From: an uncultured Clostridia bacterium | Lineage (GTDB): Bacteria; Bacillota; Clostridia; RGIG7378 | Direction of reading: 5' to 3' | DNA: 49,754 nt | NCBI GenBank assembly: GCA_964500525.1 | Contig: CAZCOE010000066.1 | Span: 1 to 49,754 of the forward strand | Part shown: positions 1-49,754 of the stretch, in pieces | How the letters are laid out: the number at the start of each line of letters is the position of its first letter | Numbering within the stretch: position 1 is the first letter of the stretch | The notes under the pieces: model-generated | Told to the model about the DNA's origin: nothing | The model's database searches: none | What the model saw: the letters and a program-made list of their open reading frames with translations, nothing else | Program-made: the position numbers and the translations under genes

Positions 1-379
1 CTATGACATCAGTACGAACGAAGTAAATATTAATGTTTTGCTCTCCCCACTCAACACCATGGTCCTGATAACCATCTAAGGCATATCCATACAAAAAGTC
101 TCCCTGAGATGTGTACACACATACTTCATCTTCACTAAGACTACTTTGGACAATAGCAATCAATCCCTGTTCGTTTACATCGAAACAATCAACACCCCTT
201 TTTTCAGGCTCCTCGGCTAGTGGTATTATGCGAACGTTTGACAAAAAAGTGGTTTTCTCTTTCTCTGAGAGTTCTTCCGTTGAAAACCCTGTGCTCATAG
301 CTTTTGCTTCTGTAGTTTCTATGAAGAATAAAGCCAATAGAACAAGAGAAATGATCAAGCAAATTTGATTAAGTTTCAT
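1..379 (-). CDS. hypothetical exported protein; C-terminal part lies outside the window
   Basis: Absent from the ORF track because there is no stop inside the window. My own translation of the minus strand from ATG 379-377 stays open to position 2: MKLNQICLIISLVLLALFFIETTEAKAMSTGF... The N-terminus is hydrophobic and signal-peptide-like. It lies 56 nt downstream of the Fic-like gene. Confidence 0.5.
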   Translation of the reverse strand, partial: MKLNQICLIISLVLLALFFIETTEAKAMSTGFSTEELSEKEKTTFLSNVRIIPLAEEPEKRGVDCFDVNEQGLIAIVQSSLSEDEVCVYTSQGDFLYGYALDGYQDHGVEWGEQNINIYFVRTDVI

Positions 380-435
380 ATTTACCACTCCATATACATG
401 GAATTCACTGCGAAGTCCTGCTTCGCGAACACTTT

Positions 436-1206
436 TCACTTAGCCGTAAACTGGCACATTCCCTGAATGCAGTTGTCATAGAGAAATTGTTTAATCGCTT
501 CCGGCTTTCCATCGTTGTAGAAGCCAAGCAATAAGCTGTTAAAGTGTTCCATATTCCTATCTGTGATCGTAAGCATACCCGCTCCTGCTGAAAGCAGGAT
601 TTTGTTGGCGACTGTCATACTGGTACGCTTGTTGCCATCCCAAAAGAATTGACCTCTTGCGCCCCACAGAAACGCACTCAGCGCCTTTTCGGTGGCTGTA
701 GCGTCCTTGTCCAATATGTCTCGCAGCTCTTGCTCTACTTCAATTTGAACCGGAATAGGCGGTACATAATCTGTACCTGATATGCCTGCGGTTCCGGTAC
801 GCAGCGTGCCCCATTCCAGTGCTTCATTGCGCGCAATAAAGCCGTTTAGCTTACAGATATAGTCAAGGGTCAATGGTTCTGAAAACGTATTCAACAGGAA
901 GCGCCATGCGTCCCGCATATTGAGAATGGCCTGTATATCGTCAAGCTGCACTTCGGGAACATTAACGCCGTTTAATATGGTTTGTGTCTGTGGAAATGTG
1001 ACTGCACGGTTTTCCATGCGCATACCGCAATAGACATTCTCGTCCCACCTCTTTTTTGCAAAAAAGCGGCTTTGCTCAGGATTAAGGTTATATTTGTCGG
1101 CTAAGTTCAAGTCTGTACATCCTTCTGCTATGGTTTCCATCTTTGTATAGAAAAGTATGGTTTTCGCCTTTTCTCCAACCTCATCATACCACATATCCCA
1201 GGTCAC
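436..1206 (-). CDS. Fic/DOC-fold protein with a degenerate, Doc-like core motif
   Basis: 256 aa. The segment ARGQFFWDGNKRTSMTVAN aligns to the Fic/Doc core HxFx(D/E)(G/A)N(G/K)R but has Gln where the catalytic His is expected. Confidence 0.6.
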   Translation of the reverse strand: MTWDMWYDEVGEKAKTILFYTKMETIAEGCTDLNLADKYNLNPEQSRFFAKKRWDENVYCGMRMENRAVTFPQTQTILNGVNVPEVQLDDIQAILNMRDAWRFLLNTFSEPLTLDYICKLNGFIARNEALEWGTLRTGTAGISGTDYVPPIPVQIEVEQELRDILDKDATATEKALSAFLWGARGQFFWDGNKRTSMTVANKILLSAGAGMLTITDRNMEHFNSLLLGFYNDGKPEAIKQFLYDNCIQGMCQFTAK

Positions 1207-1242
1207 AACATACTAGCTGCAATAGTTTGCCCTTTTGACCAA

Positions 1243-1289
1243 ACAAAAAAAGCCTGTAAATAGGCGAAATATCGCATGAATACAGGCTT
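1243..1289 (-). terminator. rho-independent terminator after rpsI
   Basis: On the minus strand, AGCCTGTA (1288-1281) pairs with TACAGGCT (1258-1251). A T-run follows (plus-strand A-run 1243-1250). It sits 14 nt after the rpsI stop. Confidence 0.8.
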
Positions 1290-1302
1290 TGAGTTTGAAT
1301 AA

Positions 1303-1698
1303 TTAACGCTTGCTGAACTGGGGAGCCTTACGAGCCTTCTTGAGACCGTACTTACGACGCTCCTTCATTCTGGGATCACGTGTCAGGAATCCGGCCTTCT
1401 TAAGTGCAGGTCTGAAATCAGCGTCTGCCTTAACAAGGGCTCTGGAAATGCCATGTCTGATAGCACCGGCCTGGCCTGTGAATCCGCCACCATGTACATT
1501 GGCAATAACGTCATATGCTGCCAGTGTGTCGGTGAGGTTCATGGGCTGTCTGACGATGGTCTTGAGTGTCTCGAGACCAAAGTAGTTGTCGATGTCTCTG
1601 CCGTTAATATCAATTTTGCCTGTTCCGGGAACCAGTCTGATTCTGGCTACAGAAGTCTTTCTCCTGCCTGTGCCCAAATACTGTTGAACCTTAGCCAT
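1303..1698 (-). CDS. rpsI: 30S ribosomal protein S9
   Basis: 131 aa: [22 protein letters not shown]...[12 protein letters not shown]. Typical S9 N- and C-termini, directly downstream of rplM. Confidence 0.97.
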
Positions 1699-1711
1699 TT
1701 ATGTCTCCCTC

Positions 1712-2146
1712 CTACTCTGCAAGTGTGAGAACCTCAGGCTGCTGTGCCTGGTGCTCATGCTCCGGTCCTGCATAGACCTTGAGCTTCCTGTACATCTGTC
1801 TGCCCAAAGCGTTCTTGGGAAGCATACCCTTAACAGCCAGCTCAACAACCCTCTCAGGATTCTTGGCCATCAACTTGCCTGCCGATACATCCTTGAGTCC
1901 TCCGGGATATCCGCTGTGACGATAGTAGTGCTTCTTCTCCAGCTTCTTGCCGGTGAGAACCACCTTGTCAGCATTAACTACAATAACATAGTCTCCGGTA
2001 TCCAGATTAGGCGTAAAGGTGGGCTTGTTCTTGCCTCTCAGCACTGCTGCAACCTGGCTGGCCAGTCTGCCGAGAGTCATACCGCTTGCATCAACAACAT
2101 ACCATTTTCTCTCAATGGAGTTGCCTTTAACAACATAAGTGTTCAT
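1712..2146 (-). CDS. rplM: 50S ribosomal protein L13
   Basis: The ORF track extends to 2194. I prefer ATG 2146 ([20 protein letters not shown]...) because GGAGGG lies 6 nt upstream. The L13 signature is KWYVVDA...GRLAS. Confidence 0.95.
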
Positions 2147-2231
2147 GTAAAACCCTCCGATAAACATCGCGAAATAGCGTGGTAAACCACGCAACAGGTG
2201 ACATTCTAATATGAGTGATGCACCTTGTCAA
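2147..2231 (-). promoter_or_regulatory. rplM-rpsI promoter plus short structured leader
   Basis: Minus strand: TTGACA (2231-2226), 17-nt spacer, TAGAAT (2208-2203). The leader contains the perfect hairpin GCGTGG-tttA-CCACGC (2177-2192). It could correspond to the ribosomal L13 leader type known in low-GC Gram-positives; I did not verify this. Confidence 0.55.
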
Positions 2232-2341
2232 CAGTTATTTTTTAAATTTTCCGATTATTTTAATTTATCCCGACTAAAGCCCTGTTTTTCTGCGTTTTTG
2301 GGCGTTTTCGCGGCCATTTCATAGGGTTGGGCTGATTTTTA

Positions 2342-3082
2342 TCAGTACTTTACCTCCATCAGCATAAGTCCGCAGGGGGTCAGTGTCTTGCCTCCCAGCT
2401 TTCGACTGCCTGAGGCGATTATATCCGGGATGCTGTCGGCGGGTATTTTCCCAATGCCGACAAACAGCAATGTGCCTGCAATAATCCGGACCATGTTGTA
2501 GAGGAAACCTGTCCCCTCTATGTCAATGGCCACCACATTGGGGGCAATTTGACATACATCGCAGCGCAGTATTCGCCGGATTGTGGATTTGGCAGTGCCT
2601 CCTGAGGCCTGAAAGCCCCTGAAGTCATGCTCCCCCACAAATGCCCGGGCCGCCTGCTGCATTTTCTCAATATCCGGAGTCTTGGGGCTGTAATAGGCAT
2701 AGCGATTCCACAGTGCCTGGGGAGAAATGCCATACTGAATGCAATATCTGTATCTCTTGCTCTTTGCCCTGAATCTGGCGTTAAAGTCCTCCGGTGCCTC
2801 ACAGCTGGACAGCACCTTGAGATCCTGAGGCAACAGCACATTCAAGGCATAGGAAAACCGCTCCGGCGGAATGTTGGACTCGGTTTTGAAATTGGACACA
2901 TGGGCTGCCGCATGGACTCCCGCATCTGTCCGACTGCATCCATAGAGTGTTATCTTCTCATCTGTCAATTGGGAAATGGCATCCTGCAGTGTCTGCTGCA
3001 CCGATCGACCGTTGTCCTGACACTGCCACCCGCAGAAGTCTGTGCCGTCATATTGAGTTATCAGCTTTATATTCTTCTTCAT
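2342..3082 (-). CDS. truA: tRNA pseudouridine(38-40) synthase TruA
   Basis: 246 aa: KLITQYDGTDFCGWQ...GCSRTDAGVHA (catalytic Asp motif)...FLYNMVR. Confidence 0.93.
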   Translation of the reverse strand: MKKNIKLITQYDGTDFCGWQCQDNGRSVQQTLQDAISQLTDEKITLYGCSRTDAGVHAAAHVSNFKTESNIPPERFSYALNVLLPQDLKVLSSCEAPEDFNARFRAKSKRYRYCIQYGISPQALWNRYAYYSPKTPDIEKMQQAARAFVGEHDFRGFQASGGTAKSTIRRILRCDVCQIAPNVVAIDIEGTGFLYNMVRIIAGTLLFVGIGKIPADSIPDIIASGSRKLGGKTLTPCGLMLMEVKY

Positions 3083-3143
3083 TTATTCATATATGTAGTT
3101 TTCTGAATATTTATTGCAAATACCTTTAATGTTTGTTAGAAAT

Positions 3144-3158
3144 GTGAATAATATTCAC
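3144..3158. promoter_or_regulatory. candidate operator (inverted repeat GTGAAT-aat-ATTCAC) in the truA / XRE divergent region
   Basis: 6-bp arms seen directly, located about 75 nt upstream of the XRE-family gene start. Confidence 0.25.
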
Positions 3159-3231
3159 TTTTACTAATATAAGTCCCCATGACATAATTATTTTCGACAA
3201 ATAGAATCAATTTAATCTATCAGGAGTAAAA

Positions 3232-3639
3232 ATGTTAAGCAATATAATCCGTTTTTTCAGGAAGTTGTCCGGCATGTCACAGGAACAATTGGCATCCCGG
3301 CTCCATGTAGACCGTACACTGATAAGCAAGTACGAAAGCGGCCTGGTAGAGCCCAGCTTTGGCACCCTGACGAATATAGCAGACCTGCTTCAGGTGGACA
3401 TTGTGGTGTTCTGCCTCTGCCTGGAGCTATCCAAGTACAGCCTGAACGAGGGCAAAAAGCTATTGTTTGAAACGGACCAGATTGAAATAGCCCATTATCT
3501 GGAGTCCTCCTGGAACTCCAGCACCTGCGGGCTCATTAACCCATACAACACCATCTCCGGGCTGTCCCCCAGTGAGCGCCTGTTGGTGCTGCAATATCTG
3601 GAGGACCTTCACGGACAACAGGTTACTTCATACTATTGA
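3232..3639 (+). CDS. XRE-family helix-turn-helix transcriptional regulator
   Basis: 135 aa. The N-terminus IRFFRKLSGMSQEQLASRLHVDRTLISKYESGLVEPSFGTLTNIADLLQV is a classic HTH_3 pattern. The 3' end overlaps the convergent gltX by 17 nt. Confidence 0.8.
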   Translation: MLSNIIRFFRKLSGMSQEQLASRLHVDRTLISKYESGLVEPSFGTLTNIADLLQVDIVVFCLCLELSKYSLNEGKKLLFETDQIEIAHYLESSWNSSTCGLINPYNTISGLSPSERLLVLQYLEDLHGQQVTSYY

Positions 3640-5284
3640 GACAGCTCTGCAGCCTTTCCTTAACCATATCTGCCCCCATAATCTGCATACATGAATACAA
3701 ATCAGGGGAGTTCTGCCTGCCGCATATTGCAACTCTGAGCACCATAGTGGTGTCTCCGGGATTGCCTCTGAACTGATCCGGGGCGGCCTTGTACTCCTTG
3801 GTAGATGTGGCGAATCCAATTTCACCGGAGTATTTGCATATTGTGCCGAACCACTGCTGCATATCCTCTGCAGGATTATATATTGATCCGTAGTCCTTGA
3901 GAATACGCTGCACATCCTCTTCCGCAATGTGCTGAGGCATAGTGTAGTCCGGATTAAAGAACTGAGGATAGAAGAAGCTCATGTAGTCCTTGACCTCGCT
4001 CCACAGGGCCAGGTCCTTGCGAGGCTTTTTCCCGCCGCGGCCAATAGCCAATATTGCCTTGGCATATTCCGGATCTGCAGTCATAGCATTGTACAGCTCC
4101 GTATCGAACTCCCGGGCCCAATCGGTTACAGCCTGATATACCTGCTCCGCCGACATTCTGGCTATTACATTTTTGCTCACATCCCTGAACTTGTCCATAT
4201 CGAAGAGGGTTCCGGATACGCTCATTTTCTTAAGCGAGAAGGGAAAGTCCTCCAGGGGTGCCTCGGGATTTGCCATGCGCCAGTCCTCAAAGTTGGAGTT
4301 GATAACAGTCATCAGATATTCCTTAACAGACTCCGGAGGATATCCCTCTGTCCTGTAGTAGTCCAGGGACGCCTCAGGGTCCTTGCGCTTGGACAGCTTG
4401 CGCTTTTTGTCGCCGTCCACCTTCATCATATGGGAGGTATGGGCAAACTTGGGCATCTTGAATCCCAGGGCGCCGAACAGCTGAATATGCCAGCTGAGGG
4501 TAGACAGCCACTCTTCGCCTCGGACCACAACCGATGTGCCCATCAGGTGGTCGTCTACCACATGGGCAAAGTGATATGTGGGAATTCCATCGGACTTGAG
4601 CAATACAAAGTCCTGATTGTTCTCAGGAACAGTAATTTTGCCTTTAATCATATCGTCAATGCTGACGGTTTTGTCCGGATTCCCCTGGGAGCGGAATCTG
4701 ACTACAAAGGGCTTGCCCTCTGCAATGAGCTGAGCTACCCGGTCCACATCCATATCTCTGTGGACTGCATATTCTCCATAATATCCCGGATTGTCATGTC
4801 TCTGCTCCTGGAGTTTGCGCATCTGCTCCAGGTCCTCTTCAGTGCAGAAGCAGGGGTATGCCTTGCCCTCCAACACCAATTTCTTGGCGTAGGCCTGGTA
4901 AATTGCCGCCCGCTGTCTCTGATAGTATGGGCCGTATTCGCCTATCTCTCCCTGGGCGGTGACGCCCTCGTCGATATGGAGTCCATACTGGGCAAACACC
5001 TTGGTGATGAGTTCCACTGCTCCCGGCACCTGCCTCTTAAGGTCGGTGTCCTCGATGCGCAGAATGAATTTGCCGCCGCTCTGGTGAGCCAGCCTCTCGT
5101 CCACTATGGCGCCGTACAGGTTTCCCAGATGCATAAAGCCGGTGGGGCTGGGGGCCATACGGGTAATCTTGGCTCCCTGGGCCAGATTGCGAGGTGGAAA
5201 TATTGTCTCATACTCCTCCGGTGTCTTCAGCTCCTGAGGAAACATTAATGCCGCTAAACGCTGATAATCCATTTTCTTCTCCAA
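3623..5284 (-). CDS. gltX: glutamate--tRNA ligase (long clostridial-type GluRS)
   Basis: 553 aa. RMAPSPTGFMHLGN (class I HIGH motif in the GluRS context PSPTG), ILRIEDTD, KLSKRK (KMSKS). Confidence 0.85.
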   Translation of the reverse strand: MEKKMDYQRLAALMFPQELKTPEEYETIFPPRNLAQGAKITRMAPSPTGFMHLGNLYGAIVDERLAHQSGGKFILRIEDTDLKRQVPGAVELITKVFAQYGLHIDEGVTAQGEIGEYGPYYQRQRAAIYQAYAKKLVLEGKAYPCFCTEEDLEQMRKLQEQRHDNPGYYGEYAVHRDMDVDRVAQLIAEGKPFVVRFRSQGNPDKTVSIDDMIKGKITVPENNQDFVLLKSDGIPTYHFAHVVDDHLMGTSVVVRGEEWLSTLSWHIQLFGALGFKMPKFAHTSHMMKVDGDKKRKLSKRKDPEASLDYYRTEGYPPESVKEYLMTVINSNFEDWRMANPEAPLEDFPFSLKKMSVSGTLFDMDKFRDVSKNVIARMSAEQVYQAVTDWAREFDTELYNAMTADPEYAKAILAIGRGGKKPRKDLALWSEVKDYMSFFYPQFFNPDYTMPQHIAEEDVQRILKDYGSIYNPAEDMQQWFGTICKYSGEIGFATSTKEYKAAPDQFRGNPGDTTMVLRVAICGRQNSPDLYSCMQIMGADMVKERLQSCLNSMK

Positions 5285-5294
5285 TTAGTCCGTT

Positions 5295-6227
5295 CTATTC
5301 TTCTATCAGGGTGTATGCCCTTACATAATCTACCAGGAATGCGTCCGGCAGTGCATCTGCATCAGGCAAACCGGTCCAGCTGCCTGTCTCCACGGTTACC
5401 TTCATATAGAGGGGAACCTGGCAAATGCCTCCTGGAATATCCTTCTCCGACAATCTCCATACAGGCTTGCCATCGATGTAGAATACATACTTGTTGGGTG
5501 TCCACAACAGGCCGAACTTGTGGTAGCCGGAGTATATCCCCTCCACATGTGTATCGGTGGCCTGGCTGTGGAGACTATGTCCTCCCCGCCCGCTGTCATC
5601 GTCATAGTGAATGGCATGGCCCACCACGTCCCTGTTGTAGTATGGGGACTCCAATATATCTATCTCTGTGCCGTCCTCTGCGGAGCCGTCTGCATTGGCC
5701 ACACCGTCACAATAGAGCCAGAATGCGCACCAATAGCCGGGGATCTGGTTGAGCTGACAGCATATTTCAAAATAGCCATACTTCTGGGTGTAGGTGTTGA
5801 TGGTTCTGATAGCGCCGGACTTGTATACCCCGTCCTCACATACCATGGACAATTTAAGCTTGCCATCCTCCACCTTTACCTGATGCCAATCCCAGCGGTT
5901 GCCCAGGTCCTGTCTCTCCCAGGAAGGACAGTAGTTCCACAGTCCAAAATCCAGTTCATCTCCCTCAAACTCATCCTCGAAGGCCAGCTTGCATTTATAG
6001 CCGCCTACTTTGATTACGTCCTCCGGATCCGGGGTAGCAGTTGCATCCGGGGCAGCAGTTGTCTCCGGTGTGGCGGTTGCCTCCGGAGTGGCTGACGCAT
6101 CCGGAGTGACCTCAGGTGATGGCGCTGCTGTGGTGTCACCCTGGGGATCCCTGCATGCGGAGGCAAACAGGGCCATGGTCACCAGCAAAACAGCAAGCAG
6201 AATCATTTTTAAGTGTCTTGTATTCAT
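5295..6227 (-). CDS. GH16-family beta-glucanase-like lipoprotein
   Basis: 310 aa. Signal peptide with lipobox LFASAC, a Pro/Thr/Ala-rich linker, and the catalytic-type motif EIDILE (ExDxxE). Confidence 0.75.
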   Translation of the reverse strand: MNTRHLKMILLAVLLVTMALFASACRDPQGDTTAAPSPEVTPDASATPEATATPETTAAPDATATPDPEDVIKVGGYKCKLAFEDEFEGDELDFGLWNYCPSWERQDLGNRWDWHQVKVEDGKLKLSMVCEDGVYKSGAIRTINTYTQKYGYFEICCQLNQIPGYWCAFWLYCDGVANADGSAEDGTEIDILESPYYNRDVVGHAIHYDDDSGRGGHSLHSQATDTHVEGIYSGYHKFGLLWTPNKYVFYIDGKPVWRLSEKDIPGGICQVPLYMKVTVETGSWTGLPDADALPDAFLVDYVRAYTLIEE

Positions 6228-6239
6228 TGTTCCTCCTCC

Positions 6240-6276
6240 AATTTATAAACAGGCGGCCCAGTCTCCCCGGCCGCCT
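6240..6276 (-). terminator. probable terminator after the ROK-like gene
   Basis: Perfect 8-bp stem AGGCGGCC / GGCCGCCT (6251-6258 / 6269-6276) with a 10-nt loop. On the minus strand it is followed by GTTTATAAATT. Confidence 0.5.
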
Positions 6277-6291
6277 AAAACTTGACAAATT

Positions 6292-7665
6292 TTACTTAAT
6301 CTCAGGCAAGCTGGCTGCAGCGACAGACTGTCCCACTCTCCTGGAACTCTCATCGGGAATGTGGAGCTGGATGTCCTTAAGCTCAGGGAACTCGGTGTTA
6401 AGCACCTTCTGGGCCTCCTCCAGGATCAGCACACCGCCGTTGCCGGATGTAACTCTGCCCATAATGAGCACGTGCTTGATGCCATAGAACATGGCATAGT
6501 AGGCAATTGCATAGCCAAAGTACACGCCGATGGTTCTGTATATCTGCTCCGCCCTGTTGTCTCCCTCTGCCATAAGGCCCTGAACTACCTTGAGCTTCTC
6601 AGCAGGAGACAGATTCTCATCCAGCTGAATGCCTGCAAGAGGTGCCAGCTTGATAACTGCGTCCTGGGAGAAATACTTGACTCCGCAGCCGTAGTCACCG
6701 GACCACTCGTCCACCATGGAGTCAGGGTTGAAGTCCACAGGGATAAATGCGAACTCGTTGAGCCAGCCTGTAATGTTGCCCTGGCTGTCCACGTAACCTG
6801 CAGCCTCGCTGGTTCCCATGGCAATGCCCAGAACCTGGTCATCCTCCAGGTCCATAGCTCCTGCCAAAGCCGTTACGTCTCCGTCGTTGGCAACCTCCAG
6901 AGGTACATCCGGGCCAAACTCCTTGGCTATATCGATGTACATGTTCTTGACTCTCTTCTCGAAGTCCTCGGGTGCCACCTTGAGGAACAGGGATGCCACC
7001 ATGATCTTGTTGTCGATATACACTCCTGCAGAGGAAACGCCAATGCCATCGACTCTGGGCATGTGCTCTGCAGCCCGCCTCATGGAGTCCATAATGCCGT
7101 CATATTGATATTGGGGATCTGCGTTCAGCTTGGGGAACCAGACTACCTCCTCGGAGTAAACTGCCTCGCCGTCTATAACTGCGCTGACCTTGCGGTCGGA
7201 GCCTCCTGCATCAAAGCCGATGCGGCAGCCGTTAAGATGCCTGCCTACAGGGGCTGCTGCCTCTGCATCTACAGGTGCATTGGACAACTCTGCATAATCC
7301 ACCTCAAAGGGTCTCTCATATACGCCGCTCATGAAATTGCGGTCGAAATCCCTGAGACCACCCTGGCTGTAGGCCTGGGCAATGTAGTCAGCCATGGGCT
7401 TGGAGCCTGCAATAATAATCCTGTATCCCCCTCTTGCCCAGAGCAATGTCTTGACAAGACGCTCAACATATGCAGCGTTCTCCCGGTCGTGGCCGGTGCC
7501 GTCCTGATAGATTTTGGTGGCATATGTGGACATAAAGCCCTTGTTCCGCTGGATACCGATAACGATATCCTGGGCATTGTCTCCCAGACCTGCCAGAAAA
7601 TCCCTTACGTATACTGACATGGGCATAAAGCCCTTGTCCAGGTATGTGTTACACTTAAGCTTCAT
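6292..7665 (-). CDS. ROK/ASKHA-type sugar-kinase-like protein with an N-terminal extension of about 150 aa
   Basis: The preferred start, ATG 7665 (MKLKCNTYLDKG...), has GGAGGAG upstream and overlaps the nagA stop. The C-terminal 300 aa carry ROK-like motifs (FDAGGSD, GVSSAGV, ANDGDVTALAG, GTSEAAG). I do not recognise the N-terminal domain. Confidence 0.6.
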   Translation of the reverse strand: MKLKCNTYLDKGFMPMSVYVRDFLAGLGDNAQDIVIGIQRNKGFMSTYATKIYQDGTGHDRENAAYVERLVKTLLWARGGYRIIIAGSKPMADYIAQAYSQGGLRDFDRNFMSGVYERPFEVDYAELSNAPVDAEAAAPVGRHLNGCRIGFDAGGSDRKVSAVIDGEAVYSEEVVWFPKLNADPQYQYDGIMDSMRRAAEHMPRVDGIGVSSAGVYIDNKIMVASLFLKVAPEDFEKRVKNMYIDIAKEFGPDVPLEVANDGDVTALAGAMDLEDDQVLGIAMGTSEAAGYVDSQGNITGWLNEFAFIPVDFNPDSMVDEWSGDYGCGVKYFSQDAVIKLAPLAGIQLDENLSPAEKLKVVQGLMAEGDNRAEQIYRTIGVYFGYAIAYYAMFYGIKHVLIMGRVTSGNGGVLILEEAQKVLNTEFPELKDIQLHIPDESSRRVGQSVAAASLPEIK

Positions 7666-8800
7666 ACTTGGTCTCTCCTCCGATGATGGTCTTGTAAATC
7701 CTGAAATCTCCATCTGCGATTACCAGGTCAGCGTCCTTGCCTACCTGAATAGAACCCTTGGAATCAGCAACACCGATGGCCTTGGCGGGATTAGCTGTTG
7801 CCAGACGAACAGTCGCCGGAATAGACAGGTTGGTATTCTGGTGGAAGTTCCTGAGGCCGTCGTTCATGCGAAGCACGCTGCCTGCAATGGTGCCGTCCTC
7901 CAGCCTGCACTCGATGCCCTTAACAATAGTCTTCTGTCCGCCCAGAGAGTATTCACCGTCGGCCATTCCCCCTGCTCTGGTGCAGTCGGTAATCAGGATA
8001 AGGTTGTCGCCCTTGAGATTATATACCAGCTGGAACAGGTTCTTGTTCACATGGAATGTGTCTGCAATGAGCTCCGTTGTAACAGGGGATGTGAGAGCTG
8101 CTCCCACCACTCCGGGAGCTCTGTGGGTAAGGGCTGACTGGGCGTTGAACAGGTGGGTTACGTGGCCTACACCTGCCTGGATCGCAGCCACAGCTGTCTC
8201 GAATGTGGCGTCTGTATGTCCCATGGATACCAGAACATTGGTCTCTGATGTGATTTCCCTGATAGCAGCAAAATCCTTGTCCATCTCGGGAGCCATAGTG
8301 ATAACCTTGATAATATCGGCGTTCTTCTTGACGTAGTCCGGGTCAGGCTGCTGGATGCATTCCTCTTTCTGGGCGCCCTTCTTCTTGGGATTGATAAATG
8401 GGCCCTCGGAATGGGTCCCCAGAATCTGGGCTCCGTTCCATGTGCGGCTCATGGGCATAGCCTGTCTGATGCACTCAAAGGCTGTATCAATCTCCTCCTG
8501 AGACACTGTCATGGTGGTTGGCAGCCAGGCGGTTACGCCGTTCTTCATAATACCGTTGGACATAATCTTCAGGCCCTCTACGGTGCCGTCGGAGGTGTCC
8601 TCACCCAGATATCCATGAATATGTATATCGATGAAGCCGGGCATAACATAGCGGCCGCCGGCGTCAATCACATCCAGGTCCCCAAGTCCCGCAATCTCAC
8701 TCTCATCCACGATCCGGCGAATCTGGGAATCGTAAATCAGAGCCTTGTTCTCCAGGATCTCGTTGCTCGTAACAATCAGACAATTCTTAATGCATTTCAT
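7655..8800 (-). CDS. nagA: N-acetylglucosamine-6-phosphate deacetylase
   Basis: 381 aa. GFIDIHIHG metal motif, MGHTDAT, HLFNA, ITDC: typical NagA amidohydrolase landmarks. Confidence 0.9.
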   Translation of the reverse strand: MKCIKNCLIVTSNEILENKALIYDSQIRRIVDESEIAGLGDLDVIDAGGRYVMPGFIDIHIHGYLGEDTSDGTVEGLKIMSNGIMKNGVTAWLPTTMTVSQEEIDTAFECIRQAMPMSRTWNGAQILGTHSEGPFINPKKKGAQKEECIQQPDPDYVKKNADIIKVITMAPEMDKDFAAIREITSETNVLVSMGHTDATFETAVAAIQAGVGHVTHLFNAQSALTHRAPGVVGAALTSPVTTELIADTFHVNKNLFQLVYNLKGDNLILITDCTRAGGMADGEYSLGGQKTIVKGIECRLEDGTIAGSVLRMNDGLRNFHQNTNLSIPATVRLATANPAKAIGVADSKGSIQVGKDADLVIADGDFRIYKTIIGGETKYEA

Positions 8801-8960
8801 ACAGACATCTCCTATATTTCAAAACTATTACATATTAGGTTCTATCGACCACACTATATCACAAACAGAGAAAAGCATAAAGAAAAAACTGGTGCGATAA
8901 GTTGCCTCTTTCGGCATTTTGTCATTCGATATATAATTAGTCGGTATAGGAGGTGCCAAC

Positions 8961-9926
8961 ATGGTAAATATTGGTGTTGATCTTGGCGGAACCAACATTG
9001 CCGCCGGTGTAGTGGATTTCAGCAACAGAATAATATGTAAGACGTCTATTCCCACCAATGCATCAATAGGCGCAGATGGTATTACCCGGGATATAGCAGG
9101 GTTGATTCAGTCCCTTATAGACAAGACCGGCCTTTCGGTGGACGACATCGCCACTGTAGGCGTCGCGGTTCCCGGCACAGCAGACCCTCTGGCCGGTGAG
9201 GTGGTATATACCGCCAACCTGCCCTTCCTACACTATGACATATCAGCTGAGCTGCGGAAATACATTCCCCTTAACAACATTTTGACAGAAAACGACGCCA
9301 ACGCAGCGGCACTGGCTGAGGCTATAGCCGGATCTGCCAAAGGCACCAGGGACTCTGTTATGATAACACTGGGCACCGGAGTAGGAGGAGGCATCATTAT
9401 CGACGGCAAAATTCTCCACGGCTGCAACTTCTCAGCCGGGGAGGTGGGGCACATAGTCATTTGCCATGGAGACCGGCTGTGTTCCTGCGGCCGCACAGGC
9501 TGTTGGGAAGCATATGCCTCTGCCACCGGGTTGATTCTGACTACCAAGGAGTACATGCAGAGCAACATCCGATCCTCTCTATGGGACCTGGTAGACAGAG
9601 ACCTGTCCAGAGTAGATGGCCGCACCGCCTGGATTGGAGCCCAGCAGGGAGATCCCACCGCATTGGCAGTCATCCGGGAGTATATAGACCAGCTGGCATC
9701 GGGAATAGTTTCCATTATCAACATCTTCCAGCCTGAGGTTCTCTCCATAGGCGGAGGCATCAGCGGACAGGGAGACAACCTGCTGATTCCCCTCAGAGAA
9801 ATTGTGTACAAATACCAATATGCCCGTCACTGCACTAACCAGACTAAACTATGTATTGCCTCTATGGGCAACGACGCAGGAATTGTGGGCGCTGCCGCCC
9901 TGGGTATGCAGAGCACTGTTAAGTAG
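8961..9926 (+). CDS. ROK-family glucokinase
   Basis: 321 aa. IGVDLGGTNIAAG, GEVGH, and the Zn motif CSCGRTGCWEAYAS. AGGAGG RBS 7 nt upstream. Confidence 0.85.
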   Translation: MVNIGVDLGGTNIAAGVVDFSNRIICKTSIPTNASIGADGITRDIAGLIQSLIDKTGLSVDDIATVGVAVPGTADPLAGEVVYTANLPFLHYDISAELRKYIPLNNILTENDANAAALAEAIAGSAKGTRDSVMITLGTGVGGGIIIDGKILHGCNFSAGEVGHIVICHGDRLCSCGRTGCWEAYASATGLILTTKEYMQSNIRSSLWDLVDRDLSRVDGRTAWIGAQQGDPTALAVIREYIDQLASGIVSIINIFQPEVLSIGGGISGQGDNLLIPLREIVYKYQYARHCTNQTKLCIASMGNDAGIVGAAALGMQSTVK

Positions 9927-9940
9927 AGGGCCTGGCGAAT

Positions 9941-10579
9941 ATGAAGTTAGAGATCTTCCCTCCCCGAATCAAGGCAATTGAAGACTGGTACCAATCCCAT
10001 GACGAAGACCGGCGCCTGGCTATCTGTGATTGGATCTCCACAGCAAACTGTATGATCGGTGCAGTTGCCCTGGGCCTGTTCCTGATGATGTTCATCATAA
10101 TCCATTCCGTAATTCCATCCGGCTCCATGATAGCTACCATCAATATTGGGGACCACGTTATCGGCAATCGTCTGGCATATACCTTCTCTGAGCCCAAGAG
10201 AGGCGACGTTATCATCTTCTATGCTCCGGATGCCAAGGCCTCCGGTTCCGATCTCATCTACATCAAAAGGCTTATCGGCCTGCCTGGGGAGACCATCGAT
10301 ATTACCGACGGCGTGATTACAGTCACCACTGGGGATGGGGAGGTATTTGTTCTGGAAGAGGACTACCTGGGCTCAATAGACGATAACAGCTATGGCAGAT
10401 TTGAGGTTCCTCAGGATCATTATTTCTTCCTGGGTGATAACCGCAAATCCTCCCATGACGCCCGGAAGTGGTCCAACAGCTATGTGCCTCGGGAGGACCT
10501 GATTGCCAAGGCCGTGGTCAAAATATACCCTAAGCTGGAGCTGTTCCATTCTCCGGCATATAACCTTACTGAAAAATAG
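9941..10579 (+). CDS. lepB: signal peptidase I
   Basis: 212 aa. IPSGSM (Ser box), YIKRLIGLPGE (Lys box), FFLGDNRKSSHDAR. Confidence 0.92.
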   Translation: MKLEIFPPRIKAIEDWYQSHDEDRRLAICDWISTANCMIGAVALGLFLMMFIIIHSVIPSGSMIATINIGDHVIGNRLAYTFSEPKRGDVIIFYAPDAKASGSDLIYIKRLIGLPGETIDITDGVITVTTGDGEVFVLEEDYLGSIDDNSYGRFEVPQDHYFFLGDNRKSSHDARKWSNSYVPREDLIAKAVVKIYPKLELFHSPAYNLTEK

Positions 10580-10698
10580 CATTTGAGGAAATGACAATTT
10601 TCGACTAATATAAACAAAACATAAACTTTTTTTGCAAACTACTACCAAACACGGCCTTTATATGCTATTATGTCAAAAAAACAAGGAGTTTATATACT

Positions 10699-11034
10699 AT
10701 GGACAAGCAAAAAATTGATTTATACTTAACCACTAATGCAAAGTACTTTGAGCCCTCTGCTATTCCGATTCTCAGAGCCAAGTTGGAGAATGCCAGCGAC
10801 GAGACACTCCTGACCCTGCAGGCATGTGAACTGAAGGATCCTACAGTGATGTTGCTGATTTCTATCTTTTTAGGTGGACTTGGTATTGACAGATTCATGT
10901 TGGGCGATACCGGTATGGGAGTTCTCAAGCTTTTGACCGGCGGCTGCTGCGGTATCTTGGCAGTTATCGACTGGTTTACTATCAGCAAGAAGACCAAGCA
11001 GAAGAACTTCTCCACTATTTCAATGATTCTTTAA
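10699..11034 (+). CDS. TM2 domain-containing membrane protein
   Basis: 111 aa. FLGGLGIDRFMLGDTGMGVLKLLT is the TM2 pattern. AAGGAG RBS. Confidence 0.8.
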   Translation: MDKQKIDLYLTTNAKYFEPSAIPILRAKLENASDETLLTLQACELKDPTVMLLISIFLGGLGIDRFMLGDTGMGVLKLLTGGCCGILAVIDWFTISKKTKQKNFSTISMIL

Positions 11035-11041
11035 TACTTTA

Positions 11042-11395
11042 GTGAAGAGAAACATTCTCATAGTTTTAATTGTTATTGGACTTGCTCTCACATTGAGTTT
11101 TCTTAATGTGAGAACATGTCCAATTTTTGTCTTATTTAAAATTCCCTGCCCCGGCTGCGGGATGACCAGGGCGGTATCATTGATTGTAAAGGGGCAAATA
11201 GCAGCCAGCTTGAGATATAGCGTTTTGCCCATTCCCCTATTGCTGGCTATTATAGCCTACGCAGTCTTCTACTTTATCAACAAGGACTTGCTGGATCGAT
11301 TAGTCAAAAAATACGATAAAGTAATAATTGCTTTCAGTGTAATAATCGCTGCTGCAGTCTGGATAATCAATATTAATAATCCACTTCTATATTAA
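11042..11395 (+). CDS. DUF2752-type membrane protein
   Basis: 117 aa with a GTG start. The CPGCGMTRA motif is followed by TM helices. It is often paired with TM2 genes. Confidence 0.7.
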   Translation: MKRNILIVLIVIGLALTLSFLNVRTCPIFVLFKIPCPGCGMTRAVSLIVKGQIAASLRYSVLPIPLLLAIIAYAVFYFINKDLLDRLVKKYDKVIIAFSVIIAAAVWIININNPLLY

Positions 11396-11461
11396 AAGAA
11401 GTCCACCCAAATGCCGGGATAGACTTCTATTTTGATGCTATTTAATTTGAAACTGCCCTTG

Positions 11462-11956
11462 TTATTTGCCGCAGCAGTTCTTGTATTTCTTGCCGCTGCC
11501 ACATGGACAGGGATCGTTGCGGCCAACCTTGTTGCTATGGGCCATTACATCGTGGCGGTACTGGGCGAAGATCTCAGCCCTCTTCTCCTTGGAAAGTACA
11601 TTGTCCCACTCATTCATCTCATACAGCCAGCTGGCCTTGGCAATATGCATATTGTAGAACAACTTCTCATAGTCGATGTCCAGAGTGATCTCGGAATCCT
11701 CTGTCAGGGAATCAAGGTCCAATGCTGCCTTGAGGCTGGTGTTAATTCCATCCAGGAAGCCCATAAATGTAATAGGCTCCATGTCGAACTGCTGTGCCAG
11801 CTCGGAAAGCTTGCCACTGTATACTACAGAAGTATCCGACAATATCTTCCTGTAATTGTCTGCCTCTGCTGCAAAGTAGCCATTCCAGAACCTCTGGCCC
11901 TGTCCGGACTGCATAATAGTCTCAACTGTATTGTTCCATGATTCGTAAAGTCCCAT
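11462..11956 (-). CDS. SEC-C metal-binding motif protein
   Basis: The C-terminus [18 protein letters not shown] is the SEC-C motif. Preferred start is ATG 11956 (MGLYESWNN...) with GAGAGGA upstream; the ORF track starts at 11977. Confidence 0.75.
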
Positions 11957-12032
11957 ACTTATCCTCTCATTAATCAAAATTTAACTTCAGGAATAATAAC
12001 TCTGTGGTGCAGAAAATGTCAATATCAGCAGT

Positions 12033-13721
12033 TTAGTCTGCAGCACCGGTGGTAACGTCCACTGTATCAGTGGTGACGTCCTCTGTGTCCGTAGTCACCT
12101 CCACACCCCCTGTAGTTTCCTCAGGAGGTCTGACGCCAACAGGGATATCCTTCATGTAGCCCTCCCGATAGTAGCTCAGAATAAGGTCCACAGCCATGCC
12201 ATATTTAGTGCCTGTCTGGTTGGCCCCGATGTGTCCGGCCTCTCCGCCGCCTTCCTGGACCTCAAACCAGTTAAACTGTCCGGAGGCTGCAATATCCCTG
12301 TTCATTGCATCGGAAAATGTGCTGCGGATGTTGAGCCAGGATGCATAGTCCATATCGTGAAGCTGGTCCATGCATTCGGACAGTCCCAACATTAGCCCGG
12401 AGTAGTTGTAATATGGGTCAGCATGGTTGACCGCCGATAGAAATGCCAGGAAGCTGCAGGCCTCGGAGTCTGCAAATCCCATCTGTTCTCCCAGATAGAA
12501 GCAGACTGTAGCAGGCATTTGATAGTCTGAGACACTGTTGTTAATCAACACCTCTCCGGTAAAAGGCTGATAGCAGCCGTCCCTGTCCAAACGATTGAGC
12601 AGCCAGGAAAACCCGGTGAACTTGGCCACCGACATTTTTAACTTCATATCACCCACAGCCAGTTCCTGCTGGAAGGATAGATTGCCAAAATACCTGATTC
12701 CCCGATTGATGCCATCTGCAGCATTGTTCAGATATGCGTTTCTGTCCGGGAGCTTCACTGTGCCATCCTGTGTCTCCCCCAGATATTCCCGAACCTCAGA
12801 GGCCCGGTACACCAGATTCTCACAGGCAGAGGTGAGCTCGTCGGCGGTGGCCTGTCTGGTGGGCAGGTTCATAACCTGATCCAGAGGCTTGCGGTATACG
12901 TTGATTCCAAAGAACAGCTGATAGATAAAGAACATAACTGCCAGGAATACGCACATGCCTGATGAAAAGCCTATAGCTGCATACCACTTGCGATATCCAT
13001 GGCGCTCAGCAGCTATGCGGTATATGGTATACCCAAGAGCCACCAGGATAATGGCCACAAGGATCCATGTGAGCACATCGGAGACAGCCATTGCAAAAAT
13101 AGAGCTGAATACATTGAGGACCATGCGGATAACATAGCCCAGTCCGTCGGAGTACAGAGACTCCACCTGATTGGTATAGCCGGATACCTTGGCCATTATG
13201 AATAGGGTCAGAGGGTAGATCAGGCAGATGAATGTGCGGTTGATTACCTTCTTCCAGCGGATGCGCTTCCAGAACAGCTTCCACTCCCGGGCAAAGCGGG
13301 GTTTGAACCTTTCCCATGCGGCCTTGGTCCTGCCGGGAAGTTCCTTAAAGAAAACCTTGGTCCTGCCGGGGAGACCCTTAAAGAAAGCTCTGGTCCTACC
13401 GGGAAGCTCCCTGAAAAATGTACCTGTCCGGGAAGGAAGGGTGGCAAAGAACCTGCCCACTCTCTTAAAGAATGGGAGCTTCTCCTCCGGAGGCTGTTTC
13501 TCAGCATCGGAAGCGGCCTGGGGCGCAACAGGTTTTATGGGACGAGTGTTGCGGACTGCGTTCTCCGGTGTCTGAGCCTGAGTCTCGGCGACGCTCGCCT
13601 CCGGGGCCGGACCCTGGGAGGGCGCAACATCAGCAGCATGCTCCTGCTGACTCTGTTTGCGGGCCTTGGAGCTGCTCTCGATCAAATCCAATAAATTGTA
13701 GTCTGTATTTCTGTCCTTCAT
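12033..13721 (-). CDS. DUF3810-like membrane protein with a long N-terminal extension and degenerate zincin motif
   Basis: 562 aa. The central-to-C-terminal part (YQPFTGEVLINN...PATVCFYLGEQMGFADSEACSFLAFLS...YSG) resembles my recollection of DUF3810. The N-terminus is low-complexity and holds 11-aa tandem repeats. The start overlaps the nrdR stop (ATGA). Confidence 0.55.
   Translation of the reverse strand: MKDRNTDYNLLDLIESSSKARKQSQQEHAADVAPSQGPAPEASVAETQAQTPENAVRNTRPIKPVAPQAASDAEKQPPEEKLPFFKRVGRFFATLPSRTGTFFRELPGRTRAFFKGLPGRTKVFFKELPGRTKAAWERFKPRFAREWKLFWKRIRWKKVINRTFICLIYPLTLFIMAKVSGYTNQVESLYSDGLGYVIRMVLNVFSSIFAMAVSDVLTWILVAIILVALGYTIYRIAAERHGYRKWYAAIGFSSGMCVFLAVMFFIYQLFFGINVYRKPLDQVMNLPTRQATADELTSACENLVYRASEVREYLGETQDGTVKLPDRNAYLNNAADGINRGIRYFGNLSFQQELAVGDMKLKMSVAKFTGFSWLLNRLDRDGCYQPFTGEVLINNSVSDYQMPATVCFYLGEQMGFADSEACSFLAFLSAVNHADPYYNYSGLMLGLSECMDQLHDMDYASWLNIRSTFSDAMNRDIAASGQFNWFEVQEGGGEAGHIGANQTGTKYGMAVDLILSYYREGYMKDIPVGVRPPEETTGGVEVTTDTEDVTTDTVDVTTGAAD
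13322..13453 (-). repeat. four tandem 33-bp repeats inside the CDS, encoding FF(K/R)xLPGRT(K/R)x units
   Basis: Plus strand: ccttggtcctgccgggaagttccttaaagaaaa / ccttggtcctgccggggagacccttaaagaaag / ctctggtcctaccgggaagctccctgaaaaatg / a decayed fourth unit. Protein: FFATLPSRTGT FFRELPGRTRA FFKGLPGRTKV FFKELPGRTKA. Confidence 0.85.
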
Positions 13722-14206
13722 TGACCGTCCTTCTCTCTCTTTAGCTCGTTAAGCTCATGAAGGAATTGGTCGATATTCTCGAAAGATCTGGTGACGGAGA
13801 CAAACCTGATATATGCCACCTCGTCAACATCCTTGATGCTCTGCAAAATGAACTTGCCGATGTCTGTGCTGAGGATCTCGTAGGTCCCCCCAAGCTTGGA
13901 GTCCTGGTACATCTTGTTGTAGACCATATACTCCACGTCGGAAACTATGCGCTCCATCTGCTCATCGGAAATGTCCCGCTTGTTAAAGGCCTTGATAAGT
14001 CCTGAACGAATCTTCTCCCGGTTGAAGGGCTGCTTGGAGCCGTCCCTCTTGGTTATCATAATCGGGGGCATTTCCACCTTCTCATAGGTCGTATAGCGCT
14101 TGCCGCAGGACAGGCACTCTCTGCGACGCCTGATACTCCTGCCATCATCGGCAGCTCTGGTCTCAATAACCTTATCGTTCTCTACACCGCAATATGGACA
14201 AAGCAT
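13718..14206 (-). CDS. nrdR: transcriptional repressor NrdR
   Basis: 162 aa. MLCPYCG...ECLSCGKRYTTYE zinc ribbon followed by an ATP-cone. Confidence 0.95.
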   Translation of the reverse strand: MLCPYCGVENDKVIETRAADDGRSIRRRRECLSCGKRYTTYEKVEMPPIMITKRDGSKQPFNREKIRSGLIKAFNKRDISDEQMERIVSDVEYMVYNKMYQDSKLGGTYEILSTDIGKFILQSIKDVDEVAYIRFVSVTRSFENIDQFLHELNELKREKDGQ

Positions 14207-14287
14207 CTGTTACCTCCCGAAATTTAAAACGAAAGCATAGCCTGACAGCCAGCATATACGGTGACATTCTATCACAACAAGTGCAAA

Positions 14288-15379
14288 TTATAAAGCCTGC
14301 TTGGCTGTAATATAGCCCAGCTCTGTAAGCAGCTCCGCCGTAAGCACTGCGCCGCCGGCTGCTCCTCTCAAAGTGTTGTGGGACAGACATACAAACTTGT
14401 AGTCAAAGAGGCTGTCCTCTCTCAATCTGCCGATGGTGATTCCCATACCGCCGTATATATCCCGGTCCAGCTTGGTCTGGGGACGGTTGTCCTCCTCCAT
14501 GTAGGTCAGGAATTGGGCAGGTGCATGGGGCAGCTTTGCCTCCTGAGGAAATGCTCTGTAGGATGCCCAGGCCTCCAGCATTTGCTGCTTGGTGGGCTTA
14601 TTCTTGAATCTGACGGAAACTGCGGCCATATGGCCATCGCTGGCGGGAACCCGGAGACACTGGGCGCTGATAACCGGAGTGGCAGCCGGAACTACCTTGC
14701 CATCCACGACGGAACCCCAGATTCGCAGGGGCTCCTGCTCGCTCTTCTCCTCCTCGCCTCCGATGTAGGGGATAACGTTGTCCACAATCTCCGGGAAGGT
14801 GTCAAAGGTCTTGCCTGCTCCGGAAATGGCCTGATATGTACATACAGATACCTGTGTAGGCTCGAAGTCCATAAGGGCTGTCAGCGCAGGGACATAGCTC
14901 TGGATTGAGCAATTGGGCTTACATGCGATAAATCCTCTCTTGGTGCCCAGTCTGGCTCTCTGGGCGTCGATAACCCGGGCATGCTGCCAGTTTATCTCGG
15001 GAATAATCATAGGAACGTCAGGAGTCCATCTGTTGGCTGAGTTGTTGGAAATCACAGGAACCTCTGCCTTGGCGTATGCCTCCTCCAGCTCCACAATAGC
15101 ATGCTTGTCCATGTTTACTGCGCAGAACACCATATCCACCCGGGATGCAACTGCCTCAACATCTGCAGCATCCATAACAACCATATTGGCCACGTCCTCC
15201 GGAATATCGGTTTTCATTGCCCATTTCCCGGCCATCAGGTCTCCGTATTTCTTCCCTGCAGACCTGGTGCTGGCTGCCAAAACCTCAATGCTGAACATGG
15301 GGTGATCTGCCAGGAGAGTAATAAATCTCTGACCTACCATGCCTGTTGCTCCGATAATTCCTGCTCTTAACTTGCTCAT
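14288..15379 (-). CDS. asd: aspartate-semialdehyde dehydrogenase
   Basis: Preferred start is ATG 15379 (MSKLRAGIIGATGMVGQRF...). Catalytic context CKPNCSIQ, ISGAG. The ORF track starts at 15409. Confidence 0.9.
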   Translation of the reverse strand: MSKLRAGIIGATGMVGQRFITLLADHPMFSIEVLAASTRSAGKKYGDLMAGKWAMKTDIPEDVANMVVMDAADVEAVASRVDMVFCAVNMDKHAIVELEEAYAKAEVPVISNNSANRWTPDVPMIIPEINWQHARVIDAQRARLGTKRGFIACKPNCSIQSYVPALTALMDFEPTQVSVCTYQAISGAGKTFDTFPEIVDNVIPYIGGEEEKSEQEPLRIWGSVVDGKVVPAATPVISAQCLRVPASDGHMAAVSVRFKNKPTKQQMLEAWASYRAFPQEAKLPHAPAQFLTYMEEDNRPQTKLDRDIYGGMGITIGRLREDSLFDYKFVCLSHNTLRGAAGGAVLTAELLTELGYITAKQAL

Positions 15380-15454
15380 AATAAATCCTTTCCCTTCATG
15401 GGATACCATGTGTGTCTCTCATGGCTGTTTTCCCCGGTTGTCCACCTCTCATGG

Positions 15455-15518
15455 ACATTGTCTGTGTGCTGTGGACAGACAATGTGGGCATTATAGCACC
15501 GAGGTATGTTATTTGCAA
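15455..15518 (-). promoter_or_regulatory. asd promoter with a perfect inverted repeat at the predicted transcription start
   Basis: Minus strand: TTGCAA (15518-15513), 17-nt spacer, TATAAT (15495-15490). Immediately downstream is an 11-bp perfect inverted repeat (15455-15465 / 15475-15485, (A)CATTGTCTGT-N9-ACAGACAATG(T)). Confidence 0.5.
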
Positions 15519-15979
15519 ACGATTTTCAGTGATAAATCCGCATTACTATAGCCTTTTTTTGCGGTAATTTCCTCTCCCAGAAAATCAGGCAGGGGAATAT
15601 CCCGATCCTCCCTGTCCAATTCCAATTCTGCAATAATCAGCCCCTGGTGGAATCCGTGGAAAAAGTCCACCTCCCATTCAAATCCGTCCAGATTAATAAC
15701 CCGGCGGGTTTTGTAAATTACCCTGGTGCCGCATAGGTTCTCTATCATGGATTCTGCGTCTGCCCGGGGAATCCGGTACTCATACTCGCTCCTGGCAAAA
15801 TGGCCCTGTGGGGGCTTGCCCTTGATGGTCACATATCCCTGGTCATCCCATACTCTGAATCGCACAGTGCCATTATCTCCACTGTACATATATCCCTGCT
15901 TAATCTCATGGTCCACACCGGGAGGAACCTTGGATCCGTCCGGCACTAAAAACCTGCGCTCTATCTCTGTATTCATCAT
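15509..15979 (-). CDS. CYTH domain protein (CyaB/ThTPase-like triphosphate tunnel enzyme)
   Basis: 156 aa. The N-terminal EIERRFLV resembles the CYTH ExExK signature strand. Size is typical of stand-alone CYTH proteins. Confidence 0.75.
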   Translation of the reverse strand: MMNTEIERRFLVPDGSKVPPGVDHEIKQGYMYSGDNGTVRFRVWDDQGYVTIKGKPPQGHFARSEYEYRIPRADAESMIENLCGTRVIYKTRRVINLDGFEWEVDFFHGFHQGLIIAELELDREDRDIPLPDFLGEEITAKKGYSNADLSLKIVCK

Positions 15980-15988
15980 ATCTCCTGT

Positions 15989-17020
15989 CTATTTGTAATA
16001 ATCCTCTATACCGGAAACCACAATTTCGACTATATCCACATCATCTATACGGGATTTCAGCTTGGCAATATTGGCGGTCATCCTCTTGTTGCCATAGCCT
16101 GCCTGTTCTCCCATGAGCAACTCTGTCAGCCTGACAACGTTGGAAAACATGTCTCTCTGAGGCCCGGGGCTGAAATCTATCACTCTGGTGGTCAATTCCT
16201 CCGGCCCGCCGTAGACCGCTCCGGGAAAGGCTCTCCGGCTGTATTCGGGAATGCACTGAATCCATGGCTTGCCCCATTTTGAAAGCATCAGGCTGTCGAT
16301 GGATGCAAAAATCCCGGGCAGCAGGTCCCTGAACTCACTGAGCTGCTCCCAGTTGTTGGCAAACAGGCAGCGCTTATCTGAGAAGGCGGTGAGTGCTGCA
16401 ATGTCCTCAAACTCCATTGTGCTCCGGTCAAAAATCCGGTCCAGAAATCTGCCGCAGTCGAACATGGCCCTGACCCCTTCGTCAGCCTCGTACAGGTCCC
16501 TGTACAGCTGCTCCACTGTCAGATATGCAGAGTAGTAATCCTCCACCCAGCGAGTCAGCTGCCTGGCAGCAGTCGGGTATCTGTCTATGCAGTGGGCCAG
16601 GAGCCTCATGAGCAGCTCTGCACCGGCTGCAGTGCCATACATCAGGGTCTGGTTGATCAGCTCATATGCGAAGCAGAGAATATAGCCCTCATCGGTGATC
16701 ATCTCTCTGCCCTCTGAGAACTCTCTGCGCCAATACAGATAGTAATCCCGCTGCTCAGGAGTCATATCGGAATAGGTGGGCAGCTCAGCCCTGAAGGGCA
16801 CAAAAGCTGTGGTCTCCCCTCCTGTGCCCAACCACCGGACAGAGTCCTCCAGGAGTACGCCAACCTTGGACCGGGCAGTCTGCCTGTCCATAACCGGCAA
16901 CAGGTGCTTGGACTGAGGAGATCCTGCCTGTCCCCGGGAACTCCGTTCTCCTCCTATGAGGGACCTCTGAAATGCCTCTTCGTCCGGATCCACATAGGCG
17001 GAAAATTTTCTCTTTTCCAC
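15989..17020 (-). CDS. hypothetical protein, TerB N-terminal-domain-like
   Basis: 343 aa. MTPEQRDYYLYWRREF...EGYILCFAYELINQ matches my recollection of the TerB_N pattern (YfYWR ... YELIN). Recognised from memory only. Confidence 0.45.
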   Translation of the reverse strand: MEKRKFSAYVDPDEEAFQRSLIGGERSSRGQAGSPQSKHLLPVMDRQTARSKVGVLLEDSVRWLGTGGETTAFVPFRAELPTYSDMTPEQRDYYLYWRREFSEGREMITDEGYILCFAYELINQTLMYGTAAGAELLMRLLAHCIDRYPTAARQLTRWVEDYYSAYLTVEQLYRDLYEADEGVRAMFDCGRFLDRIFDRSTMEFEDIAALTAFSDKRCLFANNWEQLSEFRDLLPGIFASIDSLMLSKWGKPWIQCIPEYSRRAFPGAVYGGPEELTTRVIDFSPGPQRDMFSNVVRLTELLMGEQAGYGNKRMTANIAKLKSRIDDVDIVEIVVSGIEDYYK

Positions 17021-17149
17021 GAACCGGCCACCTCCCTTCTCCCAATCAGCTCAATAATACAAAAATTATAACCGAATAAGTTTTCCATGGAAAGTGAATT
17101 ATGACCCTGACCGGCAAATATAATAGTGCAAAAGGAACAGCGAGGGAGC

Positions 17150-17287
17150 ATGACTCCGTTTAAGAAATATTTGTTGGTATTCTTGATTCTTGCCCTGGTG
17201 GTATGCGGCGTCCTGTCGGCTGTGGGTGAAAACAGTCGTCCGGTTACTGCAGCCAGCTCCATAATGTATGAAGGGCCGGTTCCGTAA
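17150..17287 (+). CDS. possible 45-aa small membrane protein
   Basis: Below the ORF-track cutoff. ATG 17150 is preceded by GAGGGAG. MTPFKKYLLVFLILALVVCGVLSAVGENSRPVTAASSIMYEGPVP. The 3' end overlaps the M50 protease ORF start by 20 nt in another frame. Confidence 0.3.
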   Translation: MTPFKKYLLVFLILALVVCGVLSAVGENSRPVTAASSIMYEGPVP

Positions 17288-18167
17288 TCAGTGGCCCGGT
17301 GTTGCAGCTTGGGGCCTCAGACTGATCACCGATGTGTGGTTTGGAAACATAGATGTATTCTTCGTTCGCCTGCTGTCAATGGTCCTCCACGAAGCAGCCC
17401 ATATTATTGCAGGAGTCATTCTCCTGGGTCAATGGCCCAGGGAGTTTCGGATAATGCCCTGGGGATTTTATCTCCACATAGATATGGAATTCTCTCCGGT
17501 GTGGAAGCGGATTATTGTTCTGCTGGCAGGACCCGGTGCGAACATGATGCTCTGGCTTATATTCCGCAGGCTGTCCATGGAAGTGTATGGGGAGATGAAC
17601 CTGATATTGATGCTGTTTAACCTGGTGCCTGTGCCGCCTCTGGACGGAGGCCTGCTGGCTCAGTCACTGGGGCTGCATTCCAGATTGCCAGGAACACTGA
17701 CACAGCTCCGGGAGCTGGCCCCTGCCCTGTTGGGCTCCTGCATTGCAGCAACCGGGATACTGCATATCAACCTGGGGATCCGCGTGCTGATACCAATTCT
17801 GTGTGGAGTGGCTCTGTTGACTCCCCGCCAGGACAAAGGAGAGATGATTATGATGGGAATGTCTGCCCATATGGCCAAGCGCAGGAGGCTGCGGAAAAAC
17901 CGTTTCCTGGAACTGCGGACTGTGGCTGTAAATGAGGAAACCCAGATACAGAAAATCGCGGAGCACATGCCCCGCGACACCTATAACGTATATTGTGTAT
18001 TGGCAGAAGATATGACACCCTGCGGATATGTCAGTGAGACTCAGCTCCTGGATGCCATGCTGGCAGGTCAGATGGAATGGCCTGTGGCAGCTATTACAAA
18101 TCCCGGACCAGGTCCCTCCAATCCAGGTCTCCGCGCTCCAAGCCGTGGATCAAGATCTCTGCTGTAG
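17268..18167 (+). CDS. M50-family site-2 metalloprotease (SpoIVFB-like)
   Basis: 299 aa. HEAAH (HExxH) lies in a hydrophobic segment, followed by NLVPVPPLDGG (NxxPxxxLDG). The start codon is uncertain. The last 74 nt overlap the convergent mgsA. Confidence 0.75.
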   Translation: MKGRFRNQWPGVAAWGLRLITDVWFGNIDVFFVRLLSMVLHEAAHIIAGVILLGQWPREFRIMPWGFYLHIDMEFSPVWKRIIVLLAGPGANMMLWLIFRRLSMEVYGEMNLILMLFNLVPVPPLDGGLLAQSLGLHSRLPGTLTQLRELAPALLGSCIAATGILHINLGIRVLIPILCGVALLTPRQDKGEMIMMGMSAHMAKRRRLRKNRFLELRTVAVNEETQIQKIAEHMPRDTYNVYCVLAEDMTPCGYVSETQLLDAMLAGQMEWPVAAITNPGPGPSNPGLRAPSRGSRSLL

Positions 18168-18495
18168 CCATGTTTGTGGCATAGGGCACGTCGTGTATGT
18201 CACAGTGGGTGAAGAGCTGTCCCTCCTCATCATAGGCATTGGACCCGGGCAGAGTGTTGGTAAAGTAGATCATCATGTCTATCTCGCCGCAGATAATCTT
18301 GGTGTCCAACTGTCTCAGACCTCCCAGCAGACCGGGGGACAGGGATTCAATAGGCAGCTTGGTATTCTCCATAATAGCATCTGCTGTAGATCCTGTGGCG
18401 AACAGCTTGTGTGCAGACAATACGCCAGAATATGCAACGCAGAAGTTTGCCATTAGTTCCTTTTTATTGTCATGAGCAATAAGTGCGATGTTCAT
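18094..18495 (-). CDS. mgsA: methylglyoxal synthase
   Basis: 133 aa. MNIALIAHDNKKELM...ATGSTA...: classic MgsA. Confidence 0.92.
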   Translation of the reverse strand: MNIALIAHDNKKELMANFCVAYSGVLSAHKLFATGSTADAIMENTKLPIESLSPGLLGGLRQLDTKIICGEIDMMIYFTNTLPGSNAYDEEGQLFTHCDIHDVPYATNMATAEILIHGLERGDLDWRDLVRDL

Positions 18496-18533
18496 AAATC
18501 CCCGTCAAAATAGATCCAAAATGGTTGATAAAG

Positions 18534-18812
18534 TCAGCTCTCGGCCTCCCTGGGATATATAGGCACAGTCACTTCCATATATGGAATGGCGCCTACCCCT
18601 TCCAAGGAATTCCGCATTCTAATTATAACACGAATGTCGCTTTCTTCAATACCCACATGCTTCTTCAGTGTCCTCACCAAGTCCTGGGTGATTATGTCCA
18701 GCTTGTCCGGGGCGATGTTGGTTTTGTCCATGATAAAACTTCTCTCCAGCCGCATTGCAGCCTCCTTGCCGGAGGTGCCTTTCCTGTCCTTCAATATGTC
18801 TAATATGTTCAT
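18534..18812 (-). CDS. minE: cell division topological specificity factor MinE
   Basis: 92 aa directly after minD. The N-terminal MNILDILKDRK...AAMRLE pattern is typical of MinE. Confidence 0.85.
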   Translation of the reverse strand: MNILDILKDRKGTSGKEAAMRLERSFIMDKTNIAPDKLDIITQDLVRTLKKHVGIEESDIRVIIRMRNSLEGVGAIPYMEVTVPIYPREAES

Positions 18813-18820
18813 TCTTCCTC

Positions 18821-19597
18821 CTAACTCTCCACCGCAGATCTTGCACCGGTGGTCTTTCCATAGGGCATGTCCATAAGGGATCCTGTAATGCGGGATGCTA
18901 TTTTGCGAAATTCCCGGCCTGCATGAGATCTGAGGCTGCGGGCTGTCAATTCTCCCCGGTTGGTGCTGATAACAACGGCCTTGTCGTCGGGCACATATCC
19001 AATAGAGCTTACTCCCAGGATGTTCTCAATGTCCTGGCAGGATACCATATTGCCCTTTCGCATCATCTCACCTCGGATTTTGTTGATAATCAGCCTGATG
19101 CTGAATATTCCATCGCTGGACAGCACACCTATAATCCGGTCTGCGTCCCTGATAGCGGCCACCTCCGGGGTGGTAATGACTATGGCCTCATCCGCTCCTG
19201 CCACCGAGGTGCGATAGCCCCGATCTATTCCAGCCGGACAATCAATGAGCACGTAGTCAAAGGCCTCCTTCAGGGAACGACATATCCACTCCATGTGCTC
19301 CGGAGTCATCAATTCTATGTTTCTATGCTGTTCTGCAGGCAGCAGGTACAGGTTTTCGCTGCGTCTGTCCCGGATCAGGGCACTCCTTATGGTGCACTTG
19401 CGCTGGGCCGCATCCAGTGCCGTAAAGACGATTCTGTTTTCCAATCCCATGATGACATCCAGATTTCTGAGTCCCATGTCACCGTCCACCAAGGCCACAC
19501 TGTAGCCCATATCAGCCAGCGCAGCTCCGATGTTGGCAGTACACGTGCTCTTGCCTACTCCACCCTTGCCTGATGTGATAATAATACTTTTGCCCAT
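18821..19597 (-). CDS. minD: septum site-determining ATPase MinD
   Basis: Preferred start is ATG 19597 (MGKSIIITSGKGGVGKST, deviant Walker A) with GGAGG upstream. The ORF track starts at 19636. Confidence 0.92.
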   Translation of the reverse strand: MGKSIIITSGKGGVGKSTCTANIGAALADMGYSVALVDGDMGLRNLDVIMGLENRIVFTALDAAQRKCTIRSALIRDRRSENLYLLPAEQHRNIELMTPEHMEWICRSLKEAFDYVLIDCPAGIDRGYRTSVAGADEAIVITTPEVAAIRDADRIIGVLSSDGIFSIRLIINKIRGEMMRKGNMVSCQDIENILGVSSIGYVPDDKAVVISTNRGELTARSLRSHAGREFRKIASRITGSLMDMPYGKTTGARSAVES

Positions 19598-19681
19598 AAA
19601 AAAACCTCCGTCATGCAAACGGAAGTATATTGTCATATAAATAGCGGATTCAAGAAGTGATTTGTCGAAGGCGAAAAAACA

Positions 19682-21772
19682 TTACTGATTGCCAAAGTAC
19701 TCCGTCAGAATGTCTCTGGCAATAGGTGCTGCATAGGAACCCCACACACCATGCTCTACCACGATGGCAACTGCTATTTCCGGATCGTCGGCAGGGGCAT
19801 AGCAAATGAAAACTGCGTTGGAGGACTCGCCAAACTGTTCCAAACCGGTTTCAGGGGTACCTGTTTTACATGCAACAGTGATCTGCTTCCCATTTACAGT
19901 GAAGTTGCTGAAGGTCTCCCATGCTGTACCGTCAACGGCGTTGGCAACAGCCATCATGCCGTCCTTTACAATTGCAACGTTAGTATCGCTGACGCCTGTA
20001 TCCTCCGTAGCAGTGAAGCCCTTGTATACAGTCTCTCCGTCGGAGTTTACAATCTTGTCCACCAGGTAGGGGGTCAGCAGATTTCCGCCGTTGGCAATGG
20101 CAGCTGTGTATCTGCACAGCTGAACAGGGGTGAAGATGTTGTACAGCTGACCGATGGAGGCCTGGGCTGTATCGGCACTTGTCCAGCCCTGTCCGTTTGT
20201 GATAGCCTTCTTTACCTCCGGGTTGTTGCGCATACCCTTCATCTCTCCGTAGATGTCGATGCCGGTATATTCCCCCAGGCCAAAGGTCTTGCACCACTTA
20301 TCTATATTGTTGATGCCTGCAAAGGATACTCCCAACTTGTGGAAGAACAGGTTGCATGAGGTCTCCAGGCCTGTAACGATATCGATAAGTCCATGGTCGT
20401 ATCCGTATTTCTTGTACTCCATGCAATATACCTTGTGACCCTGAATGTCCCATGATCCGTCGCAGTCGATGGTCATTCCCGGAGTGAACTTGCCGGATTC
20501 CAGGGCAGCGATGGCTACCAATGGCTTGAATGTGGAACCTGGGGCATAGAGTCCCTGGGTGGTTCTGTTGTAGGTGGGGCCGTTGTTTTCCTCCTTGTAA
20601 AGGTCAGCAATGGCCTGCTGGGCCTCCTCGTCATCGGCGGAGGCCAGGAACAGTGATGAATCATAGCTGGGGTAACTGACCATGGCCAATACCTTGCCGG
20701 TATTTACGTCCATAGCAATGGCAGCTCCTGCACAGGCATCGCCAAAGTTGGTCTCACCGTCGGCCTGGGAGGCTATTTTCTCAATGTTGGTCTTGAGGCT
20801 GTCGTAGGTGACCTGCTGCAGCGCCAGATCAACAGTCAGGTATATGTCGTTTCCGGGCCTGGCTGCCACTGTCTCCTGGGAGCTGATCTCCACGCCGTCG
20901 GGGTTAAGGGTAATTGTATTCTGTCCATTGTGGGGCTTGAGCCAGGATTCGTAGGTTTTCTCAATGCCCAGCTTGCCGATAACGTCGTCGGCGGAATAGT
21001 CCTTGCCTGCCTCCACCATGTCCTCGTACTCGCTGTCGGAAATGGCGGCGATGTAGCCTACCACGTGGGATACGATTTTGCCATAGCCATAGGTTCTGAA
21101 GGCTACCGGCTCGGTGAAAATACCTGTCAGGGCGTAGCTGTTTTCGTTGAGTGTGGCATAGGTGGACATGCTGATGTCCTCGGCAATCAGGATAGAACTG
21201 CCGGAAGTTGCCCACAGCAGCTCAAATCGCAATGCGGCGATAACATATGCAATGTCCGGGGTGTATTCCTCCTGATCTATGTCGAACTCCTTGAGAATGG
21301 CGTGGTACATCTCCTGGGCAGAGCACCCCTCCTCCAGATCCTCCAGGGTCAGGCCGGTGAAGTTCCGGAAAAAGGCCACTTTGTTGGCCTTGGACTTCAT
21401 GGCATAGCCATATTGGATGTCCGGATAGCTGATATATTTTCCAAAGGAATAGCTGAATTTGTCTCCGTTCTCGGACAGAGTCCGCAAAACCAGACCCAAA
21501 GTGTTATTGATATCGGTGCTGCTTACACCATGTCGAACGGCCATGTACAGGTTATAGCCAATGCGGCTGCCGGCCAATGTCTCTCCTCCCGCAGCAAAAA
21601 TCGAGCCTCTGGGAGCCTCTATAATGTGGGTCTCCAGAGTATTGCCCCCGGACAGCCCGGCTGCATTGTTCTTGCCTCCATCCAGGACCTGCAGCACAAA
21701 GAGTCTGGCTATACAGGCCACCAGCACGAAAGCAAGGAAAATATATATAATTGCAAATCTCTTCTTGCTCAT
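19682..21772 (-). CDS. penicillin-binding protein 2-type transpeptidase (elongasome PBP)
   Basis: 696 aa with an N-terminal TM helix. Motifs STFK (GSTFKP), SCN and KTGT. Positioned immediately after mreD. Confidence 0.88.
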   Translation of the reverse strand: MSKKRFAIIYIFLAFVLVACIARLFVLQVLDGGKNNAAGLSGGNTLETHIIEAPRGSIFAAGGETLAGSRIGYNLYMAVRHGVSSTDINNTLGLVLRTLSENGDKFSYSFGKYISYPDIQYGYAMKSKANKVAFFRNFTGLTLEDLEEGCSAQEMYHAILKEFDIDQEEYTPDIAYVIAALRFELLWATSGSSILIAEDISMSTYATLNENSYALTGIFTEPVAFRTYGYGKIVSHVVGYIAAISDSEYEDMVEAGKDYSADDVIGKLGIEKTYESWLKPHNGQNTITLNPDGVEISSQETVAARPGNDIYLTVDLALQQVTYDSLKTNIEKIASQADGETNFGDACAGAAIAMDVNTGKVLAMVSYPSYDSSLFLASADDEEAQQAIADLYKEENNGPTYNRTTQGLYAPGSTFKPLVAIAALESGKFTPGMTIDCDGSWDIQGHKVYCMEYKKYGYDHGLIDIVTGLETSCNLFFHKLGVSFAGINNIDKWCKTFGLGEYTGIDIYGEMKGMRNNPEVKKAITNGQGWTSADTAQASIGQLYNIFTPVQLCRYTAAIANGGNLLTPYLVDKIVNSDGETVYKGFTATEDTGVSDTNVAIVKDGMMAVANAVDGTAWETFSNFTVNGKQITVACKTGTPETGLEQFGESSNAVFICYAPADDPEIAVAIVVEHGVWGSYAAPIARDILTEYFGNQ

Positions 21773-21773
21773 A

Positions 21774-22295
21774 TCAGTAAATAGTCTTGGACCTCTTGCG
21801 TCGGTTATCCTGGACGCCTACGATAATGGTCCGGGTCACGATGTAGGGGGCAATCACTGCCAGCGTATACAGGGTTCTTGGGAAAACGCGTTTGGAAATC
21901 ATATCCACCAGCTGGGCCATTCCCTCTGTTACAAACAGGCAGGACATGGTTTCGCTGATCAGGGACGCCACCAGTATGCACACCAGGAGCCATAGATATT
22001 TCCAGATGCCCTGGGCAGCCTTGCGGAAAATGTTCACGATAAAGGCCAGGCAGGGATACATAAGCATATACAGGCCGTTGATTCCATGAATCGACAGCAT
22101 GTCCATGCAGAATCCGTTGATGGCTGCCATTACAATGCCAAAACCCTCCACCTCGAAGGCAATGCACAGTGTAAACAGCAGCAGGAAATCAGGTGTCACG
22201 CCGCCTATGGCAATATAACCTGCCAGAGTAGTCTGCAAAACCAGACAGATATACAGGCTGACTGCATATACCAGTGCCTTAATCACCTTGTTCAT
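21774..22295 (-). CDS. mreD: rod shape-determining protein MreD
   Basis: 173 aa, polytopic and hydrophobic. Position after mreC, with a 4-nt overlap. Confidence 0.8.
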   Translation of the reverse strand: MNKVIKALVYAVSLYICLVLQTTLAGYIAIGGVTPDFLLLFTLCIAFEVEGFGIVMAAINGFCMDMLSIHGINGLYMLMYPCLAFIVNIFRKAAQGIWKYLWLLVCILVASLISETMSCLFVTEGMAQLVDMISKRVFPRTLYTLAVIAPYIVTRTIIVGVQDNRRKRSKTIY

Positions 22296-23134
22296 TGTGC
22301 TGCCTCTCTATCTGCCGTCTTGAGGATCATGACAGTCTCCAGCTTGCTGAAATCCACCGCCGGCTTCACCATTGCATATTGCTCGATGCTGCTGCCCTCC
22401 TGGGCAAATGCATGGATTGTGCCTATAATCAGTCCTCCCGGGTAAATCCCGCCTATGCCTGATGTCTCCACCACGTCTCCCACCTTAAGGCCTGTAGAGG
22501 ATGGAATATACTCCATCATAAGCTTACCCTCAGTTTTGACCTGGTAGCTGCCATAGACCATGACCATTTCCCGGCTGGCGGTCATAACCGAGCTCACATA
22601 TGTGTCCTCGTCCAGCAGTGTGGATACCGTGGCAGAATTCAGCGAAACCTCGGATATGCGGCCAATCAGGCCATCCCCGTTTATAACAGTATCGTTAACC
22701 GCAATGCCGTCCTTTGAGCCCTTGTTGATAGTGAATTGGAAGAAAAATACGCCTGGGCTCTTGGCAATTACAGTGGCGTGGACATACTCGTAGTCACTGT
22801 ATTCCTCTGTGATATTCAACAGCTTACTGAGTTCCTCATTGCGCTTTGCGTAGTGCTGGTACTTCCTCAGGGTATCCTGACACTCGTTCAGCTGCTGCTT
22901 GGTGGCCTCCAGTTCTGCTCTCAGGGCCTGATTGCCCCGAATGTTTTCAAAAAAGCCATTTACGTTTTCAAAGGCGCTGGCAACCACCGATTGTCCCGGA
23001 GAAACTATGGTCTGCACCACTTTGCGGGAAGCAAGCCTGGCGCCGTCGGCCAGATAAAAGATAAAGAACAAGGCTGCACATACAAACATTGTAATGAAAA
23101 ATGCCGGCAGTATCCTGCGTACATATTGTCTCAT
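22292..23134 (-). CDS. mreC: rod shape-determining protein MreC
   Basis: 280 aa. N-terminal TM helix, coiled-coil, and a beta-rich C-terminus (GDGLIGRISEV, GGIYPGGLIIGTI). Confidence 0.88.
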   Translation of the reverse strand: MRQYVRRILPAFFITMFVCAALFFIFYLADGARLASRKVVQTIVSPGQSVVASAFENVNGFFENIRGNQALRAELEATKQQLNECQDTLRKYQHYAKRNEELSKLLNITEEYSDYEYVHATVIAKSPGVFFFQFTINKGSKDGIAVNDTVINGDGLIGRISEVSLNSATVSTLLDEDTYVSSVMTASREMVMVYGSYQVKTEGKLMMEYIPSSTGLKVGDVVETSGIGGIYPGGLIIGTIHAFAQEGSSIEQYAMVKPAVDFSKLETVMILKTADREAAQ

Positions 23135-24168
23135 TTGTCTCTCCCGCTGATAATCTTAATCTTGCTGCGCTGGTACATAAACTGCCCCGCTGCATTTGCA
23201 CCCAGCACGGTGCCGTTTTCAGGCTCCTTGCTCAGGTGTGCCTTGATACCGGTCTGGACAGACACCAGGCTCTCCAGCCCCTTTAGCTGGGACCCGCCTC
23301 CTGTCAGTATCATGCCCTTGTCATATATGCCCGACAACAGTTCGTAGGGAGTCTTCTGTTTCACGATCTCCACCATGCTGAGAATCTTCCTGACCACCTC
23401 ATCTATGCAGCCCTGAATCTCTCCTGCTGTTACGGACATGTCTCTGGGCATTCCGGAGGCCAGATCCACCGCCTTGAACATGGTCATGGCTTCGCTGTTG
23501 CTGCTGCCGCAGGCGTTGCCCAAGGTCTTCTTGATATTCTCTGCAGTTGTGGCAGAAATCGACATGCCGTATCTCCTGCGAACATGGTTAATAATGGCCT
23601 GATCTATGTCTCCGCTGCCTACGTTGATATGCTTGTAGGACACAACTCCGCCGTAGGAGAGCACTGCTGCCTCAGAGGTATCTTTGCCTATATTTACCAA
23701 CATCATGGCGTCCCAGGAATGGCCGTCATAGCCCTCGTAGAATGCCGCCGCCATGGTTTTATCCACTATGGTTGCCCGGACGTTTCCCACACCCAGGACA
23801 GCCTTCATAATATTTGTCTGCTCGATATCGTCCAATCCATACAGGGCACACACGTCGATTTTCAGCTTGGACACTCCGGCCCTGGTAATATGATTCCTGT
23901 CCAGCAAATCTGCCAGCAGGTCGGTCAATGCCTGGGGATCTGCGGCAAGTCCGTTTTTGATAGGGCGGAGGGCAGTAATGCCTCTGGGTGTGCGGCCAAC
24001 CATCTCCTGGGCCTCTGCTCCTGCAGCAACTACTGTCTTCTTTTTCGTATAGACAATAACACTGGGCTCAGAAATGACCTGGTCCCTGGCATAGCTGTAA
24101 ATACGGATGGAAGTAGCTCCGATATCCAAACCTATACGATTGTTAAGCCTACGAAATAAATTAAACAT
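23131..24168 (-). CDS. mreB: rod shape-determining actin homolog MreB
   Basis: 345 aa. GLDIGATSIRIY...EPSVIV...GRTP...RPIKNGLAAD...LTGGGSQLKGL. Confidence 0.92.
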   Translation of the reverse strand: MFNLFRRLNNRIGLDIGATSIRIYSYARDQVISEPSVIVYTKKKTVVAAGAEAQEMVGRTPRGITALRPIKNGLAADPQALTDLLADLLDRNHITRAGVSKLKIDVCALYGLDDIEQTNIMKAVLGVGNVRATIVDKTMAAAFYEGYDGHSWDAMMLVNIGKDTSEAAVLSYGGVVSYKHINVGSGDIDQAIINHVRRRYGMSISATTAENIKKTLGNACGSSNSEAMTMFKAVDLASGMPRDMSVTAGEIQGCIDEVVRKILSMVEIVKQKTPYELLSGIYDKGMILTGGGSQLKGLESLVSVQTGIKAHLSKEPENGTVLGANAAGQFMYQRSKIKIISGRDK

Positions 24169-24183
24169 GCATTAATTTTATTA

Positions 24184-25179
24184 TTACCTGATGGAACTGT
24201 CAATTTTGCTGAACACAGGCTCTGTTGTGGCCTCAGAGTCAAACTGCAGGTCGGTGTAGATGTGGTAGTACCTGTCCACTGCGTAGGAAAGGGACGCCTC
24301 TTGGTAGTTCTCTGCCAACAGTTCCGATGGGTCCAGTCTCTCTATGACATAGTATCCGGAATCCAGCTCTGTTACCTGGGAGAGCTCACCCTCCCGGAGA
24401 TTGGCAACAGCCCCAAAGTAATCCTCTGTCATGGCATCCTCTACAAACAGAATGCCCTTTTCTGTCATGGCGGTGTCCCTGTTGTATTCCTTAAGTACAG
24501 CGGCGAAGTTCTCACCGGCCGCCAACTTGTCATAGGCCTGCTGTATTGTCTGCAGGGCTTCATCCCCTGCAGGGACGAAAATGTGCCTGGATGCATAGAA
24601 ATGTCTGGACAGGAAGTCCTCTACCTCCCCCTCCGGAGCCTCAGTAATCAATGGAGAGTCCTTGTCTTCGCACAGAGCGGTATGAACCCTGGCGGTGAGG
24701 TACTTGAGATATAGGAACCTCTGGTGAAGCGCCGCTGTCATGAATTGGCCATCCAGCACCAACTCGTAGTTTCCCTCACGGCAGAATGCCTTATACTCCA
24801 GAAGCTCATTTTCCATATCTGTCTTGTCCTGGTCAGTCAGGGAAATGCCATACATCTCCGCCATAATCTCGGGAACCCAATCCTCCTGAATTGCCTCCAG
24901 AGCCTGGTTGGGAGTCAATTTGCGCTCCTTGACGTAATAGCGAACCTCTGCATATGTGACCCGGTGGGTATATTCTCTGCCTTCCCCGTCGGTGTATGTC
25001 AGGGTTGCCACAGTTGTGTCGTCGTAGCGGCCTGCCTTCACAGGAGAAAAGTCATAGTATGTGAAAAAGGCCCAGATTCCTCCTATGGCCAACAGAACCG
25101 CCAATGCTGAGACGGCGATCTTGAGTCCCTTTGCCCTGCCTGGGGTGCGTATTTTGTTCTTCTCTTTCTTTGGCGCCAT
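24184..25179 (-). CDS. membrane-anchored parvulin-type peptidyl-prolyl isomerase (PrsA/SurA-like)
   Basis: 331 aa with an N-terminal TM anchor. The C-terminal parvulin-like segment is SRHIFVP...GENFAAVLKEYNRD...GELSQVTELDSGYYVIERL. Confidence 0.7.
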   Translation of the reverse strand: MAPKKEKNKIRTPGRAKGLKIAVSALAVLLAIGGIWAFFTYYDFSPVKAGRYDDTTVATLTYTDGEGREYTHRVTYAEVRYYVKERKLTPNQALEAIQEDWVPEIMAEMYGISLTDQDKTDMENELLEYKAFCREGNYELVLDGQFMTAALHQRFLYLKYLTARVHTALCEDKDSPLITEAPEGEVEDFLSRHFYASRHIFVPAGDEALQTIQQAYDKLAAGENFAAVLKEYNRDTAMTEKGILFVEDAMTEDYFGAVANLREGELSQVTELDSGYYVIERLDPSELLAENYQEASLSYAVDRYYHIYTDLQFDSEATTEPVFSKIDSSIR

Positions 25180-25202
25180 TTTGTCCTCTGTTTCTCTGTT
25201 CC

Positions 25203-26003
25203 CTATGCCAATATCTTGGCAAGTATCATAGCTGCTGCGTATATAGTCAAAAATCCTGCAAAAACCAGGTCCGCCTTGGTAAACGACAGCTTGTTGTACT
25301 TTGTCCTGCCCTCTCCCCCTCTATAGCACCGGGACTCCATGGCATCTGCCAATTGGTCCGCTCTGGTAAATGCTCCCACTATCATGGGCAGCAATATTGG
25401 GAAGAAGCCCTTGACTCTGGCCACAATGCCCCCTGTGCTGTAGTCTGCTCCCCGGGATGCCTGGGCACGGGTTATTCTGCCGGCCTCCTCCATGAGGGGT
25501 GGAACAAACCGAATGGCAATGGTCATCATCATAGCTATGTCGTGTACCGGCACGTGAATCCTGTTAAGCGGCTTGAACATAGCCTCTATGCCGTCTGTAA
25601 GGCTGATAGGAGTGGTTGTAAAGGTAAGCAATGATACGCCCATAATCAGCAATACCAGACGTATAACCAGCCGGATTGCATTGGCAATTCCTCCGGTGGT
25701 TATGGACAGGAAGCCCATTTCCACCAGAACAGTGCCTTCCTTAACAACAAACAGGTTGATAACGGCGGTAAATGCCGCCACAAAGATGATTCCCCTGAGG
25801 CTGCGCAGGATTATCTTCCATCCCACTCCCGACACCGTGACTGCTGTGAATACCAAAACCGCCGACAGAGCCAGTCCAATAACTCCATCGGACACAAAAA
25901 TCAAAACCATGTACAAAATAGTGGCTATCAGCTTGGTCCTGGGATCCGCCCTGTGGAGAATGGAGTCCCCGGGGATATATTGTCCAATAGTAATTCTATT
26001 CAT
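25203..26003 (-). CDS. ecfT: ECF transporter transmembrane (T) component
   Basis: 266 aa polytopic protein directly after an ECF-type ATPase. The pattern ARGAD...R is typical of EcfT/CbiQ. Confidence 0.85.
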   Translation of the reverse strand: MNRITIGQYIPGDSILHRADPRTKLIATILYMVLIFVSDGVIGLALSAVLVFTAVTVSGVGWKIILRSLRGIIFVAAFTAVINLFVVKEGTVLVEMGFLSITTGGIANAIRLVIRLVLLIMGVSLLTFTTTPISLTDGIEAMFKPLNRIHVPVHDIAMMMTIAIRFVPPLMEEAGRITRAQASRGADYSTGGIVARVKGFFPILLPMIVGAFTRADQLADAMESRCYRGGEGRTKYNKLSFTKADLVFAGFLTIYAAAMILAKILA

Positions 26004-26853
26004 GGGCCTCCCCTTGGCTGTATCGGATAATAGCCTCAGTCGCTCCCTCTACGGTATAGGCGCCGGTGTCCAGACCGGGGAGAAACTCAGATAGGTTAAT
26101 GAGCAGCTGTTTTGCAAGAGGCAGCTCCAATCCGGCCTCCTCTAAGTTAGTGGACTGGGAAAAGACTTCTCTTGGTGTACCGTAGGCATGGAGTCTGCCC
26201 TGCCTGAGCACCAATATGTTGTCTGCCAATTCTGCCATGTCCTCAGCGGAATGGGACACGATAATCACAGTAATGCCCCGCTCCCTGTTAAGTGTGCGAA
26301 CCAGGTTGAGGATTTCTCTCCGTCCCTCCGGGTCCAGTCCTGCTGCAGGCTCGTCCATTACCAATATCTCCGGCTCCATAACCAGCACACCTGCAATGGC
26401 TGCCCTGCGCTTCTGACCTCCTGACAGGTCAAAGGGTGAGCGATGGCCCAGAGTCTCCGGGTCCAGTCCCACCAATCTCATGGCGTCTGCAGCCCTTTTC
26501 TCCGCCTCTGCAGCATCTACTCCACGGAGTAAAATGCCGTAGGCAATGTCCTTGAGAACGGTTTCGTCAAATAGTTGGTATTCGGGGTATTGGAAAATCA
26601 TGCCCACATGCTTCCGGACTTCTTTGAGGGTCTTGGTGCTAACCGGCACTCCATTTACTGTACAGTTGCCCTCTGTGGGCAGGAGGAGTCCGTTAAAATG
26701 TTGGGCCAGGGTAGACTTGCCCGAGCCCGTGTGTCCCATGATTGCGGTTATTTTCCCATCCGGAATCTCAAAGGTAAGGTCATACAGGGCCTCCTTTTCA
26801 AAGGGAGTATCCGGCTGGTACGTGTATGATAGATTGTGAACCTTAATGGACAT
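25996..26853 (-). CDS. ecfA: ECF transporter ATPase (EcfA2-like)
   Basis: 285 aa. GHTGSGKSTL Walker A, LSGGQKRRAAIAG signature, VMDEPAAGLD Walker B. The start is typical of EcfA2 (IKVHNLSYTY...TPFEKEAL). Confidence 0.88.
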   Translation of the reverse strand: MSIKVHNLSYTYQPDTPFEKEALYDLTFEIPDGKITAIMGHTGSGKSTLAQHFNGLLLPTEGNCTVNGVPVSTKTLKEVRKHVGMIFQYPEYQLFDETVLKDIAYGILLRGVDAAEAEKRAADAMRLVGLDPETLGHRSPFDLSGGQKRRAAIAGVLVMEPEILVMDEPAAGLDPEGRREILNLVRTLNRERGITVIIVSHSAEDMAELADNILVLRQGRLHAYGTPREVFSQSTNLEEAGLELPLAKQLLINLSEFLPGLDTGAYTVEGATEAIIRYSQGEAHE

Positions 26854-26858
26854 GTGTA

Positions 26859-28364
26859 CTACCTGTTGGTAGCCTCTTTGTCCTTGAGAGTAACGTCATG
26901 ATAGCCACCCTCCACAATTGATGTGGCGGATACCAGTGTGAGCTTGGCGTTCTTCTGCAAATCAGGAATATTCAGCACACCGCAGTTGCACATTGTGGAG
27001 CGAACCTTGGACATGGACTTGCCCAGGTTGTCGTGGAGGCTGCCTGCGTAGGGAACATAGGAATCTACGCCCTCCTCAAAGCTGAGCTTCTTGTCGCCGC
27101 CCAGGTCGTATCTCTGCCAGTTGCGGGCACGGTTGCTGCCCTCGCCCCAGTACTCCTTAACGTATGTGCCGTTGACCATAAGCTTAGCTGTGGGGCTCTC
27201 GTCAAATCTGGCGAAATATCTGCCCATCATGATAAAGTCGGCGCCCATGGCCAGGGCCAATGTCATATGGTAGTCATGTACGATACCGCCGTCGGAACAG
27301 ATTGGTACGTAGATGCCTGTCTTCTCAAAATATTCATCTCTGGCAGCCGCAACCTCGATAAGTGCGGAGGCCTGGCCACGGCCAATGCCCTTCTGCTCAC
27401 GGGTAATGCATATGGAGCCGCCGCCGATACCTACCTTAACAAAGTCAGCGCCGCAGGCTACCAGGTATTCAAAACCCTCCTTGTCTACTACGTTGCCTGC
27501 GCCAACCTTAACTGTATTTCCATAGTGCTGGCGAATCCAGTCGATGGTGATTTTCTGCCACTCGGTGAATCCCTCAGAGGAGTCAATGCACAGCACGTCC
27601 ACACCGGCGTCAACCAGTGCGGGTACCCGTTCTGCATAATCTCTGGTGTTGATTCCTGCGCCTACCATGTAGCGCTTGCTGGAATCCAGCAGCTCGTAGG
27701 GGTTATCCTTGTGGTCAGAGTAGTCCTTGCGGAATACCAGGGACACCAGATTTCCCTCCGGGCTCACAATGGGCAGAGAGTTAAGCTTATGGTCCCAGAT
27801 AATGTCGTTAGCTTCCTTTAATGTAGTGCCCTCGGGAGCTGTAACCAGCTTGTCCATGGGGGTCATGAACTCAGAAACCTTCAGGTCCCTTGGCATACGG
27901 CTGACTCTATAATCCCTGCTGGTTACGATTCCGCAGAGTCTGCCATTGGGCTGTCCATCCTCTGTAACTGCTATTGTGGAGTGGCCTGTGCGCTCTGTAA
28001 CTGCCAGAACATCTGCCAGGGTGTCGTCGGGCCTTACGTTGGAATCGCTGCGGACAAAGCCTGCCTTGTAGGATTTGACTCTGGCAACCATGGCTGCCTC
28101 GTTCTCGATTGTCTGGGCTCCGTAGATAAAGGAGATTCCGCCTTCCTTTGCCAGGGCAATGGCCATTTTGTCGTCGGAGACGGACTGCATAATGGCTGAA
28201 ACCACAGGTGTGTTCAGATAAATATCCGACTCCTCACCGGTCTTAAACTTGACCAAAGGCGTCCTGAGTGACACGTTTGCAGGAATGCATTCCTTAGATG
28301 AATAACCGGGAATCAGCAGATATTCGCTGAAGGTACGAGAAGGCTCGCTGAAATAATATGCCAT
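26859..28364 (-). CDS. guaB: IMP dehydrogenase
   Basis: Preferred start is ATG 28364 ([21 protein letters not shown]...) with AGGAG upstream. Catalytic loop [12 protein letters not shown]; CBS pair in the middle. The ORF track starts at 28433. Confidence 0.92.
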
Positions 28365-28459
28365 GGTATAATCTCCTATCTTGAAATGCCCGCAGGCTAT
28401 AATATATAAACTAAATTGCCCCTCATTATACAAATAGTAAAAGCCAGAGTCAAGGGAAG

Positions 28460-29060
28460 ACGGGGCGAAGCGGGGCTTCGCTGCGCTTCGCCAGTGAATA
28501 GTGATTAGTGATGAGTGATGAGTGATGAGTGAATAACTCTGGTCCCCATGCTCCCATGCTCGACTATATCAGTGATGAGTGATGAGTTCTGGTGGATTTG
28601 TTCCTTTGGTCAAATTGATTACTGGAACGCGGCGTCAGAAGTTGAAACTTGTCAAGTTTTTTGGACCGACCGAAGAGTGAAAACGATATAACCGCCCATG
28701 GGAGCATAGCTACCGCTTCGGGTTCTTAGGGCATCGCTTCATCTTTCGACCTCTGGAACATAGGGACCAGAACTCTTCACACATCACTCTACACTTTTCA
28801 CTGGGAGGCTTTGCCTCGCCCGTGCTCCGCTTAGTTATTCGAGCAATGGAACGTGGGGACCAGAACTATTCACCATTCACTAATCACTATGCACTGGGTA
28901 CCAAGGGCATGGGAGCATGGCGTCCTCAACTCTTCACACATCACTCTACACTCTTCACTGCGAAGCATCTATGCTTCGCCGGGAGCGGCGCCTTTTCCCG
29001 GTACTTTTGGGCGGTCAAAAGTACCGACGACTCTTCACTCTTCACCCTTCACTTGTTGGC
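28460..29060. repeat. cluster of six copies of a modular intergenic repeat (two plus-orientation, four minus-orientation) with accessory hairpins
   Basis: Unit = CC-(AGTGAnn)x3-6-AGTTCTGGTCCCCATGCTCCCATGCTCGA. Copies: 28491-28563 (+), 28570-28613 (+, decayed), 28746-28804 (-), 28839-28897 (-), 28907-28960 (-), 29026-29060 (-, heptads only). Flanking hairpins: GCGAAGC/GCTTCGC (28465-28481, 28960-28979) and a perfect 10-bp stem at 29000-29025. Confidence 0.9.
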
Positions 29061-29074
29061 TGCTGCCGTCCCAG

Positions 29075-29935
29075 TCAAATCTCTGCCAGGATCCTATCCA
29101 GTACAGCCTGAATATCGGCCTTGTCAGCTGCATCTCCCAGTACGCGCAATTCGTAAAACACATTATCCTCCACCCAATAGGCAGTAGGGTCATAAAAGTC
29201 GCCTTGGTAGTAGCCATTGTTGTTGGACCCATTGGTGGTAACAATCAATACGGAGGTGCCGGATTTTGTAGTTGCTGTGGCCTGTTCGTAGGTGGCATAC
29301 CCATTATAAACGCAGCCCGTGGTATATGTTCCGGCTTTTGCAGCAAGAGTCGCCGTCAGAGTAATCCTTGCATTATCGGTACTGTATCCGGCTGTGGCAC
29401 TTATTTCCCTGGGTTTTCTCTCTTCATTTGCAGCGTTGACTGTGACCTGAATGTGCTTTATAGGCCTATCCGGATCAGCGCTCTCCATTCCAATATGTCC
29501 GGTTTTGTTGAGCCAGCTGAGGGACTCCAGAGGATTATTCACAGTAACGCCTATTCCCTCCTCACATTCGTCCCAGGTGTCGGATTCGAAATATACGATT
29601 CCCCAAATACGACTTGACAGGGTTCTCTCTTCCCAGGTCATACTGTCATATTTGTTCCATTCCTGGGTGAGTATTTCAGTAGGCGTTTGGCCCAAATGGG
29701 ATAGGTCCGTGCCCACCAGTTCTGTTCCCACTCGATAGGAGGATTCCTTATTGTCCGTTTTTTTCTCTATTACTTCCACACGGGAATTGGTCAATTGGCC
29801 ATCGGGAGTCCCGGTTAGATCGGATGTCTTATCCTCTGCACACCCGGCGAAAATCAACGCAAGCACCAGGCAAAGGGCCAATGCGGCTATTGTTCTGATA
29901 GTAGGTTGGGTAGATACTGGGGTCTTTGTCTTCAT
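29075..29935 (-). CDS. putative lipoprotein of unknown function
   Basis: 286 aa. Signal peptide ending in the lipobox IFAGC. No catalytic motif recognised. Confidence 0.7.
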   Translation of the reverse strand: MKTKTPVSTQPTIRTIAALALCLVLALIFAGCAEDKTSDLTGTPDGQLTNSRVEVIEKKTDNKESSYRVGTELVGTDLSHLGQTPTEILTQEWNKYDSMTWEERTLSSRIWGIVYFESDTWDECEEGIGVTVNNPLESLSWLNKTGHIGMESADPDRPIKHIQVTVNAANEERKPREISATAGYSTDNARITLTATLAAKAGTYTTGCVYNGYATYEQATATTKSGTSVLIVTTNGSNNNGYYQGDFYDPTAYWVEDNVFYELRVLGDAADKADIQAVLDRILAEI

Positions 29936-30157
29936 GGTATTACTCCTTTCCGGCGAGACTCAATCAATTCTGCTTTAGCCATTTGTCTCGCGGCTCGCTG
30001 CCTTGATTCCACAATCTATTCGTATTATTGCCTACTTCGCCTCAAATGGCAATATGCCTTCAAGATACGCACGCAAACTTTTCAAAAAGCGTGTCAAACA
30101 CGACTATTACAAGCTGTATGCCTACGCTTGAGTGGTACCTGGCAATAGCCTTCTTTC

Positions 30158-30250
30158 TTCCGATTTTGGAATCAATACCTTGAATTTTAAATTTTTTTCC
30201 GAATTCGGAATTTTTATAGTTATTTTGTGTATCATATGCTATAATCGGAA
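30158..30250 (+). promoter_or_regulatory. promoter region of the ATPase gene with TTCCGA/TCGGAA palindromes
   Basis: TTCCGATTTTGGAA (30158-30171), a perfect palindrome TTCCGAATTCGGAA (30197-30210), and a TCGGAA half-site (30245-30250) overlapping an extended -10 TGcTATAAT (30237-30245). Confidence 0.45.
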
Positions 30251-30274
30251 TACTATTTGATGGAGGTAATCACC

Positions 30275-31495
30275 TTGGTTGAGAGAAAAGAATACCTAGA
30301 TTGTTTGATTCAATGGAAGGATGAGCAGGTCATCAAAGTGGTCACCGGTATCAGGCGGTGCGGTAAATCAACCCTGCTTCTTCAATATCAGGCGTGGCTT
30401 AAGGCAAACGGCATCTCAGATGAGCAGATCGTTTCCATTAATTTTGAAGAGCTGGAATATGAGGAGCTGCAGGACTATCGCAAGCTGTATGCCTACATCA
30501 GGGATCATCTGTGCCAGGGGACAAAGAACTACATTTTCCTGGATGAGATTCAGAAGGTTCCATCCTTTGAGAAGGTGGTAGACAGTCTGTATGTCAAGCC
30601 GGATATGGACATCTATATCACCGGTTCCAATGCCTATATGCTTTCCGGAGATCTTGCGACACTATTGACCGGGCGCTATGTGGAAATAAAAATGCTGCCC
30701 CTGTCCTTCAAGGAATTTCTGAAAATCACCGGTATGGACCCGGATCGGGGTCTTCCGGAATATATGCATGACGGAGGACTTCCATATATTGCCAAAATGG
30801 ATCGAACCCCGGAAAAGGTGGAAACCTACTTAGAGGGTATCTACAATACCGTTATCGTAAAGGACATGGTGGATCGTCAGGCCAGAAAGGAAACCAATTC
30901 GGATAAAAGAAGAATTACGGATATCCTCCTGCTGAAGACCATAGCTAAATACCTAGCCAGTGTGGTGGGAAATCCGGTCTCCATCAAATCAATTGCCGAC
31001 TATCTGACCTCAAACGGAAGAAAAGTCTCGCCTAACACGGTGAGCGATTATGTGGAGGCTCTCACAGAATCATTTATCTTCTATTCTGCAGAGCGTTTTG
31101 ACATTGTGGGTAAGCAGCTCTTGAAATCGAACCGAAAGCTGTATATTGTAGACCTTGGCTTACGAAACCATATCCTGCCCCGCAGTCAATACGATTTGGG
31201 ATTTTCCCTGGAGAACATTGTCTATTTTGAGCTTCTTCGCCGAGGCTATCGTGTTATGATTGGAAAGGTCGGCAATACGGAAGTAGACTTCGTTGCTGAA
31301 AAGCAGGGAATCCATACCTATTTCCAGGTTACAGCTGATATGACTGCGAAGGACACCTTCCACCGGGAGATGAAGCCACTGACAAGAATCCGGGACAACT
31401 ACGAAAAAATCGTTTTGACCGCAGATCGACTCACTGCAGGAGACTACAACGGCATCCGGGTCAAAAACATATCCGACTGGTTGCTGGGGGAATAA
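30275..31495 (+). CDS. AAA-family ATPase with a DUF4143-type C-terminal domain
   Basis: Walker A GIRRCGKSTLL, Walker B IFLDEIQ, and a C-terminal nuclease-fold-like region typical of AAA_14/DUF4143 proteins. Preferred start is TTG 30275 (MVERKEYLDCL) with GGAGG 8 nt upstream. The ORF track starts at 30257 and there is an ATG at 30260. Confidence 0.8.
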   Translation: MVERKEYLDCLIQWKDEQVIKVVTGIRRCGKSTLLLQYQAWLKANGISDEQIVSINFEELEYEELQDYRKLYAYIRDHLCQGTKNYIFLDEIQKVPSFEKVVDSLYVKPDMDIYITGSNAYMLSGDLATLLTGRYVEIKMLPLSFKEFLKITGMDPDRGLPEYMHDGGLPYIAKMDRTPEKVETYLEGIYNTVIVKDMVDRQARKETNSDKRRITDILLLKTIAKYLASVVGNPVSIKSIADYLTSNGRKVSPNTVSDYVEALTESFIFYSAERFDIVGKQLLKSNRKLYIVDLGLRNHILPRSQYDLGFSLENIVYFELLRRGYRVMIGKVGNTEVDFVAEKQGIHTYFQVTADMTAKDTFHREMKPLTRIRDNYEKIVLTADRLTAGDYNGIRVKNISDWLLGE

Positions 31496-31504
31496 AATCA
31501 CATC

Positions 31505-31535
31505 CCCAGCGTTATACATTCAAAACAACAGCGCC
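31505..31535. repeat. left copy of a 31-bp direct repeat (duplicate of the thuA-like 3' end)
   Basis: CCCAGCgTTATACATTCAAAACAACAGCGCC. It matches 33143-33173 at 30 of 31 positions. Confidence 0.9.
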
Positions 31536-31552
31536 ATTGCGAATCCGAGCCT

Positions 31553-31620
31553 CCCAGTGAAAAGTGAAAAGTTCTGGACCCTACGCTCCCATGGTCGATC
31601 ATAGGAACGTGGCAACCACT
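31553..31620. repeat. one full (+) unit and one truncated (-) unit of the modular repeat, joined head-to-head at TCGA
   Basis: CCCAGTGAAAAGTGAAAAGTTCTGGACCCTACGCTCCCATGGTCGA is followed by TCATAGGAACGTGG, which resembles the start of the minus-orientation unit at 28839. Confidence 0.75.
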
Positions 31621-31734
31621 CAGCACTTACTTCAGTACTTTCAGCACTTATTGTACTGAAAACATCTTGACAATTTCGCTCTTTAATTTTTGAATATAGT
31701 AACTTATTTGGAGGATACTCGTATCCTTAGAATG

Positions 31735-31775
31735 CCCCGTCAAGTGTTGGTAGCACTTGGCGGGGTTTATTCTTT
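31735..31775 (+). terminator. strong plus-strand rho-independent terminator
   Basis: CCCCGTCAAGTG (31735-31746) pairs with CACTTGGCGGGG (31754-31765): 12 bp including one G-U pair, with a 7-nt loop. It is followed by TTTATTCTTT. There is no U-tract in the minus orientation. Confidence 0.7.
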
Positions 31776-31790
31776 GCTCTGAAATTTGCT

Positions 31791-32303
31791 TCAATCTTCT
31801 TGAATATAGGTGAACTGTACATTTCGATCTGCCGCAGATACTGCAACTACTGTTCTTTCATCTGGTGAGAGAAGATAGAGGATATCTTCATGCATTTTTA
31901 TATAATCAAAAAGCAGCAATTGAGGAAATTTCTCTAAGAAGGTGTCTGTTTCGACTTCCTCAAAGACAAAGATTCGTGTCCACCCTTCGAATGATACATT
32001 CGATAACTGACACTCTGTTCGTTGATACACCCTTAACCAATGACCACCAATACGCATTTGAGTTTCATATACTCTGTGACACTCTGTGCAATACCAATAC
32101 TCGACAGGTTCTGAGCGTTTCATGAATTTCTTTTGTAATCCTTTCAATTCATCCCAATCAGTCAGGAAGTCTGACAGCAGAATCTGAGGATTATCTGCAA
32201 GAGCAGAAAATATTTCCTGTTCATAGTAAATACATAAACTGTATGGTGATGGGCTGACTGATGTCCCCATTGTAGCACCACATTTACATAACATTCTCGA
32301 CAT
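31791..32303 (-). CDS. hypothetical protein with two Cys pairs (possible zinc ribbon)
   Basis: 170 aa. CKCG at residues 6-9 and CTEC at 73-76. Strong RBS AAAGGAGG 8 nt upstream. Low-GC gene; no family recognised. Confidence 0.6.
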   Translation of the reverse strand: MSRMLCKCGATMGTSVSPSPYSLCIYYEQEIFSALADNPQILLSDFLTDWDELKGLQKKFMKRSEPVEYWYCTECHRVYETQMRIGGHWLRVYQRTECQLSNVSFEGWTRIFVFEEVETDTFLEKFPQLLLFDYIKMHEDILYLLSPDERTVVAVSAADRNVQFTYIQED

Positions 32304-32317
32304 AGTGAAACCTCCTT

Positions 32318-32536
32318 TTAGTATTCAATCTTGGTTTTATTTGAAAACCATACCTCGATTGGCCCCTTAATCCAACCCTTTCGTCTCGCCTCTGCGATTC
32401 CTTCTTCAGCAAATGCCCTTCCACTTTCACTGTTCCTATGATTTGGTAAAAATATCGCAATCGTATCGCCATACCTGGTAAACAGGTCGATTACTTCTTC
32501 TTTGATAAATTCGTAAGTGCTGTCATCTAGTCTCAT
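32318..32536 (-). CDS. hypothetical small protein (72 aa)
   Basis: It lies 8 nt after the XRE gene and 14 nt before the 170-aa gene. No family recognised. Confidence 0.5.
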   Translation of the reverse strand: MRLDDSTYEFIKEEVIDLFTRYGDTIAIFLPNHRNSESGRAFAEEGIAEARRKGWIKGPIEVWFSNKTKIEY

Positions 32537-32544
32537 TAATTCGC

Positions 32545-32868
32545 TTATTCCTCTCCAAGGAGAATACCCATGATTTCCATCTTCTCCTCTTTTGTCATCT
32601 GCCTTACATTTCGGGCAATCAGCCTTTTTGCATGTGCAACCTCGTTTTTTGTGTCTGGCTCTGTACCGTTCATCAAAAAATCTGAAGTTGTACCTAGTGC
32701 ATCTGCAATTCTAGCCATCACACTTGCTCTTGGAATGCGATCTCCCTTAATATAATGAGATACTGCTGCCTCTGTCACCCCAGCCCTTTGTGCGAGCGTT
32801 TGTTGTTGCATGCCTTTTTTCTTCAAAAAATCGAAAGCTGTTCTCCAAATGTTACTGCCATTGTTCAT
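32545..32868 (-). CDS. XRE-family helix-turn-helix regulator
   Basis: 107 aa. KKKGMQQQTLAQRAGVTEAAVSHYIKGDRIPRASVMARIADALGTTSDFL is an HTH_3 pattern. AAGGAGG RBS. Confidence 0.85.
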   Translation of the reverse strand: MNNGSNIWRTAFDFLKKKGMQQQTLAQRAGVTEAAVSHYIKGDRIPRASVMARIADALGTTSDFLMNGTEPDTKNEVAHAKRLIARNVRQMTKEEKMEIMGILLGEE

Positions 32869-33142
32869 TCCTCCTTTAGAATAGTTGCTCTACATCCTGT
32901 TTGATGTTATAACTGTTTTTATCGTTTTATCAACCGGTGTTGTAAAGATTAATTGCAACAATGTCAAGTTTTCGTGTGAATACTAACCAATTCGATAAAA
33001 GAATACTATATCCTAGCTTTAATTATCTTTGGAGGCTAAAATTAGATATATCGATGGACGTCTTTGCCTTTGACTAATCTCTCCCTCCGCTGGGCAATTT
33101 AGATTTTCAGTTAAGGTGTTAGCTCAACAGTGTCATGTCCTT

Positions 33143-33173
33143 CCCAGCTTTATACATTCAAAACAACAGCGCC
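33143..33173. repeat. right copy of the 31-bp direct repeat, containing the genuine stop and last 7 codons of the thuA-like gene
   Basis: CCCAGCtTTATACATTCAAAACAACAGCGCC. The stop codon TAA (minus strand) is at 33150-33152. Confidence 0.9.
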
Positions 33174-33968
33174 GTCAAAGGCTAAGGTCCGTTCCACCTT
33201 CCCTGTGGCTGCCCATTCACAGCCCCGCACGAACATCTGGCGGAACTGCCGTGGAGCAAAGCTCTGCAGTGTGTTCTCCCCCAGCCCGTGTCCGGTGTAG
33301 TATGGCCAAACGTGGCCCAGCACCTGGTTATATGTGCGCCCATTCCCATACTGTCCCACAATAGCCACTGGCTCCGGACAGCCGGTGCCAGGATGGCCGT
33401 GGCGGCTGATTACATTTGGGTCGGAATACGCCGTTGCCAGCGTGGTAAAAGGCACCCCGTGAACATTCTCCATGGTACAGAACACTTCGTCCCGGGTATC
33501 GAAATCCTCCAGTCCCCGGGTAATTGGGTGATTTACATCCGTTATGGTAATATGGTGATTCCCGTAATCCCCGTGAGAAGTGGATTCCCGCCACATCAGC
33601 ATGGCCATTTTTTCCAGTTCCGGCCAAGGTTCCATGCCGGCTGCCACCCAGTAGCAGGGATGGTCCCCATGCAAAAATACGAACCCCTTTCCACCGGCAA
33701 CGGCCTCCTCCATCAGTTTCTGCTCTCCTGGAGCGTTGAAACGGTAGTTTCCGCAATTAAATATGATCCCGTCGCAGCCATCTATGGCGTTCCCGGAGAG
33801 ATACTCATCGAAGCTCACATCCCCCAGACCCGGCCCATCGCAGACCATGGTCACGTCAAAGGCGCCGGTACTGTCCAGCAGCAGTTTGTTAGCCCTGGCC
33901 ACACGGTGCACGTCGTGTCCTCCCATATGGACGTCACCAACCAAATAGTGCAGTTTTATTTTATCCAT
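33150..33968 (-). CDS. ThuA-domain protein (trehalose-utilisation-like, class I glutamine-amidotransferase fold)
   Basis: Preferred start is ATG 33968 (MDKIKLHYLVGDVHMGGHD...). The ORF-track start at 34082 would overlap the upstream gene. VNHPITRGLEDFDTRDEVF is typical of ThuA domains. Confidence 0.7.
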   Translation of the reverse strand: MDKIKLHYLVGDVHMGGHDVHRVARANKLLLDSTGAFDVTMVCDGPGLGDVSFDEYLSGNAIDGCDGIIFNCGNYRFNAPGEQKLMEEAVAGGKGFVFLHGDHPCYWVAAGMEPWPELEKMAMLMWRESTSHGDYGNHHITITDVNHPITRGLEDFDTRDEVFCTMENVHGVPFTTLATAYSDPNVISRHGHPGTGCPEPVAIVGQYGNGRTYNQVLGHVWPYYTGHGLGENTLQSFAPRQFRQMFVRGCEWAATGKVERTLAFDGAVVLNV

Positions 33969-33979
33969 AGTTATTTTCT

Positions 33980-34849
33980 TCAATATCGTATATCGTACCA
34001 CTGGTCCGGCTTGTTTCTGGCGAGCCGAGCAGCGTCGATGATTGCCAGGATTTCCAGAGTCTCCTCCTTCTGCACCGGGCACACCCCGTGTACAAAGAAA
34101 TCCATGATTGCCTTTGCCAGATTGTGGTAGAAGTTCCTATCGTCACTTTTCAGTCGCTGGCCCGTTTCGCCATCTGAAACCATGAAATTGAACTCGGCCC
34201 AGGGCTGTGGCGTCTGCATAAAGCTGGCGAGCCGTCCATCCCCGTAATCCAGAATCAGCTGAGTGACCTGGCTGCCCACGCTGAAGGCCTTCAGACGCTT
34301 GACTCCCACTCCCATCAGAGCAACAATGGGCTCCAGTTGATGTACCGCGTAGCTGTCCAGGCTGTGGGGGCCTACAGTGGAGACGAACCGGGGCCTCTCC
34401 TGATGGGTTGCCTGATAGTCCAATATATCCTGACAGTACCGCTGGGCCGAGGACGAGAAAACCGGTGTTCCATGTTCCTCAGCCAGGGCGAACAGCCTCT
34501 TCCCTGCGTTCACTGACGGTGCAAAGGTCTTATCCACGAAGACAGGTTTTCCGCTGCGTAGTGGCAGCTGGCACACTTGCTCGTGCCATGCGGAATTGTC
34601 CGCCGCGATTACCATAATGGCATCCACGTAATCCACAAGCTGTTCCATGGTTTCCGCAGGGCATATATTCCGCTGCTCACACCACTGGGTCGTAGACATG
34701 CCCCCCTCCGGCGGGACCTCATGGATGCCAAAGGCGTGGGTGACCTGGGCATCGTATCCATACCGACGGATCACATCCCGCAAAAAGTCGGGGTAATGGT
34801 CGGCGTGCCAGTTATTCAAATAGTAGTCCGCAAACCCGATTTTCAGCAT
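33980..34849 (-). CDS. Gfo/Idh/MocA-like (ThuB-like) protein lacking a canonical GxGxxG
   Basis: 289 aa. The N-terminus is MLKIGFADYYLNNWHADHYPDFL where an oxidoreductase would have IGxIGxGxI. Overall length and its position next to the ThuA-like gene also fit. Confidence 0.5.
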   Translation of the reverse strand: MLKIGFADYYLNNWHADHYPDFLRDVIRRYGYDAQVTHAFGIHEVPPEGGMSTTQWCEQRNICPAETMEQLVDYVDAIMVIAADNSAWHEQVCQLPLRSGKPVFVDKTFAPSVNAGKRLFALAEEHGTPVFSSSAQRYCQDILDYQATHQERPRFVSTVGPHSLDSYAVHQLEPIVALMGVGVKRLKAFSVGSQVTQLILDYGDGRLASFMQTPQPWAEFNFMVSDGETGQRLKSDDRNFYHNLAKAIMDFFVHGVCPVQKEETLEILAIIDAARLARNKPDQWYDIRY

Positions 34850-34871
34850 TTCAGAGTCCCCTTTCCAATAT

Positions 34872-35609
34872 TCAAGTCATATCTGCCACGTATTTTGCTG
34901 CATCTGCGTCCAGCAGGAATGTACAGTTGGGGTGCAATTGCAGCACAGAGGCCGGGATATCCTCAGTCACAGGACCCTTGAGCATTTGTCGAACTATGTC
35001 GGCCTTGTGCCCACCCTTGGCAATTAATACTATATGGCGAGCATGCATAATGGTCCGGATGCCCAGAGTAAGACCTCCCAGCTCATGGTCAGGGTCCACA
35101 CCGGTCTCCCGGCGTACCCGTTCCTCGAATACGGGATCCATGGGAGAGACCCAGGTCTCGCTGGCAAAGGGGGTTCGAGGCTGGTTGATGCCTATATGTC
35201 CATTGTATCCCAGTCCCAGCATTTGCAGGTCGATTCCGCCCCTGTCCTCCAGGGCCTGCTGGAATTCCCTGCACTCCTCTTCAAAGTTCTCCGACATGGT
35301 CTGGGGCATGATAAAGTTCTCCTCCAGAATGTTCAAAGGACGGGCAATCTGCTCAGCAATCATGGTGTAACAGCAGCCCGGGTAACTGCGGGGCAGGTTG
35401 GTCAGCTCGTCCACATTGAACAGAGTAACCCTGCTGGTGTCAAAGGGGTACTGCCTGTAGATGTCACTGACTATGGCGTGCATATTCTTGGTGGTCTGAC
35501 CGGTGGACAACCCGATAACGGAATCGGGCTTGCGAAGTATCTGCCCGATAATCTCCCAGGCGGCCATCACGTCAAACTCATGTTCGTCCTTAGCGATAAT
35601 GATGTTCAT
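34872..35609 (-). CDS. glucosamine-6-phosphate deaminase/isomerase family protein (NagB-like, divergent)
   Basis: 245 aa. GLSTGQT, NVDE, LGLGYNGHIGINQP (canonical GxGxxGHIxFNEP). Confidence 0.7.
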   Translation of the reverse strand: MNIIIAKDEHEFDVMAAWEIIGQILRKPDSVIGLSTGQTTKNMHAIVSDIYRQYPFDTSRVTLFNVDELTNLPRSYPGCCYTMIAEQIARPLNILEENFIMPQTMSENFEEECREFQQALEDRGGIDLQMLGLGYNGHIGINQPRTPFASETWVSPMDPVFEERVRRETGVDPDHELGGLTLGIRTIMHARHIVLIAKGGHKADIVRQMLKGPVTEDIPASVLQLHPNCTFLLDADAAKYVADMT

Positions 35610-36559
35610 TTTGATTCCTCCAATCCTTTTATGGCATTCCCGCAGGCGCCCATCACCCCGATATTCCGGGGATCCAGCCCAGTGCGCACAACACCCCCTG
35701 TCACATAGCGCATAGTGAAGGGATTCAACCTGTCCAAAACCTTTCTGTACAGAAAATCTGTTGACATTAACCCGCCTCCCAGCACCACCAGCTCCGGGTC
35801 ACAAAATCGGACCATATTCATAATCAGGTTCCCCAGGGCCTTGGCTGCATTGTCTGTCAAGGTCCTGCACAGGGGGTCGATTTCGTACAGAGACAAAATC
35901 TCTGCCCCGCTAATTCGTGTGCCCACCGGTGGAATTGCCAGAATGGTGTCTGGATACTGGGGTGCAAGCAGTCGGGCGCATAGGTCCAGACCGGATCCGG
36001 ATGCCACTGACTCCACGCAGTCCGGCCTGCCGCAGGCACAGGGTGCATGGAAGTCAATGCCGGAGGCGCTGTGGCCCACTTCCCCGGCGTTACAGTGCCC
36101 GCCGGTGATCAGCCTTTTCTTGCTGACAATGGCAGCCGCAATGCCGGTGCCCACATTTATATAGATCCAATTGTCATAATCCTTGCCCCGACCGAAGAGT
36201 ATTTCTGCCTTGGTTGCGCTGCGCACATCGTTATCCGCAAAGCACGGCAGCCCGTACCGCTTTTGCAGGCTGTCTGATATGGGCAGCACCTCTGCCCGGT
36301 CGTGGTCTATTTCTAGCCATGTTCCTGTGGAACTGTCAATTCGGCCAATGAGACCCAACCCAATTGCCACAGGTCTTTTGTCCGCAGGGCGTTCCTCCAG
36401 GGCCTTGTCCAGAGCACTTTCAATCAGGTTCAGCGCTTCTCTCTGTCCCAAATACCCCGACGGATACTCCCTGGTCCACAGCAAATTGCCCTCAAGGTCT
36501 GATTCACCTATCTTCAGCTTGGTTCCGCCCAAATCCACGCCCAAATATGTGTTCTCCAC
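35606..36559 (-). CDS. ROK-family sugar kinase
   Basis: 317 aa. GTG start with GGAGGAA upstream. LGVDLGGTKLKIG, GEVGH, CACGRPDCVESVASG. No N-terminal HTH, so kinase-type. Confidence 0.8.
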   Translation of the reverse strand: MENTYLGVDLGGTKLKIGESDLEGNLLWTREYPSGYLGQREALNLIESALDKALEERPADKRPVAIGLGLIGRIDSSTGTWLEIDHDRAEVLPISDSLQKRYGLPCFADNDVRSATKAEILFGRGKDYDNWIYINVGTGIAAAIVSKKRLITGGHCNAGEVGHSASGIDFHAPCACGRPDCVESVASGSGLDLCARLLAPQYPDTILAIPPVGTRISGAEILSLYEIDPLCRTLTDNAAKALGNLIMNMVRFCDPELVVLGGGLMSTDFLYRKVLDRLNPFTMRYVTGGVVRTGLDPRNIGVMGACGNAIKGLEESK

Positions 36560-36573
36560 TGCTGCTTCCTCCG

Positions 36574-36786
36574 TTATAGATGTTCTTCTCTCTCCCGCAG
36601 CTCAAATTGCTGCCTTGTCAGCCGGGAATAAAACCGGTCCACAGCGGCCAGGGCCACGGCGGCCACAAATCTGGCCTGTTCCAGAGTTATGGGATCGTGT
36701 CCAAAGAGCTCATCAAAGTTGCCTCCCGGCATTAACAGCTCCTTCTCCACCTCTTCCAACAGCTCGTGATAATCCAAACGATTCAT
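36574..36786 (-). CDS. hypothetical 70-aa protein inside the sugar operon
   Basis: Preferred start is ATG 36786 (MNRLDYHELLEEVEKE...) with AAGAGGTG upstream; the ORF track starts at 36813. Helical and acidic; no family recognised. Confidence 0.45.
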   Translation of the reverse strand: MNRLDYHELLEEVEKELLMPGGNFDELFGHDPITLEQARFVAAVALAAVDRFYSRLTRQQFELREREEHL

Positions 36787-36814
36787 AGATACACCTCTTT
36801 CAATTTTGAGCAAA

Positions 36815-39169
36815 CTAGGGCAGCAGATCGGCGCAGACCCACAGCCAGCGACAGGCAGAACCTACCCACACCTCCCGGAAGGTGGCGTTGTTGTTTTGGG
36901 GCCAATAGGGCAGATCCTCGTTGTACAGGGTTTCCACTCCCACAGGCACCTCTCCCGTGGTCTCCCCGGACAAGACCGCATATTGGCTGCAGTAATTGCT
37001 GCCCACTCCATATATCAACGACTGTCCGAAGGGATTCTTGCCCCACATCCAGTAGAGTTGCTCTCTGGCCAGGGTCAGCAGCTCTCCATCCTCAAAATAC
37101 CGTCCCAGGATGCTTGCCGCCTTGCCCATAGAGAGCATTACCGCCGAGTTACCCCTGAATGAGAACCACACCGGGAAGTTTTTCAGCACATACCCATTGC
37201 CCAAGGACTTTCCCCTGGACAATTGCTCTATGTAATTCTCCCGCTCCGCTTCATAATCGCAGGTGACATGGAGAAATGGGAATGTGTCCCTGTTCTCAAC
37301 CTCATCCATCTTGTAAATTCCGGCGGGCAGCATGCCATAGGGTGCTGTGTTTGGAGCGATTGCCTTCAAATAGTCGCCGTATAGCCTCATGGCCTGTTCC
37401 CAACTCGGCTTTTCCCGTGCCTCCGGCTGGGTGCAGCACAGTGTCTCCAGAGCCTGCACGAATTGGTGTTCCCGAGACTGATGATTGAAATGCACAATAG
37501 CTCTGTGGCTTTCGTCCCGATAGAAGAAACCGGTCAACTCCAGCCCAGCTTCCCCTCGCTCCTGACAGGCCAGCAGTTTCCGGGCATATTCCCGGGCGGT
37601 TTTTGCATAATAGTCCTCCTTGGTGGACTGATACAGGCAGCTGGCGGCCCAGACGATCACAGCATAGTACTGGGAAAGCCCGCTGTTATAGGTATGCTCA
37701 TACATATGGGCAGGCTCCACGCCAGTCTCGGCAAACTTCTGCTCTGCAAAGGTGAAATCTTCTCTCGCTGCCTTCAGGGCGCAGTCCGCCAGATTTTCAT
37801 CGTATTCTCCCAGGGTTTCGGCAGCATATGCCTCCACGCCGGCTAAAAGAAAGTTCTCAAAGGAGTGATTGTGAACTCTGGCCTCCACATCGTCAAAATT
37901 ACCAATAAGCCCGTCCGTATAGCGGGTAGCTCCTGCGCTGGTGGCCCGGTATCCATCCCCAAAGCGGGTGCGGAGAATAAAGTCCAGACCCCACTGGGCC
38001 TCCTCCATCAGCCTGAGGTACAGCGGGCTGCCGAGCTTGCACCGGCGGGCATTTTCAAAGAGAGCCTGGACCACTTCACCGGTCTGGGCCGCCTGCTGGG
38101 ACACATCTCCTGCATCGTGCCAGCCCCCGGAAAAGCTCATGGTCCCTCCCTTGTGATGAGCCACGATATCCTGATGGCAGGCTCCGTGCTTACCCGGTAC
38201 CGGGAAACCACAGCGCTGGCAGTAGAAGAAGTTCAGGACTTTCCATAGGGATTCGGTGCAGATATCCTCCCCGATCTCAAAGGTGCAGCTCTTCACATCA
38301 CCAGCCTGGAGGTAATATTGCCCGGGAGTCTCAAAATCGGTGAAATCCAGCAGTTCAAAGGAGCCATTGGGGTTAATAACTTTCTTGACAGGCCCTGCGA
38401 ACAAGGCTTCTCCCGTATGGGCCTGAACCAATTGAAACTCATGGCTGTCCACAGTTCCAATGGCGGTTTTCTTTCCATGGGGCCAATAGCCCACTGTAGA
38501 AAGCCGAATTCCGGGTCTGGGGTTCTCCCAGCCATGCTCATGCTCCGGACTCTCCACTCGCTCCAGAACTATATTCCTATATGTATAGGCCAGTTCCTCA
38601 CCGGCAGAAACGTCATGGCCGCTGCAAAAAACGTAGAAGGACAACTTGCATACTGCGTCTCTGGGCATGGCGGCGAACTCCCAAATACAGTCATTCCACC
38701 GGCCATTTTCCAAATCGAACACGGTAGCTCCTTCCCTGAAATAGGGATCCGGAACCGGAATCTCTCCACGGCTCTCCACCGAAACATTCAGGTGCAGGAT
38801 GCGGGCTCCCAAAATGTGGGGCATTACCTGGAGACGCAGGCGATTGTAGGGGCGCCAGTCCTCCTGGGTGAAGGAAAAGCACATTTGCGCTGTGCCGAAA
38901 TTGGAATAGTCCCCATCCGCCGAGGCCCCTGTAGGCCAATGATCAGCCCGCAATGGGGCGCATACGAGAATCTCATCCCCACGAACCTCCACAGAGGCTA
39001 ATCCTCCTGCCGTGGGTTCTGCCACTCTGGTTTCCCCCTGGTACAGAGGTCGTGCAGACAGCACTTGCTTCTCCGGAAAACCCGCCTCCAGGGAACCCTC
39101 CCTATGCAGTGGCAATGGGCGGTGGACATAAAGGCTCTCCTGAAGCTCCATTAAAAACTCTTCCCGCAT
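36815..39169 (-). CDS. GH9-like glycoside hydrolase: cytoplasmic, with an N-terminal extra domain plus an Ig-like domain
   Basis: 784 aa with no signal peptide. GGWHDAGD (GH9 DAGD signature). An Ig-like CelD_N-type segment (STVGYWPHGKKTAI...DFTDFETPGQYYL...FEI). The C-terminus reads YWMWGKNPFGQSLIYGVGSNY...FREVWVG. GGAGGA RBS. Confidence 0.7.
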   Translation of the reverse strand: MREEFLMELQESLYVHRPLPLHREGSLEAGFPEKQVLSARPLYQGETRVAEPTAGGLASVEVRGDEILVCAPLRADHWPTGASADGDYSNFGTAQMCFSFTQEDWRPYNRLRLQVMPHILGARILHLNVSVESRGEIPVPDPYFREGATVFDLENGRWNDCIWEFAAMPRDAVCKLSFYVFCSGHDVSAGEELAYTYRNIVLERVESPEHEHGWENPRPGIRLSTVGYWPHGKKTAIGTVDSHEFQLVQAHTGEALFAGPVKKVINPNGSFELLDFTDFETPGQYYLQAGDVKSCTFEIGEDICTESLWKVLNFFYCQRCGFPVPGKHGACHQDIVAHHKGGTMSFSGGWHDAGDVSQQAAQTGEVVQALFENARRCKLGSPLYLRLMEEAQWGLDFILRTRFGDGYRATSAGATRYTDGLIGNFDDVEARVHNHSFENFLLAGVEAYAAETLGEYDENLADCALKAAREDFTFAEQKFAETGVEPAHMYEHTYNSGLSQYYAVIVWAASCLYQSTKEDYYAKTAREYARKLLACQERGEAGLELTGFFYRDESHRAIVHFNHQSREHQFVQALETLCCTQPEAREKPSWEQAMRLYGDYLKAIAPNTAPYGMLPAGIYKMDEVENRDTFPFLHVTCDYEAERENYIEQLSRGKSLGNGYVLKNFPVWFSFRGNSAVMLSMGKAASILGRYFEDGELLTLAREQLYWMWGKNPFGQSLIYGVGSNYCSQYAVLSGETTGEVPVGVETLYNEDLPYWPQNNNATFREVWVGSACRWLWVCADLLP

Positions 39170-39233
39170 GGCGCATTCCTCCTTTGTTCTCTGGTTTTAA
39201 TATAAAATGAAAAGCTGTTCATTTCAAGTAGGG

Positions 39234-39345
39234 GCATCGCGAAGGGAAGCTTCGTGCGAAGCTTTGCGACCCAGTGAAGAGTGTAGAGTGATGAGTGAAG
39301 AGTTCTGGTCCCCTTGCTCCCATGCTCGATTATTCACTCTCACAA
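39234..39345. repeat. single (+) unit of the modular repeat, with upstream GCGAAGC-type hairpins, between the MFS and GH9 genes
   Basis: 39270-39329: CCCAGTGAAGAGTGTAGAGTGATGAGTGAAGAGTTCTGGTCCCCTTGCTCCCATGCTCGA. It is preceded by CGAAGggaaGCTTCG / GCGAAGCtttGCGA. Confidence 0.85.
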
Positions 39346-39359
39346 GGACGCGAATCTTC

Positions 39360-40547
39360 CTATCCTCTGCTGAACTTCCGATTGAGAAGGATTAACCCGA
39401 AAACAAGTATCAGCGGAAACCCGGCAGCTACAAGCAGTCCCGTCTTAAGATTACCGCCAAACATATTGGATACAGTGCCCACCATTGCAGGACTTACAGT
39501 AGCACCTAAATCTCCCGCCAGGGCTAAAAAGGCGAACATAGCTGTTCCGCCTCTCGGACACTTTTGCGAAGCAATACTGATGGATCCCGGCCACATGATG
39601 CCAACCGAAATGCCGCAAAGGGCACATCCAGCCAGGCCAATAATCGGCAAGGGTGACAGGGATGCCGTCAAATAGCAGATCACACATAACAGGCCGCAAA
39701 CCGTCATTGTTTTGACCAGGTCCAGCTTCTTGCTCATTTTGCCATATATGACCCGGGATAATCCCATAAATACCGCAAACAGGCAGGGACCGGCCAGATC
39801 TCCCACTGTTTTGGAAACACCTATTGCAGACTCTGTAAACGCAGACGCCCATTGTGCCATGGATGCCTCGGATGCGCCGGAGCATACCATAAGCAGTATC
39901 AATAGCCAAAACAGCGGCAGCCTAAGTAATTCACCGGAGCGCATACTCTCGCCGTCTTCAACCAATCGTTCAATAGGGCATGTGAGAAAGTTGAACGCAT
40001 TGAGCAATGGTACTACTGCCCAAATCACCGCAAGTATCTTCCAGTTTGCCAGGCCAAATACAGCGAAAAACAGCGTGGAGCCCAGGATTACACCCACTGC
40101 GCCCCAACAGTAAAAGGAGTGCAGCAAACTCATCACGCCTGCCTTGTTTTCAAAGGGGCACGCTTCCACAATCGGACTTACCAATACCTCAATTAGTCCG
40201 CTCCCCACCGCATAGAGCACAACTGCAATCAGAATTCCCATAAACGGGACGGGGAGCAACTCCGGCAGGAAAGCCAATAGAACAAGGCCCGCTGCGGATA
40301 ACACCTGGGATGCCACTACACAGGTGCGATACCCCACTTTATCCACAAATTTCGTGGCTGCAAAATCAATTATCAATTGGGTCAAATAGAACACAAGGGG
40401 AATCAGCGCAAGTTTTTCAAATCCGATCACATAGGTACCCTTGAATGTTAAAAAAAGGAGGGGTGTGAAGTTGGCGGATATGGCTTGGGTAACGAAGCCC
40501 AGATAGCAAGCTATAAGTGTTTTTTTGTAGTTCTTTTGCTTAGTCAT
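39360..40547 (-). CDS. MFS transporter
   Basis: 395 aa with about 12 hydrophobic segments. AAGGAG RBS. First gene of the sugar array. Confidence 0.8.
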   Translation of the reverse strand: MTKQKNYKKTLIACYLGFVTQAISANFTPLLFLTFKGTYVIGFEKLALIPLVFYLTQLIIDFAATKFVDKVGYRTCVVASQVLSAAGLVLLAFLPELLPVPFMGILIAVVLYAVGSGLIEVLVSPIVEACPFENKAGVMSLLHSFYCWGAVGVILGSTLFFAVFGLANWKILAVIWAVVPLLNAFNFLTCPIERLVEDGESMRSGELLRLPLFWLLILLMVCSGASEASMAQWASAFTESAIGVSKTVGDLAGPCLFAVFMGLSRVIYGKMSKKLDLVKTMTVCGLLCVICYLTASLSPLPIIGLAGCALCGISVGIMWPGSISIASQKCPRGGTAMFAFLALAGDLGATVSPAMVGTVSNMFGGNLKTGLLVAAGFPLILVFGLILLNRKFSRG

Positions 40548-40575
40548 GACTGCTCCTTGGGGGGTCGGTTGGCTT

Positions 40576-41382
40576 TTACCTTAAACCAAGACTTACAGCC
40601 AATTCATCAAGATACTCAATGTGGCCATGATTTGCGCCGTACAAGGTTACATAACCGTCTTTTTCAGCGGTTATATCTTGTTCCATAAAAACAACACGTT
40701 CGCCCTTTTTGAGATACTGTTTACGCCCGTTTTCCGCCAAATCGTTATATTCCTTTACGGCAGATTGATAATAAAGCTCAAATAGTTCTTTGGCTTTTTC
40801 TTCATTTCCAAGATGACCATATATCATACATTCTTCCAAAAGGATTAAGGAATTCATATTGTCCAACAAAGGATAATCTCTTCTATGGGCAAGAATGGCC
40901 TCTCTGCTATTCATGGTTTCATAAGCAGGCAGAACATATTGATCTATTTCACAAATAATGCTGTCAATAATTTTCGTTACCTTCTTGCGAAGGTCATACC
41001 ATGTTTCCTCTTTGCCGCTAACAATTCCCAGTCTTGAACGAATTGTGCACTCGTACTCGTGGTAGTATTTTTTCTTTTCAGCTTGGGGCTGAAAAGTTCG
41101 TTCGGAGCATTCCGGAATACGAATGCCTAAATTCACACAAAGGAGCCCGCCCATCCCGTGCGAAGGCATACCGATTTGAAAGTGAATAACTTGTGAAATA
41201 TCTTCCGAGACAAAACGATGGAGTGTTCTGCCGTGTTTTTTAAACCTATACGGCTTGATATGAGCATATACAGCAGACTCGATTTCATCGACAACTTGAG
41301 TTGTATTAATTTCAGTTTTATTATTGAATAAGCTGAACACTGTTTTGCACTCTTTTCTTTGTATACAACCACTTGCAACCAT
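40576..41382 (-). CDS. hypothetical protein (DUF4304-like?)
   Basis: 268 aa. IKPYRFKKHGRTLHRFVSEDISQVIHFQ...LCVNLGI resembles my recollection of DUF4304. Very low GC compared with its neighbours. Confidence 0.4.
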   Translation of the reverse strand: MVASGCIQRKECKTVFSLFNNKTEINTTQVVDEIESAVYAHIKPYRFKKHGRTLHRFVSEDISQVIHFQIGMPSHGMGGLLCVNLGIRIPECSERTFQPQAEKKKYYHEYECTIRSRLGIVSGKEETWYDLRKKVTKIIDSIICEIDQYVLPAYETMNSREAILAHRRDYPLLDNMNSLILLEECMIYGHLGNEEKAKELFELYYQSAVKEYNDLAENGRKQYLKKGERVVFMEQDITAEKDGYVTLYGANHGHIEYLDELAVSLGLR

Positions 41383-41504
41383 TCCTTTTTACATTTTTAT
41401 TTTTGCTTGTTGCAAAAGTGTTGCAACAGTTCTTTCCCTAATTGAAAAAATGCCCGAAAGCCCTTTATTTCCAAGAGCTCCCGGGCACTTGTAAGCCAGT
41501 AAGA

Positions 41505-42485
41505 TTATTCCCACTCGATTGTTGCCACAGGCTTGGGTGTCAGGTCGTACAGCACCCGGTTGATGCCTTCCACCTCAGCGGTGATTCGTGCTGTAACCTT
41601 GTTCAGCAGCTGATAGGGCAGCTCCTCGATGGTGGCTGTCATTGCGTCTGTGGTGTTGATAGCCCGGATGATTGCCGGCCAACCCTCGTAGCGCTTGCCG
41701 TTCTTGACGCCTACGCTCTTCATGTCTGGCACTGCGATGAAGTACTGCCAAACCTTGCCTGCCAGGCCAAAGTTCTCAAACTCCTCACGCAGGATGGCGT
41801 CTGCCTCTCTCAATGCATGGAGACGATCTCTGGTAATAGCGCCCAGGCAGCGAACTCCCAGTCCGGGACCGGGGAAAGGCTGACGATACACCATGCTGTG
41901 GGGCAGTCCCAAGGCCTCGCCCACAACTCTTACCTCGTCCTTGAACAGCAGCTTGACGGGCTCAACCAGCTCAAACTTAATATTCTCAGGCAGTCCGCCC
42001 ACATTGTGGTGTGCCTTGACTCCGTCGGATTCCAAAATGTCGGGATAGATAGTGCCCTGGGCCAGGAATGAAATGCCCTCCAGCTTCTTGGCCTCCTCAT
42101 CGAATACCTTGATGAACTCGGCGCCGATGATCTTGCGCTTTTTCTCAGGCTCCTGTACTCCTGCCAACAGGTCCAGGAAACGGTCTGTAGCATCTACATA
42201 GATCAGGTTGGCGTCCATCTGCCTGCCAAATACCTCCAGAACCTGCTCGCTCTCTCCCTTGCGCATGAGGCCGTGGTTTACGTGTACACAGACCAGCTGC
42301 TTGCCTACTGCCTTAATCAACAGGGCAGCTACTACAGATGAGTCAACTCCGCCGGACAGTGCCAGCAGTACCTTCTTGTCGCCAATCTGAGCTCTCAGCT
42401 CAGCAATCTGCTGGTCGATAAATTCATTGGCCAACTGGGGTGTTGTGATGCGTGTCATAGATTCGGGTCGCTTGTTACCGTTCAT
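41505..42485 (-). CDS. guaA: GMP synthase, ATP-pyrophosphatase plus dimerisation domains only (no glutamine amidotransferase domain)
   Basis: 326 aa. LALSGGVDSSV (PP-loop), AQGTIYPD, HHNVGGLP, FPGPGLG, and the terminal PVATIEWE. GGAGGA RBS 7 nt before ATG 42485. Confidence 0.9.
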   Translation of the reverse strand: MNGNKRPESMTRITTPQLANEFIDQQIAELRAQIGDKKVLLALSGGVDSSVVAALLIKAVGKQLVCVHVNHGLMRKGESEQVLEVFGRQMDANLIYVDATDRFLDLLAGVQEPEKKRKIIGAEFIKVFDEEAKKLEGISFLAQGTIYPDILESDGVKAHHNVGGLPENIKFELVEPVKLLFKDEVRVVGEALGLPHSMVYRQPFPGPGLGVRCLGAITRDRLHALREADAILREEFENFGLAGKVWQYFIAVPDMKSVGVKNGKRYEGWPAIIRAINTTDAMTATIEELPYQLLNKVTARITAEVEGINRVLYDLTPKPVATIEWE

Positions 42486-42606
42486 ATATTATCCTCCGCA
42501 ATAAAATATACAAATCTACAATGTTGTTATACACCTGCCAAGGGCCAAGAGCAATTGGTTTTGTCACAAAAACCCCTTCTTTTCGCCCCTTTTACAGGTG
42601 ATTAAC

Positions 42607-43797
42607 TCATGACATTTCGTGGATCTCCGGCACGAACTCCCTGTCCACAGTAATGACGGCAATGTACTTCCGGTCCAGTTCCGTGATTCTCCGGCTGATT
42701 TCCTGGGAAAGTTCCTTGGGCGTAAACTGTTCCACCTCATAGGGCTGCAGAACGTCGAATATGAGGTTAGTGTGGGTGGATCCTGCCACCATGCGAAAAT
42801 CGTGGATAGTCAGGCGGCTGTCTATTGCCTTGACCAGCTGGGACACCATATGTTTGGTCTCCAACACCACCTGGTCGTCGTCCTCAATGGGATCCATATG
42901 AATAACCATGCGGATGTTGTGTTGAACCCAGAAGTCCCTCTCTATATTATCGATCATGTCGTGGGCCTCCAGCATATCCGAGTGGGCCGATACCTCCACA
43001 TGCACTGACGCAAACCACATGTTTGGTCCATAGTTGTGCACCATCAGATCATGTATTCCCTTCACTCCGGAATAGCTGCCAATGTGTTCGTAAATTGTCT
43101 TAATCAGCGCCTGGTCCGGGGCCTGGCCCAGCAGCACCTTCATATTCTCCTTTGCTATGCCAATGCCGGAATAGCATATAAACAGTGCAACCAGGCAGCC
43201 CATATAGCCATCCAGATTAACACCTGTGTTTGCAGAGATAATAGACGTTACCAGAACTGCTGCAGTAGCTACCACGTCCGCCAAGCTGTCGGCGGCTGTG
43301 GCATACATCATGCCGGAATCTACTATTTTGCCCAACTTGCGGTTGAACAGATACAGCCACAGTTTTCCGAATATGGATACTATCAGCACCACTGCAATCA
43401 GTGCATTAAATTCCATGTCTGCAGGTGCAAATATTTTCTCAATGGAGCTTCTGCCCAGCTCAATGCCCAGAAACAGAATCAGGAATGCCACAATCAGTGT
43501 GGTTATGTATTCAACCCGGGCATGACCAAAGGGATGCTCCTTGTCTGCCGGTCTGGCAGCCATCTTGAACCCAACAAATGAGATTATGGAGGACCCGGCG
43601 TCGGACAAGTTATTGGCGCCGTCTGCCATAATGGAAATGCTGCCGGAAATCAGTCCCATGCCCATCTTTGCAACAGACAGCAGCAGGTTAACCAATATAC
43701 CTGTAATGCTGCTCAGGTATCCATATTTTCTGCGCACATTTGCGTCCTGAACGTTGTCCCTGTCCTTGATAAACAGTCTGATTAATAGTTTTGTCAT
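42607..43797 (-). CDS. cation diffusion facilitator family transporter
   Basis: 396 aa. Six TM helices with DSLADV-type motifs and a cytoplasmic C-terminal domain. The start overlaps the upstream stop (ATGA). Confidence 0.85.
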   Translation of the reverse strand: MTKLLIRLFIKDRDNVQDANVRRKYGYLSSITGILVNLLLSVAKMGMGLISGSISIMADGANNLSDAGSSIISFVGFKMAARPADKEHPFGHARVEYITTLIVAFLILFLGIELGRSSIEKIFAPADMEFNALIAVVLIVSIFGKLWLYLFNRKLGKIVDSGMMYATAADSLADVVATAAVLVTSIISANTGVNLDGYMGCLVALFICYSGIGIAKENMKVLLGQAPDQALIKTIYEHIGSYSGVKGIHDLMVHNYGPNMWFASVHVEVSAHSDMLEAHDMIDNIERDFWVQHNIRMVIHMDPIEDDDQVVLETKHMVSQLVKAIDSRLTIHDFRMVAGSTHTNLIFDVLQPYEVEQFTPKELSQEISRRITELDRKYIAVITVDREFVPEIHEMS

Positions 43798-44960
43798 TTC
43801 TTGATGAACCTTTCGATGCGGTCCAGGGCCTTTTCGATATTCTTAATAGAATAGGCATAGGATGCCCGGACGAATCCCTCTCCGCTGGCTCCGAATGCAT
43901 TGCCCGGAACTACAGCCACATGCTGTTCCTCCAGCAATTTGGTGCAGAACTCCTCGCTGGAGAGGCCCGTGGATTTGATGCAGGGGAATACGTAGAATGC
44001 GCCCTTGGGCTCAAAGCAGGTCAGTCCCAGCTTGTTAAATCCATCCAAAATGTATCTGCGGCGCATATCGTATTCCTTGCGCATGTTTTCGATATCCTGA
44101 TCCCCGGAGCGCAGTGCCTCTATGGCCGCATATTGAGCAGTGGTGGGAGCAGACATAATAGCGAACTGGTGCACCTTGATCATCTGCTTAATCAATGCAT
44201 CCGGTCCGCAGGCAAATCCAATGCGCCATCCTGTCATGGCATAGGCCTTGGACAATCCGTTAATAACTACGGTGCGCTGATACATTCCGGGAATGTTTGC
44301 TATGGACACGTGCCTGCCGCCGTATGTAAGCTCCCCATAGAGCTCGTCCGACAGCACCACCACATTGGTGTCCTCCAATACCCGGGCAATCTCTTCCAGA
44401 TCACTGCGGTCCATAATGCCGCCGGTGGGATTGTTGGGGAAAGGCAGGATGAGCAGCTTGGTCCTGGGTGTAATCGCATCTCTCAGCTGCTGTGCCGTCA
44501 GGCGGAATTGGTCCTCTTCCCTAAGGTCGATGGTCACAGGAACTCCTCCGCACAGCTGTACCATGGGCCTGTAGCATACAAATGCAGGCTCCGGGATAAT
44601 TACCTCATCTCCGGGAGTAACCAGGCAGCGGATAGCTGCGTCGATAGCCTCGCTGCCTCCTACAGTCACCATAACCTGGGACTTGGGGCTGTAATCCAGT
44701 TCAAATCTGCGCCTCATGTAGTTGGCAATCTCTGTGCGCAGCTCCATAAGGCCTGCGTTGGCCGTATAGTGGGTATGTCCCTTCTCCAGGGAGAGAATGC
44801 CTGCCTCCCTGATGTGCCAGGGTGTGACGAAGTCCGGCTCTCCCACGCCCAGTGACACCACATCATCCATAGTGGATGCGATGTCAAAGAACCTGCGTAT
44901 ACCGGAAGGCGGTATGCTGACAACAGTGCTGTTCAGAGCTTTTTCAATGCTAAAAGACAT
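43794..44960 (-). CDS. class I/II PLP-dependent aminotransferase
   Basis: Preferred start is ATG 44960 (MSFSIEKALN...). NNPTGG and SKAYAMTGWRIG (PLP lysine). The ORF track starts at 44984. Confidence 0.88.
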   Translation of the reverse strand: MSFSIEKALNSTVVSIPPSGIRRFFDIASTMDDVVSLGVGEPDFVTPWHIREAGILSLEKGHTHYTANAGLMELRTEIANYMRRRFELDYSPKSQVMVTVGGSEAIDAAIRCLVTPGDEVIIPEPAFVCYRPMVQLCGGVPVTIDLREEDQFRLTAQQLRDAITPRTKLLILPFPNNPTGGIMDRSDLEEIARVLEDTNVVVLSDELYGELTYGGRHVSIANIPGMYQRTVVINGLSKAYAMTGWRIGFACGPDALIKQMIKVHQFAIMSAPTTAQYAAIEALRSGDQDIENMRKEYDMRRRYILDGFNKLGLTCFEPKGAFYVFPCIKSTGLSSEEFCTKLLEEQHVAVVPGNAFGASGEGFVRASYAYSIKNIEKALDRIERFIKK

Positions 44961-44961
44961 A

Positions 44962-45456
44962 TTACAATACCACCTGTCTGTCATCCAGATTGGCCTTGTC
45001 GTAGACTATGCCGTTCTCCTTGTACTTGCGCAGGATAAAGCAGGTGTTCTGGCTGACTACAAAATCCATTGGTGCAATGCGCTCTGCGGCAAACAGTGCA
45101 ACCTCCTTCATGGTGGATCCCTCCACCTCTACCAGGATGTCGTAGGCGCCGCTCATCAGATATACACTGCGAACCTGGGAGTATTGCCACATGCGCTCTG
45201 CAATGCGGTCAAAGCCCTCTCCGTATTGGGGAGTAACCTTGAGCTCTATGAGTGCAACCACTCTCTCCTCGCCGGCCTTATCCCAGTTGATCATGGTATG
45301 GTTTCCCACGATGACGCCCTCTTGCTGCAGCTGCTTGACAGTCGCGTCAACCTCCGCCTCAGACATACCTGTAAGCACCGCCATCTGGGCGTTGGTAAGA
45401 TTCTCATCTCTGGCAATAATGTTGAGAAGCTCCAGCTTCTTGTCTTTGGTTTCCAT
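44962..45456 (-). CDS. Lrp/AsnC-family transcriptional regulator
   Basis: Preferred start is ATG 45456 (METKDKKLELLNIIARDENLTNAQMAVLTGMSEAEV...) with GGAGG 8 nt upstream. HTH plus an RAM/ACT-like C-terminus. Confidence 0.85.
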   Translation of the reverse strand: METKDKKLELLNIIARDENLTNAQMAVLTGMSEAEVDATVKQLQQEGVIVGNHTMINWDKAGEERVVALIELKVTPQYGEGFDRIAERMWQYSQVRSVYLMSGAYDILVEVEGSTMKEVALFAAERIAPMDFVVSQNTCFILRKYKENGIVYDKANLDDRQVVL

Positions 45457-45473
45457 TTTAGCGACCTCCATTG

Positions 45474-46793
45474 CTATTTCATATATTCGGTAAGTTGTTT
45501 TTCAGTAATGCTTCCAACTGCTGACACTGCCAACTCCGGACAGCTCAGGTATCGGCGCAGTACGCTGTTGACCCGGTCAGTGTCCAGTTTGTCCACCATG
45601 TCAATGAGTTGGTCCAGGGGCTTGATCTCATTGTATAAGATGAGATTCTTGCCCAGATTGTTCATTCTGGAACTGCTGCTCTCAGCAGACAGCACCAATG
45701 TTCCCTTCATCTGCTGGCGAAGATTGTCCAGCTGCCGGCTGTCTATGCCCTGTCGGGCTGTATCCTCCAGCTGCCGGCGCACCACGCTGATAAATTCCCG
45801 GGCCTTGTCCGGGTTCATGGCTCCGTACACCGCAGTCATGCCGTTGTTCTTGTAGGACGACACATATGTGTAGGTGTTGTACACCAGGCCCCGCTTCTCC
45901 CTGAGCTCCTGGAACAGCTGAGAACTCATGCCTCCCCCCAGGTATGTGCTGATGGCCGCCATAGCAACGCTGTCCTGTTCCTCCTCGGGTGTTGGGCTGG
46001 GGAATGCAATGCACATGTGCAGCTGCTCGATGTCCTTGTGGCGCAGATACAGTCCGGGGTGAAACTTGGCGCCCTTGTAATCGGTATGGGAGCCTGTGCC
46101 CCGCTCCCAGCTGCCGAAATACTTCTGTACAACGGCCAGCAGGTCCTCTTCCTCAAAGTTGCCCACCACGGAAATGCAGGTGTTGTCGGGGGTGTAGTAT
46201 CGCCCGGTATATTCCCTGAAAGCATTGGTGTCTATGGCTTCAAGGCATTCCGCCGTGCCCAATATGGGCAGTCCCAATGTGGAATCGCTGTATACTCCCT
46301 GGGCCAAGGCCTCATGAACCAGGTCATCCGGAGTATCCTCGTCCATGCTGATCTCCTCCAGCACCACCTTGCGCTCCATGTCAATGTCCTTGGTGTCAAA
46401 CCGGGAATGCAGCACCATGTCGGACAGCACCTCCACCGCAGTCTCCAGACTGGTGTCCAGAGTCTTGGTGAAGTAGCAAGTCAGTTCCTTGCCTGTAAAG
46501 GCGTTGATCTGACCGCCGATGTTTTCAATGCATTCTGCCAATTCCTTGGCCGACCTGCTGTCGGTTCCCTTGAACAGCATATGCTCGGTGAAATGAGAAA
46601 TGCCATTGGGAGCCCTGTAATTGTCTGTATGAAGGGAAGTTCCGCTGCGCAGCAACACAGCGGAACTCTCATTACGGGAGCCCGTGCCGACCCACACGCC
46701 CACAGTTACTGACCGCAGCCAGGGCATGCGTTCCCACACGATTCTCAACCCGTTACTTAATTCTCTTTGACCGTAGATTTCTCTCTCGAACAA
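45474..46793 (-). CDS. M16-family (insulinase/pitrilysin-like) zinc peptidase
   Basis: 439 aa with a TTG start. HFTEHMLFKG (HxxEH inverted zincin motif). It carries an extra segment of about 19 aa just before the motif. Confidence 0.88.
   Translation of the reverse strand: MFEREIYGQRELSNGLRIVWERMPWLRSVTVGVWVGTGSRNESSAVLLRSGTSLHTDNYRAPNGISHFTEHMLFKGTDSRSAKELAECIENIGGQINAFTGKELTCYFTKTLDTSLETAVEVLSDMVLHSRFDTKDIDMERKVVLEEISMDEDTPDDLVHEALAQGVYSDSTLGLPILGTAECLEAIDTNAFREYTGRYYTPDNTCISVVGNFEEEDLLAVVQKYFGSWERGTGSHTDYKGAKFHPGLYLRHKDIEQLHMCIAFPSPTPEEEQDSVAMAAISTYLGGGMSSQLFQELREKRGLVYNTYTYVSSYKNNGMTAVYGAMNPDKAREFISVVRRQLEDTARQGIDSRQLDNLRQQMKGTLVLSAESSSSRMNNLGKNLILYNEIKPLDQLIDMVDKLDTDRVNSVLRRYLSCPELAVSAVGSITEKQLTEYMK
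46638..46667. repeat. perfect 10-bp inverted repeat inside the M16 peptidase CDS
   Basis: AGTTCCGCTG (46638-46647) / CAGCGGAACT (46658-46667) with a 10-nt loop. It encodes SSAVLLRSGT in frame. Confidence 0.9.
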
Positions 46794-46794
46794 A

Positions 46795-48885
46795 TTACTT
46801 GAGGCAATCCTTTCTCGACAGGTTCAGTCTGCCCTTATCGTCGATCTCAATGAGCTTAACTGTCATTGCGTCTCCGACTTTGCAGAAATCCTCAACCTTG
46901 TCAACTCTCTTCTTGTCCAGCTTGGAAATGTGTACCAATCCCTCAACGCCGGGCAGAATCTCAACAAATACTCCGAATGTCATCAGGCGGGTTACCTTGC
47001 CTGAGAAAACAGTGCCAACTTCCACATCACCCAGGATGCCCTTGATAATCTGCTTGGCCTTCTCGGCGGACTCCGGATCGTAGTATGCGATGTTGATGTT
47101 GCCGTCGTCATCGATATCGATCTTAACGCCTGTCTCGGAGATAATCCTGTTGATAGTCTTGCCGCCGGAACCGATAATCTCACGAACTCTGTCGGGCTCG
47201 ATCTTCATCTGCAAAATCTTGGGGGCATAGGGAGACAGCTGCTTGCGAGGCTCGGGAAGTGTTGCCAGAATCACGTTATCGATAATGTGCTCACGGCCCT
47301 TCTTGGTCATGGCAAATGCCTGCTCAATAATCTCGTAGGACAGACCCTGAACCTTGATGTCAACCTGGATAGCTGTGATACCTGACTTGGTACCTGCAAC
47401 CTTGAAGTCCATGTCGCCAAAGAAGTCCTCAATACCCTGAATGTCCATAAAGGTGATGAACTTGTTCTCATCCTCCTCATCTACCAGCAGTCCGCAGGAA
47501 ATACCTGCAACAGGCTCCTTGATGGGAACGCCGCCGTCCATAAGTGCCAGAGTGCTGGCGCAGACGCTGCCCTGGGATGTGGATCCGTTGGACATAAGTA
47601 CCTCGGAAACCAGTCTCAATGCATAGGGGAACTCCTCCACAGAGGGAATAACGGGAACCAGGGCTCTCTCTGCCAATGCTCCGTGACCAATCTCTCTGCG
47701 TCCCGGGCTCCTGGGAGCCTTGGCCTCACCTACGGAATAGCCGGGCATGTTGTAGTGGTGAATGTATCTCTTGGTCTCCTCCAGGTCGATACCGTCAAGC
47801 TTCTGAATATCACCAAGGGATCCCAGTGTAAGTGTGGTCAGAACCTGAGTCTGTCCTCTCTGGAACAAACCGGAACCGTGAACTCTGGGCAGCAGACCCA
47901 CATCTGCGGAAAGAGGTCTGATCTGGTCCAATGCTCTGCCGTCTACTCTGCGGTGCTCCTTCATCAGGTACTCACGGACTACATACTTCTCCAGCTTGTA
48001 CATAGCATCGCCCATGTAGGATGTGTCCTCATCGGGATTCTCCTCCAGGATGGCAGCGGTGATTTCCTCTGTCAGGTTGGCAATTGCGTTGTCTCTGTCC
48101 TGCTTGTCTACAGCCAGAACAGCCTGTCTCATCTTGTCATAACCCAGAGCCTTAACCTTCTCCCAAACGTCATGATCAAGGACAACGTGGGTGTATTCGA
48201 ACTTGGGCTTGCCAATCTCGTCTACAATGCCCTGGATGAAGTCGCACAGTTCCTTGATGGTCTTGTGACCTTCCTTGATGGCATCCAGCATAACCTGGTC
48301 GGGAACTCTGTCTGCGCCGGCCTCGATCATAACGATCTTGTCCTTGGAGCCTGCCAGAGTAACATACATCTTGCTGACTTCTCTCTCAGCGGCGTTGGGG
48401 TTAACCACAACCTTGCCGTCAATCAGGCCCAATACGATGCCTGCGATAGGTCCGTTGAAGGGGATGTCCGAGATGGAAACTGCAATAGAGGAACCGATCA
48501 AAGCGGCAACCTCAGGGGAGCAGTCCTGATCAACGGACATAACTGTGTTGATAATGCATACGTCGTTGCGCAGATCCTTGGGGAACAGAGGTCTCATAGG
48601 TCTGTCAATAACACGGGAGGTCAGGACAGCCTTCTCTGTGGGACGGCCCTCTCTCTTGATGAATCCTCCGGGAATCTTGCCTACGGAATACAGCTTCTCC
48701 TCGAACTCTACACTGAGGGGGAAGAAGTCGATTCCATCTCTGGGCTTGGCAGATGCAGTAGCAGTGGACATAACAACTGTGTCACCGTATCTGACAAGAC
48801 ATGCACCATTGGCCAACTGGGCCAGAACTCCTGTCTCAATAACCAGGGGTCTGCCGGCCAATACTGTTTCAAATACCTTTCTCAT
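46795..48885 (-). CDS. pnp: polyribonucleotide nucleotidyltransferase (PNPase)
   Basis: 696 aa. Two RNase PH domains, then KH (GSGGKTINRI) and S1 (VGTVFSGKVTRLMTFGVFVEI) domains. Confidence 0.97.
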   Translation of the reverse strand: MRKVFETVLAGRPLVIETGVLAQLANGACLVRYGDTVVMSTATASAKPRDGIDFFPLSVEFEEKLYSVGKIPGGFIKREGRPTEKAVLTSRVIDRPMRPLFPKDLRNDVCIINTVMSVDQDCSPEVAALIGSSIAVSISDIPFNGPIAGIVLGLIDGKVVVNPNAAEREVSKMYVTLAGSKDKIVMIEAGADRVPDQVMLDAIKEGHKTIKELCDFIQGIVDEIGKPKFEYTHVVLDHDVWEKVKALGYDKMRQAVLAVDKQDRDNAIANLTEEITAAILEENPDEDTSYMGDAMYKLEKYVVREYLMKEHRRVDGRALDQIRPLSADVGLLPRVHGSGLFQRGQTQVLTTLTLGSLGDIQKLDGIDLEETKRYIHHYNMPGYSVGEAKAPRSPGRREIGHGALAERALVPVIPSVEEFPYALRLVSEVLMSNGSTSQGSVCASTLALMDGGVPIKEPVAGISCGLLVDEEDENKFITFMDIQGIEDFFGDMDFKVAGTKSGITAIQVDIKVQGLSYEIIEQAFAMTKKGREHIIDNVILATLPEPRKQLSPYAPKILQMKIEPDRVREIIGSGGKTINRIISETGVKIDIDDDGNINIAYYDPESAEKAKQIIKGILGDVEVGTVFSGKVTRLMTFGVFVEILPGVEGLVHISKLDKKRVDKVEDFCKVGDAMTVKLIEIDDKGRLNLSRKDCLK

Positions 48886-48909
48886 TTAATTCCTTTCCCT
48901 CATCCACCT

Positions 48910-48972
48910 CCGTAGTGCGTAGATTCCGATGCAGAACAGCTGTGGCTCTGCAGCGCAATCTACCTACTACGC
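48910..48972 (-). promoter_or_regulatory. long imperfect stem-loop in the pnp 5' leader
   Basis: The arms 48910-48925 and 48957-48972 pair at about 13 of 16 positions. Inner extensions pair too, including TGCAGA / TCTGCA (48930-48935 / 48947-48952). The structure ends about 25 nt upstream of the pnp ATG. Confidence 0.5.
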
Positions 48973-49071
48973 GGGACGAGCACTGCCGGTGGCAGCAAAA
49001 ATATTATTATTTGAAAACGCAGAATGTATTCAAAAGCTCATGAAAACACCTGCGAAATTCACTCTAAAGCG

Positions 49072-49103
49072 AAAAATGAGGAAGGGACTGTCGTCCCCTC
49101 CTC
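49072..49103 (-). terminator. rho-independent terminator/attenuator after rpsO
   Basis: Minus strand: GAGGAGGGGAC-gaca-GTCCCTTCCTC (11 bp, one G-U pair) followed by ATTTTTCGCTTT. It sits 16 nt after the rpsO stop. Confidence 0.85.
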
Positions 49104-49118
49104 CATGTGGCGAAAGGT

Positions 49119-49382
49119 TTACTTTCTGATACCGAGCTGCTTGCAAAGCTCTCTGTACTTCTGGATATCCTGCTTGGCAAGATAGTCAAGAAGGCCTCTG
49201 CGCTGACCTACCATCATAAGCAATCCTCTGCGGGAGTGATTGTCGTGGGGGTTAGCCTTGAGATGCTCGTTGAGGTGGTTGATACGCTCTGTCAGGATAG
49301 CAACCTGTACCTCAGGGGAGCCTGTGTCGCCCTCGTGTCTGGCATATGTGTCGATAATGCCCTGCTTCTTCTCCTTTGTCAT
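49119..49382 (-). CDS. rpsO: 30S ribosomal protein S15
   Basis: Preferred start is ATG 49382 ([42 protein letters not shown]...) with GGAGG upstream. The ORF track starts at 49511. Confidence 0.95.
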
Positions 49383-49501
49383 AAATACCTCCAAGTAATA
49401 CCTGATACGAAGTGGTCGTCCTAGGAGTGATAATGCGAAAATGTACTCACATGCACATGGCATCATCGGGCGATAAACTGCGTATCGGCGAAATCTTGTG
49501 T

Positions 49502-49530
49502 ATTTTATCACAGTGGTTTTGCTAATTCAA
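49502..49530 (-). promoter_or_regulatory. candidate rpsO promoter
   Basis: Minus strand: TTGAAT (49530-49525), 17-nt spacer, TAAAAT (49507-49502). This implies a leader of about 110 nt. The -35 element overlaps the first repeat unit. Confidence 0.45.
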
Positions 49531-49754
49531 GTGAATAGTGAAAAGTGATGAGTGAAGAGTTGAGGACGCCATGCTCCCATGCTCGATTTGGAAGCGGGGC
49601 ACGGGCGAGGCAAAGCCTCCCAGTGAAAAGTCCCAAGTGATGAGTGAAAAGTTGTGGCCCCTATGTTCCAGAGGTCGAATGGCGAAGCGGTGCCCTAAGG
49701 ACCCGAAGCGGTGGTGTGCTCCTATGAAGGATTGTGTAGTTTCACTCTTCAGTC
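49528..49754. repeat. composite copy of the modular repeat (two (+) units plus a tail module), running off the window edge
   Basis: Units at 49528-49586 and 49619-49678. The spacer GGAAGCGGGGCACGGGCGAGGCAAAGCCTCC and the tail 49679-49754 are the reverse complement of 28668-28838 at high identity. Confidence 0.9.

Follow-up and report, generated by a model that had tools for sequence, protein, structure and literature searches.

Tandem arrays comparable to those analysed here are the cyanobacterial STRR, of which STRR1-3 have the heptamers CCCCAGT, TTGGTCA and CAACAGT. In the BOX elements of Streptococcus pneumoniae a modular intergenic repeat contains a variable number of a 45-nt tandem sub-module and has a stable fold, and Elhai et al. 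are said to have found in 2008 that the SDRs of Nostoc (21-27 nt) are embedded in heptamer arrays, HIP1 or MITEs. Intergenic tandem heptanucleotide arrays, including convergent inverted pairs, have been described in Xanthomonas, in Nostoc and, as cited there, in Calothrix PCC7601 (PMC4692102), and such arrays are also present in Beggiatoaceae, Cyanobacteria and Bacteroidetes (PMC4679880). In Xanthomonas the mean distance of GGGAATC arrays from the 5′ neighbouring ORF is 28 nt, and 70-75 pairs of these arrays are convergent (PMC4692102). SDR5 inserts precisely within HIP1 (PMC4390886), and REP sequences are defined by a GTAG or CGTC tetranucleotide at one end of the palindrome (PMC3733652).

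Here, a repeat family is described from an uncultured member of the Clostridia, in the window, i.e. the whole stretch of 49,754 nucleotides that was analysed. The original prediction held the repeat to be previously unrecognised. This is right for the 29-nt core and its combination with AGTGAnn heptads, and only these are lineage-specific, but tandem intergenic heptads as such had already been described (PMC4692102, PMC4679880). One more lineage-specific repeat family is in itself unsurprising. The descriptions of heptad-based intergenic repeats that were found concern Cyanobacteria, Xanthomonas, Beggiatoaceae and Bacteroidetes, and the present family extends them to uncultured Clostridia; together with a survey of public data it also reveals that AGTGAnn arrays of fixed hairpin polarity are widespread.

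Unit architecture and copies in the window

The guaB gene (26859-28364, minus strand; Pfam IMPDH and CBS domains) is separated by a gap of 710 nt (28365-29074) from an upstream ORF (29075-29935, minus strand) whose product has an FAGC lipobox in its signal peptide. The copied module, about 57 nt in length, consists of four AGTGAnn heptads joined in fixed phase to a core of 29-30 nt with a consensus of roughly AGTTSTGGWCCCYAYGYTCCMWKGSTCGA, and a short GC-rich hairpin and CC(C) often stand ahead of it. The parts of the block in the gap and the copies at other loci are as follows, with E-values from nhmmer.

28425-28453, minus strand: guaB promoter (TTGACT, 17-nt spacer, TATAAT), outside the repeat, whose block ends 9 nt upstream
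28462-28492, plus strand: GC-rich hairpin h1, GGCGAAGC..GCTTCGC..GCTTCGCC, 9 nt upstream of the guaB -35, with array A following directly; its stem is stable in a DNA fold of 28455-28570
28493-28563, plus strand: unit A (E 1.4e-17), with six heptads at 28493-28534 (AGTGA followed by AT, TT, TG, TG, TG and AT) and core AACTCTGGTCCCCATGCTCCCATGCTCGA at 28535-28563 (plus)
28571-28614, plus strand: unit B (E 5.9e-5), two heptads and a degenerate core AGTTCTGGTGGATTTGTTCCTTTGGTCAAA, forming inverted-repeat pair I4 with unit C
28664-28805, minus strand: unit C with tail (E 2.1e-16), homologous to 49619-49754; CCC, four heptads at 28775-28802, core variant AGTTCTGGTCCCTATGTTCCAGAGGTCGAA at 28745-28774 (minus), then a tail carrying GAAGCG motifs and a CATGGGAGCATAGC fragment, and at the end an inverted heptad, TTTTCACTCTTC
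28806-28837, minus strand: linker with small hairpin GGCGAGGCAAAGCCTCC between D and C (A1 alignment, folds), also present between units E and F
28838-28898, minus strand: unit D (E 6.6e-16), with CCC, four heptads at 28868-28895 and core AGTTCTGGTCCCCACGTTCCATTGCTCGAA at 28838-28867; 77% complementary to unit A (inverted pair I1)
28903-28959, minus strand: unit G (E 4.6e-15), with four heptads at 28932-28959, which resemble those of C and J, and core variant AGTTGAGGACGCCATGCTCCCATGC at 28903-28931, which resembles that of E
28960-28979, minus strand: hairpin h2, GCGAAGCAT-AG-ATGCTTCGC, adjoining unit G on its 5′ side as read on the minus strand (inverted pair I12)
29000-29009 with 29016-29025, no strand assigned: perfect 10-bp stem GGTACTTTTG / CAAAAGTACC with a 6-nt loop (sequence and fold), followed by no T-run on either strand
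29033-29053, minus strand: array H, three heptads (AGTGAAG GGTGAAG AGTGAAG; heptad part only, E 0.13), with a different hairpin in place of the canonical core, 22 nt past the stop codon of the lipoprotein gene
31553-31657, plus strand: unit I (E 1.1e-15), 58 nt 3′ of an AAA_14 gene and between convergent genes; CCC, two heptads and core AGTTCTGGACCCTACGCTCCCATGGTCGA at 31570-31598, which a TCGA joint links to an inverted core fragment (31591-31618, E 0.015) and a diverged inverted array
39237-39346, plus strand: unit J (E 1e-18), flanked by the MFS stop codon (39360) and the GH9 -35 (39222-39227); hairpin at 39237-39269, CCC, four heptads at 39273-39300, core at 39301-39329 and a short inverted heptad TTCACTCTCAC
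49530-49754, plus strand: composite E-F (E 2e-17 and 5.9e-16), starting at the rpsO -35 (49525-49530); unit E with heptads at 49530-49557 and core at 49558-49586, linker hairpin at 49587-49618, unit F with heptads at 49622-49649, core at 49650-49679 and a tail running to the end of the window

A profile HMM built from the copies (nhmmer) detects eight full units in the window (E 1e-15 to 1e-18) and, in addition, one degenerate unit, two core fragments and one heptad-only array. The heptad pattern AGTGANNAGTGANNAGTGA with at most two mismatches has 22 matches in the window where 0.09 are expected, and the core with at most three mismatches has two, the expectation being 0.00. When up to six mismatches to the variant consensuses are allowed, the core occurs eight times in the window and in none of about 320 other loci. 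Period-7 arrays were delimited by TRF at 28500-28532, 28571-28587, 28772-28802, 28865-28895 and 29030-29053 in the guaB block, and at 31556-31572, 39273-39303 and 49530-49560 elsewhere.

These counts bear out the claim of the original prediction that the 710-nt gap contains a modular repeat and not random spacer. It had counted six copies there, of which four are full units (A, C, D and G), B is degenerate and H is without a core; the proposed orientation of two plus (A, B) and four minus (C, D, G, H) holds for all six. The GCGAAGC/GCTTCGC hairpins it named (28462-28492 and 28960-28979) and the perfect stem within 29000-29025 are present, and the recurrences listed at 31553, 39270, 49528 and 49619 are real and intergenic. 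The unit is not the largest module, since it also forms part of a composite of some 235 nt (two units with a linker hairpin between them, then a tail), found upstream of guaB and of rpsO: the reverse complement of the D-C composite, 28664-28898, aligns with E-F at 49528-49754, and the mean column identity of the whole A1 alignment is 78%.

Intergenic placement, relatives and folding

The family is confined to four of the 25 intergenic gaps of the window, where it makes up about one fifth of the intergenic DNA (summed from the gap list and the profile matches), and no copy lies in coding sequence. An origin as a decaying gene fragment, or as an assembly artefact, is barely credible. It is true that short-read contigs break at the repeats, four independent ones stopping at 49557-49561, the junction of heptads and core, as is expected of a multi-copy k-mer. 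The blocks are, however, internal to the 49.7-kb contig, with unique housekeeping genes on either side, the junctions of unique DNA and repeat recur base for base in independent assemblies of five runs, and period 7 cannot hold a reading frame. Array H is also found in an independent contig (L073). The repeat family explains short-read assembly breaks at housekeeping loci in this Clostridia lineage.

The comparison of relatives revealed differences in the presence of the blocks. In three contigs (L321, L322 and L323; pnp 93% identical in amino acids) colinearity with the window extends from the rpsO ATG to the -35, exactly where homology stops and the block is absent, and neither units nor heptad arrays of at least three copies were found within their 11-20 kb. 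An A/T-rich stretch lies just upstream of the rpsO -35 in these relatives, where the window has heptads, and their distance from the upstream stop codon to the rpsO ATG is only about 150 nt. The difference could have arisen by loss in the relatives and not by gain in the window genome. At the guaB site, contig L077 (guaB 95% identical in amino acids and 91% in nucleotides) has kept the promoter and carries diverged elements of heptads, core and inverted heptad, both there and at a second site. The contigs L074 and L075 are without repeat elements within about 20 kb; the guaB of L075 is 90% identical in amino acids, and the scores are 1055 bits for L074 vs 1043 bits for L075. Homologues of the lipoprotein gene reside in unrelated mobile-element contexts with no repeats there, and looking up the MFS protein yielded no contig that spans unit J. 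The blocks are strain- and species-level markers because they differ among relatives sharing 93-95% protein identity.

The blocks begin 17-58 nt past the upstream stop codon and end 0-10 nt from the -35 of the next gene, and the heptad end of the unit is turned toward the -35 in all three promoter-adjacent cases, an orientation that could hint at function. Both observations speak for cis-elements kept by selection, either as terminators, 3′ stabilisers or insulators of the upstream gene, perhaps acting both ways, or as UP-like or protein-binding DNA for the downstream promoter, a reading that we consider unlikely. It is also in agreement with the heptads occupying the place of the relatives' A/T-rich stretch at rpsO, with the stability of the GC-rich hairpins beside the units, and with the 47 convergent vs 1 divergent array pairs among public AGTGAnn arrays. 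In these the purine-rich arm is 5′ and the pyrimidine-rich arm 3′, which is the polarity typical of terminator stems. The GGGAATC arrays of Xanthomonas, with their average of 28 nt from the 5′ ORF and 70-75 convergent pairs (PMC4692102), point in the same direction. Against selection for such functions, no T-run follows any hairpin, elements I and J and those of L077 have no significant fold, and the elements differ in orientation relative to the upstream transcript, with H, G, D, C and I sense and J antisense. The relatives express the same genes without the elements, and the compact gene spacing (about 150 nt in relatives) by itself forces adjacency to promoters.

Canonical intrinsic terminators were rejected, as no hairpin is followed by a T-run and the guaB, GH9/MFS and rpsO blocks, three of the four, have no terminator-like site; the only such site (31734-31766) is near unit I and outside the repeat.

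The proposal that the block can fold into long hairpins or cruciforms was sustained for the block as a whole, which at -264 kcal/mol (z = -14) folds far better than shuffles, and failed for the single unit (z -2.4 to +0.6), which folds no better than shuffles. The potential of the block is due to the inverted duplication of copies, and only to that. Structured small RNAs or cis-regulatory RNA motifs would likewise be intergenic, conserved and multi-copy, and stable small hairpins do adjoin the units, yet this explanation is very improbable: RNAalifold, applied to the aligned copies that the original prediction wished to see examined, predicts no pairs, the units stand in both orientations relative to flanking genes, and no promoter or terminator is attached to them. 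No known ncRNA family was matched at the gathering score in an Rfam search of the whole window, and at a relaxed E-value the guaB block gave only a chance snoRNA match (E 0.72, 16.6 bits vs a gathering score of 75). Structured RNA was rejected on the folds and the alignment. The prediction was also correct that the repeat is unassignable by sequence to an Rfam family and is neither CRISPR, riboswitch nor REP-type palindrome. CRISPR arrays have direct repeats of one length and one orientation, with unique spacers of similar length between them and usually cas genes; here the units point both ways, their spacing is uneven (for example 93, 64 and 100 nt) and no cas domains are present.

Probable copying of modules and distribution in public sequence

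Evidence for whole-unit copying comes from the arrangement of variants. In C, G and J, which lie at two loci, the heptad variants follow one order (x, TAG, ATG, AAG) and meet the core in one phase. Three different core variants are found on these arrays; one core variant is common to E and G, and core and tail are common to C and F. Similarity among the copies is only about 70-90% and gives no indication of recent bursts.

The explanation we favour, with confidence only slightly on the positive side, is that these are lineage-specific, non-autonomous mosaic intergenic repeats whose modules are copied between sites and persist as selfish or neutral DNA. The multi-copy, dispersed and strictly intergenic occurrence, the copying of whole units, the mosaicism and the gain or loss between close relatives all count in its favour. 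Whole modules would be copied between intergenic sites by a trans-acting or recombinational copy-paste process and may swap parts by recombination or gene conversion, and local inverted duplication would have produced the long imperfect palindrome upstream of guaB. Replication slippage may alter the heptad number; it was not directly seen, because arrays E and H have the same heptad number in the window and in other samples of the same organism. Modules would persist where insertions are harmless, in the short stretch between a stop codon and the next -35, and effects on expression, through read-through hairpins or replacement of the DNA upstream of the -35, would be a side effect of selfish or neutral modules. 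The family is probably non-autonomous selfish DNA and not an RNA gene. As had been stated in the original prediction, no transposase or RAYT gene is present, nor a TnpB or integrase, in the 49.7-kb window (Pfam on 47 ORFs), and for this reason a mobilising enzyme cannot be named. This counts against the favoured reading, as do the limited similarity of the copies, the lack of target-site duplications on inspection, the constant heptad number of E and H, the possible loss at rpsO and the heptad ends turned toward the -35.

One may alternatively regard heptad-armed hairpins as an older generic substrate, in which the 29-nt core and other cargo are the truly mobile parts, inserting site-specifically at the inner end of the array. 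The core starts with AGT and is joined to the last heptad in one constant phase throughout, the same type of array carries three core variants in C, G and J, the pairing within the guaB block is nested (A with D, and B with C), and SDR5 within HIP1 (PMC4390886) offers a precedent. Public heptad hairpins fit as well, since their arms are shared and their loop content is lineage-specific. Such nesting is nevertheless unlikely: the heptad-variant order common to two loci argues for joint movement of array and core, none of the window's arrays takes the form of a generic, 'empty' hairpin, and no core in the window is without an adjoining heptad apart from two fragments.

The preferred reading of a lineage-specific mosaic family was compared with public sequence. 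The junction pattern AGTGANNAGTTCTGGNCCC has 66 matches in 185,579 species genomes, a set that to judge from these matches would not include the source genome; all are isolated chance matches that lack heptad arrays, and most fall in what seems to be coding sequence. The core was absent from 240 public loci with AGTGAnn arrays, and blastn of the guaB block against plasmids and phages gave no match. Against viral contigs, two core variants gave a single match, in tRNA-like sequence on the opposite strand, which was taken as a chance match, since the similarity extends over only about 11 nt and ARAGORN found no tRNA in the window (nor was a tmRNA found there). AGTGAnn arrays themselves are common in public metagenomic and viral contigs. 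It may be speculated that heptad-armed AGTGAnn hairpins form a cross-phylum class of nearly absolute polarity, found also on phage-like contigs, and that a dedicated unknown mechanism makes or maintains them, for example repeat expansion templated by the hairpin, an ssDNA transposition system not yet recognised, or binding by a conserved protein; the window family would then be a derivative with mobile 'cargo' (29-nt core, linker hairpins, tail) at the loop position. We regard this as quite unlikely.

Comparison with known repeat systems

The heptanucleotide class has been met under several names: STRR, 'long SSRs' (Mrazek 2007), GGGAATC in Xanthomonas, GGGGAYT in Nostoc and TAACTGA in Beggiatoaceae, Cyanobacteria and Bacteroidetes. 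The window family has in common with these arrays a tandem 7-nt unit in which some positions are conserved and others vary, array sizes within 2-20 copies, a dispersed and overwhelmingly intergenic distribution, frequent convergent pairs able to form a stem-loop, and a content that varies among close relatives. Its heptads are arranged head-to-tail above chance and its arrays are dispersed and intergenic, as in the rest of the class. It differs from the other heptanucleotide arrays in being short (2-6 units) and copied with a fixed 29-nt core as one module, and single elements are weak in local hairpin potential. Unlike STRR it has a Clostridia host and no HIP1. A cyanobacterial origin was rejected, since HIP1 counts 0 in the window and the genes flanking the repeats are Clostridia-like; STRR1-3 heptamers occur there only as scattered single copies, and the family falls outside STRR in the strict sense.

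The 29-30-nt core at the inner end of heptad arrays has an SDR-like placement, likened by description and not by sequence. By description, the SDRs of Nostoc too are dispersed elements of 20-30 nt, nested or in heptamer arrays and without an encoded enzyme, and evidence for their mobility comes, as here, from comparing relatives. SDR4-6 of Nostoc have a supported secondary structure, whereas the window core has none, and the phylum differs.

The BIME/REP of enterobacteria and the REPINs of Pseudomonas resemble the window family as mosaic intergenic blocks in which a few short modules alternate in orientation and are joined by defined linkers, being extragenic, multi-copy and located between transcription units. 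They have a cognate RAYT, of which the 47 ORFs of the window contain none. Membership was rejected because the unit is not an imperfect palindrome of 20-40 nt, its folding being no better than that of shuffles (z -2.4 to +0.6) and its alignment giving 0 pairs; GTAG is found in the window repeats only inside the heptad variant AGTGTAG, and no hairpin is tagged with GTAG or CGTC. BOX elements share the variable number of a tandem sub-module between conserved modules, but their sub-module has 45 nt vs 7 nt, they fold stably and there is no sequence relation.

Like MITEs, the family is small, intergenic and non-coding and its presence differs among relatives. A possibly MITE-like feature is the inverted heptads at both ends of C, F, I and J, where the short closing copies (7-12 nt) are the heptad sequence itself. 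No clear terminal inverted repeats were seen beyond these heptads, the family has no known parent insertion sequence, and by eye no convincing flanking direct repeats (target-site duplication) were seen at I, J and E-F, the rpsO empty site being too diverged upstream of the -35. The window family belongs to a known kind of bacterial intergenic repeat (STRR/SDR/BIME/MITE-like) and is a lineage-specific example of it.

Heptad-core units in the window

The window is chromosomal DNA of 50.5% G+C, and its housekeeping genes recognised by Pfam are rplM-rpsI, truA, gltX, nrdR, asd, mreBCD-PBP2, ECF transporter genes, guaB, a guaA C-terminal-domain gene, pnp and rpsO. The closest named relatives of its proteins are Clostridia (about 80% identity for guaB to Oscillospiraceae, Christensenellales and other Clostridia, about 71% for pnp to Ruminiclostridium and Acetivibrio), and 90-95% identity is reached only by a few metagenomic relatives. 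The guaA-like ORF (41505-42485, minus; 326 aa) encodes the ATP-pyrophosphatase (NAD_synthase-like) and GMP_synt_C domains alone, as in L321 and L322, two related rpsO-pnp contigs, which means that a separate gene must supply the glutamine amidotransferase portion of GMP synthase.

The repeats studied here combine AGTGAnn heptads with a core of 29-30 nt. The gap between guaB and a lipoprotein gene measures 710 nt, as originally predicted.

Features of the guaB region and profile matches of the repeat
26859-28364, minus, guaB
28453-28425, minus, guaB promoter (TTGACT, 17-nt spacer, TATAAT), on the guaB side of the gap, kept in one relative
28462-29053, repeat block, filling the rest of the gap beyond the promoter
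29075-29935, minus, lipoprotein ORF with signal peptide and FAGC lipobox
28514-28568, plus, full unit A
28569-28614, degenerate unit B (E 6e-5)
28743-28795, minus, full unit C
28834-28888, minus, full unit D
28905-28952, minus, full unit G
29030-29052, heptad-only array H, followed by a different hairpin in place of the core
31554-31603, plus, full unit I
39280-39334, plus, full unit J
49537-49589, plus, full unit E
49629-49683, plus, full unit F

Tandem Repeats Finder recovered period-7 arrays at every predicted place, and the heptad pattern AGTGANNAGTGANNAGTGA had 22 matches with up to two mismatches against 0.09 expected from shuffles. With up to six mismatches to the variant consensuses, the core occurs eight times in the window and is absent from the roughly 320 other loci compared. 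A profile made from the copies finds eight full units (E 1e-15 to 1e-18) and two core fragments, and on its matches the six copies predicted upstream of guaB are corrected to four full units (A, C, D and G), the degenerate B and the coreless H. Their orientations, two plus and four minus, stand, as do the GCGAAGC/GCTTCGC hairpins and the perfect 10-bp stem at 29000-29025. The copies, including those beyond the guaB block, are all intergenic as claimed, lying in four of the 25 gaps, and by our own sum account for roughly a fifth of the intergenic DNA in the window. Other tandem repeats, at 6027-6104, 12049-12104 and 13322-13410, have periods of 18, 21 and 33 nt and lie in GH16 and DUF3810 coding sequences; these periods are multiples of three, and the repeats are thus probably protein repeats unrelated to the heptad family.

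Mosaic modules and folding

A module, as copied, measures some 57 nt and usually has four heptads followed by a core that starts in heptad phase with AGT and finishes in TCGA. Three intergrading core variants were distinguished (AGTTCTGGTCCCCATGCTCCCATGCTCGA, AGTTGAGGACGCCATGCTCCCATGCTCGA and AGTTCTGGTCCCTATGTTCCAGAGGTCGAA), and CC(C) plus a small GC-rich hairpin often stands ahead of the module. Modules are copied as units, and they also build longer pieces. The reverse complement of 28664-28898, in which a linker hairpin separates unit D from unit C and a tail follows, aligns with units E and F (49528-49754) at 78% mean column identity over the whole alignment. The family is also mosaic. Units C, G and J arrange their heptad variants alike (x, TAG, ATG, AAG) but differ in core variant, three in all, while one core variant is common to E and G, and core plus tail to C and F. 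A short inverted heptad closes C, F, I and J; unit I is joined to an inverted core fragment at TCGA; and the guaB block is nested, A being 77% complementary to D and B pairing with C. We infer that whole modules are copied between sites, recombine with one another and are duplicated locally in inverted orientation, with a possible role for slippage.

GCGAAGC stands in repeat blocks at 28465, 28960, 39256 and 49682, and GCTTCGC at 28475, 28485 and 28973, so that 7 of the 12 occurrences in the window lie in blocks spanning about 2% of it. The oligonucleotide d(GCGAAGC) is an exceptionally stable DNA mini-hairpin, which may hint at an intermediate of single-stranded DNA.

The predicted potential for long hairpins or cruciforms holds for the whole 636-nt guaB block, which as a single strand folds at -264 kcal/mol (z = -14 against shuffles) because of its inverted copies, but not for single units and elements, which fold no better than shuffles (z -2.4 to +1.0). 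Taken one by one, the small GC-rich hairpins alone are stable. A structured RNA is largely excluded and very improbable: RNAalifold found no consensus pairs across eight aligned units, and Rfam gave no match at gathering score and a chance match only at a relaxed threshold.

Insertion sites and relatives

The blocks start 17-58 nt past the upstream stop codon (that of the lipoprotein gene for H, of an AAA_14 gene for I and of an MFS gene for J) and, where a gene follows, end 0-10 nt from the predicted -35 (guaB 28453, GH9 39227, rpsO 49530). In all three cases a plus-strand unit has its heptad end towards the minus-strand promoter. A terminator, insulator or promoter-upstream function, to which this placement could point, is a main rival that we consider rather unlikely. 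Units run both with and against the upstream transcript, no T-run follows any hairpin within the repeat blocks, and the sole canonical terminator-like site (31734-31766) is outside the repeat. Since only about 150 nt separate the upstream stop codon from the rpsO ATG in relatives, any tolerated insertion must abut the -35, and we read the adjacency as a result of compact spacing and not of targeting.

Three relatives (L321-L323; pnp 93% identical in amino acids, 82-88% in nucleotides) are colinear with the window over rpsO-pnp-M16-AsnC-aminotransferase-CDF-guaA. The alignment takes in the rpsO ATG, leader, extended -10 and -35, and homology ends at the -35. Beyond it the window goes on into heptads, whereas in the relatives that place is taken by an A/T-rich stretch and the tail end of a WYL-domain gene; over 11-20 kb they show neither a unit nor a run of at least three heptads. 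A closer relative, L077 (guaB 95% in amino acids, 91% in nucleotides), has heptads that have diverged (GTAAGAG type), together with a segment resembling the core and heptads in inverted orientation. They occupy the same site, ahead of the conserved guaB promoter, and one further intergenic site. No such elements were found in the more distant L074 and L075 (guaB of L075 90% identical). This pattern indicates a family confined to a narrow lineage with fast turnover.

An assembly artefact was rejected, as independently assembled contigs from other runs reproduce the junctions of unique DNA and repeat. Four independent contigs do end at 49557-49561, the exact junction of array E and core, and one in the loop of the 10-bp hairpin, as expected when short reads are assembled across a multi-copy element. 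Artefact or, given the intergenic copies, a decayed gene is largely excluded, being even less probable than a structured RNA.

Several observations concern the flanking genes. The rpsO promoter (TTGAAT, 17-nt spacer, TG-extended TAAAAT) and its leader of about 120 nt are kept in the window (49383-49530) and L321-L323 (L321:9354-9507); the leader may be an S15 autoregulatory structure and matches no Rfam family at gathering score. Homologues of the lipoprotein gene (61-71% identity) are the last gene of Penicillinase_R/Peptidase_M56 (BlaR/MecR-like) operons, in DNA (L069-L072) that also has relaxase, ParB, TnpV or serine-recombinase genes. The window's gene is solitary, with the repeat block on one side and an AAA_14/DUF4143 ATPase gene on the other; from this setting, a variable island spanning 28365-33000 may have been inserted upstream of guaB. 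In L074 (10001-11785), a locus without heptad arrays, guaB is called at 594 aa against 501 aa, probably from a start codon too far upstream. Third-codon-position G+C in close relatives (81-91% nucleotide identity to the window in guaB or pnp) is 0.40 in pnp of L321 and L322, 0.56 in pnp of L323, 0.58 in guaB of L077 and 0.82 in guaB of L075, with 0.62-0.63 for both genes of the window, so base composition shifts unusually fast within the clade.

Heptad arrays elsewhere and known systems

The heptad-core junction pattern gave chance matches only in 185,579 species genomes, and the block had no blastn match in plasmids or phages. Core variants had one match in viral contigs, judged to be chance. 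It is the only exact match there of the core 17-mer CATGCTCCCATGCTCGA (L324:2272-2288); its opposite strand reads by eye as tRNA-like (GGGAGCATGGTCTAGTGG...), and it was rejected as a true copy because likeness to the core stops after about 11 nt.

Arrays of AGTGAnn are themselves widespread: the pattern AGTGANN x3 matched at least 240 loci in metagenomic and viral contigs, many of those among the matches listed being viral (IMG/VR). Among the 240 matches listed, an AGTGAnn array with an inverted nnTCACT array at most 300 nt further on (mostly under 35) was found 47 times against once for the opposite order; the arms are largely mirrored, the loops are lineage-specific (1 to over 100 nt), and the window's core is absent from all 240. 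This polar heptad-hairpin pattern is partly described already. Heptamers are over-represented among bacterial simple repeats and intergenic, and Xanthomonas has 70-75 convergent inverted GGGAATC array pairs per genome (PMC4692102); the same paper cites the heptanucleotides of Calothrix and Mrazek's (2007) hypothesis of polymerase slippage. Arrays of TAACTGA occur in Beggiatoaceae, Cyanobacteria and Bacteroidetes (PMC4679880). Thus the repeat predicted to be previously unrecognised is a new lineage-specific family, but its kind is known. We conclude that it is a small non-coding intergenic repeat, a new family of which in an uncultured bacterium is no surprise to a specialist, and we lean towards selfish or neutral DNA as the most likely reading.

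The other main rival, more doubtful than a regulatory function, takes the core as the part that moves, in the manner of SDR elements, by inserting into generic heptad hairpins. The lineage-specific loops of the public arrays are consistent with it; the copying of heptads and core as one unit favours the family spreading as whole modules. Elhai et al. (2008) reportedly described Nostoc SDR elements of 21-27 nt in heptameric arrays or mutually nested. The window has no HIP1 site, the sequence in which, according to PMC4390886, SDR5 inserts precisely. It also has no RAYT gene, in agreement with the original prediction. The family resembles BIMEs in its mosaic blocks of alternating orientation and differs from them in that its unit is no palindrome and is without a GTAG/CGTC tag.

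Follow-up and report, generated by a model that had tools for sequence, protein, structure and literature searches.

A 1.6-kb low-GC cassette between 31-bp direct repeats at the 3' end of a thuA-like gene in an uncultured gut Clostridia bacterium, probably a decayed CIME-like remnant

Closest described systems

Cis-mobilisable elements (CIMEs) of the ICESt1/ICESt3 family were reportedly described by Pavlovic et al. in 2004 and by Bellanger et al. in 2011. In Streptococcus thermophilus, CIMEs of this family are integrated in the 3' end of fda (PMC5704250). The cassette described here resembles them in being a short island flanked by direct att repeats, each a duplicate of a protein-coding gene's 3' end, in having no integrase or transfer genes, in being present or absent among close strains, and in appearing to derive by deletion from a larger integrative element. 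It differs from them in its host, an uncultured gut Clostridia relative of Acutalibacter with a different phylum-level context, in its thuA-like target, in its core sequence, and in its much smaller size of 1.6 kb, and a cognate ICE or IME sharing its att site was not found. CIME-like remnants at gene 3' ends are already well known, so this cassette adds a case and changes no concept.

Three other systems were compared. Firmicutes IMEs combining a tyrosine integrase with a Mob_Pre/MobV-type relaxase are represented by the metagenome contig L038 (ENA ERZ27234646 k141_284207), in which cargo homologous to that of the cassette lies at the distal end of the IME backbone. Like the L038 IME, the cassette is a low-GC island adjoining chromosomal genes, but it lacks genes for an integrase, an excisionase, a relaxase, or replication. 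IMEX and pdif modules, which are moved by host XerC/D, are likewise small recombinase-less cargo between site-like repeats of ~28-31 bp, whereas the repeats of the cassette are direct copies of a gene end and not dif-like XerC/XerD half-site pairs. Further, the first 2 genes of the intact relatives of the cargo module resemble CapH/CapP defence operons (XRE repressor and M78 metalloprotease) and ICEBs1 ImmR/ImmA, whereas the effector genes of the module (DUF4417, p146, and p170) are uncharacterised.

Direct repeats, empty sites, and alleles

The window, that is, the whole 49,754-bp stretch of DNA analysed, contains the sequence CCCAGC(G/T)TTATACATTCAAAACAACAGCGCC at 31505-31535 and again at 33143-33173, with the starts 1638 nt apart, 30 of 31 positions identical, and TTATACATTCAAAACAACAGCGCC as the 24-nt exact core common to both copies. 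A scan of the whole window allowing up to 3 mismatches recovered these 2 matches alone (0 in 100 shuffles), and no third, degenerate copy was present, the next-best 31-mer in the window having 12 mismatches. With a tandem-accretion model in mind, a degenerate att copy was sought to the left of the ATPase gene, and no candidate there had fewer than 12 mismatches. The repeat had been reported in an earlier note on this DNA, with coordinates that proved exact; by chance, no such repeat would be expected.

On the minus strand, the right copy (attR-like, 33143-33173, allele T7/T16) reads GGC GCT GTT GTT TTG AAT GTA TAA AGCTGGG, corresponding to G A V V L N V, the stop codon, and 7 nt of a ThuA-family gene (33150-33968, minus strand; Pfam PF06283), and this reading agrees with the note, which had placed the real stop and the last 7 codons of the gene there. 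The thuA gene itself lies outside the element and is the final gene of a conserved sugar operon, with synteny in L003, L004, L025, and L046. The left copy (attL-like, 31505-31535, allele G7/T16) is, as the note had it, an orphan fragment duplicating the thuA 3' end, beginning 9 nt past the stop of an AAA_14/DUF4143 ATPase gene (30275-31495, plus strand; PADLOC PDC-S01) that forms the left flank of the site. In the junction comparison, similarity ended sharply at either edge of the 31-mer; the repeat is therefore not part of a longer ordinary duplication, the reading that the note had set against its own. A direct CAGCG pentamer bounds the 31-mer. We saw no obvious dyad symmetry within the 31-mer of the kind expected of core-type integrase sites, a point against the explanation preferred below, and found no inverted repeat joining the cassette ends.

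Empty sites were reached via members of the 90% ThuA cluster and were identified in 2 metagenome contigs from other samples, L044 (Logan SRR15283141) and L043 (SRR15283108). Both carry the thuA 3' end, one 31-mer, and then the end of the DUF4143 ATPase gene, and both are 99.5-99.9% identical to the window flanks and collinear with them after removal of 1638 bp, making the presence/absence polymorphism precise. L044 joins window positions 35373..33143 to 31535..30110 via a single 31-mer, with 3626 of 3626 nt collinear, 9 mismatches, and 0 gaps. Because the empty-site strains carry the ATPase gene, this gene lies outside the element. The search for an empty site in relatives, proposed in the note, thus succeeded; the cassette-less strains retain one 31-mer and not both, and these single-copy sites support its view of the repeats as att-like scars of site-specific integration at a gene 3' end. 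Past the thuA stop, the DNA of the next species (L003) still resembles the ATPase-side flank of the window (GGGAGGATGTGGAT against GGGGATGTGAT), so the empty arrangement looks native or ancestral, and the cassette was found in none of the species-level relatives.

The same cassette was recovered repeat to repeat from an independent sample (L002) at 99.6% identity, with 3 of the 7 differences from the window falling in the 61 nt of repeat sequence (binomial p = 0.0015). The left and right alleles are G7/T16 and T7/T16 in the window and T7/T16 and G7/C16 in L002, and both right-copy alleles recur at empty sites, T/T in L044 and G/C in L043. This apparent shuffling of 31-mer alleles among attL, attR, and attB points to more than one recombination event, and the swapped alleles are more readily explained by integration into, or excision from, 2 attB alleles than by a single event with later clonal drift. 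The 4 allele configurations cannot all be derived from one attP allele and a fixed crossover position, which counts against the preferred explanation. The most parsimonious exchange point would lie in the first 6 nt (CCCAGC), with the right copies as the host alleles and one extra mutation still needed.

Two further Logan contigs, L001 and L045, end at 33143/33144, which is the repeat edge. Logan assembly uses k=31 (PMC12424806), and in a k=31 graph, the filled and empty paths branch at this edge. These breaks suggest that filled and empty sites occur together in one sample. The Logan contigs come from five runs (SRR15283091, -108, -116, -129, and -141), and their neighbouring accession numbers suggest that the filled and empty forms with near-identical flanks come from samples of one study.

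Composition and decayed cargo of the cassette

The cassette (31536-33142, 1607 bp) is foreign in composition, with a GC content of 39.6% compared with 55.3% in thuA and 55.0% across the sugar operon. The G+C counts given earlier for two 60-nt segments (22 at 32101-32160 and 35 at 33601-33660) were exact, and every component listed for the cassette, namely one repeat unit, a strong terminator, and an XRE / 72-aa / 170-aa operon, was recovered. The repeat unit is a copy of the genome's lineage-specific mosaic intergenic repeat (31539 to ~31660, plus strand; repeat families D1/D2/I7) composed of a GC hairpin box, AGTGAnn heptads, and a 29-nt core. It fills the space from attL to the end of the cargo module, and the module relatives lack an equivalent. 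Such a unit abutting attL could mean that the presumed element is partly host-derived, which counts against the preferred explanation. Homology of the module to L038 and L035 ends near 31665-31682. Inward of this point lie a hairpin, GGATACTCGTATCC, at about 31705-31735 and the hairpin terminator (31734-31766, plus strand; 15 pairs and a T-run, directly past the p170 stop), and since both are conserved in L035 and L038, they belong to the module. At the opposite end, a 173-nt segment (32970-33142) running from the module promoter region to attR is a candidate P-arm, if there is any, and had no homologs in L035-L038, phages, or plasmids. Cassette DNA matched nothing in the collections of phages and plasmids, and an Rfam scan of 29900-33400 returned sub-threshold hairpin noise alone.

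Comparison with L035, L036, and L038 (blastn and tblastn) identified the cargo (31665-32969, minus strand) as a decayed module, with DNA 78-80% identical to their XRE..p170 module and a ~1.6-kb internal deletion relative to it. The intact module has 5 genes encoding an XRE regulator, an M78-type protease, a DUF4417 nuclease-like protein, p146, and p170; genes 1 and 2 match the capH and capP/metalloprotease profiles, with the DUF4417 gene next. The window XRE/HTH_3 regulator gene (CapH-like; 32545-32868, minus strand; Pfam, PADLOC capH) has a 1-nt homopolymer deletion near 32824, as seen by comparison with L002 and L038. Its canonical frame (MAVTFGEQLSIF, start 32861) closes after 12 codons, and the long ORF starts from an out-of-frame ATG too near the RBS. 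The 72-aa product, p72 (32318-32536, minus strand; tblastn and junction sequences), is an in-frame deletion chimera in which residues 1-22 match the N-terminus of the 185-aa M78-type metalloprotease (p185) and residues 23-72 the C-terminus of p146 (97-146), with ATG/GATG microhomology at the fusion junction. The deletion removed the DUF4417 gene and most of both adjoining genes. As the protease and nuclease are deleted, the system in the window cannot work as it does in the relatives.

The remaining gene is intact and encodes p170 (31791-32303, minus strand), a 170-aa protein that carries a conserved CxC...CxxC motif and belongs to a small family of 19 protein clusters. No profile matches were obtained for p170 in Pfam, PHROG, or PADLOC, no relatives were found in IMG/VR, and a fold search with its AF2 model (pLDDT 84.7) gave no PDB match at E <= 0.001. 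Identity to L038 was 85% for XRE, 71% for p170, and 86% for the p72 halves. Judged by this comparison, the XRE / 72-aa / 170-aa operon is a stump of the 5-gene module and not a designed 3-gene system, and such an origin cautions against reading it as a toxin-antitoxin or defence system.

In L038, an IME backbone (HTH / 66-aa / tyrosine integrase / NikA-like / AAA_25 / Mob_Pre) is directly followed by the intact module, through which the low-GC island runs on as far as the pst genes. We located no att repeats around this IME, and the L038 ends showed no similarity to the 31-mer or to the 173-nt and 146-nt end segments of the window. The link of the module to an IME backbone is given by this single contig, which counts against the preferred explanation. 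Elsewhere, the module was found in integrase-free contexts (L049, L047, and L035/L036). In L049, a chromosomal contig of 432 kb, the module lacks flanking repeats and has no integrase within 9 kb, a further point against the preferred explanation.

The note had reported no integrase inside or beside the cassette, and neither Pfam nor tblastn gave reason to amend this or to add a relaxase. Recombinase and relaxase families were absent by Pfam among the checked genes from 22 kb to 45 kb of the window, tblastn with IME integrase, relaxase, and replication proteins found no match in the whole window, and the cassette contained no int or mob traces, pseudogene fragments included.

Origin of the cassette

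The 1638-bp unit (the 1607-bp cassette and one 31-mer) is likely to be what remains, in decayed and CIME-like form, of an integrative element. It shares with CIMEs the direct attL/attR repeats with a single-copy attB in cassette-less strains, as well as a lack of integration/excision, conjugation, and mobilisation genes; with no integrase of its own, it does not qualify as an ICE or IME, for which an own integrase and, for an IME, a relaxase or oriT is expected. The earlier note had named a CIME-like element or the remnant of a larger island, and both the internally deleted cargo and the intact module behind the L038 backbone lend support to the latter, although other copies of the module have no integrase nearby and no intact progenitor at this att site was found. 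A circular element with a 31-bp attP of the same sequence as the attB spanning the thuA stop would have entered by site-specific recombination, the predicted attP junction being ...GTCATGTCCTT-31mer-ATTGCGAATCC..., that is, the cassette right end, the 31-mer, and the cassette left end. Integration would have produced attL (31505-31535) and attR (33143-33173) and left thuA intact. We infer that the junctions were made by a tyrosine-type site-specific recombinase, with exchange at the thuA-distal edge of the 31-mer, and that the progenitor was an integrase-plus-relaxase IME resembling L038. The element would afterwards have lost its recombinase and transfer genes, or may never have had them, and its cargo would have eroded through the 1.6-kb in-frame deletion that gave the 72-aa chimera and through the XRE frameshift. 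Any mobility of the remnant would depend on a matching integrase acting in trans.

A more active present is conceivable but doubtful, with the cassette still cycling in and out of the thuA 3' end in gut populations via a recombinase encoded elsewhere. Such cycling would fit the 2 attB alleles, the swap of alleles between attL and attR, and the within-sample contig breaks at the repeat edge, and if true, it would make the locus a minimal cassette of 1.6 kb, mobilised in trans and bearing the stump of an uncharacterised, CapH/CapP-like-regulated DUF4417/p146/p170 module.

Somewhat less probable still, the cassette never encoded a recombinase and is of a satellite type, moved in trans either by the same-specificity integrase of another element or by a host Xer-type recombinase, as in IMEX and pdif. 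The complete lack of int or mob traces accords with this, as do the several integrase-free contexts of the module, the shuffled att alleles, the near-identical flanks of filled and empty forms in apparently one study, and the contig breaks suggesting both forms within one sample. By-eye inspection, however, revealed no convincing dif-type similarity in the 31-mer, and pdif modules have inverted site pairs, not direct gene-end repeats. An exact-pattern scan for the 31-mer core returned 0 matches in JGI metagenome contigs and IMG/VR, so no helper element with the core was found there, and the internal deletion and frameshift indicate decay rather than a maintained mobile unit.

We regard as unlikely an entry without any site-specific recombinase, in which illegitimate or homology-facilitated insertion duplicated 31 bp and the empty sites are RecA-dependent or slippage deletions. 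Direct repeats of 24-31 bp do suffice for slippage deletion that leaves exactly one copy, the mixed alleles would follow from crossovers at varied points in the repeat (L002 could yield both T/T and G/C), and the 31-mer has no obvious recombinase-type symmetry. Such an entry does not account for how a duplicated 31-bp stretch came to restore the gene end exactly, the pattern characteristic of attP x attB recombination at the 3' ends of genes (PMC5704250). The ancestral look of the empty arrangement, which resembles the post-stop sequence of the next species, and the attachment of a cargo-module relative to an integrase-relaxase backbone also stand against it.

That either form is a mis-join at a short repeat is very improbable. 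All data are metagenome contigs and the Logan k of 31 equals the repeat length, but the window copies differ at position 7, so that their longest exact shared word (24 nt) falls below k. Two independent assemblies (window and L002) support the filled form, 2 independent samples with different alleles (L044 and L043) support the empty form, and a de Bruijn contig cannot pass through a branching node.

Other element classes were considered and rejected. For a prophage remnant, there was no match in the phage collection, no p170 relative in IMG/VR, and nothing but generic HTH matches in PHROGs. Target-site duplications of transposons are short (2-15 bp); the 31-bp duplication is too long for one, and the cassette has no terminal inverted repeats, which speaks against an IS, transposon, or MITE. 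An integron gene cassette does not fit boundaries that are direct copies of a gene 3' end, nor a window with no integrase.

As a decayed CIME-like remnant, the cassette would be a natural example of how small variable islets arise beside core operons in uncultured gut Clostridia, with the filled site, 2 empty-site alleles, and eroded cargo all recovered from metagenomes alone. In this lineage, the thuA 3' end emerges from it as a hotspot for integration, and the 31-mer can be used as a probe for integrase-bearing elements that target this gene end. Regarding the neighbouring genes, no entry was found by exact sequence look-up for the ATPase (2 start choices) or the GFO-like protein, and in one metatranscriptome run, the region was covered by a single 265-nt thuA fragment.

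The 31-bp repeat and empty sites at the thuA 3' end

The 31-mer CCCAGC(G/T)TTATACATTCAAAACAACAGCGCC was identified at 31505-31535 (left copy, attL) and 33143-33173 (right copy, attR), with 30/31 positions identical and 1638 nt from start to start, and the positions and identity reported in an earlier note on this DNA were both reproduced. At up to 3 mismatches, these were the only two matches in the 49.8-kb window (100 shuffles gave 0); the next-best 31-mer had 12 mismatches, so a third, degenerate copy is absent. On the minus strand, the right copy reads GGC GCT GTT GTT TTG AAT GTA TAA AGCTGGG, comprising the last seven codons of the ThuA-family gene (PF06283; 33150-33968, minus strand), its stop codon, and 7 further nt, in agreement with the earlier claim that it holds the real end of thuA. 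The left copy begins 9 nt past the stop codon of an ATPase gene in convergent orientation (AAA_14/DUF4143; 30275-31495, likely start TTG at 30275; ORF and Pfam). In PADLOC, this ATPase also matches the candidate defense gene PDC-S01 very strongly (E 3.7e-157). Sequence likeness around the 31-mer stops sharply at both edges, so it is not part of a longer ordinary duplication.

Strain-level contigs were reached via the 90% ThuA cluster and look-ups of its members. In the metagenome contig L044 (Logan SRR15283141, 3626 nt), window positions 35373..33143 are fused to 31535..30110 via one 31-mer, and an in-silico join of the two window flanks was equal to it in length, with 9 differing positions and 0 gaps. 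A second empty-site allele was identified in L043 (SRR15283108), where the ATPase flank adjoins the 31-mer directly; this 31-mer reads CCCAGCGTTATACATCCAAAACAACAGCGCC, and therefore ThuA ends in ..LDV, not ..LNV. The empty site proposed earlier, with the thuA end joined to the sequence left of 31505, was therefore found in both contigs, and since each holds a single 31-mer, the case of relatives lacking the cassette yet carrying both repeat copies is excluded.

At the species level, ThuA relatives in the genome collection had at most 87% amino-acid identity (best, an uncultured Acutalibacter MAG) and retained the GFO-like/ThuA gene pair, and the 31-mer, the cassette genes, and the ATPase gene were absent downstream of thuA in all of them. 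After the thuA stop, the related-species contig L003 reads GGGAGGATGTGGAT, resembling the ATPase-side flank of the window, GGGGATGTGAT, and this likeness suggests that the empty arrangement is ancestral. In a sister species (L046, ThuA about 89% identical), a Phage_holin_4_1 gene and the next ORF lie downstream of thuA (L046:8004-8581), so this spot varies between species.

Cassette contents and the five-gene module

The enclosed 1607 bp had a GC content of 39.6% vs 55% in thuA and its operon; the earlier G+C counts (22/60 in the cassette and 35/60 in thuA) were exact, and every component described for the cassette was located. These include one unit of a mosaic intergenic repeat (31539-~31660; hairpin box, AGTGAnn heptads, and 29-nt core), with further copies confirmed inside the window, a strong hairpin terminator (31734-31766), and one minus-strand operon encoding an XRE regulator (32545-32868), a 72-aa ORF (32318-32536), and a 170-aa ORF, p170 (31791-32303), with 173 nt of DNA without a match adjoining the right 31-mer copy. 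The mosaic-repeat unit begins 3 nt from attL and was found in the two filled copies available, those of the window and of the metagenome contig L002; either this repeat family invaded the element after arrival, or that end of the element is host-derived.

The p170 family comprised 19 protein clusters (43-71% identity), and in relatives p170 closes a module of five genes, preceded in order by a 105-aa XRE regulator (CapH-like, PADLOC), an M78/CapP-like protein of 185 aa with hits to phage metalloprotease and CapP profiles, a DUF4417 protein with a match to PHROG nuclease family 940, and a 146-aa protein (p146). Copies of the module were identified at L038:5737-8427, L035:828-3522, and L049:6836-9540, with the window remnant at 31791-32868; window and module DNA were 78-80% identical over about 31665-32969, with about 1.6 kb gone. 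Protease residues 1-22 and p146 residues 97-146 are fused in frame in the 72-aa ORF, a chimera whose two halves each share 86% identity with the L038 proteins, with ATG/GATG microhomology at the join. The apparent three-gene operon is therefore the stump of a larger unit. Further, the window XRE gene is one base short in a homopolymer compared with L002 and L038 (T6 vs T7, sense strand; 32824-32861), its canonical frame (MAVTFGEQLSIF...) closes after 12 codons, and the long XRE ORF has an out-of-frame ATG start too near the ribosome-binding site; this difference may be a real frameshift or an assembly error.

Only p170 is intact in the window's copy, and the family has the invariant motifs CxC...CxxC, PSP, and EYWYC..C.RVYE.Q...G.WLR. 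Its confident AF2 model (pLDDT 84.7, pTM 0.80) had no PDB match at E <= 0.001. The DUF4417-p146-p170 triad, whole or partial, was present alongside the p170 homolog in most of 25 JGI metagenome loci, and none of these loci is in IMG/VR. The module is a candidate damage-induced defense or abortive system, undescribed in the libraries searched.

Recombinase search and the proposed link to an integrative element

The genes examined in the 22-45 kb part of the window were all housekeeping or sugar-catabolic, including MreB/MreC, ECF transporter, guaB, GH9, ROK, NagB-like, MFS transporter, and GMP synthase genes, and tblastn with the integrase, relaxase, and replication proteins of L038 gave no match in the whole window; the earlier observation of no integrase inside or beside the cassette holds in both searches. 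The 31-mer core was absent from JGI contigs and IMG/VR, and the cassette DNA from phage and plasmid collections.

In the 10.8-kb ENA contig L038, an integrase/relaxase backbone precedes the intact module, in the order HTH repressor, 66-aa protein, tyrosine integrase (362 aa; PHROG 1, E 2.5e-68), NikA-like, AAA_25, and Mob_Pre relaxase, and the low-GC island runs through the module as far as the chromosomal pst genes. Such a layout is that of an integrative mobilizable element (IME) with distal cargo, and on this basis the window cassette was read as a decayed element of this type. L038 is the single documented case of the module joined to an IME backbone; its att sites were not located, and its ends are unlike those of the window. 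The alternative that the cassette always lacked a recombinase and is moved in trans is unlikely.

The module was also identified beside a tRNA cluster (L035/L036), and p170 homologs in TA-rich or polymorphic-toxin islets (L039-L042, L047); these several contexts indicate a traveling cargo unit. In L035, from another organism, the module and a 62-aa membrane ORF lie between 86-nt imperfect direct repeats (282-367 and 3678-3763; 77% identical, hairpin in each), and a cluster of seven tRNA genes (3890-4495) has its 3' end about 280 nt away, so this may represent another integration scar. The 432-kb chromosomal contig L049, unrelated to the window, had no integrase within 9 kb of the module and no flanking repeats. 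There, an AAA_14/DUF4143 ATPase gene (L049:9895-11202) directly follows the intact module, and this adjacency in L049 and the window may be a coincidence or a defense-islet association. Distant p170 homologs (43% identity; L039-L042, e.g., L039:1491-3694) are preceded by DUF4417 and immediately followed by LHH-domain polymorphic-toxin and SUKH immunity genes.

Shuffled repeat alleles and the history of the site

L002 (SRR15283116, 1668 nt) spans this cassette from one repeat copy to the other at 99.6% identity with the window, and 3 of the 7 differences lie within the 61 nt of repeat (binomial p = 0.0015). Named by their bases at positions 7 and 16, the 31-mer alleles were G/T (left) and T/T (right) in the window, T/T (left) and G/C (right) in L002, and T/T and G/C in the single copies of the empty sites L044 and L043, respectively. 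In each filled form, the allele on the thuA side is also found at an empty site, and at position 7 the window and L002 have the left and right bases exchanged. A single integration with later point mutation in a clonal line accounts poorly for this pattern; the repeats have probably recombined more than once, through independent integrations, excision then re-integration, or conversion between copies. The most parsimonious site-specific model would put the crossover in bases 1-6 (CCCAGC), at the thuA-distal edge, and would need one extra mutation. An origin without site-specific recombination, in which slippage or RecA deletion between the two copies gave rise to the empty sites, is more improbable still than movement in trans.

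Logan builds its contigs from de Bruijn graphs with k=31, and any given 31-mer appears a single time in an accession (PMC12424806). Both L001 and L045 break off exactly at the repeat edge (33143 and 33144), and L002 has its ends within the two copies; such ends are expected from filled and empty paths branching within single samples and are indirectly suggestive of this. That the cassette, present in both the window and L002, is an assembly artifact is scarcely credible.

The earlier reading of a recombinase-less scar of site-specific integration into the thuA 3' end is supported by the empty sites in L044 and L043 and the module link to L038, and integration, gene loss, and cargo erosion, in that sequence, is the best-supported account. 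A circular element with a 31-bp attP identical to the attB spanning the thuA stop would have integrated by site-specific recombination, most likely through a tyrosine recombinase, as the analogy with L038 suggests, duplicating the 31-mer and leaving thuA intact. Integration and transfer genes would then have been lost, or were never there, and the cargo would have eroded; a host-lineage mosaic repeat now fills the segment beside attL. The cassette is a further example of an already known kind of element, and its significance is modest; the 31-mer offers a probe with which to seek the missing elements that carry an integrase, and the orphan operon is recognized as the deletion stump of a recurrent uncharacterized module under XRE repressor and protease control. 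Among the strain-level contigs, window position 34010, in the GFO-like gene, is C in the window and G in 4/4 others (L001, L043, L044, and L045), either a private substitution or an error.
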